NCBI GenBank assembly: GCA_037447605.1
Contig: CM074811.1
Coordinates: forward strand, 1,860,001 to 1,924,000
Reading direction: 5' to 3'
DNA length: 64,000 bases
From: Zygnema circumcarinatum SAG 698-1b
Lineage: Eukaryota > Plantae > Zygnematophyceae
The position numbers and the translations under genes are program-made. Below are positions 1 through 64,000 of the stretch, piece after piece; position 1 is the stretch's first letter, and each line of letters begins with the position of its first letter. Below the pieces are notes generated by a model. It had not been told where the DNA came from. It saw only the letters and a list, made by a program, of their open reading frames with translations, and ran no database searches.

Positions 1-600
1 CAGTTGCTGCTACTGACAAACCAACAGCGAATCAAAAAGATACTTCGCCAATCTTTTGCATGGCTGTGCGTGAGTACATTTTTCATTTTTTGTATAAATG
101 TTGCCGCCATTCTCATGTCAACGTCAACATACAGCGTGTCCAAAGAAGTTCAGAATTGCTAACCATGGCAACACAAAGCGCTTCTGTTCATGTTTAAGCC
201 ATTGCTTAGCGTTGAAGGCAAGTAGAGAGTGCACTCCACGAAAGCGCTTCATTCTTAGCGCCATTTTGATTCAGTGACATCGTACCCCAGAATGTTTACA
301 TAAGGTCCGACATTTTTACATTCCCAGGTCCTCCGTGCACCTATTGGAGTCAAAATGGTCTCTTATAAGGGCTTTTTCCCCGTATCCCGCTCACGACAGT
401 TGTCCTGGTTTTGATTGTGCTCCTGCAGTTTGCTGGTGCTGACTTTGACAACTAGTGATATCCATCGTTCAATAAAGAATAACGAACAGCCCCCCTCAGC
501 GGAACAGGTGGCTGCTCTTGAAGCTTACTTGGATGACTTGAAACGATCGCGTCTTGAGAGTACATTGGATACCTTTGGTGAAAAGCGTCCACGCCGCTAG
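1..600 (+). CDS. 3' end of an unidentified spliced gene; probable last exon 429-600 (LLVLTLTTSDIHRSIK...EKRPRR*)
   Basis: GTGAGT donor at 70 and CTGCAG acceptor ending 428. Open frame to TAG at 598-600 with a helical, protein-like sequence and a basic C-terminus. Upstream exon phases not resolved; family not recognised. Confidence 0.4.
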
Positions 601-904
601 CTGTAAGAAGCCCGACGTTTTCCAATCTATGGTTGCGATACACTACAACTAGATTGGCATGGATTGATTGTCAAAGCTTGAGCTTTTGGTTTGGCGAGAT
701 TTATATTGCAGTTTTATGATGAGAGAGGATCAATTATCATCAGCATGTGCCACGGGCTTAAATGGCTTGAGGAAGATAGAATGGTTCGCAAGTGATTGTA
801 AAGCAGGTCTATAATAGAGAACCCTGTAAGTGTGGCTTGGTCATATCGTGTTTAACATTCACTCTGCTAATATCCAACAGGGTTTTTTTCTAATGAATTT
901 GCAG

Positions 905-2460
905 ATGGCTGGAGTGAAAGAAACGATTTCACGACAGAAGCAAGCTTCAGAGGATCGCGAAAGTCGAATGGAAATTATCGGGCTTGTTTCTGATACCCAT
1001 GGAGTGTTGGATGAGTTAGCCCTTGCCCTTCTTCAGGAAGCAACAAGTCTTATTATCCACGCTGGTATTTGCATACAAACGGCTATTGCTTGGACATTCC
1101 TACAGCTGCTTTTGTTAAAACTTAATGTACCAGTTATATTGGCACTCTTCCCTGGCTGTTTCCGCCTAATCGATGTTCACATTGGATTCATGCTTGTGTG
1201 ATAGGAGATGTGGGTGATAGCAAGTATAAGAGCCGTCTCGCCGCATCTGAACTCCTTCAGAGGCTGCGGGATGCAACTGGCAAAGCGGTGGTGGCTGTGC
1301 GGGGCAACGTGGACGAGGCCTGTGATGAAGGGTACGACTGTGGACCTCCCTTACTTTGCTCATGCTCAGGCAATGGCTTTTGAGGTGGGGCTCAAGTTAG
1401 TTTCCTTACTGACGCCACATGGCACTCGAGCCACGAGTGAGTGACTGGTCTTGGGAGTCACTGCTGGTTCTCATTCTTGCTGGGTTTTTGCTTGCATGGT
1501 TAAAAAAGGCCGGTTTTTGCGTAGAGTTGCTTCCATGCTAGGTATGATCCTTGCCTGATTTGCGAGTCATGTCCTTGTGCATTGTCTCAGATCCTTCGTG
1601 GGGAGAAGGATGAACTGTTGCACACAAAATAGATGCCACCAAACATGTTAGCAGATATATTTTTGCTTGCGAAGCATCCGCTGAAAAACGTGTTATGGTG
1701 TCTGGACCTTACGCAGGCTTTTGAATCTCCCGGAGACGCAGTTGTTTACGGTGGCAGGGAAGAATGTGCTCGTTCTGTGAGTGCCTCCTTGCTAGATTTT
1801 GTCAGCAGCTGCTGCGAACTTTTTAAAGGTCCAATTCTCGCTTCTTAAATTGCTCAGCTGTGAACTGAGCTTGCATTCATGCATCATGGATGTGCAGACA
1901 CATTTGTGGATTCCCGACCAATCAGGTGTTAGAAGCGAGGCAGTTGGTGGAGGCCCTGAATCCTGATGTGGTTGTGTTTGGCCATTCGCATGTTCCGAAT
2001 TCTACGTTTTGTGGAGACATATTGTACATAAACCGTGAGTCTTTTCATGACTGCTGAAAATTGCTGAATGCTGTGTCTCCTCATTTACTTCCATTCAAAT
2101 AGAGTTTGGTGGGGGAACACGTCAGACTACTCTTGCCATGTGGACTGGCTGCCCCTTCAGTCGTCAGAAAACCACTTACGAGTCTCTTGAAAGTGTACGT
2201 CTTCAACCAAGAGTCTGTACCTCTTGCCTTGCCTACCAGCCCTCCTGACCAGGGACTGTATGAGGTTGGTGCAACCAGCTGGCAGTGCAGGCCCTCGACG
2301 ATTTAAGCTTCCCCGCTGTGTGGCCTTTCTAAGGATACATCCCTGCGGAGGAATGCAAGTGGTTTTCTCTTCCCTGGATCCTCGAGAGGAGGGCAAACTT
2401 CCTCCTAACTGTAACGTAGCTTGTGAGCGACCTATGTGCTCACACTGCTGTCAGGACTGA
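905..2460 (+). CDS. YfcE/MJ0936-family metallophosphoesterase (calcineurin-like), spliced
   Basis: Motifs spread over exons: GLVSDTHG and IIHAG (905-1063), DVGD and VRGNVD (about 1205-1330), VVFGHSHVP and LYINP (about 1898-2034), GSAGPRRFKLP (2279-2460). GT-AG boundaries. Confidence 0.85.
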
Positions 2461-3481
2461 AAGAGAAGGGCTTGTTTGTGGGAGCTTTCTGCATGGATCT
2501 GTTCTTCCGTCATACTGTATATGTAAGGAAACCCATGTTGATAAAAAATATGTGGTGGACTGGTTTGCAACTTCAATACCATTCACAATTTTCTGAAATT
2601 GGCTCCTTTTTTGGGCTCCAATGGAATACATCCACTCTTTGCTTTACTAGGACCCAAGAGCTTGGAATGTCAATTAACATGTTGATCTGAGGATATTCTC
2701 GCTACTGCTTCAGTTGCGAGGCCTCTCTGCCAGTAATCTCGAACGACCAGCTAGCAAACAAACTCAAACTGAGTGCTTTCAATAGCGCATTGAACATAGA
2801 AATGCAACAGGACAACGCAGAGCAAAAAGAACTGATCTGTGTAAGATATTGGCAACGTAGAAAGTCGGCACCATGCAGTGTTCAAAAGTAAACAATAAAA
2901 GCTGCAAACATATGCTAAAGACGTATCAACGAACAACGAGCGAAGATCAACCCATCCTCTCCATTTTCAGTTTAGTCCACTGCCCTCAATCAAACGCAAC
3001 ATCCTGCCCTCTGTACATGGAAACGCACTGTTCTAAAGAACAGCCGAGGCGATCTCCAAGCCCTGCAGGACAGGGCAGCGGACACAATGAGAAAAAACAG
3101 TCGTCATTCATTCCTGTCAACAATGTTTTTGGGGTGGGAATGTCACTTGATAGTGGGATTTTGTAAAAATGCGTTCTGTAAAGCATCAAGAATCTCAGCC
3201 TTGTCGATCTTTGCAATTCGTCCCTCACGTCCGCTTTTGTCCCTGAAAGAATTGAGAGTGACATTACGCGGCTTCATTGTAAACAAATACTTTAGAAAAT
3301 TGCATAAGTATTACTGCGACGGATACTGATTCTATAGGCTCAACCCTTCAGAAATAAAAAGTTATAACAAGCATTGGCAATGGCAATCTCTTGCATGCAG
3401 CAATGCACCTACCTTTTTCCGTGGCCCATCACTATGCCTCGTCTTTTAACTCAAGTTCCGGCAGCTTCTCCCATATTCTCT

Positions 3482-4180
3482 CTAGACCTCAGAGGGCCAA
3501 GGTTCAACTTTTTGACCGTCACTTATTTCAGCCAAGGGAGATAACGTCGGCCTGTAAAATCGAAAAATTCCGATGTCATCACTTTGCCAGTCGGGATGCA
3601 TCTCCTCAATCGGTAGTTTCGACCACCGAAATCCCCTCTCCCGGAGCAACCTGAAGCATTCGACCGATTTCTCTCGGAGCTCATAGGCAATAAATATCTG
3701 CGTCTCCTGAGTGCTCAAGGACAGCAGAGTATCAGCGAGGATAGGAGTGGCCGAAACATCATACAGAAGATCGCTCCCGAGTATGATGTCGACGCTTCCC
3801 TCAACCTTCAAGTGATCAGTGCTTTTCCCCCATTCCAAAACGTCTGCACTAGCATATTCCTCTAGCCCATTCGCCGCTATATTCCTCTGCAATCCTGCAA
3901 TGAGAGGCTCTCTGTCCGTCAGAATGACACGCGCTCCAAGACGAGCAGCGGCCATGCCTGGCAGCCCCAGCCCCGCTCCAAGCTCCACTACCCGCTTTCC
4001 TGCCAGCAGGCCTCCCTCAGGCCGCCATGGAGCCGTGTCAAACCACTTGGCGAGCACGAGAGCGCAATCCCACAGCCACGCGCCGGACAGAGCAGTGCCG
4101 TCCCGAGGGTCCACGACGTCATCGAGCTCGTGCACGAGCAAAGTGCGGCCATGGATTACCACCTCTCTGCAGTTGCCCAT
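3482..4180 (-). CDS. Methyltransferase family 16 (METTL21-like protein-lysine methyltransferase), intronless
   Basis: GAWLWDCALVLA, motif I VVELGAGLGLPG, ILTD, LEWG and ILGSDLLY (DxxY). First ATG at 4180. Confidence 0.9.
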   Translation of the reverse strand: MGNCREVVIHGRTLLVHELDDVVDPRDGTALSGAWLWDCALVLAKWFDTAPWRPEGGLLAGKRVVELGAGLGLPGMAAARLGARVILTDREPLIAGLQRNIAANGLEEYASADVLEWGKSTDHLKVEGSVDIILGSDLLYDVSATPILADTLLSLSTQETQIFIAYELREKSVECFRLLRERGFRWSKLPIEEMHPDWQSDDIGIFRFYRPTLSPLAEISDGQKVEPWPSEV

Positions 4181-4204
4181 GGCCTTCTCCCCGTGCAGTC
4201 GCAA

Positions 4205-4262
4205 TTAGGGTTAGGGTTTGGGTTATGGTCAGGTGTGAAGGTTGCCCTTAGGTTTAGGGTTT
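4205..4262 (-). promoter_or_regulatory. Telo-box (AAACCCTA-like) cluster in the 5' leader of the methyltransferase
   Basis: TTAGGGTTAGGGTTT and TTTAGGGTTT on + strand, 25-80 bp upstream of the ATG. Confidence 0.55.
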
Positions 4263-4419
4263 GCACCAGCTCGCCTTCTTCTCCGCTATCGCTCTGCGCA
4301 GGAAATTGCAATGGGCGAGCGAGTGATGGGTGTGAAGGAACAGACCGAACGACCTAAAAACAAGAAAAAAGAATGAAACTTTGGAAAGCTAAGAACTGGA
4401 ACCGGTTCGCCTTGGTTCT

Positions 4420-4770
4420 ACGTTTTGTCTTTGTCCATGCACACTTGGATGGCATCGCAATCGTGAGATCAATGGCAATCCATTTTTCCTTTTTTAGAAA
4501 ACCTAGAAAGGACTCGATAAGATGGGCCACCTTTGTACGTACGCACACGCGAGGATGCGACGCACAGCGAAATGTCATATTATCTTGACCGTGCCATACG
4601 TTGTTATGTGATAGAAAGGAAGAAAGAAGTATCGCCATCGTGAGATCAATGCCACATTCCTCTCAAGAAAGAAGTAGAGCATTGATCTCACGATAAAAAA
4701 GCTTCCTTACGTCGAGAAGTTTACTTAGAAAAGGAAAATTAAAGAAAGGCTCACCCCGCAGGACAAGAAC
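4420..4770. repeat. Dispersed repeat, MITE-like (copy A)
   Basis: Motif TTGTCCATG-ACA-TGATGGCATCG-ATCGTGAGATCAATG, with an inverted copy GCATTGATCTCACGAT at about 4679-4694. Same motif occurs at about 38460-38750 and 45318-45385. Confidence 0.55.
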
Positions 4771-5240
4771 TAAATTGCCCACCGCCATCGTTATGATATT
4801 TAAGCGATCATTTATTTTTTAGAATAAGAAGGGTCGTGTCTTGCGCACACAAGTCAAATCAGCCTCCATAAACAAAGACCCCTTCGGGAAAAGCAGAGGT
4901 TGTACGAGAGCGAGTATCACACACACACACAAGTAAGGAAAACAAAGGCGGCTTTTTTTTTGAATTTAAATTCAAGAGACTGATTACAAAGAACTTGCTC
5001 AAAATGTACCTAGAATTCCAAGCGCAGCTGCCAAAGCCGCTTGCTTGCCTACCCTAATCTTCGCTCTTCCATATACTCCTACACTCAGTGCCAAGCAAAA
5101 CTGCTGTTGCCGTCATCAAGCTTTTGCCCTGACTGGCTCGCGCCCCACTAAGTCATGATGACGAGGATGGCCTTCTCCTGCAGCCGCTAGCAGACGCCCT
5201 CCAGTCCAGGTAACAAAAAACATGCCTTTTGCTGCTATCT

Positions 5241-8200
5241 TCACGCTGACCCCTCAGGAGCAACCCTTTTCCCTCGAGGTTTGCCTTTCTTCGCCGGAGC
5301 CTCCAATCCCAAGCCCAAGCCTACTGGTCCTTTTTTCTCATCCCCAGTCCCATTTGCCATATTTGCAGGAGCTGTGCTTGCAGAGCTCCCTTGTTTCCGA
5401 CCTGTTCCAGCGCCCTTTGTAGGGGGTGCTGCACCAGAAAGTGCCCCCAGACCTACTCCTAAGCCTGCTCCAAGCCCTGATACAGACCCCGTCCCCCCAC
5501 TTGCTCCTGCATTTGCAGGAGTGCTCCCTGCGGACCGACTGCTTCCGGCTGCAGTGCTGGAAGCCCCCCCCCCAGAAGCCGATGCTCCTGAACTTGCTGC
5601 TGCCCTGCCTCCTGAGCTACTCTTAGGGACCGTTGTCCCCGCTGCCCTTGGACCTGCCCCTTGGCTAATCAAGTTCAGAATCTCCTCCACATCTGCAGCA
5701 GGTGATTTGCTTCCAACCTGACTCCGCAGATTCACTCCCCTTGCTGCCGCCTTCCTCCTCACCACTTCTGCTGCTCGCGCTGCTCTCTCATCTACACCCC
5801 TTCTCATGCCCCCGGGAAGAGGACCTGCAGCAGTCCTTTGTGCATTGTTTGCCTGTTGGGGTCCTGCCTGCGCTGCCTGCTGCCCTGGGGGAGCAGCGAA
5901 GCGACCGGCCTGTTGGACACGCACAAGGGCTTCCGCCATGGCTTGGGAGGTCAGAGTCGTCCCTCCCGGCCCCCCTGCCTGCTGCAATGCTCGAAGGAGC
6001 TCCGGATTTTGCTGCAACCAAACCCATGAAGTTGTTAGCTCATCGGGAAAGAAGTTTACACATGGTAATTGAATCATCTGTTGTGGAGACTTCGCAATGG
6101 TCCTGAACCGAATGGCCCTAACCTCGCGCTTGTCCATCCCATTACTACATCCTCCATGGCTGACATTCTTAAGTGCAGCATGGCTAGGAAATCACAGAGT
6201 GCCTGTAACCCACACTGATGGATGCAAAGTGGAATACAATGACGGCTAAGATAACTGTGCTAATGTGCTATAATCTTGACACAGCTTTGGTAAAGTAATG
6301 ACCCTTTAGCCATGGGTAATGTACTGCATAATACTAATGGTGACTGACGGGATCGAATTAAAATTTGCTGCGAATTCAGCACTTACTCGCAAAGCTTCTG
6401 CAACAGCTGAAACACTCTGTGGGCGCAGCGGCATCTGGGAATGTCCAGCCCTCCTCTGCTGTGCCTGCAAAATTAGACCATCAAAGAAGACCATGTAACT
6501 TTCACAGCAGGACCTTGAAAGCGTCCCATCACTTTGACGTATAGCCTATCGCCCAGATTGCTCCATAGTAAGAAGCGAATACTGCGTCACTACCGGAAAG
6601 GCTATACTGCACAATGTGCAAGGCGTAGTCTAATTTGTCAACAGGTTTTTGCCCTGCTACGACACACCTCTGCCAGGAGAACTTTCAAGAATATAGTTGA
6701 GGGCAGGGAATGACAAGAGGACAGGACGGACAAAAGTGGAGTCCCTCCTCATATTTCACACGCAAGGCTTTTACTCCCCTCTATTTGTTTGCTGGTACAC
6801 ATGTCAAATGGTTCTGGTTAATGTTGGTAGATGATGATATATCATCCCTGGGTCCATTCTACCATATGTTGCGTACGCACCTGCACTTCATTTCGCATGA
6901 AGGATTGAATCCATTGAGCAGAGTCGCGGGTACGTGAATCCTCCTTTCCGAGCTGTTGTTCCAGGATGGCATATGCCTTCCTCTCATGCTGTTTACCCAA
7001 GTTCAGCACATACATCATCAGTCAGGTCCGGTTTGTAACACATTGACTGTCTACACAGTCCCAAAGACTGCACGTTGTCCTTTCCCATCAAGACCGTCCC
7101 GTAGCCAACCTCCAATAAACGAACTGGAATATGGACTTCCGAAAGCTGCTGGCCTATGAACTGTCGATGTTGCAGCCATCAAACAGGAAACCCTAGCAGT
7201 TCCTCGATCCAATTTCTAAGTCAGAAATGGCACCTGGACTGAAAGCTTGAATAATCCCATTGCACTGCATGCTAAAGCTAAAGCATGGTAGCTGAATGCT
7301 GTTTGAACATGGTTCTCCCCCAGCAGTCGCTCATTGCATTTGAGGGCCTCCTGCAGATAGCGCAGCGCACTGGGCATTTTTCCAGCATCCTGTGTCCCCA
7401 TGAGCACCACATGGACCACATGAATATATACCGAAACTCAAACATAGCCAGAATGAGACTGCCAACATCTCCAATTCGAACGTGTTTCCATGAAAAAAAA
7501 AAAACGATCCATTTGTTCGTATGAATTATGCGAAGGGCAGAAAGACCATCAAAACAAAAATTTGTTCGTATAGTAAAAGTAGCAGCGTGCACAATCTTGA
7601 AATGAAAGTAAGCTAATTTCCGAGGTGAACCTGGTAGGTCATGGCCATGTTGATGAAGGTTGCTGCCGTGTCTGGATGGTGACGACCGCAGGTAACAGCG
7701 AGCAACGCGAGGGTTCGTGCCATGTGACGCAGAGCCAGTTCTGGTTCATCATGAGCGTGATAGAAAAGCGCCATATTGCCATAGCTGCCACATTACAATG
7801 GAGCGAGACCATCAGCAAAGAGACACTAGCTATAAGGTATCCCGCTTTCAGCCTCTATCACAAAGGCAGGAAAAAAATAATTTCTTCATTTTATCAGTCA
7901 AACCTCGTAGACGAATCGAGCAATACGCTCTGTTCATAGATGTTACGTTTTTTTTCTGCTGTTGCTCATAATCAACGGATATCGGAGACTTAAAGAGGAT
8001 TTGAAGACTTATCACACTGTCATGTGTGGTCATCTTGCTCAACAAGTTCCGGAATAGCAGTTATAGATAAAAAACCATTGGCAAATATAGCAGCTGGCAG
8101 AGCTTGGATACAGGCTGAGCTGAGCTTGCAAGCAATCACCTGTGTGTTGTGTCCGGGTGGTCATGACCAAGGCATCTTTCGTTGATAATAAGCTCCCGGT

Positions 8201-11200
8201 GCTGTTGCAGAATGGCCGGCCCAGTCTCTCCTGCATGGTACAGCACCATGCCGAGGTTGCGGCAGCAAACTGCAACCTCTGGGTGTAAAGGGCCGCACAC
8301 CTGCATCCCATAGGAGGATGGCTTTTTTAAACAGGCTGTAGCCAGCTTCTCTCAAACAGTGATGGCAGTAGAAAGCAACCACCGTCAGTGTGAATTTCAT
8401 ACTCTGCATATCTCCCATACGAGTAACTCCAAAAATCGCAAAGATATCAGGACTACTACAATTCGAAAATAGGTGCTGAAGAACAAAAGGGGCTAATACA
8501 AGCGAGAGATACATCCAGGATGTTCTGGAATCCTTCCCACTTGCCTGCTGCAACAGGTTGTAAGCCTCCGAGAACACCTCGTATGCCTCATTCAACATGC
8601 CCTGAATACATGCCCACTTCCTGATTTAAGTAAAAAGAACAGGAGGAATCCTCACAAGCAATGAACAAGGTCGCAACCTAATCGACCAGCCAAGACAAAG
8701 CATCTTCCACGGAAAAAAACTCCAGCATGTTGCCGTCTCCTTCACGTAAGATTCATGCGTCAATGAGCCCACTTCTGAATGACCTCCAAGAATGTATCTC
8801 CTCACTAGTTTCTAGGTCAACTCTTACTTGATGCTGCTGAAGCCAATGGCCAAGCAGCGGCGCTCCCAGCAGCTTGGAGCGGCGAGGTAGCCCAACCTGC
8901 CAAGGTAGCAAGCTGACTTCATGATTCTACAGAAATCTTGAGCAACCTCTGCGATTCATGACCAAGAAAACGAATGCCAGCTGCTGTGTGCATGCAATAC
9001 CCTGTAAAGACTTGCTAAAGGTAAACTTGTAATTTCAAAGCTTCTCCAAAACCATCTTGTATCAGGCAGCAGAGCAGAAGGGACACTAGCGAACGAGAAA
9101 ATCGTAGTCAAAAGTCTCGATAGCCTCGTGCCCTCAGCTCATTTCAAAACAATAAGCACATCTGTCTTCTGCCCGTCAGTTTCTTTTCACTAGAAGATAA
9201 ATCATACAGACGAGAACTTAACCAGGAAGGTGCAAGATCTATATGGACAGTGGCTCCTGCCACTGTGAGGCCTGGCCATGATAACCCCTGGCAATGAGTT
9301 CCCTTGCGAAGATCTAAATGTCCCCAGTGATTGTTTCTGATGAAGTGAATTCAATAGCCGTTTCCAAAAAGGCACGGTAAACTCTAAACCAAGAAGGCAG
9401 TTGTTCTGATCTTGTCCTTGGAAACGAAAGATGGGCGAGCATTAAGTACCTCATTCATGAGACGTTTGCCACGCTCCACCAGGGCGTGTGCGTCCTGGCA
9501 GAGGGGAGCAGCGTGCTTTACTACTGGCTGCAGGTCCTCCACATCGTCTAAATTCAGAGGGGCCTCGGTCTCAAAATCATAATCCCGAGCAGCGAGGACT
9601 ATGCCCATCTGCGTGCAGCACAAAAACAGGCGAGTTGAACAGCAGGCACTTCACGATTCTAAGGTGAAGATATGTCAGTGTGAAATTAAGGGCAGACAAC
9701 TAACGATAAGGAAGTGTGTTCATTCACATCCACTTGGGCGGTTGTACCCTCGCGAAAAAGAGTCAAGTTTATCCCTAATTACGGTGTGATGCGGAACATC
9801 ACCAGGCAACGAAGGACATTCATCTGACTAGGAAGCGGATCTTTCTGAAGAGAAAAGGGGCACAAGCAGGCAGACGTCCTGTTTATTACATCGTAATCAT
9901 GGTTACCTGTTGGAACCGAGATGCGAGCTAGCTTTAATGGCCAGGAAGGAGTTCGCAGCTAACTGCACTGATATTTGAAAGGACTGAGAAATCACCACTA
10001 CATGCTTGAACAGGACTGAGCGGAAGTAAGGACGAAGTGGCACACTGGGGAAAGGAAGGGGACACTAACAACTCTAGATGACAAAAGTTCAAGTCTGTCC
10101 AATTCATAGCCCTACTGGAAGGTTATGATACACAATACAGAATTCGATATTCGACTTACTTTAAGGGAGAGATTTCTCAAAGTGGAGATGTGGCGAACAA
10201 TAACTCGGACATCTGGAGGAAGCTCAAACTGCGGTCGGTGACCCACAAACAAAAAGTAAGTCAGTATCTAAAGTATGTTTGAAAGCTGATCGATAACAAG
10301 ATAGGCAGAGAATAAAAGCAGCTCGATACATTTACATTCATGTCTTCAATGCTAACTGCTAATTAATGTTTGACCTCTACTGTCGCCCTCGCAAAATGAA
10401 GACATAGATCATCAAACAGAGACCAACCCAGGTAGAGGCATTTCACATCTATTTACATCACCTCAACATTGGTCACTACAAAGATATGGGCACTGTCACA
10501 AAACTCTATCCAAGCAACATTACCGCCTTCAAGACACATTGAAAAGCCAAGTCTGGCCAATAGATTGGCAGCTTTCCACATTGGAACCTAAGCTCAATGG
10601 AGCAATTCCCTTAAATTCGCACCTGATACTTGAATTTCACACCCCCCAATATGTCTGACCAGACCATCTCTGCAGTGATCCGAGTATATCCTGGTCGATC
10701 ATCAAAAACCACGGTCTCGGCATTCTTTTCCGTCTCGGCGTTCTTTTCCGTCTCGGCATTCTTTTCCGTCTCAGCATTGCCCTTATCTGCTTCCGCCTTG
10801 TTCTCCACCTTTTCTGCTTCCTTTACAGCTGCCTGTTTGCCACTTTTCCCTTTCTTGCTCTTTCCTTTAGGAGTCGTATTCTCTGCAGGAGTCGTGTTCT
10901 CTGTTGGGTTCGGGGGCTTCTCTTCCGGAGGGGTTTGAGCTGCAGCTGTACCGCCAGTAGGAGGTGGAGGACTAGGTGAAGATGCTGGTGGGGAGTCTGC
11001 TGTAGCTGCGAACAAAGTAGTAGAAGAAGTGCCGATGAAACAGTTGATGAAGTGAGCAATGGCTCCACCGACATCCTGATCAAGCGTCTCCCTTAATACC
11101 GCCTGCGAGCCGAAATTTCCCAGACATACACCAGCTGTCAATTAGAGAACCAACAGAAAAGTTTTGCCATTTAACGACAAAAAAAAAGCCATGATTAAGA

Positions 11201-14200
11201 GTTCAGAAAGGAAAATGTCGTCGCATTCAACAACGCTTATCCATTCACACCCTATGGGCGACCCATTCTTCCGCAAGGCCTACAAGAAACATGCCTTACT
11301 AATTGTTCCAAAATATTAAGAACGGTTTTGCAATAACCCATGTTGCCATCACTGTGAGGCCAGGCACACCTGCCATACGCATGTTGAAAGCTCCCCACTA
11401 GCCAGCTCATGTACGGGAATTTAGTGCTGAGCTTCAATCACCGAATGGACAACGCCCATCTAGCAATCAATGGCTTGATTCCACGAAATGGAGCCCAGAC
11501 AGACACAGTGAAGCCAAAAGCCCTTCAATAGGCACACATGTTAACTCGTCCCAAACGCAACTCACCTTCAGGACGTGCTTGCAAGAGCGCACCACCATCT
11601 CAGTGACACATAAGCGGTAAATATGAGGTAAATTCTCAGCCTCTTTCGCTACCTGAAACAAACGAAGTCATCCACCCAGTGATATTCAGTCTTTCTGAAG
11701 TGACTGCCTAAAGACTAAGTGCTCCAAGCATAGAAATGAAAAACGCATTCACTTGCAAGGGTACACACCTTGCCCAGATATCGCATGTTCACACCATGAG
11801 CATGCATGGTCTCCGTCAATGTCTGCCCATCCATTGGGGACACCTCCAGCGAGCGGAAATCCGTCACCAACTTGGGAATCGCCTTATGCAGAAGATGTTC
11901 GCTCAGCTTGCGAACCTCTGCCTCGTCTGCGGCCACCTCCTGCGCCAACACAATTACCAAAGCATGCGCTGGATTGAAACGTTGCGGATTTGCTAACATT
12001 TGTTGCCGTCTATTGAACAGATTGACTCCTTGACAGTCACAAACAAGCATTGGCGAAAAAGGTGCCAGCACTTTTTTGCAGTGATATCACATCCTGTTGT
12101 TTTAACCACAAAATAGGACAACCGATCTGACAATTACCTCGTGCACGTTACAAGTGGATCCAGCATGCAGTTGCTGATCACTGCAAAATATTGCTGATCT
12201 ATACACAAAAATCAAACTACAACATACGGAGTTTTTAAGATCTGTGATATCGGCAATGCTGACACGACGATGATTCCAAGGATGCGTCTGAGCTCAATAA
12301 AGTTGGTGAAAGCAACTGTCAAGCCTTTTATACTCAATGCTTGAGAACATTGGTGAAAAATTTACCGTCTCATCTCCGACCACTTGGAAGTCAGTCAATA
12401 TGTTCGGATTGAATACAAGGGCGGGCAATTCTTTCTTTTCGCGGAGCTCCTTCAGTTTGGCATCTGAGGGTTTCTCCGTGATGTCATTGGCCTTCATCCA
12501 ACGGTCCACTTCTTCTTCCTGCCAGAAGTTGAGCACCACCATGAGAGATAACTTCCATATACAGAATATCGATTTCAGTGAACTTTTGAAATGAATTAGA
12601 AGAACTGAATGTTATTGATAACAGTCGACACAGATCACCTAACAGAAAACCCTAACACAACTTGTTCTTTATTGAAGTGACAGTCACTGATTACATGCTC
12701 AACCAAACCGACGAAAGAATAGCAGAAGGAAAGAAACATAGAAGGCTACAATTCTTTCTCTAGGACTACATCCTAAAAATAACTCCAGAGCCCTGAACCC
12801 TGAATATAGATTGTTCAAGAATCGAGGAAAAGAAAAGTTGGGGCAAACGACTTAGCCGTCAAACCAAACACAACATGTTTGTATTGCAAGGACCACACTG
12901 AAAAAAGGATGAGTCCCCTACTTGTGCTAGCTCAAAAGCAAATATAATACTAAAGTGGAATACCGATTAAAACAGAGCATCGTGTTGAAATGGAGTTGTG
13001 CATCATGTACGTGCCTGGCAGTACGATGCCACAAGCTCAGGGCGAATGACACACACGCGGCTGCCAGGTCCCGTGTAGTTCGCGTCTCGTGGAGTAATTC
13101 TCAAAAGATCCAAAACATACTGCCTGTAGCCAGCCATAACAACATTTTCAAGCACTTCAGATTCAGAACATGTCCAGTCGCAAGATGCTGATGCACGCAC
13201 CCTTAATTCACAATCGTCATCAAGTGAGGCGTTTGCTCAGTTCCAAGATTACCTACCAACACCCAGGCTACTTGATAGCGTTACATGCGGACTCTATGTA
13301 AAAAGACAGCATAGCATTCTTCTCTCGAGTTTGATTACATAATCACAAGTCAACCCAGAACAAGTAGCCCGTCTAGGACATCAGCTCCACTGAATCCAAC
13401 AAACTTAAAAATGTCGTATGGCCAACTTCACAATTCCATTAAGGGTCTTAATTTCCCTTTCCGAATCTCCGCTGAACAGAGGCAGTTAAGGGATTAGGCA
13501 AAGAGAACATTCCGCTGTACGAGCACCTGTTGGGTCATTGCAGAATGAGCAACTCTAGCAAGTCTGAGAGCAACTCTGTGGTTCCAAATGCTGCAGCATT
13601 TTTCAGCCAGCAAATAGCATGCAAAGCCATGAGAAGGCAGGCAAAGTCCAGAATGAGGCAACATCAAAGTGGAGTGGCAATAAACACCTGTCATCGCTGC
13701 CGAGTATTCCTTTGCATTCTACAGGAATGCAGAGCTTCACCACTTCACCATTGCCATCTTTCACTGCATGCTCCTTAATGTGAAGCTGCTGGGCCACTTC
13801 CGTCATCTGTTGAGCAAACATCATTTTCATGGTTAGCAATCGACGCAGGCAAGCAAAAGTGCAGCACATGCCTTTCAGATTGTAAGAGGGTCGCCAACAC
13901 CCAACGCATGATCGACAGAGTGCCTTGGTCTATGCATGTTAAAGCAGAAACATCAGAGAAACCACATGTGGACCTTACCTTCACATGAAACTTCTCGTTC
14001 CATTTAATATGTGCACCGTTGTCCACTGAACCATACTGCAGTGCAGCAGTTTTATCACCGTACAGGATGCCAGGAATGATACTCTGCGCGATGATGGACA
14101 CCAACTGATTCAGTTAATGCCATCAGTGAAATTACCCCGCACACCGCCGGAAGTACAGATTATCTCCCCATCGCTCCATTTACTAATACAAGCTACGGAT

Positions 14201-17200
14201 GACTCAGTCTTACAAGTCTTTACTTTTTTGGATTCATATACCCTGTCTCTAACTGCAATAGCAGGCACGACAAAAAGTATGTTCTTGCAAATTCCAAAAG
14301 GACTTGAATTCCTTAGAACACCACAAAGTTCCTTAATCAGGAATTTATAAACACATTACATCCCCCTCTTCCAACAGTTCCATCCTCAAAAACCGCTGCA
14401 TCAGGAAGACCTTAATTCCTCTTTCGACTGCATGGATCCGTCGTCAACATTGACAAAAGGATCACTAATCCATAAGCGCCCGGCCAGCTTCTACCACGCT
14501 GTAAGTTCACCAGATTCAAATTCAAGGGGCAACTAGACCTTATCGGTTTGGATAAATCAGCAATGTAACTGTTAGCCTATCTATATTCCCCACCTGTGCA
14601 ATCACCCTGTGCCCTCGATAATCCACAATTGCCATGGCCAAAGTGCTAAGCCCGGAAGCATCCACGTCATTTATCAATCGAGTGCCCTTCAAGTCATTGT
14701 TTGCTGATGCGTAAGATGCTTGCTCTGTCTCCCCGACGGCTGCTGGCTGAGCTCCATCTTCCCCTTCCTTACTTTCTGCTGCTACTGTTTCCTTCCCCTC
14801 TTCAGTTGTGCTAGTTTCAGAAGCCCCACCAGTGAGACTTTCAGCTGGAATATTGCCTACTTTCTCATTGCCCTTCTCCAATGACCCACCAGCCTCTACT
14901 GATGCTGTGGTATCCGTTTTGATGCCCAACTTTACTGAATCCTCTTCTTTGTCTACCGCCGCGGCACCTGCGTCTGCCTCTGTCTTCTTCGCCGCAGCCT
15001 CTGCCAGTTGCTGCAGTTCCTTTTCTCTGATTTGTTGGAGCATTGCAAAGTCTCCATCGACTGCGTGGCTGAAAAAAATGCTGTTATGCACATACATGTG
15101 AAATCGCTCATGATCTGTTGGGTTGATGGGGGGTATAGTTCGCCCTATCACAGCTTTTGCTCCCTTGGTTGAAGCGTCAATAAACTCACACATAACCCTG
15201 TAAAGAGCTCGATCACGCATGAGGCGGTCCTGTCATACCAGAACAAGGCCCAAAACATCCAGGTTTAACTGACAAAACGACATAAGTCAAGCAATCAAAG
15301 GCCACATATAGTCTCACAACACTCTAATCACCCTGGCATACGATCTAAAATGAAACATTACACTACTGTGGGCACTTCCTCTCCCAACCTTCCAATGGTC
15401 TGGACCTAACATATGCCCGTGTCGCTCAAAGCTGCTTCTCAAGATTAGCATCACTGATCTGATAAAGAGATAATGAAACGAGCATGAGCACTGACACGAG
15501 CACCCTGAAGGCAAACCCGTTTGGAGGCACCTGCAAAGTTGTCCTGGGAAGCTCTCGACATGATTGCAACTCCTCATTCCAGTCTCGCTGCACTCCGGTC
15601 ACCTCTGTACCGAAAGGTGCCATCAAGGCATCCTCCGCGCGGGCCATGTTGCGTTGGTGCTCTGGCAAGGGGTATACCCCCAGCCACGTGTTGGGTGGAA
15701 TTGGCGGTAACATGTTCTCAAACGGATGCCTCGAGGCCTTCTTGTCCAAAACAGCCATGAATGCTGCAGGCACAGAGGTTTGGATTTCCACCGAATAAGT
15801 TGTGACATTCAACCATATCATAGACGAAGTGCACTGAGTTTCTTGCTAAGAGGATTCTTCGTTCGAGGACTATAGCTGCCTGTGACAGTCCTACGTACCA
15901 AGCTGAATTCATCTCTCACAGCCGCAAAAAGCTATTTTTAGATCCTTCACTTGTCCAAAAAACATTACCGTCGAGACGATGTGGACCATTTCAAGCTGAT
16001 CTAGTACAGAGAATGCACAGAAGTTCCGGAGAGATCCAAAGGAATCAGTTTCTCGAGAACATGGTTAGCGGACACTTTTGAGGACTGACTAGGATTCTAT
16101 TGGGATAAATTTTCACTTTGAGGTACAGAACCAAAGATGCAGGACAACTACATCGATGAAGTATCTACTACAGGCATCATCTACATCATGCTGTATTGAA
16201 TTGATTATCACCTGCCTTTTTTGCTAGCTATTCACTACGTACTAATTGATACTAATAAGGAAATCAAGTTACCACTGAAACATCTTCCAGTTGAAACATA
16301 ATTTTCATGCACGGCACAATTTGCAGTTAAGTGACTGCCTACATACCATCGCTGAATTTGGGACTTATAACGCGCAGTAATCCCACTAAGGTCGACGCCT
16401 CCTGCTTTGGTTCTACCGGTTTAGGATTCAACACAGTCCCAGAGCTGCTGTTAACCATGAAGCCGCGAGTATGAGCAGTAATACAGAAAGCCTCGCCTTC
16501 TATAGTTACCAAGTCAAAATACATTAAATCCCCTTGAAGCCTGCAAAATGGCGAATGAGACCGTAAGTGTCAGTCTTACGCATGATTGTTGCACCCGTGA
16601 CACGTCGAGGAGAGTTAATCGACTTCTAAAACAGCATACATGACATGGTCGAAAGGTCGTTGAGTCAAGAGAAGGGGTGGTACAGACATCCTTCTGCTAT
16701 GGTTACGTCTCATTGGAGAAAATGAATAGACAAGTCGAATACTCTTTGCTGGCCTATCGATTGATATTAAACTGCCGACCGTAAGCTCACAACTGCCATA
16801 GCAATACGTCTCCTAAGAGGAGGCTGGTTTCCTGAATTGGTTATCACAATCTTTAAGCCAAATTCCGCTCAAGAAATGCATCCCATTCATTTGTTTGAGT
16901 GTGCTTCAAATAATGGAGTACTAATATGGACACTTGAAAACAGTTCACATTTTGTCAATTGCCTGACTGTCACCACTACGAAGGCGAGAACATCAACACT
17001 AGAAGTTATCTGGAGAATGCCAAGACAATATACAAACAAATAAGTAGAGATTATTAAAAAGAATGACCGAACACACCTTCTATAGCCCGGAACAGGGTTA
17101 AATGAAGAATACGAAATACTTCGTAAGCAGTCACTTTCTTCCGATCCCATTTCAGGAAGTAGGCCGGCAAGCAGTCCATGACTTTGTTCAGCAAAGCCCA

Positions 17201-19377
17201 GGTTCTCAAGTTCTGCAGGAATGCCCGAAGCCCTTGCATCTTCCTTTCCTGTCCCAGGCTTTCCATCTTTTGCATCCTTCTGCTCCTTCTCCTGGATTAA
17301 AATATGGCCGACCTCATGATCTGCAGCAAGGGAGGTTGAATGGGAGGAGAACGAGCCTGCCGTGGACACCAAGTCCCTAAACTTCCGCACATGTACACGA
17401 ATGGAGCGCTCGTCAAAAAAGGCAGGGAACATCTCCAAAGAGCAGCCTCCTCCAGCAACATCGGTCACATCACCGATCTCGATGTAGTCAATTAAGTGAT
17501 ATCGCATTCCGTCTTTCGTTGTTAGGATAAGATCATAACAGGTGTAGAAGCAAGTTTCAGGTGCCTCAGCTAAGAATTGACGAAGATCCATCACTGTATC
17601 AACTGGATTCACCTGGAAATACACACCACAACTGCAATAAAATGCTCAGGAAAAGGAAAATTGTCATGATAATACAGTAAGCAAAGTAAGAAATAACATA
17701 AGCTGTCTCTGAGAAAATGCATTTGCAAAGAAAAAAAAAATAATAACCCGGCGATGGAGCAAGGACTACAAGAATGTTAAGGAAATAAAAAGCCAGATAA
17801 TTACGATGAAGAAGAGTTTCAACAAAAAATCTGCAAGGAACAGCTGAATTGCATTCCAATCTCCGTAACAAGGTCAGCAAAGACTTCCAACCAAAAATCT
17901 TCAAGAGCAAGGCCTCAGAAAGGGGACGAGCACAATGAACACGGCCTGAACCCAGGTCATCTTCATTATCCACCCGGTTCCGTCACCTGGCTCCAAATTG
18001 AAGCAATGGTTCAAGTACAATCAGCCAGCAGTTTCCATAGGCTGATTTTCTCTGGAAAGAGGTAGGCAGTTTCCTTAGGCTAGTACTGGCCTATGTGAAG
18101 GACCTTCAAACCGAGACAATTCAAAGCTTGCAGAATCTGCTAAGCAACGATGTTCAAGGCCGTTAAACTGCCAATTATTGCACTATACACATTTTGAGTC
18201 TATAAGTCATTACAATTCACAGTCCACAGTTCCGCAAGATGGATGTGAACAGCCATTTAAAAAAACATTTGGAGAGAAAAAGACAAGCTATCCTCGGTAA
18301 AACCTTGAAGCACTGATCGACCTGATCGCATTCAGGCTCTCGTTTCTTCTAAACGGACCCCTTCGAGAGGAATGGGTGGAGATGTTGGTGTACAGAAAAC
18401 GCACATACTAAGGCCTTGAAAGTCAATTGGAAGAGACTCAATAAATTTACTGGTCAGTTTCTACACTGTCAGTTAACCTCGGGCAACCCCGTCCTCACTT
18501 CAGCAATTGTGCATGGGGGCTCCAACGCTTGTTCGGTTCGTAATGAAGACAGATTCTGAGTTTCCTTATGCCTTATTGTCTTACTAAACCAAAACCTTGC
18601 TCCAATCATGTATAATCATGCACTACTAATGTAGCAACCCGAATAATTCTTCCTGGAAAAAACTTTGAATGGCCGTTCTCTCCAAATTGTAGTGTTGTGT
18701 TCCAAAAAGAGGCTTTGGCTGCAATCAATAACCGGCCTATTCCACTGACATGTGGGAGTTTTCAAAAAAAGTATTCCAATATCTCATGACTTTTTGAAAA
18801 AGTATGTACATATGAACTGAACTGATTAGCTGGGTTGTGGAGTGGGGTCCTGCACCGTCAACTAGCATAGGAAAAATGAAGAGAACAGTACCTGCAGCTC
18901 AACCTCCTCTCCACCCGGCCCTTTCACGGGCATAGGATACAAAGGCAAGTCGTCTCCAAATTCTCCACCGCCCTCTGCTGCTTCCACGGGTTCTTTCTGC
19001 TCAGTGTTGTTAGCAGCCTCCTTTTTCTGAGTGTCTTGAACCTCCTCCAATGACTTTTCTGAAACTTGCCCTTCTATGGTGCCCTCCTCAGTTGGCTTTC
19101 CTGCTGCGTCAGTACTTTCAGACTCTGTAATGAATTCTTCACTGACGCTGTCGTTACTGACAGCCACAGGTGCTGGTACTGCCTGCTTCGCATCACCAGT
19201 TTCAGTAGCTGTGGTAGCAGCTGTGGAAGTGTCCGCTTCTCTCTCAGCCTTCGAGTGCGAAGTATGAGCGTCCTCCGCCATGAGGCTGCCATCGCCATTA
19301 TGGCTTCCTCCGTTTTTAGCAGCTCCTTCAACTGCTTTTGCTGAGTTGGAACTCTTCCCAGACTTTTTCCTTGCCAT
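5241..19377 (-). CDS. CLU: Clustered mitochondria protein (CLU/FRIENDLY/Clueless family, with TPRs), multi-exon
   Basis: CLU_N ([28 protein letters not shown]) and CLU domain ([56 protein letters not shown]). Also [25 protein letters not shown] and C-terminal TPR exons. ATG 19377, stop 5241. Probable 5'UTR intron about 19384-19750. Confidence 0.95.
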
Positions 19378-19859
19378 GGCTCCTGCAACAGCATGATTAG
19401 AGGTGAAGTCAGAGCGTTTACTCCCTGCGAACAAGGAATTACCAACTTGGCTAAAAGTAGCTGAACATTACAAAACCCCGTCAGTGCAGGGCCTCAAATC
19501 CTCCCGAGCAGACTAGGCAAGAAATTCATCAAACGCCTCTTTCATGACCGTGTTTGCACAATTCAGTTACTTCACGCTAGACAGGCGCAAATTCTGAGCT
19601 CAGAAAGGAAAAACAAAACCACCACATAGCCCTGAGACGTGCCGTTTCCCTTCCCTTCACTCAGACTCAGTATCTTGAAGCAAGCACCATTCGTTCCTAC
19701 CGTCAACGCTACTGACAGCGAAGACGTGAGCAGCAGCCAAGCTCGCTTACCTCCTTCCCAGACAGTCCCCGCGCGCTCAGGCAGCGACAATTGGCAGGCA
19801 ATGCAGCCTCTCCCACAGCCTCTCTCCCTCCCTCTCTCTCTCCCTCTCTCTCTCCCTTC

Positions 19860-20387
19860 CCTCCCTCCCTCGAGGCCGGCCCAGGCCCACCGAGGGCCCC
19901 TATCCAAAACCCCGCCCGCGGTCGGCGGCCCGGTACCGTACCCGCGGGTTCAGGGGAGGGTTCGGCACTCCCAGGCCCGCCACGTCACCCTTTTGTGTGC
20001 GCCCGCATGCAGAGGCCGGAGATGCCGTACGGACTAGAGGGCGTTTCGCACCCTCGTCCAATGATGACCAGCCACGTACTTAGATGTGGTGACGTGGCAG
20101 ATGGCGGTTGGCGGGCGGTCGGGTTCCCGGACTTGTACAAGCGGGCGGCGCTACGGCGCGTGCAATTTGGCGGGTGGTGCCGGCCGGCAAGAAACAGCCG
20201 GCCTGGTCGGCGCCGGCCGGTACTGTACGAAACGGTACGGCGGGAGGAGGAGGTAAATGGCGGGAGGTCGAATGGACAGTTGGCGCCTCCCACTCTCCTT
20301 CCTCCCTCTCCCTCCCTCCTCCCTCTCCCTCCTCCCTGTCCCTCCTCCCTCCTCCCTCCTCGAGAGGACAGGGAGGGAAGGGGAGGG
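19860..20387. promoter_or_regulatory. GC/CpG-rich bidirectional promoter region between CLU and VPS16
   Basis: Divergent genes with ATGs about 1 kb apart. CT-rich leaders on both sides, CACGT cores and many GTAC motifs. Confidence 0.6.
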
Positions 20388-23300
20388 ATGGCGGTTTCCG
20401 TCGCTGCAGAATGGAGCGAAATGCGGGGCAGGTTCTATCGGAAGCGGGAGCTGTACTCCATGTCATGGCAGGTGGGCTGTTAAGCTGGAAATTTAGCTCT
20501 TTGTTTGCGCTTTACTTGGCCAGATTTCAATCAACGAATGGTCGACTTTATTACCACTTATGAAAATTCAATATGTGCGTGTCATCCTATGAAATAAGCT
20601 TTAACATTAACCAACTTTTATCTGCGTCCATTTATATTCGAGAATATTTATGAGGATAGTTAAAGTACGAGCATGTCATTTCGATCCCTATAAATGGTAT
20701 TAAATCAGGTTGAGGTTTCTGATTAAATTTTAAAATAAGAACATTAAACGTGTACTGCAGCATTTCGTTCTATTAATGCTGCGTTTGTTGACATTTGTGA
20801 ATTTGTGCCAGGCGTAAATGCTTTTGGGACAACCTACTTTTAATTAAAAATATATATTTTTTCAGATGATCTGAACAATTTTTATAAGTGAATCATATGG
20901 CATCGAGTAAACCATCACGGGATTACATTTAGATTAAAGTCACAACAACATGTGATACTTTCTCGCTAGAACTTGTACAACGCAAGACAAGCGCTTCTAT
21001 GCACTCAAAAAAAAAGAGAGGATACAATCTATGGTGGAAACCTCATTTTGCAGTCTCGACCGTTTCATTTTATTCGTTCCAGCCTCATTGGAATGCATGG
21101 CTTGCGGTGGATGGTGCAGGGATTGGATCTGCAGAACCATATTATAGCCTGTGCTCCATTCGGGGGTCCCATTGCAGCCATCAGAGATGAACGGAAACTT
21201 CTGCTCCTCGGAGTAGCCCAGACGTTGCCACGTATCCATCTTTTCACATCTGCAGGTTTGCGTATGAGCTCATTCCCATTCGATCGGCCCGGAGGTCGGC
21301 TCATTACCATGGGGTGGACGGAAGAAGAGGTGTTGTTGTGTGTTGTCGAGGATGGCACAGTGTATCAGGTGAGAGGACATTGAAAGGGTTAGCAGGGAAT
21401 GGTCTCCTGCATTTTTGGAATTGCAAACTCTTAACAACTTTTACAACAAAGGTGCGCAATGTCTAGTCGTATTCCGTTCAAAAGACATGGAGCACCAGCT
21501 TCTTTGCGACTTTGACGGCGAACGAATTGAACGTTCAATCTGTGCAGTACAATCTTCAAGGGGAGGCAATCCCGCAGCAGATTGCTTTCGGAAAGGAGTG
21601 TTGGGAACAGGGTGTAGTCCAATGCTGCGTTTGGGGATCAGGCATCGTGGCACTGACAGAGGCCAACCAGCTCTTTGCCATTCCTGACCTAAAGGTACAA
21701 TTTAATTGCAAGGCTCAGGAGAAATTGTTAGCATGTATTTGACCTATGTGAAATATTGTAGATATCGATTTCGGAATGCCAAAAGGAACAGTTTGCCTGG
21801 ACTCGTTAACAGGGATATAGCATAGCAAGCCACTAAATCTTCTCATTTTCCTATGCTGCCTTCTGCTTCGTTTGCAGGATCCAAGGCCCGTGAAACTGCC
21901 AAATGCCGCCTTGGTAGAACGTCCCCACTGTATGACAGTGGTGGAACAACAGTTCACTCTTTCAGGGCAATTTGAAGTGCTTTTGGCAGTCGGGTCAACC
22001 ATTTTGGTCATCGATGCAGATTCTGTTCATGATCAGGTTCGTTTCACTGTATTATCTTTTACTCAATTGAAAATGTAATTGTCTCGCTTACTCATGGAAC
22101 AATGCTCGTTTGTAGATATATCTGCATATACCTGATCAAGACACTCACTTCTTCCCATGAAGTGGACCTGTAGAGAGCCCTATTAACTGTTACTGGATTA
22201 TTACGACACGCTGCCTTCGTAGGGCACTCTACCCGAGCGTATCTCACATACTGACCAGTTTAGGGCGATGGGTTATTTTCAGGGTCTGTCTATAGGCCCT
22301 ATCCAGGCCATAGCAGTTGCGCCTAATGGCAGCTTCCTCGCATGCTTCGCACAAGATGGGAAGCTTTTTGTATTCTCATCTGACTTCACCAAGCAGCTAT
22401 CTCAGTTCGATACGGAGGTGAGAAATTTTAAAGGATAACCAGATCCCAGACGAAATTAAGAGAAACCATGATTTATCCCCGCTGTGTCATTGTTACTATC
22501 ATGCATATGCACTGTCATAAAGTAAAGCACTTGACTTGATTTGAAATTCGTCTTAGTCTTTTGGTTCTTTTCTGAACTTGGAGAGATTGTAACGAGACAG
22601 AGATAGCTGCAGCTAGTGCGTTGCATTTCATCTCCTTAAATGAACAGCTTCTGACTGGTGACTGACTACATCCTATCACTTGGCAGCCCTTCCAGTCAGG
22701 AACATACTGGTATCTCCTAACAGTTTTGAGGAACTTGAGGGAAAGGGGGCTTTTGCTTTGGATCGCACTGGCTAGAAATTAAAACTGCTTTTTCCTGCCT
22801 GTACGCGCTCATTGATGCATCACACCTCGACCCTGTTCTGGAAGCACCTTGTAACTCTGTTCCCAAGCATTTCAGTAGTCAATAGCACATATTATGCGGT
22901 TTGTTTTCGTATTAGCGACAAGATTCAAGCATCCACTTCCTCGCTGTCTGCCGAAGCTTTAATGCTCCTATGTTGCTATTCTTATAACAGTCAACTTCCA
23001 AGCAAACTCTGATATTTAGTGGTGGATGCTTTGGGGGGGTTGGAAGGGCAGGCAGACTCTCCTCCTGACCAGCTGGTTTGGTGCGGTGTGGACACCGTCC
23101 TACTGTACTGGGCTTCAGAGCAGACCCTTCTTATGGTTGGACCTTATGGGGACTGGGTAAAATACTCCTACGATGAGCCGCATGTGATCCTTATTCAGGA
23201 ATGTGACGGTGTGAGGATACTCACTAGCAGCACAATGGAGTTTTTGTCACGTGTTCCGGACTCCACAACAGCGCTCTTCAAAATTGGAAGCACTGATCCG

Positions 23301-26300
23301 GCGACTTTGCTATGGGAAGCATTGGAACACTTCGACAGACGCTCGGCTAAGGTTTGCACAAGACTTAGCAATCCAATTTTGGGTGTTTGTTGAAGGCCTT
23401 CCATCAGAGATTAGATGGTGAGAGCAACACTGTTTGTGTAAATACGGGGCTGGAGAGTCTTTCAGCATATTCGTTGGTGCAATGCAGGCGGATGAAAACA
23501 TTAGGCTTATAGGGACCGCTTTGCCTGAAGCAGTGGAGACATGTCTTGATGCTGCTGGTCACGAGTTCGAACCGGAGCTTCAGCGGACACTACTGCGTGC
23601 AGCTGCTTATGGCCGTGCGTTTTGCAGGTATACTGTCTTGAAAACAGATCACACTAAGCTGCTCCCAAGATGGCTCTATCTAGGAAGGATATAGGGAGGA
23701 GGAAGGAGGACGTCGAGAGGATGAAAGAGGAGGATCGGAGAAGTTTGACTACTTGTATATTAGTCGTGGGGTTTTTTTTTTTTTTTTGATAGTTGATCCT
23801 ATGGTGGCCACTTCTGTCTGCAGATGTCGCTGAGCACAAGTTGCAGGGTGCAGATCTTTCGATCACAACCTCTTTCCCGCCATGTGCAAAGCATTGCGAG
23901 TTCTGAATGCGGTTCGCCACTATGAAGCGGCAGGCATTCCTCTCAGTTACCCTCAATACCAGGTGAACAAGCATTCTTTCTCCGTTTATCTCCACGCTTT
24001 AGGAATCGTACAGGTAAACCGGTTAATATCTGCAGTAGCAGGAGTGTTGGCTTGATTTTGGATGGAGGCTTTTGGGAGCAGAAATTAAAGAGGGCATGAA
24101 TGGGCTATGTTTGAATGAGCACACGTCTATGCCGTTGGTTAGAAGTATACGTATGTCGATGGGAGGTCCAAAGCAGAGTCATACGTTATGATGGTGGCTC
24201 AATATTATAAGCTATACAGATGGACTTTGTTAGTAGTGAACCAAAAGGTGAATTTTGATATTAGGTTATGAAATTCGGCAGTGGCAGCAACGATGGCGTT
24301 TGTTTCTGGTATCGTTTTTCCAAGGCAATTAGATTGGGGTTAACTGAACGGTTCAGAACTGTTGAATGGCAGTAGTTTCTTGCACGATTCGCTGAACACA
24401 TTCAATATTGCATTGCCATCATGCTGCTCCTTCTGGTGGCAATAGACATTGATGACTCAAATCTGATTGTGGGTTTCCCAGGTATTGACTCCGCGAGTAT
24501 TAATTGGACGTTTGGTGAACGCGCATCGTCACCTACTGGCACTCAGAATCTGCCAATTTCTCGGCATGCCTGAAGTAAGGAAGTTGCTCCATTTTGTGTT
24601 TCTTATTTCTGCAGAGGTCATTTATTTGGGACATGTGGCTGGTATGGAAGAGAAACCTTGTAACAGAGGACATTTAGTTGGTGTAAACAATAAAAAATTA
24701 CGGAAGGTCCCCAATTGCAGAGTTTGTTTAAGTCAGGCTTTTTGATAGTTAGTGATGATCCTTTGTCTTCATTTATATTCTTGCATTCACTCCAGGAAGT
24801 ATACATTCTGGTCCGCGAAGTTTGGAAAAAGAGTGTAATGTCATCCATGCTTTTTTTCGGTGGTACAGGAGGATGTATTGATACACTGGGCATCTGCGAA
24901 AGTGGCAGCGACTTCCGAGGCAGCCGATGATGCCGTGTTGGAGCTCTTAGTCAGCAAGGTAACTTTTCATGCAGCTCTATCTGCTTGTTTTGAGTAACAG
25001 CAGCAACTTGAGCACATTGCATTATAATGTGTAATTAACGTTGCAACAGCATTGCATTCCTTCTTTGCTATATCTGTGGCGTCTGTTGTCTTAATCATAT
25101 CGACTTTTCCTCGATGTTGCAGCTAAAATCTTGCCCAAAAATATCATATGCTGCCATTGCTGCCAACGCCCACAAGAGGGGCCGAGCCCACCTTGCAGCG
25201 ATGCTTTTGGACTTTGAGCCGCATGCAGCGGAGCAGGTCCCCCTTTTGACGAGCATGGGGGAGGACGAACGAGCTTTAGTGAAAGCGATGGAAAGCGGCG
25301 ACACGGATCTCATGTTCTTTGCCATCTTCCACTTGTGGCGAACGGTAGGAGGCTCGAATTTCATCTCTTGTCTCGTTTGCTGGCCTTCGCATTGTGAGGT
25401 CTCAAGTCGCATTTTTGTTCATCACTTAGAAACGACCTCTATGAAACCCAGATGGATCCATGCAAAATTTATGCAAGCCCAGAAGTTAGCAGATTGAGAT
25501 ATTCACGCAAAATCAGGTGTGGAGGGCAGAGGTCCGAGAAGGACGTAATTCGCATCTTGCAAGGGAGGCCTGCTGCGCGGGAACTTTTTGTTTCGTATGC
25601 GAAGTGAGTGAGCAACCCTGTTGGCTTTATGGAGGGCTGTAAGGTCTCTGGGAAATCCCGCTTTCCTTTTACAGCGATTCTGATACAGATGGGCATAGAG
25701 CGGTTCGTGCTGACCATGCAAAGACTTGTTTGATGCTGACGGTTGGTTCTGAAAGCACGTTCGTTTTAACGATTTTGCACAGGCAGAATGAGGCAGACCT
25801 CCTGAAGCGTTTCTATGCTGCTATCGGACAGCCTCAAGTGAGTCCCTAAGTCTCTTATGCCCCTGTCCTCGATTTCGGGCCGCCTTAAAAGCTTTCTTCT
25901 ATGCAATCCTTGCTTGTTTCATGTGCTCGGTTGCTTCTGTTCCTTTAGAGCCGCTCACTGTCCTGTGAATTCTATTCCTTGGAGAATGTACAACTCTCCA
26001 TCGTCGAATGAACCCCTGTCTGAGTGTCAACCATCAGTATAGTCGAGAGTTTTCTGTTCTCTATGTTGAACCATAGACTCATTGACTTTCTCATATGCGC
26101 TACCATCACCCCCTGATATCAATGCTGCATATCCGAGTTGCATTGCAATGCAGGGAGTCGCAGAGGTCGTCCTCCGCGAGGCTTGGGCTGCAGGTAAAGG
26201 CAGCGGCGGGCCGGGCTCTCGCGGGTCTGCTTTGGGGGGAGTGCGGCTGAAGCTGGTGGAGCAGGCGGGGGAGCTGTACTCGCAAACGAGAGAACATGCC

Positions 26301-27381
26301 TTCCATGCGCGGGCAGCCCAAGAGCACACGCAGCTGCTAAAGTAAGATTCACCACCTCCCTTAGATGGTGGTATTGAGCTTCTCTTCTTCAGAAGAAGAA
26401 GACCACGGCAAGGACCGGGGAAGGGAGGATGAAGGGGTGGCTGGGGAAGGTTGGCATGCATAGCTTACTAAGGTGACTGCTTTGTTGCTTTGTAGTTTTT
26501 TGATGGACCTGATGTGGGAGATGGGTCGCCGCTGCTATTGTGGGGCGATGTGCAGAGTGCAACAGGAGCTGGAGGTCGTCACAGGACAGCCCATTTTTGT
26601 GGATTCCTCTGTTTCAGACACCATACGAACGTGCATTGCTTTAGGAAATCATCGAGCAGCTCAAAAGATACGAGTGGAGTTTAAAGTGCCAGACAAACGA
26701 TTTTATTGGCTAAAAATAAAGACTTTGGCTGTGGCTAAAGATTGGGAAGCGTTAGAGAAGTTTTCTCGGGAGAAAAAGCCACCTGTAGGTGAGAATCAAC
26801 TGCTTCTGCTCTCTGTTGTTTTTTCTACCCGTTTGTTTCCAAAATTTATGGATTGGTTGGAGAGCTCGTTTTTTCAGTCTTCATCGAACATTTATGCCTT
26901 GTTAGGATGTAGACAATCCTGAGTCTGTTTACTCCTGCATGGTGTCAAGGGGGGGAGGGAGTTTAGTGGCCGGACTTCCAACATGGCTCGCCTCCCTCTT
27001 GCAGGATTCAAGCCATTTGTGGAGGCGTGCATTGACGAGGGCGCGAATGTAGAAGCTGCCAAATACATCCCGAAGCTGACAGATGCCCAAGAACGTGCCG
27101 AGGTAATTTCCACTTCAGAGTCACACTCTGACACTTTACGATGTTCGCGTTCTTCCTCGTGTGAATCTGCAAGCAGTCTGTGAACACTTCATCTTTGTGT
27201 TTCTTTGCAGGCATACGCCCGAGTGGGAATGGTTGCAGAAGCAGCGGAAGCAGCCGCACAAGCCAAGGATGGAGAGTTACTTGGGCGGCTGAAGTCGACA
27301 TTCGCCGGCCAAAATGTGGCAGCGGCAGCTCTCTTTGACTCGCTCAGAGACCGTCTGGCCCTTCCAGGATTGCAATCTTAA
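20388..27381 (+). CDS. VPS16: Vacuolar protein sorting 16 (HOPS/CORVET subunit; VACUOLELESS1), about 17 exons
   Basis: MAVSVAAEW...FYRKRELYSMSW, ACAPFGGPIAAIRD, QECDGVRIL, TLLRAAAYGRAF, EQVPLL, ESGDTDL, FKVPDKRFYWLKI, FKPFVEACI. Stop TAA at 27379-27381. Confidence 0.95.
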
Positions 27382-29524
27382 CAAAAAGGAAAACGACCGC
27401 GGGTAGCAGAGCCTCGTCAATGTGTATCTGATAGCAAACCTTTGTTGTTGTAGCGTACAACAAAAAAGCATTCGTGCTTTGGTGCTTTGACTTAGAAGAG
27501 GTCTGTTCTTAGTTTTTGTCAGCGCTTCCGTTATTTTTTTGGACTCTCGATTGTAGGAGACACAGCGATTGTATATAATTTTGCTAATGGTTCCCGCTTT
27601 TGGGTAAAATAAGGCATCGATTTTCTAGATAGAGCCACGGGCCTACATCCTCGCTGGCTTCTCCGTCCTTCCTCTGACTCGTTAACAATGCTTTATTGGT
27701 GATGCCTAGAAGGTTAGGTTGGTTCTGAGACGAAATTCCGAGAATTATGGTCAACATATTCAACAGTATGGTTAGCGTACCAACTGAATGTACCTCGAGT
27801 CCAAGTTTAGGGTTCGCTACCTGATATGCCTGCGTGCGCTCGCTATGGTATAACGTGTAATTTTTTTTAATTTGTAACAAATGGCTGTCGATGCAGTCAG
27901 TCAGTCTGCTCTCTGTTCTGCGCCTGTTCACCTGCCATTGTGTGCATCCCATTGCCAATGAAGACGTCAAAGAACAATCGAACTATGATAAAAAGAGAGC
28001 GCTTGACCCAAAACCCGCAGCCATCCTGCAATCACTTCTGTAAATAGGTTGCAAGGCCGGAATGGAATGGAAGGTTGACGGTAAACGGGGCATTGACGGG
28101 AATAGAACCAGCTCAGTTATTGCGTGATGGCTCACTTGCAGTGGGGTTCTATGGAGCAGTAGCGCAGCCACGGGGAACGGCGGGACTGCATATATGGAGC
28201 ATCGAAGAACCCTTTCCTCGGAGGGATGTGGAAAGATGGAGGGAGGGGGGAGAAGTGGTTTGAATGGAGTCCATGATGCAAGTTGGATCATCCAACTTGC
28301 AGAAGACTTGCCTCCTCCGACGCATCACACGCATTCCAGCAATCAGCAAATTCATGAGTCTAAACCTGCGAAACTCGAAAAGCTTCAGAATCTTGAAAGT
28401 CTGTTTTAACCTTGACAATTGTGAGCCCGGACACCGGGATCCTGAGACTCTACTTTGAACCTTTCTTTTTTATCTCACAACCACCCTTTCCTTTCCTTTT
28501 CCCTTCAAACTTAAAAAATCATCGTTATGTCAACGTAAGCGTGGAAAGAGAATAGACGTCTCCCAATTCCAGGTTCATTCCTTGGTGCTCGTGGCTTGTG
28601 TCTACAAATCGACTGGTTTCAATTTTTTTTGCAATCCACATCTCCATAACGAGGGAGCCGACCAAACGCGGCCATGAGTTCCAACAGCGAGTGAAATCGA
28701 AGCTCAAAAAGCTGTAGATGCCAATGCAGCTAATGGAGCTTACTTTGCAACGACGAAAAGTTAAAACGAACTCGTGTGAACGAACGACCTGTAGGCAACT
28801 ACGCGAACATACAAGCATGCCTTGAAGAACAAATCACTTCCCCGTCCATTTGTAATTTGTTAAGAGCGCAATATCTGTCGGAAAAAACTGTGAATCGTTT
28901 CAAGACAGCAAGCGAGTGAAGTGTTGTATCTCGAAGACGTCAAAGAGTTCTGTCAAGTGTCTAAATGTCATCAGCCGCCAGCTTCGTCACCTTCGCTAAT
29001 TTTTTTCACATTATGTATGAACCGAACAAATCATGAAGTTGGATCGGCCAGTTTGTCACAAAGCAGGTGAGAAGAAATTTGCTGTCTGTCACCGAATGCC
29101 ACCTCGTCTTCGTCATCAGCTCCTTTTATGCTTTCACAAAGAAAGATGCACTGTTCTCTGCCCAAGCACTTTTAGGGCCTGCAAACATAATCGATACAGA
29201 AAACGAGAGGAAGTGTCTGGCAAGCTCCGTACTCAATTAACACAACACCAATTGATGTTCTGCTCTCTTAAAATACATCTTGAAATGAACACGATCACGG
29301 CTCCACTGTTACAGAGCGTTTAAGCAGATTAAGACGAGGCATACTTAGCAACATGAGCACATTCTCTTGATCCTTGCTGACTGCACATTTGAAGTGCGGC
29401 GGATCGAGACCCTGTTCTAGACATGCTCATCAAGGCGAACATTTCCGTGATCATCATCTTGTTATTAAGTTAAAACTCTGCCATTGGAGAGTGTGCAGGC
29501 CGAGATCAAGTTGGAAGGGAGACC

Positions 29525-32500
29525 ATGACCGCTGTGCGCTGCATCGTCAAGTTCGGTGCGGTTCCGCGGCCTGTCCTCTGCAGCTCCTCTATGAACGCAA
29601 TTGTAGTTGATAGGACATTCTCACAGTTCGGCAAGCAAAATATGAGATATGTTGACCCTTGAACTTTGAAAGCTTCCGGCTGGTGTTACTTGATGATGCT
29701 CTTTGTCTAACGATCAGCATAGTGTTTCACATTACATGTGTTTGACAAATGACATGGGCGTATGAGATAACAGTGAAGGCTTCAATGCTTGTCCCCTTCC
29801 TCCTTCTGTTCCTCAATGGTGCATGGTCCATCTTCGTTTTCTTGTTTCGCTTACACCACCATCTTCAGTTCATAAATTCCCTTCACTTTTTCTGTGGACT
29901 AAAGATGTTTGGAAAATGCCATGAAACCATTTGCTTTTTTTTGGAGAAATGTAATGTCCTGTCACCCGCCTTCTCCTTGTCTCTTTCCAGGCGGCGCAGC
30001 AATAACCAAAAAAGAGGAGTTTGAGACCTTGAATGTGGAGATTCTTGATAAAACGTGTGAGCAGCTAAAATCAGCGGTTGTGAATCAAAGGCAGGGCTCC
30101 ATCGTTGTCGTTCATGGGGCTGGTGAGACCAATTGGAAAATTGAACCCTTTTTTTGAGTCAAGAAGCCATATTCCTGGCTTTAAACTACATTCCCCTCAC
30201 TTAGAGTTCTGTTTTTTGTGGCGTGTTTCCTTCTCTCCCCTAAGCTCTTCCTCCGTATGCTCCTTCTATCAGCTCGTCAGCCTTCCATCCCCTTCCTCTC
30301 CCCCATTCAATCCGCAGCCCTGAACCCCATCTTCCTTCTGCCGTGCAATGGTGCTCACATTTTGTCCAATGGGCGGCCTTGCAGGCTCCTTTGGCCATTT
30401 CCAAGCGAGTGCGGGAGGGGTGGCCCTGGGCGGCATTGAGAGTCAGAGAGTGGCTCTAGGGTTTGTGCAAACGCGCATTTCTGTAAGTGGCAGTCAGTCA
30501 GCTTCATTTCAGACCTGCAAACAACAAAGAAAAAGTCGATACGTGCAGAGTCCCAGCCGAAAAAATAGCGTTGGCATTCGATTTTTTTTGCACATGAAGA
30601 GGATGTCATTACAAAATTAATCATTCTGATCGCCAGATGAAGAAGCAAATTTTGACATTCATCCTGTTTTTCGGATTAAGACGAGTGTGGGCCCAATCAG
30701 ATGTGATTTGCAGGCCTTCCTATCTCTTCTGCAGGTTGGCACACTGAACCTTGAAGTTGTCAAAGCGTTGGCTGCAAGTAAGTCTCGTTATTGTTGTGCC
30801 CTTTTTTTTAGATCTGAGAGTTGAAATAATCTTCCCTAAGTTTGAGAGGAGGCAAATAACTGAAAGTGTAGCATCACAAACCATCTTGCCGCTTCTTTTT
30901 TATTCACGAATTGTGTAAAGAGCTCAGAGGGTTTGCAGGCTGTCGGCATATCCCCTTTTTCGGGGGGTTGGAGCACCTCTCACAGGAAGGTGAGCACAGC
31001 TCTCTCCATTCAGCCTAATGCCTTCAAGACTTGGCATATCTGAGCAATCCATTGCAGATATGGAGCGAGTCCGAATTAACATCTGCCCTTGAAAGACCTA
31101 AAGTCTGCACATTATAATCACCGGATGGTGGGAAGGTAATAAGACCATGGGGCTTTTTAGAATTTCCTTGTGGATTCCTTCCCACATTCTGCATGCATTT
31201 CTGCTATATCCCTCTCTTCTTTTCCACCTTCTCAGTTGTTCTGTGTTCCCCTTTTGTTGGCACCTGAACTCAGCTTGAATCTTTCAACACACACTACATA
31301 GAGCGCGTATTGCGAGCCGGGCTTGTGCCAGTGAGACCTTCGCCTCTCCTGCCCTAAGTTATGCGCTGCACTAATGCACTGTTAGCAGAACCTTCATACA
31401 TATGCGTAACACCACTGCTGTTTGACAGGCCAGATAACCTCCATCATTCCTGACATACAGTTTTTATTTTCCATATGTAAACCTCCTCGTAGCGAACTTC
31501 GACGCTGTGCCTCTAGCAGGTGCTGCATGGAGACGCCGTATTGGACACAGTGAGGGTGTGTGGGTACCCCCCTTCCCGCGGGAGAGCTTCTGGCGGGCAG
31601 ACCTGCAACTTCTCATTTTATCAGCGAGAGCATTCATGAGAAGGCTTGAGCTCTGCATTATCTTTCTGCAGGGCTGCACCATTCTCAGCGGCGATGTGAT
31701 TATTCGACAGCTGGCAGAAGATCTGCAGCCCACGTTTGTTGTGTTTCTTGTATCAGTCCTCTCCTCACCTTCCCTCTCCTTGCAATAAACAAGGATCTTT
31801 TAAAAAGTTTCAGGGAAGAGTTTTACATGTACGGCAAAACAATCAAGCCTAAGCGATACCCTGGACTTCCTCAAACACCCTGATCTAAACAACCGAGAGT
31901 AAGAGAGAGAGTGGCTAAGTTGAGTCCTGGTATATGCAAATGCATGATCATGGTCTTGAGGTGAAGCCATGTCCTTGACAGAGCAGACAAACGTGGGCGG
32001 TGTGTACGATCGGCCGCCATCAGAGCTTGGAGCTGTCCTCATAAAACGCATAAGTAAAACGCCCAGAACTCGTTCTTGCTTTCAATAAGAAACGTGTCGC
32101 ACAGGCTTTGTCTCCCTCTTTTTTTGCACACAATCACCGTCAAAGGTTGTTAGATGGGCATGCTGCGTTGTCAGATATGAAGGCATCAAACACAGTCTTT
32201 TCAAGAGGGCGATCGCGTTTTGGAGGGGAGGAAGGACAAGTGGGACCGCTCTGCTGCTGATTTGACTCTGTCCTTGTTTTGAATGTTGCCAGATGTGGCT
32301 GCAGACGGGAGCTGGGTTATAACTGACCCTGCCGGCATCCAGTCTGCAGGTAAGTAATATTACTTCACCTGTTCGTTACTTTTTATGGAGGGAAGGCCAG
32401 AAGTCATGCAGATATGAACAGATATCATGCTTTTCTTGCGTTGCGAGGGCGCGCACATGTTTGAAAGCGACACTGGCGTGATTATTGTTATCATGCATGT

Positions 32501-33050
32501 ATGGGTAATGCCTGTGCCCAACTGCCATGGGGCCATGGAGGGAGCAGTGCAGACGGCATCCACATCCCATGACACCACGGGAGGAATGGCGACCAAGATC
32601 GCGGAGGCGGCCAGCATCGCTGCAAAGGGCGTTCCTGTCATCATTGCGGAGGTGGGCGTACAACACAGCACCAAGGGATGCGGTGGATGCAAAAGTAGGG
32701 GGATGACTTCTTTCTCTTTGTTTCAATAGAGAGAGGATGAAAGCATGTCCCTTTATGGACTCCAAAGCGGTTGCATAAGATGCGGAAACTTGGTCGCTAT
32801 CTTTTCACATACCTTCGCTTTTCGAGCATTCAAATGTTAGGGCTTCGGTACTACATCTGCAATGTATGCTGCAGCCTTGGGGTGTTCTCATGCCATCCAG
32901 GGCTGCTGCTGGCAGGGGGGCACAGAGCACGCTCTGCATGCTCTACAAGGAGCTCCGTTGGGCTTCCACCGCTCTTCTCAGTCCCCGGTAGCCGATTTCG
33001 TTCAAACTTCGGATTGGATCGGCACACTCATTGTTCCACGCAGCCTTTGA
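29525..33050 (+). CDS. IPK: Isopentenyl phosphate kinase (amino-acid kinase superfamily), multi-exon
   Basis: VRCIVKFG-GAAITKK, VVVHGAG-SFGHFQA, P-VLHGDAVLD, GCTILSGDVII, VFL-TNVGGVYDRPP, HDTTGGMATKIAEA. An upstream N-terminal extension is not excluded. Confidence 0.88.
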
Positions 33051-33810
33051 GCCGCTGCTGCTTTTGCAAGAAATGGAAAACAGAGCACTTGTGGATGCGT
33101 TGGTGGCATCTGTGGCGCCGATGTGTGGGTTCTACTTTTTCGATTGTTTGGGCCTGTGCGACATTCTGCATCGCATCTCGATCCTGCGTCCACTATGCCT
33201 TCGCCTCCTTTGATGGTTAGAATGCCGCTTATGTGCATGCACCATTCCTTCACAAGTGTAGATTACCCATGCAAGGGTGTACTGTAAACCTGATTTACTC
33301 GTAGCAAATTAAATAGGTGTACAGATCTCAAGCTACGCCGCTGCAAGAGCTTCTTGAACATATGGAAAAGTAACTCTCGGCGAGATACTCTGAGCCAACA
33401 GGTGGCCTTCTAAGACTTAGAACTGTTGTGGAGTTCGCTATCCCGCGACATAACAGCGAAATAAAAAGCACTTCTTTCTGTAAACCCAAAAAACCATCGC
33501 AGACAAGCAGGCGGTTGACCTCGCGGCTAACGGAAGGCGGCTGGGTTCCCCGGTCAGTGGCCCTTGTCAAAGGAATTAGCAAAACAGCAGCCTCCGCAAC
33601 TCCTCTCCCTTCGAAAAGAAGACACTGAAACAACATCTGAACTCTCCTTTCTCGACCACTCACAATACAACAAAGTCATCTTTCGCTTTGATTCGGATTT
33701 TTCGACCAAAAAATAACACATTTCCCTTGTCCAGACCCAGCAAGCCTCTCCCGCATTGCTGTTATTGCCTCTGCCTCCCTCCCCGTGGAGGAGTTCCCTT
33801 CTGCCACGTA

Positions 33811-36800
33811 TCACCTGAGCGAAGTGAACCAGCGCTTGACGTAGCCGATGGGTCCCACCAGAAAAGGCGCGTACCGAGCCAGAAGGGGCTCAAAGCGCTG
33901 GCTGAGAGCTGCCCAGGCTTGGCGGTGCTGCCAGGAACTGGCGGGGGCCTGATACTTCACCTTCAGCAGCTGAACCGCCTCACCCCCTCTATTTACTGCT
34001 TAGCATCTCCCTTCTGACAAGAATATACGGTGATAAGGCATGCAGCTTTCTCTTTATCTTTGACATAAGCTGATTGTGATTAAGCACCGAATGAAAGAAT
34101 GTGGGAAGGGGAACACTAAATAAGGAAAATAGAACGTGATGTCATGCTTCAATCCTCAACCCACTAGTGTTATCCTTCAGTTAGTCGGATGTGACTGACA
34201 GTCTGCAAAAAGTTGTTCGATGGGTTGAAGGGATTGCTACAAACCTGCCAATAGAGGAAAGTCTGGAATATGTTCCGCTGGGCCCTGCAGCAGAAGCATA
34301 ACCCCCAAGCCGATCAAAACTACTTGAAGGAAATAGATACTGGATTGATGAGGAAAGTGCTATTTGCAGCCCCCCTCGGACAAAGAGAACACAGTACAAC
34401 TGCCATGGTTCTATGGGTCCAGAGTCTTAACAAACTTTCTCCTACGCAGCATTTTGGACAGAAACATGTCATTTCAGCTTCAAATAGAGGGGGGCCAAAA
34501 CCTGGAGGAATGGGTTCTCACGTAAGCAGAAATGTTAGAAGAAGGAAGCCAAGAGATATCTCAGTCGATGCAACAAGGCCCTGAAGCATCTGACGGTTCT
34601 GCTCTAGCCATAGGCATAGCCGTTCAAAGTATGCTCTGCACAAATTCCACATGTTCCACATGACATGAGTTCGTTGTGAATCCTGCGAGTGCAATTAACT
34701 TCATAAAGACAGCGAACTGAGTCATCAAACAGATTCACTGAAACTCAAACTCAAGGTAAGCCAACTGAAGATGAAAGAAGAAAATGGAAGATGAGATAAT
34801 GGCGAAGGCCCAAGACTGCCACCTACTTGTACAGCTGTGCTTGGCTGAAGTTTGTTCGCAGATACTGAGCCACCGCTAGCAACGCTCCACAGACTTGTGG
34901 TAAAACCGCCACTGATCAAGCAACATACCCAAGGGTAACCCATTTTATCATGACCACATCTTGCACAATATTGCTTCCTTCAGACAACCTCGAAGTTAAA
35001 AACGTCTTTTGGAGGAGGATGCTCTTGAGTACCCACTAAAGCTCGTATTACACGTTTGAAGACTCACTAGAAACAGGGTACTACAGTAGCCGCTAACAGC
35101 AGCTTGCTATATTGTACGAAACAAAGGGATATGGATGAGCAATTTGAAATGCTTTGACTCCACTACATCTGAACTCCTCTGTGTATGTTCTATATGGAGG
35201 CACATATGAGTAAGTGTAAATGAAACGAATAGAGGGCCAGCCATGATGGTTCTGTAATCAACGAAAGAAGTCGACCAACCACAACCAAGGACAGGGAAAC
35301 GGAAACGGAAACGGAAACGGAAACGGAAACGGAAACGGAAACGGAAACGGAAACGGAAACGGAAAATTCACGTACACGCAATGGGTCGGCTGGACGGCAA
35401 AAAAAGGATGCACGTGAGAATACTCAAAAATTCCGGACTTATTACGATAGGCTGCACCCATGTCTTGAGGCCGTCGAGTGAAAAGGATCGAGGGCCCTGC
35501 ATTGCAGAAAACAGCTACTCGTTAGAGAACTGACCCACAGCAATAGATACACACAGTCCTCAACAAGTGATGAATCTGAGAGTTTAATTGTCACGCTTGT
35601 AAGGAAGCAAGGGAATGGTTTCCTTACTCCAAATCGGTGCTTGATTGCATAAGCTGCTGCTAGTCCAGTTGTCAAGTACACGAAAAGGAAGCTTCGCTTA
35701 GCCACTCTTGCAGGAGAGAGCGGAAATATCGCCATTACTCCCAAAACCAAAATCTGCAGCCTCAGTCTCACCAACGAACTTGAAGCTTGGCACAATAGCA
35801 GAGATTGCTTTCACTACCCATTCTCTGCAGGTCTTATTGGAGCTGCTATTCAAAAGCGATGGCATTTCATCTCCCAATCAAAACTGAGCACGTTCAGCAT
35901 GCAGTTGGATTCAACGAATGGTTTGCATACACACCACACATACGGGATGAAGCATGCCTAAGTGCAGATTGTGCCTCTACTCACTGACATCAAAAGGAAG
36001 GCGTTTTTATGTTATTGACAAGCACTTTTGCTTTGGAGTCCCAAACTATACTATGCCAGTGCAACGTTTCCGCCTGTATAGACTTTGTTCCCCAACGGTA
36101 TTGTTATGCCCAAAAGATAGATCATGATAATACCAAACTTCCGTCGATCCTACAACGGTTTGAAGCTTGTTCAGTAACGGACTTGTTTCCAAAGTTCTAA
36201 CGTTGCCACGAGGAAGGGACAGAGAAGTTTTAATTGGCTTCTGCACACATAGGAGCATCCATGCTGACGTAATGGGCGTGCAAATATGAGAGTCTGCCGC
36301 ATGAACCAGTTTTCAACTTCATGGGAGAGGCAGAGGTGCAGCTTTCATAATGGCATTTCAACTTACCAAAGCATTAAACAAAAGAAGGACGTTGTCTGCT
36401 TCTAATAACTGCCAAACGGAGGGAGCACCTGCAGCCGAGATCCATGTTCGTCTATGAGAAGAGGCCAAAGAGTCTCTGACTCCTTGCAGTCAATCAAGTG
36501 CATAAGCCAACACATTCACTACGCCACTTTTGCACTTCCATCACTAGGCCTCTCACAAGTTCTGACCACAACTTTATGCAACTGCATGCCTTAGTCAACA
36601 TAAAAAAAAAAATATCAGATCGACAGGGCAGGGCATGACCTCCAACGCAATTACTTTGCCTTTCATGTAGTGTTTCATCTGGCAGCAACCTGATATTTTA
36701 ATCTACGCTTCAATTTAAGGCATGATTTGAGGAGGGACAAGAAACCATGTGGTGAATTCCCGACCTGCAGCGGCCCTTGGTGGGGCTCGTCTTGGCGCAG

Positions 36801-37276
36801 GTTGAGCCCTCGCCGGGGCAGCTTGAGACCTTGGAGCCGACGAGGGAGGGGGGGCAGCAGTTGAAGGTGCATCCAACTCAAAGTCGGAGTCCTGCGTATT
36901 CAGAGAAGTTATTGGACATCTTTTCTAGCATTCATTCCTAATGGTACAATTGAGAATCTTGACCATAACCGCAGCTGTGAAACACCTGCATATACAGCAG
37001 AAGTTCTGCAACAAATGACGCCTTTAAGTGGGATTTATCAGGAACAACATGCATGTGTCCCAAGTTCGAGCTTATTTCAGGTTCATCTGGCATTGAAAGC
37101 GGGTTCCGACAACCTACAATGAAGCGTTTGTAGTACTTTTGCTTGTATCGCCGAAGCACCGCAGCCTCATCTCGACCAGGTGGAATTGTGAGGTTATTGA
37201 AATATTCCTTCCATTGCTGATCTTCCTCAAACTTATAGGCGCTAAAGGCCGCCAACTGCTCCTCCCTCGAAGGCAT
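33811..37276 (-). CDS. TMEM33/Pom33 (UPF0121) ER/nuclear-envelope membrane protein, multi-exon
   Basis: Plant-type N-terminus YKFEEDQQWKEYFNNLTIPPGRDEAAVLRRYKQKYYKRFI, hydrophobic exons (35607-35758, 34244-34594) and C-terminus LLKVKY...HRQAW...APFLVGPIGYVKRWF. Probable 5'UTR intron about 37285-38203. Confidence 0.8.
35295..35365. repeat. (GGAAAC)11 microsatellite in a TMEM33 intron
   Basis: Perfect hexamer run. Confidence 0.95.
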
Positions 37277-38459
37277 TCCTTTTCCTGTCAAAACGCAGAG
37301 TATGTACGTTAAGAATCATGGCACAACACAGTTTACAGTCTCAAGTTTTCATTGGTGCACAGGGTTTACCCCTGAGAAAACCACTACGTATTAAAACAAG
37401 CCTCAGTAACAAACTGTGATATGAATAGCGATCATTTTGTGCTCATTTTCCACGATGAACGAGAACAGTGTCTAATACTAGAGAAAAAGAAAATCTGACT
37501 TGCTATAAAGAGGGGAAAACAAGAGAAATGACTGGAGTATCATGCCAAATCGATGAACGAAAATGAGTGGGATCGGAACTTAATTTGATTTCAACAATGC
37601 TACGTCGAACATTTCGCATTAGAAGTTCATGGAAATAATCCTTATGCTAACATTAAGGAAAATTTCAAACAAAAAATACTGTAATGCCTTATTGATAGAT
37701 TGAATCAAGAAAACTTTGGCTTCCTGTCGCTATAAACCGTGCATACCGTGCAAGCGCCGCAAGCGAACTTCATTGCTTCTCGAAATTCATTGACTAGATA
37801 CGTCGTTTGAGCGCACTCCCAGCTATTTGCTAGTTGGGACAGCTTCAGTTGACTAAAGTTGCAGTTCGAAATATTTCTTATGCTTATCAAGAATTCAAAA
37901 GCCACTTGTTTTCAAGTTCTTCCACAAAGACACGTTTTCCACGAGGTATACTTGGATAACTACTTCCACGCACTTGCGACATTCTACTGACCCCGTCTGG
38001 TCTCAAAGAGCAAGCCCAAAAGAAAGAAAACCAGCAGTGCCAAAAGCAAGCTTCAGTTCTGAATCCGTCAATGCACGAGGCATGTAGTAATATACCAAGA
38101 AAATGTCCATGCCATCGGCTAATCTCCCTAAGCATGCAGCCCCAGGCAGGCCGCTGCCGCACTGCTACTTCCATGGAGGCAGCTTCAGGGGAGAGAACAT
38201 CACCTGACCCGCCGCTTTCGAATGTCCGACTTTCGGTTTAGAGAACGGCGAAGGTGGAACGGAGGAAAGGGGCTGTGGCTATGGCTATGGCTATGGCTAT
38301 GGCGGAGGAAGGGGGCGGAGGCCGCGGGAGAGGCAGGGGCAGGGGCAGGCCTCCGCGGGGGGGGGCCTTCGGACTCCTCTCCATGTTTCCGCGTGGTTTC
38401 TGTCCCTCTGCGTCCCTTTTCCCGATTCTTGTTCATAACTTGCAAGAATGGCCTACATC

Positions 38460-38750
38460 GTCCCTCGTGGTTCCCCATGCTGGTTTTGTCCATGTACATT
38501 TGATGGCATCATCGCCATCGTGAGATCAATGCCATTTTCACCTGCAAAGATCAACGCGATAATGTTCCTCGTGGTTCCCCGTGATGATTTTGTCCATGTA
38601 CATTTTGATGGCATCGGCATCGTGGGATCAATGCTACATCTCCTTCCAATAATGCCAATGCCAATGCCAATGCCAATGCCGATACTCCCTACAGCTCTCT
38701 GGAGGGAAAGGGAACTGACGCTGATCTCACGATGTGCGTGGACAAGAACA
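38460..38750. repeat. Dispersed repeat, MITE-like (copy B, two tandem motif copies plus an inverted partial copy)
   Basis: CCTCGTGGTTCCCC...TTTTGTCCATGTACATTTGATGGCATC...ATCGTG(A/G)GATCAATGC occurs twice. Inverted TGATCTCACGATGTGCGTGGACAA at about 38722-38745. Confidence 0.55.
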
Positions 38751-40649
38751 ACAAGAAAGCAAACTTGGCTCGCTCTGCTTGGCTTGTTTGAACCTGCCTG
38801 CACATGTTTGAAGGAGAGAGAGCTGAGCAGGCGAAAAGGATTCCTTTTGAAGATCTCCAAATTTGAAATGGACCATGGAAAAGAGAAACAGCTTGCAAAA
38901 GGGGTCTTATTGAAGGTACCCTCTTAAACGACAGCCAATGGCGAGTTGGCACGTTTGCAGATCTGGCGACGTGGCATGTTGTGGTTAGCGCGATCTGGCA
39001 AGAGTGCCCTCGAGTCTCATCACCTTTATTCGTGGCCGTCCAAACCGCTGCTTTTTAGTTGGAACCATACAACTGACTACATATTATTGGGAGGGGTGGG
39101 GGGGGAAGCCATTGCCATGCCTCTGCTGGCCGCCTTCTGTCGAACAGGTTGAGAAATTGAAAAGTTACTTTATTTCTCAATGTTCAGCACAATTGAATTG
39201 AGTTCAATTGTTCAATGTTGTCGCGGGGAACATGTTTTCGATTTGATAAATTGAACAATATGACAAATGTTCAATGTCTCAATATGTTCTAGCACATCTG
39301 CACATGTGAACTCGAAATTTTGCTACGTATGATTCGCCAAATCTGAGGGATCCGCTTAACTTCGCCCAAATTTTAACGAAAATTACGAAAGTACAGTACA
39401 CCGCTGCAATCGAATCGCTATTTCTTCGGGGTACAGTACTCGTTCTGGTGGAAACGAACGGACATACTGTAGTGATGATTTTGAAGTCTGACAATCCCTA
39501 TTACCGTACGGTACGAAATAGTACCGTGCAATACGTTGAATCAGCGGACTCTGGGTCAACGCACTATGCAATCATCCCTCGGCCGAGAATCTCATTTTTG
39601 AACTGTGGATGCAAACGAAAACGAAGATTGGACACGACCGACCGGGAGTTCATTGGTCAATGTTCAATTGGTATTCGTTTAGGGTTTTCGTGGAACAAAA
39701 ACTGGTGGGGGGGAAAACACAGACCTACAGCAACAGGAAAAAATTGAAAAAAAAAACAGTTTTCATTCGAGAAACTTGGTTTTAAAGCTTTTTTTTTTTG
39801 AAACAGCCAAAATCTTTCATTGTTCATTTTTTTCGACCAGTTTCATTTTACGTTCTGTGACTTGCTATTATCGTCTTCTCACGAGCTTTTCTTTCCTCTA
39901 AGCTGGAAAACATCGCCTTACAGACATTGTCTTTTTTCAATGGAACTAGACGGCCAGCTTCAGCAGCTGCTTATTGATCATTGTTTTGTGCAGCACCACC
40001 GATCAAAAGACCCGGAGCCTCCCGGGAATATCCTGGACGCATAATCAGAGGTGGATATCAACCTCATCATGGCGACGACCAAAATGGACACCTGAGCCTC
40101 ACAGAGAATGTTTCCACCAAATCGTGAATCCCTATCAAGGGCACGTCAGTCTGCCCACATAAGCATCCTGAACTGCAGAAGCCTAAAGCTATCTTTCTGC
40201 AGATAGCCAGCCTGCCTTCAAAAATGTAAAAAGCAGACCTAGGCACTGGAATCGAAACAAGTCTACTAGCATTAAGCATAACCAAGATTCTAGAATAATT
40301 CCACAACTCCTGCACATAATGAGGACAGACAGTATCCTGCCATATAAAATGATTGGAATGGCAGGACAGAAAATCGGCGCATCAATGACCATTGATGAAA
40401 AGAGAAAGAACGCTGAGAGAACATCACAAGCCACATGGAACAGAAATAACCGACTCTGTGATCAGGCCACACCTCGAGATAAGCCATTATCCACCAATGC
40501 ATGAGCAAAAGGCAGCGAACTTTCTCAATTGTTCTGTACATAGTGCACTACTTTCTCTAGTTAGGTCCAATCACACCAAAGTTTAGCAAAGCTCCTGAGA
40601 ACCTGCATCTGAATGGCTGTCCAGCTTACAGCAATCCTAAACAGCCATC

Positions 40650-40775
40650 CCCGCCACGAAGGACGAGGTGAAGAGAAGACTTCTTCCACATATTGCAATC
40701 CACCGGTATACGGACATCTTCCAGCTGCTTGCCAGCAAAGATGAGGCGCTGCAGGACAGAGGAAATTCCTTGTCC
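40650..40775 (-). pseudogene. Decayed ubiquitin unit downstream of the variant polyubiquitin stop
   Basis: Reverse strand reads [34 protein letters not shown]. Confidence 0.8.
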
Positions 40776-40912
40776 TCAGGTATGTAAATCTTTATAGAAA
40801 CTCACTGGCAAGTATATCATTCTCCAGGTTGAGCAGTAACACAATTTTCAAAAACGACACTTGATGAAATGAAGACTGGACTCATTCTCTGTGGACTGCA
40901 AGAGTACGAAGG

Positions 40913-41656
<744 letters not shown>

Positions 41657-42284
41657 TCAAACGCTTCAAAGCCTCGCCGCGCTGGGCCGCAAAACAGATG
41701 ATGATCGCAGCAGCAGCGGCAACCAGGACCTTACAACATTCCTGAGCGCTGCCTGCAACTGCCTCTGAGGGTGCCCTTCAGCCATTCTATACGCTGCACG
41801 GCGAGGGAGGACCGTCGATTCCAGCCGGCATCGGACGGCCGAGTGCGCTTGCATGGGTCCAGCGGGGGCGCGGCATGCCGCCGGCCTCCCATGCAGTCCG
41901 GGCCACACTGTCACGGGTCACCTATTGACGTGACGTGACAGGCAGTGCCACGACGATCGCGTGAGCCTCCATGCGTGCGGCATGCGACGCAGAAGCACCA
42001 CTCGTGCGTTGTTGATCGTCGCAGTATGGAGATCGTGTCGCAGGCTAGCCCTCCTTGCGACGCCATTGGTCGCAGGCTCGCGGCCGGGCCCGCCTCGCCT
42101 CCGCTGCGACCGTACCTTTCCTCGACCGTACCGTATGGTTCCCCACTCCGCGATTGACCGTACGGTGTACTACACCCCTGCCGTACAATGTGTATATTTG
42201 GGGTCAAACATTTCAATATACGGCATGCAGGGATCGAAGAAATGTCAAAGGAGGGCCGCTAGGAAAAATCAGAAACGAGAAACG

Positions 42285-42435
42285 AAAATCCAGAATCCAG
42301 AATCTAGAATCCAGAAACCAGGAAATCAGGATCAAGAATCAAGAACCTACAATCCAGAATGCGGAATCCAAAATCCAAAAATCAGAGAAGCAAAAACCAG
42401 GAAATCAGTATACCCGAAACCAGAATCCAGAAACC
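42285..42435. repeat. Degenerate 7-mer (AATCCAG) minisatellite
   Basis: AATCCAG/AATCTAG/AATCAAG/AAACCAG units. Confidence 0.7.
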
Positions 42436-43361
42436 ACCGCGCTGCGTGTACGGGTGGTAGCTGTTTTCTAGCACATTTTTCTCGGCTGCATTCCTTTTCT
42501 TGTCTCTCGTCTACTTAGGGTTTGTCTTGGTCTTTTGTAGAGAAAAGATGGGCAGAGGTTGGCAGTTTTATGTTTATTATGTGCAGCACCACCGATGAAA
42601 CAACCCGATGCCTTCCGGAATCATCCTGGACACAATCAGAGGTGGATATCAATTTTATAATGGAGAAACAAGAAAACCAACCCGGATAAGATTCAAATAA
42701 CATACTCTCGACCCACTCCAGAATTAACTCAGTTAACGACACCTGAAAAGTACACAAAGGCACCTTCTGACATCATAGGTAAAATCTGGACTGAACAGCT
42801 AATCATAGATCACCTGAGCCTCATACAACCAATTTCTGACTTACTACCGAGTGCACACTTCGCAGTTCCTGAACTGCAGGAAACTATTTCGCAGACAGTT
42901 AACAGCCTTCATAAGAAGCAGCAAACAAACCCAAGCACTGAAGCCGACACACGTATAATAGCATTCATCCTTAGAAAGATTCTGGAATAATTCCACAACT
43001 CCTGCACATAAATACACACATAAATAGACACAGTATACTGCCCAATAAAAAAGATTGAAATGGCAGGACAGACAAAATCAGCACATACCACGACCATGAC
43101 GAAAAGAGAATATGGATGAGAGAGCAGCTCCAGCCACATGAACACCAAGAACAAAAGGATAAACAATCGACCAAGCAACATCTCCGCAAGAAACCACTCC
43201 AGAATATTGAAGGTATAAAAGTAATACACCAATACATGAACTAGCAGCGAACTTTCTCAATTATATTACATAAACACTGCTTTCTCTAATTCACAAACAG
43301 TCCTATCCCGGCAAAGGCCTTAGGAACTGCATCTGCATGGCTGTGTAGCTTACGTCAATCC

Positions 43362-44516
<1,155 letters not shown>

Positions 44517-45536
44517 TTAGGGACGTACAAGCAAAGGCTTCACTGACAAGTAGACAGGCACTTCGGAACAGCAGCAGCAGCAGCAGCAACAGCACTAACA
44601 CAACTACAGGTAGGTGCGTCCTCCAGCCATTATATATCCAGGCAAGCGAGGAAGAACCGTCGATTCTCGATGCCATCGGACGGCCGAGTGCGGTTGGTGG
44701 TGGACAGGGCGGGTCCGCGTCAGCATGGCGGGCGGGGCGACGTGCCGTCCAGGCGCGAGGCCGACCCGCCCACGTGCGCAATACGCCCGCCGCCAAGTCG
44801 GCTAGCCGGCCCAGCCACATGATGCAGGCCCAGCCACCCAGGCAGCCGCCGTCTGACTGGCTGGCTGGCTGGCTGGTCACTGCTGACCTGTCTAAGCGGA
44901 TTCAATAGGGGGTTCAGACTTAACACATGGCCAAATCAATTTCGTAGGCCTGCCGGGCTTATTTCGCTTTGGCAAGGTACGCATTTCGGTACGGCGGAGC
45001 CGTGGATCCCGATCCGAAATTCGTACACGAAAAAAGTGACTTTTCGTATACTGAATTCGGTAATTTCGTTCGCTCCGCGCTAAGTCTGATCCCCCCTACA
45101 GTACAATATTCAAGTATAGCCGGTTGTACGGAAATTAGATTTTTTTGGCATAAAAATAGGGAGACTGGTGACCGTGTCGGTGGCCTTCCGCCGCTCCCTC
45201 GTCGCGATGTGCCGCACATCGGTGACCTTCGCGGCTGCTTCTAGGGGCTGCGCTGTGCGCCTAGCGTCGTTTTCCACTCTTATCTTCTACCTTTTGTGCA
45301 TAGGTCCATTGAGACCAGTCCCTCGTGGTTCCACATGCTGCTTTGTCCATGTACATTTGATGACCCCGCCATCGTTAGTTCAATGAAATATCCCTGCTCC
45401 GTTTTTCACACTTGTTTTGGCTAGATACAGACCTTTTTTCGCTGGGCAGTATTTTAGAAAAAAAGGGATGTTTTCATCCAAAAAAGGGCTGAAACAAATA
45501 CTACCCGAAAAAAAAGTGTTAAAAACGGAAAACGCT

Positions 45537-46105
45537 TTTTTCACACCTTTATTTTTGTCTAGATACACACCTCCTTTCGTCGAACAGATTTTACTTTAGA
45601 AAGAAAAGAGCTAAAAGCCCTCCGAACCCATTTTATTTTGAGTGCGTCTGCCCCACCCCTTGCAAGCAGTTCGCGCAACACAATAGGAGAGGTCAAGACG
45701 GGTTCGCCTCCTGCTTATTTCGTCGCCTAATTTTATGCAGTGTTCTTCTTCCAACAAAAACTTGAACAACATGGTGAGCCCATGTGTTGGACAGTTCGGA
45801 AGTTCTAACGATTAGCACTCAGGCGGTGTTCCTTATGTTGCTGGCAATAATAATGGCTTTCATGGTCCGCAGCAATGTTGGATTCTCTCAGAGATCTGAT
45901 GTCGCTGGCAATGCTTGCGGAACTCCGATCACCTCTTGTCGCGTAGCGAACTCCATCTCCCATTGCGTTGCACGAACTGCTTGCAAGGGGGTTAGGGCAG
46001 ACGCACTCAAAATAAAATGGGTTCTTTAAGGTTTTTGAGCATTTTGTTTAAATAAAATCTGCCCGACGAAAAGTGGTCTGTATCTAGCCAAAAAAAGTGT
46101 GAAAA
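45537..46105. mobile_element. Non-autonomous foldback/Mutator-like element with about 150-bp imperfect inverted repeats
   Basis: 45537-45690 is the approximate reverse complement of 45956-46105 (shared GAACCCATTTTATTTTGAGTGCGTCTGCCC and CCCCTTGCAAGCAGTTCG). An extra copy of the outer sub-repeat lies at about 45402-45460. No clear target-site duplication seen. Confidence 0.65.
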
Positions 46106-47244
46106 TATCAGTCTCCTTCAGATATTATCGCCATCCCCAGCTCCATTCCAACTCTTCCAGGTTCCGGCGGTCACCGCGGTCGACGCCTGCGAACCAACGG
46201 GGCACCAGGATTTGCGCGTGGCATCGTGAAGGATCTTCGACAGCCACGTGGCGGCGCACAATTGGAAAAACGCCTGTCTCCTGGTCGCCGTTTAACAGAA
46301 CGGCCTCGTCCGTAAAACTCGTTTTCGGCCACGTCCGCGCCCCGTTAGCGCCCCGTGGGCGCCACGTGGTGGCCCGACGCGGAAGGAAGCCAGGTGGACC
46401 ATTCATAATTCGTCACGTGCCGACTATCGGCCAGGTTCGCCAACGAGGAATAATAGGCGAGTCAAGATTGCCTCTCCACAGATCAAACCTCGTGCTGGCG
46501 TGGCACACGCTCTCGAAGATCCGATCGGACCGACCAGTGCTGTACGGACGGACAGACAGCGCTACATGGACCATTCCTAGCCCGCCACGTGTCCAAAGTC
46601 GGCCGTGCCGGGTCCAGGGCAGCCCTCGCCATGAGAACGGATCCAAAACAAATTTGCAGAAAGGGAACCTCGATCGCATCGCACGGCAGCGACGCCATTG
46701 GCGCCAGGGCCGCCTGGTGGCCCTGCAGGTATGGATGGAGGAAGGGAGGAAGGCGGACCGGGAGAGAGAGGCACCCTCTGCCCTAATCCCGCCCGTCCCA
46801 TTCTCCTTCGAACAGGACGACCCGCAGTGCCAGACACCAAAATGAAGGTGAAAATGTTCCAATTTCTGACGGAAGGCAGCTCATAACATTCCTTATCACA
46901 AATTTCAACTTATCACATATGTCGATATTTGAAACGCGATTATGGTCTGCTGCCCAACCAAAGGCCGCGATCGACTGTCTGCATGACGCCGCAATGCCAA
47001 CGAGAAACGAACGCCAACGACAAAACATCCATGCATCCATCCATCCCCCAAGCGTGTCTTTATGCATCCCCTGTGCATGCCTGCCATGGTAGGTCCACTT
47101 CCTCATCATGCCATGCATGTGCAGGTACGCGCACTACTGTTGAGCCATACTAAATTTGACCGCCTCCTCCTCTGAAGGTGCCGAGGGAAGACAGGCGTCA
47201 CGCGCCCCATTGGGCCGCTCTCACATGCGACAAAACTCGGATGC

Positions 47245-47475
47245 CTACGTGCACGTGCTGCTTGTCGGGACGCAGACTTTGGCCGCGGTCGTGTACTGCG
47301 CCCTGAGGGTGTCCAGAAGCTTCTTAGAGCAGGGCTTGCCGTTGTTCATCTTCTTGAACGTCTCCTTCTTCGAATAGCACTCCTTCAAATTGATGCAGGT
47401 GTGGCTCGCCTGCAGATTGATGGGCTTCCCTTTGCAGCCCTTCCCCAGGCCCAGATCCGCCGCTTCAAGGCACAC
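47245..47475 (-). CDS. Cys-rich terminal exon (VCLEAADLG...KVCVPTSSTCT*), probably belonging to the LRR-EGF-extensin gene
   Basis: CAG acceptor, 76 codons with strong GC3 bias and 7 Cys, TAG stop. The splice phase to the Pro-rich exon needs an unresolved intermediate exon. Confidence 0.55.
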   Translation of the reverse strand: MCLEAADLGLGKGCKGKPINLQASHTCINLKECYSKKETFKKMNNGKPCSKKLLDTLRAQYTTAAKVCVPTSSTCT

Positions 47476-48319
47476 CTGCGGGGCAGCGTCGAGGAGACTG
47501 TCAGTAGTAGGCGGATGAAAAAAGATGAATCTTGAAAACAAGGGGGAAACGGAGATTTTCAGTAGCATGAAAAGCATCCGATATTTGAATGCAACAAAAA
47601 ACACAACTGACGTTGACAGCCTTCAGACGAGGACTTGAATAAAAGTCCCGTGGACCCAAGAAAAACCTGCTTATACGCGACTAGGAAAACGAAACAAAAA
47701 GACGATCGAGGAGGGTGAACTGGCGGGAGGTTGGAAGGATCACTTCGCAAAAACGAAAGTCTACTTTGCTTCGCAACGCTTTAGCCTAGCCTGGCCAAGT
47801 GCCAACTCTACTAATCTTAGTTCAAAACCATCAGCACATCCATCAAATTCCAATTAACATCCTGAAAGAAGTAGACACTCTAACGTGAATGTGAAGTTTA
47901 TTAGACATTTTAACATCTCCTCGAGAGTGGTGCAAGCTTAAGGTTGTGCCAATGACTAGGGTAAAGGGAGTGGGACCCTGACTTGTTCCGCACAATAGCA
48001 TTGGAGATATTATACATTACTTACAAGTGCGCGTTCTGTTGACCTCTAAAGGAATCTGATGCAATAAGATAGCTCTTAGTGTGTTGTGAAGAGGATTATA
48101 ATAGATCTCTAGTAAAAATAAAACCAACTTCCCATCAGATAGCCTAATGATAACAAAACAAAAATTGACTGCAACGCAACTTTGTAGTGATCTTCAATTT
48201 TAACGATTGTGCAGACTCGAATCCAAACATTCCAAAATGATCAATAGAAAGACAGGAGCAAACTGTAATACTACGCAGTAGAAGCCATGGGAGGTGGCAA
48301 GGAACAAGGCGAAGAGTAC

Positions 48320-48772
48320 CTGCATCGGTAAGGGGAGGAGGAACTGAAGGAGAAGCGCTCGAAGGTGGACTTCGAGGGGGGAGTCGAGGGCTAGGAAGAG
48401 GTGGACGCGAGGGAAGGGGAGGAGGAGACGAGCTTGGAGGGAGTGGTGAAGGAGGAAGGGGTGGAGGAGACGAGCTTGGAGGGAGTGGTGAGGGAGGAGG
48501 AAGGGGTGGAGGAGAAGAGCTTGGAGGGAGTGGTGAAGGAGGAGGAATGGGTGGAGGAGAAGGGCTTGAAGGGAGTGGTGAAGGCGGAGGAAGGGGTGGA
48601 GAAGAGGAGCTCGTAGGGGGTCGCAGAGGAGGGGGTCGAGGACTGGGAGGAGGTTTACGTGGAGGTGGGCTTCGAGGAAGAGGTGGACGTGGAGGAGGAG
48701 AGGGGCTCGGAGTGGGACGCCGAGGAGGAGGTCGAGGACTCGGAGGAGGTGGACGCGGAGGGGATGATGAAG
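48320..48772 (-). CDS. Pro/Ser-rich extensin-like exon
   Basis: Phase-1 join from the EGF exon gives ASSSPPRPPPPSPRPPP...SPPPLPPPSPLPP...VPPPLTDA. CAG/GT boundaries. Confidence 0.8.
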
Positions 48773-49409
48773 CTGCAGTATTTCAGGGCATTTTATGAGT
48801 TCCCGTTCATTACTAAATATGGACACACTTCTTCCATAGATTACATATTTAATCATAACACGTCCTTACAAACGTTCTGGGAAGGTTCAGAACGAAATCG
48901 AAACCATTCAGAAGAAAGTAAACTTACTTCAAGTCTTTTCACGTGATTTTTCATCATCTGCATCTCCACGGAAAATCAGATCCCTATGTCACTTCTCGAG
49001 CTACGCAATTTTTTTTTTGAAAAGTAGCAAGGTCAAACTCGCAAGTTATCATGCTACTGCAAATGGAGCCGAGATATGTTGTAGCTTGCACGGGATTGGA
49101 ATGGGTCGAGAAGATTATCAAAAACTTCAACCATGATATCGGAGCGGCACCCTCGATTCATCCTAATATACTCTGCGCCATTTACTGCATGAGCTTGCAG
49201 AGTTCACCAAGTAATACTTGCGATATGATTCTAGAAGTTTGAGAATTGAACCTCTTCTATTGGCAGAATCACATGGATCGCATTCAGTGTGCTCTACCAG
49301 CAACGACAGTGTAAAGTCGATAGTTTCCACAACCTATGCCACCCTTTACTTTTCCTTTCTTGCGGAAAGCATATCCAAGCATATCTCCAAGCAGCAGGCT
49401 GCAACTCAC

Positions 49410-49741
49410 CACACGTGTCCGATGCCAGCGCATATCCCTTGTCGCATGTGCACGTGGCCGTGTCGTACCCGCACGTGCCGTGGCTCCTGCACGCTCCCTT
49501 TGGAGAACCGCTTTGGCAGAAGGCCGCGCAATCGTGCGGAGGTCTCTGCTCGTAAGCTGCGCCACATCCTGTGATATAGGCATAAATGCAGTTGTTGTAA
49601 TAGGATTCGGCGGAGAAGCAATAAGGTTCCCCATTCTGTGTAATGTTGATTCGCGAGAAGTAGTTGCCTTGGATGTCCAGGTTCAGAAAGTAATCGCCCG
49701 AAAGTGTAATGGAGCCAGTCAACTTGTTGTACTTTAACCAC
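49410..49741 (-). CDS. Exon with the last LRRs, a Cys cap and an EGF-like domain
   Basis: WLKYNKLTGSI, LDIQGNYFS, then CAAFC...CRSHGTC...CTCDKGY...C. CAG acceptor and GTGAGT donor. Confidence 0.8.
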
Positions 49742-49914
49742 CTGATGACATTATGAATGGTGCGTTAGAAAGAGAGAGAGAGAGAGAGAGGAACTTTCCA
49801 ACAGAATCCGTTCAAGTCTTCCTTGTGTCACAGCCCCTAAAAACATTGACTTGTGCTGTCTGCAAAGTCTCTGACTCCATCTTGACGACCCTACGCAACC
49901 TTCAGCCTTCAAAC

Positions 49915-50095
49915 AGTGAACCCCTAAATCTCTAAGCTTTTCCCTACATCCATTCTACCTGCAATCCCATAAACCCTGAACCCACTAAACCCCCATAGCT
50001 TCTAAATCCTTTAACTCATAAGCCGCTAAGCCCCTCGAACTTTATGACCTACAATTTTAAGCCTAAACCCTAACCCTAATCCGTAAACTCTAAAA
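49915..50095. repeat. Degenerate telomere-like (CCCTAA/CCCTAAA) tract in an intron
   Basis: CCTAAACCCTAACCCTAAT core with many decayed units. Confidence 0.6.
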
Positions 50096-50675
50096 TCTCT
50101 CGCATGCAAAGTGCAAGTTATTGCACGTCAAAAAAGCCCGCGCCGTGATTGAAGTGACCAAAAATATGACAGAAGTGACCAAAAATATGAGATAAACCTA
50201 ATACTCATGCGAGCGCGAAATAAATGTAATTGTTTGAGAGGTACAAATGCCCGGCCGAGGGCAAAAAATCCAACTGCAAATACAAGGTTATCGATGCAGC
50301 GGTGCTCACAGCTGTTGCAGTTGGGTGAGTTTAGAGATAAAGCCAGACACTCTCCCCTCTAGTTTGTTGCTGTCCATGTCCCTACAGATATACATAACGA
50401 AAAAAAGCTCAGCGAAAATAATAAGGTTGGTTCTGGACAGGAATAAATGAGGTATTCAACTCCACGTTCTATAGTCGAATTCTCAATCGCAGTCTCACAA
50501 AAACGCAGTGGGAGATTAAAAATTTACTCGTATATAAAAACCAAAAGTGAAATCAACTATGCGGCAAAGATTTACCACGCAATCATGGATACACAACATC
50601 GAAAGTTGCTGCTTTGCAAGATGCCATAAGTCACTGCACTTATAATTTCAGAAAAAATGCCATACAAATCCATAC

Positions 50676-50732
50676 AAATTCACGAGGTTCCCAATGGAGT
50701 TCGGGATGACGCCCTCAGAATTAGTAAAGCGT
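50676..50732 (-). CDS. Short or degenerate LRR exon (RFTNSEGVIPNSIGNLVNL)
   Basis: Plant LRR signature GxIPxSIGNL, CAG acceptor, in-phase GTATGG donor giving 57 bp. Confidence 0.6.
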
Positions 50733-51174
50733 CTGCATGTGAATTAGCATCAACCGATCTTCATAAAAAGCTTCACGAGCTCAGCAGATGTTTTGCGGCA
50801 AAAAAAGAAAAGAAAAAAAAAATGAAACTCGGTTGAATGATTGCTCATATGCAAACCGATGCTCGAAGTTGCCACGTGCCAACCGATCAATGAGCAGCTT
50901 CGCGGCATCTCCTCCTCCATGGAGGGCTCTACGCAGCATATGGCATGGAGGAGGAGATGCCGCCAAGGGCCACGTGCAGTTCACACGGGGGACATGACGT
51001 GACACGACACGGGTCCTCTCAAGGGCGGAAGGCACCGCTCGCAGGCACCCCCAGGAGGAGGAGTGGCGCAGGGCAGAATCTGAAGTGTATCTGGCACTGC
51101 GACGTGATTGGTTGGAAGATTCTTGACACGTCAGTGCGATCTGATACGGGGCGAGAGGCTTTCAGCTTCTTAAA

Positions 51175-51890
51175 TACTTACAATTCAGAAAGATGCGCAA
51201 GGTTGCCGATAGAATCCGGGATGGACCCCGTGAGGGAATTCGAAGACAAGACTCTGCCCAAAAAAAAAAAATATAGGAACTGAATAAACATGCTGCCACG
51301 ACTAGCATTTCTATCCCTTGCATTTTTCTGTCTGGCATGTCTATCACTTTTATTTCAGATTTACGGGGAAAAATACTCACAATACCTCCAGATTCGCAAG
51401 GTTGCCGAAAGAAGCCGGGATAAACCCCGTTAGGGAATTATAAGACAAGTCTCTGCCAAAAATGAAAAAAAAATAGGCACTGAATAAATATGCTGCCACG
51501 ACTAGCATGTCTATCACTTTCATTTCAGATTTATGGGGAAATGTACTTACAATATTTGCAGATTCGCAAGGTTGCCGATAGAATCCGGGATAGACCCCGT
51601 TAGGACATTATTATGCAAGTCTCTGCCAAAAACAAAGAAAATGGGCACTGAATAAACACGCTGCAACGACTAACATTTCTATCACTGGCATTCCTCTGTC
51701 TGGCATTTTTATCACTTTCATTTCAGATTTATGGGGAAATATACTTACAAGTATTGCAGATTCGCAAGGTTGCCGATAGAATCCGCGATAGACCCCGTTA
51801 GGGAATTAGAATCCAACCGTCTGCCAAAAATACAAAAAGGGCACTGAATAAACATGCTGCCACGACTAGCATTTCTATTACTGGCACTTC
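51175..51890. repeat. Tandem 170-200 bp exon+intron repeat, 4 copies
   Basis: Introns share CTGAATAAA(C/T)A(T/C)GCTGC(C/A)ACGACTA and ATTTCAGATTTA(T/C)GGGGAAA. Confidence 0.92.
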
Positions 51891-51977
51891 ATGGAACGAA
51901 GTAACAATTTTTTCAACTTTTTCAGGTTACCGATGGTAGATGAAATGGTTCCTTCAACGCCGTAGGACCATAAAAAT
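51182..51977 (-). CDS. Array of 72-bp single-LRR exons: 51182-51253, 51381-51452, 51551-51622, 51749-51820, and 51906-51977 (atypical splice sites)
   Basis: Translations VLSSNSLTGSIPDSIGNLAHLSEL, DLSYNSLTGFIPASFGNLANLEVL, DLHNNVLTGSIPDSIGNLANLQIL, RLDSNSLTGSIADSIGNLANLQYL, FLWSYGVEGTISSTIGNLKKLKKL. The first four have GGCAG acceptors and GT(A/G)AGT donors, all phase 2. Confidence 0.9.
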
Positions 51978-52165
51978 CCATGGCATGACATGACTAGCAT
52001 TTCATAAGGCAGGTTAGGAGGGAGAGCGTCAGAAGAAGAAAGGGCCGCGGGGATAATACTGTGAACATCCCAAACATACAGCACAAGATTTTCAATGATT
52101 ATCAGACTTGTCTTTAGAACTTATTTATGAGCAACAATATTGACAATTGAAGGGGGAATAATACT

Positions 52166-52435
52166 ATGATAGACTATATCAAGTCTACGGTGCGAAATCG
52201 AAACAAAATTCGTCTTTTAGAAAAGAACCAATACACTTTTGACGTAGATACTAAAGCCACTAAAACTGATGTAAAACGTTGGATAGAAGGTGTGTTCGGA
52301 GTCAAAGTAATAGGTATGAATAGTAAACGACTTCCAACCAAACAAAAAAGGAGAGGACTAACCGCAGGTTATCCAGTACGTTACAAACGCATGATTATCA
52401 CATTAAATTCAACAGACTCTATTCCAGTGATATAA
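52166..52435 (+). CDS. rpl23: Plastid ribosomal protein L23 (copy 1)
   Basis: IRLLEKNQYTFDVD...FGVKV..MNS...YKRMIITL. G-rich Shine-Dalgarno-like sequence upstream. Confidence 0.9.
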   Translation: MIDYIKSTVRNRNKIRLLEKNQYTFDVDTKATKTDVKRWIEGVFGVKVIGMNSKRLPTKQKRRGLTAGYPVRYKRMIITLNSTDSIPVI

Positions 52436-52470
52436 ATACACTGAGATATTGAACTTACTTATTTTTTATT

Positions 52471-52867
52471 ATGGGCATTCGTTCGTATAAAGCTTATACA
52501 CCGGGAACACGAAACAGATCTGTATCACAATTTGAAGAAATAGTTCAATCTAAACCAGAAAAGCAATTAACTTCCGGACAGCACCGCAAAAAGGGTCGTA
52601 ATAATCGAGGGGTTATTACTAGTCGTCATAGAGGTGGTGGTCACAAAAGATTGTATCGTTATATTGATTTTAAACGTGATAAATATAACATGATTGGACG
52701 TATAGTCAGTATTGAATACGATCCAAATAGAAACGCACGCATATGTTTAACATCTTATTCAGATGGAGAAAAAAGATATATACTTCATGCGCGTGGAATA
52801 GCAATAGGCGATCAAATTTTGTCTGATCCAACTGCTCCAATTTTACCAGGAAATGCTTTACCTCTGA
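52471..52867 (+). CDS. rpl2: Plastid ribosomal protein L2, exon 1 (copy 1)
   Basis: [39 protein letters not shown], followed by GTGCGG. Confidence 0.92.
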
Positions 52868-52940
52868 GTGCGGTATGAATCGTAAATTTACCTAGTCGGT
52901 AATTCTGATTCCGACTTGGCCTACAGCGCGGTCAATTAAT
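52868..52940 (+). mobile_element. 5' end of the rpl2 group II intron (truncated by gap; again at 54315-54387)
   Basis: GTGCG group II 5' consensus right after GNALPL, the position of the land-plant rpl2 intron. Confidence 0.8.
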
Positions 52941-53612
52941 NNNNNNNNNNTTCGACAACAAACAGATTGTTTATGCTATTTATTGTCAAATATAGGCATC
53001 AACAATTTCAAAAGATTTCGTTACAAATGAATCAACATAGTTAACAATTCAATTTATTATTACCCAAACTGCATTGCATTATCTGTTTTCTATTGTATAT
53101 ATTTTCCAAACCATTCTTTTTGTTGTGTAAAGATCATATAATAAGAAAGAGCAAGATTATATTTTGAAAACACTATTAGTCATGTGCTCAATTTTATTAA
53201 CGAGACTGAATACAATCTTTTTGAAAGATTGTATTATTTTCATTGACAACGATTAAAGCCTAATTGTGTGAACATTTTTTAACAGAAGGTGTTAAAAATA
53301 AATTAGTAGTGTTACACTGAAGACTATTGATAATGAGACTACGTGACTTGACATGATATAGAATATTTGTACATTATGAAGTGTGATATTGAAAACAAGT
53401 AACCAAACCACCAGTCATGTTTTGAGTTTGAAAATTCAAGTTTTTATAACTTCCAGTATTATGCAATAAATTAAACCAACACTGTCGTAATTTTATTGGA
53501 TAATACTGTGAACATTCCAAACATATAGCACAAGATTTTTAATGATTATGAGACTTGTCTTTAGAACTTATGTATGAGCAACAATATTGACAATTGAAGG
53601 GGGAATAATACT

Positions 53613-53882
53613 ATGATAGACTATATCAAGTCTACGGTGCGAAATCGAAACACAATTCGTCTTTTAGAAAAGAACCAATACACTTTTGACGTAGATACTA
53701 AAGCCACTAAAACTGATGTAAAACGTTGGATAGAAGGTGTGTTCGGAGTCAAAGTAATAGGTATGAATAGTAAACGACTTCCAACCAAACAAAAAAGGAG
53801 AGGACTAACCGCAGGTTATCCAGTACGTTACAAACGCATGATTATCACATTAAATTCAACAGACTCTATTCCAGTGATATAA
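53613..53882 (+). CDS. rpl23: Plastid ribosomal protein L23 (copy 2)
   Basis: Same as copy 1 except T14 instead of K14. Confidence 0.9.
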   Translation: MIDYIKSTVRNRNTIRLLEKNQYTFDVDTKATKTDVKRWIEGVFGVKVIGMNSKRLPTKQKRRGLTAGYPVRYKRMIITLNSTDSIPVI

Positions 53883-53917
53883 ATACACTGAGATATTGAA
53901 CTTACTTATTTTTTATT

Positions 53918-54314
53918 ATGGGCATTCGTTCGTATAAAGCTTATACACCGGGAACACGAAACAGATCTGTATCACAATTTGAAGAAATAGTTCAATCTAA
54001 ACCAGAAAAGCAATTAACTTCCGGACAGCACCGCAAAAAGGGTCGTAATAATCGAGGGGTTATTACTAGTCGTCATAGAGGTGGTGGTCACAAAAGATTG
54101 TATCGTTATATTGATTTTAAACGTGATAAATATAACATGATTGGACGTATAGTCAGTATTGAATACGATCCAAATAGAAACGCACGCATATGTTTAACAT
54201 CTTATTCAGATGGAGAAAAAAGATATATACTTCATGCGCGTGGAATAGCAATAGGCGATCAAATTTTGTCTGATCCAACTGCTCCAATTTTACCAGGAAA
54301 TGCTTTACCTCTGA
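53918..54314 (+). CDS. rpl2: Plastid ribosomal protein L2, exon 1 (copy 2)
   Basis: Translation identical to copy 1. Confidence 0.92.
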
Positions 54315-54468
54315 GTGCGGTATGAATCGTAAATTTACCTAGTCGGTAATTCTGATTCCGACTTGGCCTACAGCGCGGTCAATTAATNNNNNNNNNNGGC
54401 CACGCCGCGGGCAGGCCGCCTCTCCCCTTCTTCCATAGAGGACGGGCGGGCGGGCCGCGGCGGCTCAC

Positions 54469-54573
54469 TGTCTCGCGGGTCGATGGCCTGAGCGGCGGCT
54501 TCGCGCGGGGCGGCGGCGGCGGCAAAGAGGAGGAGCGCCGCCGCGAGAGAGAGAGAGACCGCGCGCGCGCCAT
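54469..54573 (-). pseudogene. Putative first (signal peptide) exon of the LRR gene, frameshifted by 2 nt
   Basis: ATG at 54573 and GTGAGC donor at 54468. Removing one dinucleotide from the (GA)7 tract gives MARARSLSLAAALLLFAAAAAPREAAAQAIDPRD; removing one from the adjacent (GC)5 tract also restores the frame. Confidence 0.6.
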
Positions 54574-55860
54574 CGCGGCCAAGCGCCCGCCGGAGACACC
54601 AGGGGACGCGGGGGCGGAGGCGGGCAGTATTGAAATAGAGGGGAGAGGAGGGCTGGGTCTCCCTTCGTGTTGACCGGACGTCACGTCACGGCCGCCCTCT
54701 GCAGCCAGTTGGGCGTTCAGCCGCCAGCCAGGCAGGACCGCGTAAACTTATCCTAGCACCGACCTATGCTCAAAGTAACCGTACGCACCGCCGCCCGACC
54801 GTACATGTCCGCGCGCGCGGAAACACAAATTCTGCGGCCAAATCAATGGACATGGATAAAATCAACATGGGGATCCAAAGCGGTCACTAAGGAATCCTTT
54901 TCGTCGTTTTGTGCTAGCCGTCCTGCTGTCACCCCCAACTGGATGTACGTCGGGCGGGGGCATTCGTCCTGTCCAGCCAGAGGCTCACTGTCTGTACATT
55001 GAATTTGTCGTTAGCACCAAGCACAGCCAGGCAGGCAGAGGACAGTTATATACGGAGCTGCCATGTGCGCTCAGTTCAAGCTGGAACGAAACAGCATCAT
55101 GGAAAATGATTTACATGGAGGGCGACCAATCCCCCCGGCCCCGCCCGAACCTGAACCTGAACCTGAACCTCCCCCCGCCTGTCCTGGCCCGGGCCGGGCT
55201 GGAGGCTCGAAACCCGAGGTTCGTTCGTTGGTTCGTTGCAGCCGGCCGTACGGTATGGTACCCGCGGGCGGGCGGCCGCCTGCCTGGCCAGGCCGGGCCA
55301 AGGGCGCCGCGCGCCACGTGGCAAGTGGCACTCGCGGTAGGAGCAGATCCACGAACGTGCGCGCCGAGATTCTCTGCTGAGATTCGTGCAAATCGCAAAA
55401 TCCGCGCGATCTGAGCAGGGCTACCAGATTCCGCTGCAGCGGGTCTCAGATTGTTATCAGATTTGGCGTACGGAATGCGGACCGATGGGATCCTGCTGTG
55501 GCGGCTGTCGTGTAGTGTGTTGCATAATGGAGGCACGCAACAGCAGCGAACGGACGGAGGGATCGGACGGCCGGCCGTACCGTACGGCGTGGGGCTACTG
55601 TAGCATAAAGCCAGTTACAGGGTGCGAGGCCGCTTTTGGATCAGGGGCGCAATATGTCGTTATTCAGGGTTCGGGGTTTTAGGGGGTTTAGGGGCCGGAA
55701 TTTCCTTCCTTTCGCCGATGGAGAAAAAGCTTTTTTTGCTACCTACTTTTTTCTTAAACTCTTAGATTCTATTGTGAAGCTGGTCATTCGCTTAATGGAA
55801 TATAACGAGTTTTTTGTGGCCCAAGGTCGTTTAAATCATCTCTTTTGGAAGCTGCTGAGC

Positions 55861-55864
<4 letters not shown>

Positions 55865-55910
<46 letters not shown>

Positions 55911-55914
55911 TCCC

Positions 55915-55973
<59 letters not shown>

Positions 55974-55978
55974 TCGAC

Positions 55979-56009
<31 letters not shown>

Positions 56010-56269
56010 CCAGTTCCCAGTTCCCAGTTTCTAGTTTCCAGTTTCCAGTTTTCAGTTTCTAGTTTCAACTTTCCAGTTTCCAGTTTCCAGTTTCCGGTTT
56101 CCGGTTTCCGGTTTCCAGTTTCCAGTTTCGACTTTCCAGTTTCTAGTTTCGACTTTCCAGTTTCCAGTTTCTAGTTTCAACTTTCCAGTTTCCAGTTTCC
56201 AGTTTCTAGTTTCCAGTTCCATATTCCAGTTTCCAGTTTCCATTTTGTACTTTCCAGTTTCCAGTTTCC
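55865..56269. repeat. (AGTTTCC)n 7-mer satellite, roughly 55-58 units
   Basis: Near-perfect run with variants toward the 3' side. Ends about 95 bp before the DPM3 ATG. Confidence 0.97.
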
Positions 56270-56363
56270 CCGCGAGCGGTTCGGTGTGCGGGGGCGGGCG
56301 CGCAGAGGGGCGGGCATGGCCATGGCGCGGGCGCCCTGAGGATGGCCGCGTGTTGCCGCAGCC

Positions 56364-57827
56364 ATGCGCCACGTGTACCGGCTGCTCGCGGGGGGGGGCG
56401 CGGCGCTGGCGCTCTGGCTCGGCCTGCTGGCGGCCGACCTGCCGCCCGCGCAGCGCCACGTGGCGGACCTGGTGAGCGCGCCTGCTCCATGTTTGCGAGG
56501 CGTCATATTCCTGCATTTTTTTTTTTTTAGGGTTTGCAGTCGATGGTGCTGCCCGGTATTCAGTGTTTAGTAAGGGTTTCCTGGTTTGCATTAATTTTTT
56601 GAAGGAATTTAGTCATGTGACTACTACGTGGCTATGTCCTCTCCTAAGAAGGCTTAGAAAAGCAGGTCAATAAATAGGTCAATAAATAGGTCAATAAATA
56701 GGTCAATAAATTTTCAGCAGAGAAAGTGGCACCTACTTCATATGTAGAACATGAAAAGTTGTCAGTGATTTGGTCAAGTCAATGGTGCTGCGGAGGTCAA
56801 GAATTTCCATTAAGCCAAGTACGGTTTTGGTAGACAGAAAAGGTCTACATGCTGATTCGGTTCTATGTATGTCTTTGAAAATTCACTGTCCCGTTTAACT
56901 GACAAATGTGAGGTAATTTTATTCATTTAAAGCTCTATTTTCTGACAAAGCCCTAAATGCTAATAGACAAGGTGGGGATCCTATGGACGAGAAATTTTAG
57001 TTTACAGTTGGATAAGATGAACCAAATTACGGACCATAAATCCTGCAATGAACTGCTGTAAGCTTTACTGTTCATTAGATCACGAAAGAAAGAGAAAAGG
57101 AGTCTGAGTGCGGAGTCTGTGGTAGTGACAATTAATAATGATGATTATGATGATTAAGGGGCAGTTTGAAAGACTCTACCAGATGCCGAATTCACTTCAT
57201 GAATTGCGGCTTCTATGGGCTATTTGACACTTTTATGCTCCAAATGCCCAGCATTGTGCTCAAATATCTGATAAGAAATGACTTTCAAAGTCAAGAAAGG
57301 CTCCTCCAAAGGCAAACTGTCTGATGTAGAAGAGGGGTGCTTTGAACTGGGCCTGCACAGTTGCCTCTCTATGCGCTTATGGCGCTAGCCTTCTATGGGC
57401 TGGCAATGCTCGGTTATGGCATCATGGTCTTCCCAACATGCCCCTATGAAGCAGAACTGCTGCAGCAGGTACGCTTCTATTCATACTCGCTGCGCTGTCT
57501 TGTCTTGTCATTCGGTGGAGTGAAGCGCACTCATGGAAATGAACTGCATTTTTCTTGTTGGATTCGGGTCATGGAAATTTTCATATGTGACATGCTTCCG
57601 CCCGTATTCAAGACGAGCACAGGACGGCCTATACCTGGAATCCACTCTGCACACTGTGTTTCCATTAGCTGCTCCTTTGAATGGTTTCGATGTTCATCTG
57701 CAAAGTTCAGAAGGCTTCAACATGCTCAGGGAAGGAACTCTTCACTCTTATGCAGGACATTCGCGAGGCAAATGAATACTTCCAGAAGCATGGAGTCAAC
57801 GTGGGCCTTGCAAAGCCCACTTCGTGA
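56364..57827 (+). CDS. DPM3: Dolichol-phosphate mannosyltransferase subunit 3; exons 56364-56471, 57361-57468, 57756-57827
   Basis: Two hydrophobic helices then LPLYALM...YGLAMLGYGIMVFPTCPYEAELLQQ-DIREANEYFQKHGV. All phase-0 GT-AG joins, 95 aa. Confidence 0.9.
56664..56711. repeat. (AGGTCAATAAAT)4 tandem repeat in DPM3 intron 1
   Basis: Four perfect 12-mers. Confidence 0.9.
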
Positions 57828-59731
57828 CATGGAAGCATGCTCATTCTCAGTCACAGCTTGCAGCAGCTCTTGATGACTTGAACTCCAAGTATGATTGAAA
57901 TGGCGAAACTGACATCGTATTCCATGTAACGCCCCCTTCATTTGTGTCAGAAAAGCTCCAGCATTAGTGCCTGTCTAATACTCATTTGCTGCAGTTTAAG
58001 GCCAAAAATGCGTAAAAAGTGCAGAGGCTGCATGCGGCATCAAATCCTTTGGAAGGAGCCGACGGTCTGAACTGCCCGCATAGACGTTTCCCCTGAGCCG
58101 TTGGATATTGTCAGAGATTTCACAATAACGGACTATGCTGGAATCTGCTTATGGGTACACATGGGAGCGTGCTGATAAGCAGTGGGAAGCAGAGGCGGTT
58201 CGTTACAGGCTCGGCATTCTAATTTCAGAGGTGATCCTTCTGTAATCTTCCTTGTTCAGGCTAGATCTGATCGCAGTTCAGGCAATGTCCTACACCCTTC
58301 TTTTTTGTATAGGGGGCCTTTTTTGTGGTGTCCACTATGACGGACTAGATTTCTGCTTTTTTATTTTATGGTGACTTAGTCCAAATCAGTAGGCCAGTGA
58401 TCCAGGGATTTTTTTTTGCTTATGGCAGTGAGAGAGGATACTGTCCACAACTTTGCCCCCTCCAAGACTGCAGATGGCTCAGTGGGTGGAGCTGCCGCTA
58501 GATGTGACCCTGCGCCCATCCTGTGCCTGTGCCCTGTGCCCTGTGTCCCATTCAAGCTCGCTCCTGACTGCCTGCCCTCCATATCTTGGTTGCTATGCTA
58601 TGCTCATGTCGTTCGTTTTGGATGTTTGGGAAAGGAACACCTTTTGCTGTTTTTTTCCCTTCAAGCTTTGCATGCAAGAGGCGAGATGAGATGATACTGC
58701 AGAACAACCTCACTACCCTCAAATCCCTCCAGAGACAATAAAGCTCCCCCATGCAAAGCTCCCCCCTCTCTCCACTCGGTCCCAGTACACACATTCCAAA
58801 AGGCGTTCAAGCAACAGAGGCTCCCAAGGAAAGGGCAACTTCCGAAATCACATAGGACCCGGGAGGGAGAAACACACCAAGGTGAAATGTGGACGAGCCG
58901 AAGCAACGCAGGAATGACTAAGAAAACTGGCGGCCCACAGGCCCAGTCCGATCCCATGCACACATGCCGTGCATAGAAGTTCCAACGCTGAAAACGACGG
59001 GCATGGAGAGTCCTACACACACTATTCCTTCGCTGCAAACTTATTGTCAAATTCCACGTGACATGAATTCTACGATTGACAAGGAAGCTAATAATTACTA
59101 CATGTAATATTATTTTGCAAGATAAAGCTTGCTAATGTGACAGCACCTTTGCTCTTCTCTGCCAGCTGCTCTCTTCTGGCCATTGACGAGACCAAAGCAG
59201 CACAGCAGATACATCTAACCTGCACTCAACTCAATGGAGCCCCTCCGAGCCCCTTTTGCAGGAAAAGATTCCTCTGCAGGACTCAAAATAAGTTCCTATC
59301 CTCCGCTCAGCAGAGAGGCGGCAACCCTGCTTTCCCCGACTCCTTTCGGTTCAGCTGTACATGTCGGAGGCCCTGGTCAGAGGGTCAAAACCCAACCCTA
59401 AAATTGGGCGAGCAAAGCCATGCAGAGTGACAGTTTCGCTTGACTCTAATGGAAAACTGTGGCATGTCGCGCTGAGAGCGCTGAGTTATCTAAAGTGAGG
59501 GTGGTGTGAACAATGAGAGGGAATTAAATAGACAAAGGGAGGGAGAGTCTTCTCAAGACACGGCGGAAGGGAGAATGGGGGAGGGGGGATTGTGCGGCTT
59601 GCACAAAGGAAGAAGGAGTTCCGCATGACGGAATGCAACTTGGGGTGAAAGTGAGGAGAAAAGATACTATCCTGCCTCCTATGTTCTACATCTCAAAAAG
59701 TGGCCAGAAGCCTGTTCTAGCTCGTTCCCTC

Positions 59732-62700
59732 TCACTGGGAGAGGTCCAAAGAGGCCCCCCCATTGATGCCCTGCTCTCCTGCAGATGGGTCCGGCATCCG
59801 ATTGTCGAGAGAGGGCCACTCGTTGGCGAGAAAGCGCAGGAGGGAGGACCCGTCAGAGGAGGTGGCGGCACCTCCAGGGAAGGGGGGGGGAGGGCCCTCC
59901 ATGGCCCCCCCTGTGGTTTGACTGCGGCTCAGAGAGAGGCTCTCACTGAGGGAGAGAGAAGCAGAGCGGGGACGCAGACGGTCGGGAGGAAGGCGGGAGG
60001 CGCCGGCGGTAACCTGAAGGCCGAGAGAGAGAGGGGAAGAGGGGCCTCTATCTTCTAAGTAGGAGGCGAACTCGGGAGGGGAGTGTGCGGGCTGTGCCGA
60101 AGGGAAAGGGAGAGAGGTAGAGGGAGAAGGTCCTTTGGGATGTGCAAGTGTGGGGTCCATGAGGTGAGCCCACTGGGAGCCCCTACTGAGAGACGAAAGC
60201 TCAAGAATAGGACCTCCTGAGGCATGCAGATTTGCACTATGGCTGCCGAGAGAGCTGAAAGCATGGAGCTGTTGGGGGTCAAGCTGGTTGAGAGGGGAAA
60301 CATCTCCTCCCATGAGGTGGGAGGCTCCCACTTGAGCTGCATCGTTGCGGGAGAGAGAGGCCGCATGGTTTTTGAAGAAGGCGAGGTTGCTGCTGAGACG
60401 AGAGAGGTTGGGGTTGGGACCCCGGTTGCGAGAGAAGGTGGGGAGGGAGGAGCCCTCCGGAGAGTGCAGGCCGGGGAGGGACATATTGTAGGGAGCGAGG
60501 CCGGACATTTGGCTCACGTTGGAAGAGAGGCCCCCCAAATGTGGGTTATGGCCTCCCTCTAGTGAGGCAAAGCCGGGAATGTCTCCAATAGGGACTGAAA
60601 GTCCCCCCGTTCCCTGACCGTTGTCAAGGGGAGCGAGACCGGACACATTGCTGTGGTGAGGGAGGCCTCCCATCTGCGCTTCCATGGCAGAGAGAGGGCC
60701 CCCGCGGCCAAAAAACGAGCCGTTCAGCCGCATGAAGTTGGCGAGTAACTCTTGGTCAGAAAGGAGCTCCTCCCTCCCGCGTCCATCTCCCAACAAGCCT
60801 CCTCCTCCTCCTCCTCCGTTCCGGGGGAAGGAGCGCATCTCTCCAAACCCGTTCAAGTGGTCCCCTCCCCCGTCACTCCCTCCCTCCATGTCTCCCATAG
60901 CTGCCCCCCCCCCCACTCCCGTCAGTCCTCTATGAAGCCCCATCCCTCCCACTCCCACTCCCACTCCCACTCCCACCCCTCCCAGAGGACCCGAGTGCAG
61001 AGCCGCTGCCAATCCGCTCTCATGCCCCCCCAACCGTCCCGCGTCAAAGACCATGGCGTCTAACTCCGTGTTCAGCGAACAAGGGGGGGCAGAGGCCCCC
61101 CTATGCAGCCCGCTTCCCCCTCCCTCTCCCATAGACGAAGGTCGCATAGAGGTAGGGCTCGAGCAGCTCAGACTCGACGACCCGGAACGCTCAAGGCGGG
61201 CCATAGAGCTCGGCTTCAAGAAGGAATGGGCCTGCATTGCTCCCGGGTCGGCCATCTGAGAGACTTCAAAAGACTGCTTTCTCTGCATAAGGGACCCTAT
61301 CCCATTGTCTCCCAAGGAGCCCCTTTGGGAGCCTCCCTCCTCCATGTAGGCCATCCCTCCCCCTGTATCCCACAACCCGAGTTTCCGCTTCTGCCCCCCT
61401 CCTGTGAGTGCGAGAATCTTCTCCTCCAACGAAAAGCCGTCTCCCTCCACTCCCTCCTCCCCCCTACCCCCTCCCTGCATCCCAAAGTGCCCTCCAGAGG
61501 GCTGCGGGAGGCTCCATGGCCCTCCACCCTGAGGGAGGAGAGGGAGAGGGAGGGAGAGACCGGAGGGAGAGTGCAGGGGGGGGTCCACTGTGGAGGAGTG
61601 CGCGGCCCCCGTAGCGATGGAGAGTGCCCAGCGGCACATGGGGAGGTCGGCGTTGGGAGAGAGAGGGGGGACTCTCCCTCCCTCCACCCGCCGGGGGGGG
61701 CCCTTTGGGACACTGCTCTGCTGCGCGTGGTCGGCAATGGCGGAGGTGACTGTGGCGGTGCCTACACCGAAAGCTGCGGCGGCTTTGATGTCCGACTCCT
61801 GCAGGAGAGGGAGAGGAGAGAGGGGGGAGAGGAGGGAGAGGAGGGAGAGGAGAGGGAGGAGAGGAGAGGTTACACGGGGAGCTTTCAAGGAGAAAGGGGG
61901 GTAAATGAAGAGTAGGCGGGGGGAAGGGGGAAGTGGGAGGGAGAGACGAGAGGGAAGGGAGGGGGAAACCTGGGGGTCGAGAAGGATCTTCTGCAGGAGC
62001 TCCGTATACTCTTTCTTCAGAGTCACGTTCCAGTGGTTCTGCGAGGAAAGGGAGAGCAGCTCGACGCTCAGCACAGCCGCCATGGAAGAATGAGAGAAGC
62101 AAGGGCGGAGGGAGAGGAAGGGAGGGGGAGGGAGAGGGAGGAGGGACCTTGATGGCGCTGTCAGTGCGGCCCTGCAGCTGCTTGGCGATGAGGGACCACC
62201 GCGGGCCGTGCTTCGCGTAGCCCAACACAATCACACGGTTCTCCGCCTCCTTGAACGTCTCCTTGTTCACCTGCATGCGAGAGGGAGACAATGAGAAGAG
62301 GGAGACTGAGAGTGGGGAGAAGGTGAGGGAGAAAGAGACTGGGAGAGAGAGAGGAGGGGAGAGGGAGACCGTGTCTGTGAAGGGGAGGGGGACAGTGAGA
62401 GGGAGCGGGAGGAAGAAGAGAGACGGTAGTATTGAGCATCAAACCTAAATGTAGGGAAGGAAACAATTTATGCAAGGGAGACTGTGAGAGGGAGAGGAAG
62501 ACTGAGAGAAAGAGTGGGAGGGAGAGAGAGGGAGACGGTGAGGGCGAGATAGAGGGAAAGGGAGAGGGACGCTGGGAGAGGCCGAGTGAGACAAGGGAAG
62601 TGGGAGACTGTGCGAGGGAGAGGGGAAGGAGCTGAGGGGGAGACAATGAAGGGAGGGGAGGAGATCTGGAAAAGAGAAGGACGGGGGTGCGGAGAAACGG

Positions 62701-63088
62701 GCTGAAAGGCGCAGGACGGGGAAATGCATGTATGCGGTGCGCGCCCTTAGCCACCCTCTCCCACCCCCACGCAGCGAGCAGGAGCCTTGGAGAGGAGAAC
62801 GCGGGAGGCCCTCTCAGCCCTACCTCCCTCCTTCCCTCCCTCCCTCCCCTCCTCCCTCCCTCCCTCCCTCCCTCTCCCTCTCGGGCAGGGCGGGCGGCCG
62901 CGGGCGCGCACCTGCGGGTCGAGGTGGTTGACCCAGCGCAGGCGGCAGCTCTTGGCGGTGCGGCCCTGCAGGCCCTCCTGCGCGGCGAGGCGGCTCCAGT
63001 TCTTGGCGCCCATGCGCGCAACGAGGCGCCGCAGCGTCAGGTCCTCCTTCCGGCTCCATGGGCCCTTCACCTCCCCCGCCGCGCGCAT
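59732..63088 (-). CDS. R2R3-MYB transcription factor with a long Gly/Ser/Pro-rich C-terminus; exons about 63088-62912, 62270-62148, 62039-61971, 61798-59732
   Basis: R2: KGPWSRKEDLTLRRLV...NWS...GRTAKSCRLRWVNHLDPQ. R3: FKEAENRVI...[30 protein letters not shown]. CT-rich introns. Confidence 0.9.
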
Positions 63089-63101
63089 CCTGCCCGCCTG
63101 C

Positions 63102-63145
63102 AACCCTAACCCTAACCCTAATCCTAACCCCTGAACCCTAACCCC
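63102..63145 (-). repeat. TTAGGG-type repeats just upstream of the MYB ATG
   Basis: AACCCTAACCCTAACCCTAATCCTAACCCCTGAACCCTAACCCC on + strand. Confidence 0.85.
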
Positions 63146-64000
63146 TCCGCGAGCGCTCCGGGCCCGCCATGCCGCCCCGCACGCCCGCCCGCGCGCGCGC
63201 CGTCAGCCCTACGTTCCGCCGCGGAGGGAGGGAGAGAGGGAGGGGAAGCGCTGCGGGGCGCCACGTGGCGCGGGCAACGGCCGGGGACGGGGGCTCTGGC
63301 GCGGGGCGGCGCGCGTGCAGGCGCCACGTGGCGGCGCGCGGGCGGGCGGGCGGCGCCGTACGGCCCGCGTTTGGGGCGGCCAATTGGCGCGCGGCGCGGG
63401 GGGCCGCCAGGTGGCGCCATCATTGTGGCGCCGCGCGGCTTGTCGTTTTGGAGCGCCCGCGTTTCACGCTGCCAATCGGGGGGCGGCACAGGGTTTCCGT
63501 ACGGAGGGGTCGTACGGCACAGCGCCGCGGTCGTACCACTTGCGGACAAGGCGGGACCGCCGCCTGGCGCCGCGTGCCGTACGAATTTTGGCAGCGGCGG
63601 GCAGAAAATAAAAAGAACGTCAGTTGCAGGGGAGCGGGCAGTGGAGAAAACATTGCTTTAAGTGAGAAAGGAAACGTTTCTCAGTGCGTCCGGGCAGGGG
63701 TCCTGAAAAGTCCTGGCGGGACTTGGCAGGCGGGCAGGAGGAGAATGCGGGGGAATATGGGAGAATAGTATAGATCCGTATTATACACTTCGAGGTTTAA
63801 TACAATGTATAATACAGTATTAATACAGTATTTTACATTGTATAAAACCCGAACGCAACTGTTAACATCCGTACAACCAGACATAGAGTGGTACGGAATT
63901 TCTGTACGAAAACTGTGTACGGGACTATACGGCCACACGTGTCACACGTGTGGCCTTTCACACGTGTTGAATTGCTGGTTGGCCAATAATCAATCTCTGT

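What the first reader, a model, noticed from the sequence alone, without database searches (positions are those of the whole stretch)
51182..51977. Tandem one-LRR-per-exon cassette array with variable binding-surface residues: candidate receptor-diversification system
Seen: four recently duplicated exon+intron modules plus an older fifth exon. Each exon is 72 bp and phase 2-2, so any one can be skipped, duplicated or swapped without shifting frame. Introns and the LRR scaffold (N.LTG.I..S.GNLA.L) are highly similar, while changes cluster around the xxLxLxxN strand: R/D/D/V-L-DS/HN/SY/SS-N at the start and QY/QI/EV/SE at the end. Established: these positions form the concave ligand-binding face, and a comparable exon-shuffled 24-aa LRR organisation is known in brown-algal ROCO genes. 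Inference: a streptophyte alga may diversify extracellular LRR receptors by unequal crossover or exon skipping.
Basis: partly seen in the sequence, partly recalled or inferred. Interest (0 to 1): 0.8.

Follow-up and report, generated by a model that had tools for sequence, protein, structure and literature searches.

The report
Young tandem LRR exon array
A gene for a probably secreted leucine-rich-repeat protein in an alga related to land plants copied one 72-base exon plus its intron about four times. The ligand-facing codons then changed far faster than the introns, which is a clear example of a known way for receptors to evolve, not a new diversity-making machine.

Summary
On the minus strand there are four 72-nt exons: E1 51749-51820, E2 51551-51622, E3 51381-51452 and E4 51182-51253. 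Each has AG/GT splice sites, is phase 2-2 and encodes one plant-type 24-residue LRR. They are separated by homologous 98-127-nt introns. An older LRR exon, E0 (51906-51977), lies upstream.

Introns differ by 0.10-0.16 substitutions per site and exons by 0.17-0.28. At the five solvent-exposed codons of xxLxLxx, 14 of 15 bases vary. That compares with 10 of 57 elsewhere in the exon (p=8e-8) and 16 of 96 in introns (p=2e-5 to 9e-9).

The array is part of a larger gene. Three older LRR exons follow, then an LRR-cap/EGF-like exon and a proline-rich exon. The nearest relative found is a Mesotaenium LRR-EGF-proline-rich receptor kinase.

The 72-nt exon with a phase-2 intron splitting the first Leu of xxLxLxx is the layout already described for rice LRR-kinases. 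Tandem exon duplication with diversifying selection is also known.

Nothing points to a dedicated system. There are no spare or inverted cassettes and no selector or docking pairing. No transcript or strain data were within reach.

The scan has noted at least six similar arrays elsewhere in this genome. Verdict: a real feature, an ordinary mechanism, and a new member of a known kind.

The parts
51906..51977 (-). E0, an older LRR exon with Tyr at the Asn position. A likely real exon is 51906-51993 (88 nt, phase 1-2), using an upstream CTAG acceptor with a pyrimidine tract and a CTAAC branch-like site.
   Evidence: It is 33-35/72 identical to E1-E4. The homologous acceptor is lost and the donor is GTTACT.
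51821..51905 (-). Intron I0. Its 3' 60-70 nt belong to the repeated module and its 5' 26 nt do not, which marks the left edge of the duplicated unit.
   Evidence: (87.5% identity to I1 over 72 nt).
51749..51820 (-). E1, a 72-nt phase 2-2 exon encoding one 24-residue plant-type LRR (Pro of GxIP replaced by Ala).
   Evidence: Pfam LRR_1 13.2 bits.
51623..51748 (-). Intron I1 (126 nt), a module intron.
51551..51622 (-). E2, a 72-nt phase 2-2 LRR exon.
   Evidence: LRR_1 17.2 bits.
51453..51550 (-). Intron I2 (98 nt), a module intron. It carries a 30-nt deletion that fuses two 17-nt internal repeats.
51381..51452 (-). E3, a 72-nt phase 2-2 LRR exon.
   Evidence: LRR_1 19.3 bits and LRR_8 18.8 bits.
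51254..51380 (-). Intron I3 (127 nt), a module intron.
51182..51253 (-). E4, a 72-nt phase 2-2 LRR exon and the most diverged of the four. It has 3 synonymous differences in scaffold codons, where E1-E3 have none among themselves.
   Evidence: LRR_1 18.0 bits.
50733..51181 (-). Intron I4 (449 nt). Only about the first 40 nt resemble the module intron, which marks the right edge of the duplicated unit. It contains a strong hairpin at 50898-50967.
50676..50732 (-). E5, an older and shortened LRR exon (57 nt, still phase 2-2).
50310..50381 (-). E6, an older 72-nt phase 2-2 LRR exon whose flanking introns are unrelated to the module.
49410..49741 (-). E7 (332 nt, phase 2 to 1): the last LRRs, a Cys-containing cap and an EGF-like module.
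   Evidence: EGF_2 E=0.016, EGF_Teneurin E=0.01, both below cut-off; 34% identity to Mesotaenium ME000014S01168, pairwise E=5e-11.
48320..48772 (-). E8, a proline-rich extensin-like exon. It is in frame with E7 (phase 1) and contains a 45-nt tandem repeat.
54469..54573 (-). Candidate first exon. The hydrophobic signal-peptide-like frame is not the ATG frame, but its phase-1 end fits the 88-nt E0 model.

Best explanation
This is an ordinary evolutionary product, not a machine. An ancestral unit was copied head to tail about three times, by unequal crossing-over or replication slippage with breakpoints inside introns. The unit held about 70 nt of upstream intron, one 72-nt LRR exon and about 55 nt of downstream intron. 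The host gene encodes a probably secreted, wall-associated plant-type LRR protein (LRRs, then an EGF-like cap, then a proline-rich stalk).

Each exon is 72 nt and phase 2-2, so every copy added exactly one turn to the LRR solenoid without breaking the frame. After duplication, the scaffold codons and introns drifted slowly. The five solvent-exposed codons of each beta-strand (x2, x3, x5, x7, x8 of xxLxLxx) were replaced almost to saturation. These codons lie at the two exon edges and become contiguous only after splicing. The best reading is diversifying selection for a new binding surface.

What is shown: the structure, the phases, the homology of the modules and the rate contrast. What is inferred: selection as the cause, secretion, ligand binding and expression.
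For: - **Structure.** Four 72-nt AG/GT exons in phase 2-2 with 81-91% identical introns.
- **Unit boundaries.** Module homology starts 26 nt into I0 and fades about 40 nt into I4, so the unit boundaries lie in introns.
- **Overall rates.** Intron JC distance is 0.10-0.16 and exon distance is 0.17-0.28.
- **Synonymous sites.** Scaffold codons of E1-E3 show 0 synonymous differences over about 15 synonymous sites, so the copies are young.
- **Exposed codons.** Their pN is 0.40-0.82, at least 4-fold the intron rate. Whole-exon dN/dS is 2.6-4.3 among E1-E3.
- **Clustering tests.** 14/15 against 10/57 gives p=8e-8. Against introns, p is 2e-5 to 9e-9.
- **Gene context.** The array continues in frame into older LRR exons, an LRR-cap/EGF-like exon and a proline-rich exon.
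- **Nearest relative.** A Mesotaenium LRR-EGF-Pro-rich-TM-kinase.
- **Precedent.** The same intron position, phase and exon size, with origin by exon duplication, are described for rice LRR-kinases (PMC3050792).
Against: - The sample is tiny: 4 x 24 codons and only 1-2 synonymous differences among E1-E3. The classical dN/dS is therefore not significant by itself, and the case rests on introns as the neutral yardstick.
- Gene conversion could have homogenised the introns and scaffold, which would make the copies look younger than they are.
- No transcript, protein or allele of this gene was found.
- The 5' end is doubtful. E0 has a weak donor and has lost its homologous acceptor. The signal-peptide-like frame of the first exon is out of frame with its ATG. 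The first intron holds a duplicated plastid-DNA block with two N gaps. The gene could be dying or misassembled.
Confidence: 0.75

Rival explanations
1. Concerted evolution. The modules are old, and repeated gene conversion or unequal exchange keeps the introns and scaffold codons alike. Selection rejects conversions that overwrite the binding-face codons, so those codons carry ancient divergence rather than fast recent change.
For: - The exposed codons are near saturation, and several differ at all three bases.
- Intron I2 looks like a mosaic: I1-like at its 5' end and I3-like at its 3' end, with a 30-nt deletion between internal repeats.
- Intron distances are not tree-like. I2 is close to both I1 and I3, while I1 and I3 are further apart.
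Against: The variable patches are only 6-12 nt long and sit 1-2 nt from the splice sites. Conversion tracts would have to stop precisely on both sides of them every time. This model still needs selection for diversity at the same codons, so it changes the timing and not the conclusion.
Confidence: 0.15
2. A dedicated receptor-diversification system. The cassettes would be combined differently in different transcripts, cells or individuals, by exon skipping, mutually exclusive splicing or frequent unequal crossover. This would parallel brown-algal ROCO genes or, more remotely, lamprey VLRs.
For: - Every exon is frame-neutral (72 or 57 nt, phase 2-2), so any subset would stay in frame.
- Brown-algal ROCO genes with the same exon size are argued to shuffle and to splice alternatively (PMC3341825; PMC11378527, title and abstract).
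- A land-plant SERK gene can skip its first LRR exon (PMC3061892).
- Earlier scan notes report at least six similar arrays in this genome (unchecked by me).
Against: - Frame neutrality is a general property of this gene class (PMC3050792).
- There are no spare, silent or reverse-oriented cassettes. The module occurs nowhere else in the 64-kb window.
- All four exons have normal splice sites.
- There is no docking or selector complementarity among the introns.
- No known RNA family is present.
- No transcript evidence exists either way.
Confidence: 0.05
3. A decaying gene or pseudogene. The array is a relic of past selection in a gene now disabled at its 5' end.
For: - The ATG frame of the first exon is not the hydrophobic frame.
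- E0 has lost the homologous acceptor and has a weak donor.
- A 2.3-kb plastid-derived block with N gaps lies in the first intron.
- E1 has Ala for the conserved Pro, and scaffold pN (0.05-0.13) is about the intron rate.
- No matching protein exists in the databases.
Against: - All eight downstream exons are open, with canonical splice sites and matching phases.
- The hydrophobic frame of exon 1 ends in phase 1, exactly as the 88-nt E0 model requires. A one-base error inside a dinucleotide repeat of the assembly is therefore as likely as a real frameshift.
- Without the plastid block the first intron would be about 128 nt, the normal size for this gene.
- This organism's genome does not appear to be in the protein collections: the two searches with this gene's E7 exon found no near-identical protein and the best outside match to the plastid-derived rpl23 was 87%, so absence of a match carries little weight.
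Confidence: 0.2

Closest known systems
Land-plant LRR-kinase/LRR-RLP genes with one LRR per 72-nt exon (rice 'group 5' LRR-kinases; SERK-type genes)
   Same: - 72-nt exons that each encode one 24-residue plant-type LRR.
- Phase-2 introns that split the first Leu of xxLxLxx.
- Origin of repeats by exon duplication.
- Positively selected sites in the LRR domain (PMC3050792).
- An LRR exon can be skipped in frame (MtSERK3, PMC3061892).
   Different: - No transmembrane or kinase part was found downstream in this gene.
- The LRRs are followed by an EGF-like module and a proline-rich stalk.
- The duplicated units here are young enough that their introns are still 81-91% identical.
Ectocarpus (brown alga) LRR-ROCO genes with shuffled 72-nt LRR exons
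   Same: One 24-residue LRR per 72-nt frame-neutral exon, recent exon duplication, and positive selection on the concave face (PMC3341825).
   Different: - This gene is an extracellular plant-type LRR, not a cytosolic ROC-COR GTPase.
- The exon boundaries fall at a different point of the repeat.
- No inactivated or inverted LRR exons lie in the introns here.
- Exchange between loci was not testable.
Mesotaenium endlicherianum ME000014S01168 (LRR - EGF-like - Pro-rich - TM - kinase)
   Same: It is the best database relative of exon E7: 34% identity over 109 aligned positions (7% gaps), covering the last LRRs, the Cys pattern and the EGF-like module. A proline-rich stretch follows, as it does here.
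   Different: It has a transmembrane helix and a protein kinase. Its gene structure could not be fetched.
Diversifying selection on solvent-exposed xxLxLxx residues of plant resistance-type LRR proteins (Cf, Xa21, PGIP)
   Same: Variation is confined to the five x positions of the beta-strand while the scaffold is conserved. This rests on my own knowledge of that literature, and PGIP is named in PMC3341825.
   Different: Here the comparison is between young repeats inside one gene, with their own introns as the neutral reference. It is not between alleles or paralogues.
LRX (LRR-extensin) wall proteins of land plants
   Same: LRR domain, then a Cys-containing region, then a proline-rich extensin-like region. 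The LRX architecture itself comes from my own knowledge.
   Different: The Cys region here looks EGF-like. Homology to LRX was not tested, and the C-terminal end of this gene model is unresolved.

Membership tests
Plant-specific 24-residue LRR class | 24-residue period with the consensus LxxLxLxxNxL(T/S)GxIPxxLGxLxx | tested here: met
   E1-E4 read x-L-xx-N-x-L-T-G-x-I-P-x-S-I-G-N-L-xx-L-xx with a split Leu. E1 has Ala for Pro.
Plant-specific 24-residue LRR class | Pfam LRR model above the gathering score | tested here: inconclusive
   Single exons score 13.2-19.3 bits for LRR_1 against a cut-off of 20.6. The joined exons were not scanned.
Streptophyte LRR-RLK/RLP genes with one-LRR exons | 72-nt exon per LRR and a phase-2 intron splitting the first Leu of xxLxLxx | tested here: met
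   compared with the description in PMC3050792.
Streptophyte LRR-RLK/RLP genes with one-LRR exons | Signal peptide and N-terminal cap | tested here: inconclusive
   A hydrophobic signal-like frame exists in exon 54469-54573 but is out of frame with the ATG. No LRRNT-type cap was seen.
Streptophyte LRR-RLK (kinase-bearing) | Transmembrane helix plus protein kinase domain downstream | tested here: not met
   No kinase-like ORF lies between the array and the polyubiquitin gene at 44516. Pfam finds nothing in the downstream ORFs. The Mesotaenium relative does have a kinase.
Ectocarpus ROCO-type exon-shuffling receptors | ROC-COR GTPase attached to the LRRs | tested here: not met
   The downstream exons are EGF-like and proline-rich.
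Ectocarpus ROCO-type exon-shuffling receptors | Inactivated or reverse-oriented LRR exons in introns, and exchange of exons among loci | tested here: not met
   No LRR motif on the + strand and no further module copy in the window. Exchange among loci is not testable without the genome.
VLR-type somatic cassette assembly | An incomplete germline gene flanked by banks of cassettes that lack splice sites | tested here: not met
   All cassettes are in-line exons with canonical AG/GT, and there are no flanking banks.
Dscam-type mutually exclusive splicing | A docking site complementary to a selector sequence in each variable-exon intron | tested here: not met
   The inverted-repeat scan of 50300-52130 found only a local hairpin in I4 and short, weak pairs.
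LRX (LRR-extensin) | LRR domain, Cys-rich hinge and extensin domain with Ser-Pro(n) repeats | tested here: inconclusive
   The order LRR, Cys/EGF-like, Pro-rich (SPPP, PPSPLPP) is present. Homology to LRX proteins was not tested.

The most novel reading that the evidence does not exclude
This array would be one unit of a genome-wide repertoire of young one-LRR-per-exon arrays in a zygnematophycean alga. The cassettes would turn over by frequent unequal crossover and be variably included by splicing. That would give the closest algal relatives of land plants a population-level or transcript-level receptor-diversification strategy like the one proposed for brown-algal ROCO genes.
Probability: 0.07. 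Interest if true: 0.65.

Novelty: new member of a known kind. Interest (0 to 1): 0.28.

Why it matters
This is a clean, small example of how a binding surface grows and changes. The repeats are young enough that their own introns serve as an internal neutral clock. It also shows that the 72-nt, phase-2, one-LRR exon layout of land-plant receptor genes is present and actively duplicating in a zygnematophycean-type alga. Together with the other arrays noted in this genome, it could feed a genome-wide study of LRR repertoire turnover before plants moved onto land. Taken by itself, it adds no new principle.

Tried and rejected
- **Big HMMER search with E7.** It gave only three weak hits. The best informative one is a Mesotaenium receptor kinase. 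There was no near-identical protein, so it gave no transcript or annotation evidence. I ran this before the word search because the word search's length filter would hide full-length relatives.
- **Word search with E7.** No candidates.
- **Metagenome scan with a 19-nt conserved intron word.** It returned six loci, all chance matches of 19-24 nt with no further similarity.
- **Gene structure of relatives.** Fetching the Mesotaenium gene failed because it is not on record. The ENA relative is a 1.2-kb metagenome contig with no useful context.
- **Earlier findings by sequence.** Blank.
- **Rfam on 47000-56500.** No family found.
- **tRNA scan of the plastid-like block.** None found.
- **Docking or selector complementarity.** Searched for and not found.
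- **Module copies elsewhere in the window.** None found.
- **Left out.** The joined spliced model was not searched, scanned or folded. Exons were scanned one by one by reference.

Full report
**What is there**

Read on the minus strand, 51182-51820 holds four exons of exactly 72 nt: E1 51749-51820, E2 51551-51622, E3 51381-51452 and E4 51182-51253. Each is preceded by a pyrimidine tract and CAG and followed by GT(A/G)AGT. The first base of each exon completes a Leu codon begun by the last two bases of the previous exon (TT|A or TT|G). All exons are therefore phase 2-2.

Each exon encodes one plant-type 24-residue LRR: x-L-xx-N-x-L-T-G-x-I-P-x-S-I-G-N-L-xx-L-xx. Taken singly, the exons score 13-19 bits on Pfam LRR_1, just under the 20.6-bit cut-off.

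The three introns between them are 126, 98 and 127 nt long and 86-91% identical. The 3' 60-70 nt of the intron upstream of E1 also belong to the family. Start-to-start spacing is 198, 170 and 199 nt.

It is as distant from them as the older downstream exon E6 is.

**Is the clustering real?**

I fixed the five exposed positions of xxLxLxx (x2, x3, x5, x7, x8) in advance from LRR structure.

| Comparison | Exposed codons | Reference | Fisher p |
|---|---|---|---|
| Four exons, bases that vary | 14/15 | 10/57 in the rest of the exon | 8e-8 |
| Any three exons, bases that vary | 11-14/15 | 16/96 intron columns | 2e-5 to 9e-9 |
| Rest of exon against introns | n/a | no different | 0.35-1 |

- Jukes-Cantor distances are 0.10-0.16 for introns and 0.17-0.28 for exons.
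- Among E1-E3 the 18 scaffold codons carry no synonymous difference. The exposed codons have pN of 0.40-0.76 there, and up to 0.82 in the pairs that include E4.
- Whole-exon dN/dS is 2.6-4.3 among E1-E3, but it rests on only one or two synonymous changes.
- E4 is somewhat older, with three synonymous scaffold changes.

**How the array arose**

Module homology begins 26 nt into the intron upstream of E1 and fades about 40 nt into the intron downstream of E4. The copied unit was therefore about 70 nt of intron, the exon, and about 55 nt of the next intron. This is the signature of unequal crossing-over or slippage with intronic breakpoints.

Intron I2 lacks 30 nt exactly between two 17-nt internal repeats, and it resembles I1 on its 5' side and I3 on its 3' side. 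So small-scale unequal exchange has continued. The copies differ by 10-25%, so they are not an assembly duplication.

**The gene around it**

Downstream on the same strand and in matching phase lie:
- E5, 50676-50732: 57 nt, a shortened LRR.
- E6, 50310-50381: 72 nt.
- E7, 49410-49741: the last LRRs, a Cys-containing cap and an EGF-like module. EGF_2 gives E=0.016, below the cut-off.
- E8, 48320-48772: proline-rich and extensin-like.

I found no transmembrane or kinase exon before the polyubiquitin gene at 44516. I did not resolve the C-terminal end of the model.

Upstream, an 88-nt version of E0 (51906-51993) has a pyrimidine tract, a CTAAC branch-like site and a phase-1 start. That start fits the signal-peptide-like frame of a GC-rich exon at 54469-54573. 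However, that frame is shifted relative to the exon's ATG, inside dinucleotide repeats.

The intron between these two exons contains a plastid-derived block that occurs twice, each copy ending in ten Ns. Without the block the intron would be about 128 nt.

**Relatives and organism**

An exhaustive HMMER search with E7 found only three weak hits. The informative one is Mesotaenium endlicherianum ME000014S01168, an LRR, EGF-like, Pro-rich, TM, kinase protein. The word search found nothing.

The plastid-derived rpl23 is 87% identical to an unnamed sequence from a read-archive assembly and 72% identical to Roya, a member of the Zygnematophyceae. The organism is therefore a streptophyte alga of the zygnematophycean kind, and its proteome does not appear to be in these collections. 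This means that the absence of a matching protein says little about expression.

**Comparison with what is known**

- Rice LRR-kinase genes are described as having LRR-region introns that split the first Leu of xxLxLxx in phase 2. Their 72-nt exons encode one repeat and arose by exon duplication and shuffling (PMC3050792). That is exactly the layout here.
- A legume SERK gene can skip its first LRR exon in frame (PMC3061892).
- Brown-algal ROCO genes have one LRR per 72-nt exon. They show recent shuffling and positive selection on the concave face (PMC3341825).

**Test of the 'diversification system' idea**

- The module intron and exon occur only at this locus in the 64-kb window.
- No LRR motif lies on the other strand or inside the introns.
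- The introns have no docking or selector complementarity.
- No Rfam family matches.
- A metagenome scan with an intron word gave only chance hits.
- Transcripts, strains and the rest of the genome were out of reach.

Exons were handled one by one by reference.

**Earlier notes of this scan**

Six other notes on this genome describe similar young one-LRR-per-exon arrays, with units of about 190-198 nt in two of them. Follow-up agents reached the same verdict on each. I did not check those loci. They suggest the phenomenon is genome-wide. That is the main reason the novel reading keeps a small probability.

**Verdict**

The mechanism is ordinary: tandem exon-plus-intron duplication followed by diversifying change of ligand-facing codons, in a probably secreted LRR-EGF-proline-rich protein. 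It is a new member of a known kind, of modest interest.

Noticed in passing
window 52051-54397: A plastid-derived block holds rpl23, rpl2 exon 1 and the GTGCG start of the rpl2 group II intron (Pfam L23 E=4e-20, L2_N E=1e-35). It lies inside the first intron of the LRR gene. Block 52051-52950 recurs at 53498-54397 (period 1447), and both copies end in the same N10 gap. The copies differ at 6 sites, all within the first 160 nt. It is either a real nuclear plastid-DNA insert that the assembler handled badly or an assembly artefact.
   Followed up: partly
window 54469-54573 (-): The candidate first exon has an ATG frame that gives a non-hydrophobic Arg/Ser/Pro peptide. A shifted frame gives a signal-peptide-like hydrophobic stretch, and that frame ends in the phase that the next exon needs. 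The shift lies within GC and CT dinucleotide repeats, so it could be an assembly error or a real frameshift.
   Followed up: partly
window 50898-50967: A near-perfect hairpin in the 449-nt intron after E4: 24-nt arms, 96% complementary, 22-nt loop. As RNA on the gene strand it folds at -53.4 kcal/mol, z-score -6.6. It has no Rfam match, and its nature (MITE end, small-RNA precursor) is unknown.
   Followed up: partly
window 43365-44516 and 40916-41656 (-): Two polyubiquitin genes on the minus strand, with five and three head-to-tail ubiquitin units, lie about 1.7 kb apart, downstream of the LRR gene.
   Followed up: no
window 55865-56170: A 7-nt satellite (AGTTTCC, 95% matches, about 19 copies up to 56000, the end of the scanned stretch; repetitive ORFs suggest it runs on to about 56170) lies just upstream of the LRR gene's putative promoter region.
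   Followed up: no
window 48412-48618: A 45-nt tandem repeat (4.7 copies, 89% matches) lies inside the proline-rich exon. The extensin-like stalk is therefore also growing by internal duplication.
   Followed up: no
window 49950-50100 (-): Degenerate plant-telomere-like TTTAGGG-type repeats lie inside the intron between E6 and E7.
   Followed up: no
L001 (ENA ERZ19026226, scaffold_91458): A 1.2-kb environmental metagenome contig carries an ORF related to the LRR-cap/EGF-like exon (46% identity for the 142-residue representative of its cluster). The family therefore also occurs in uncultured relatives.
   Followed up: no
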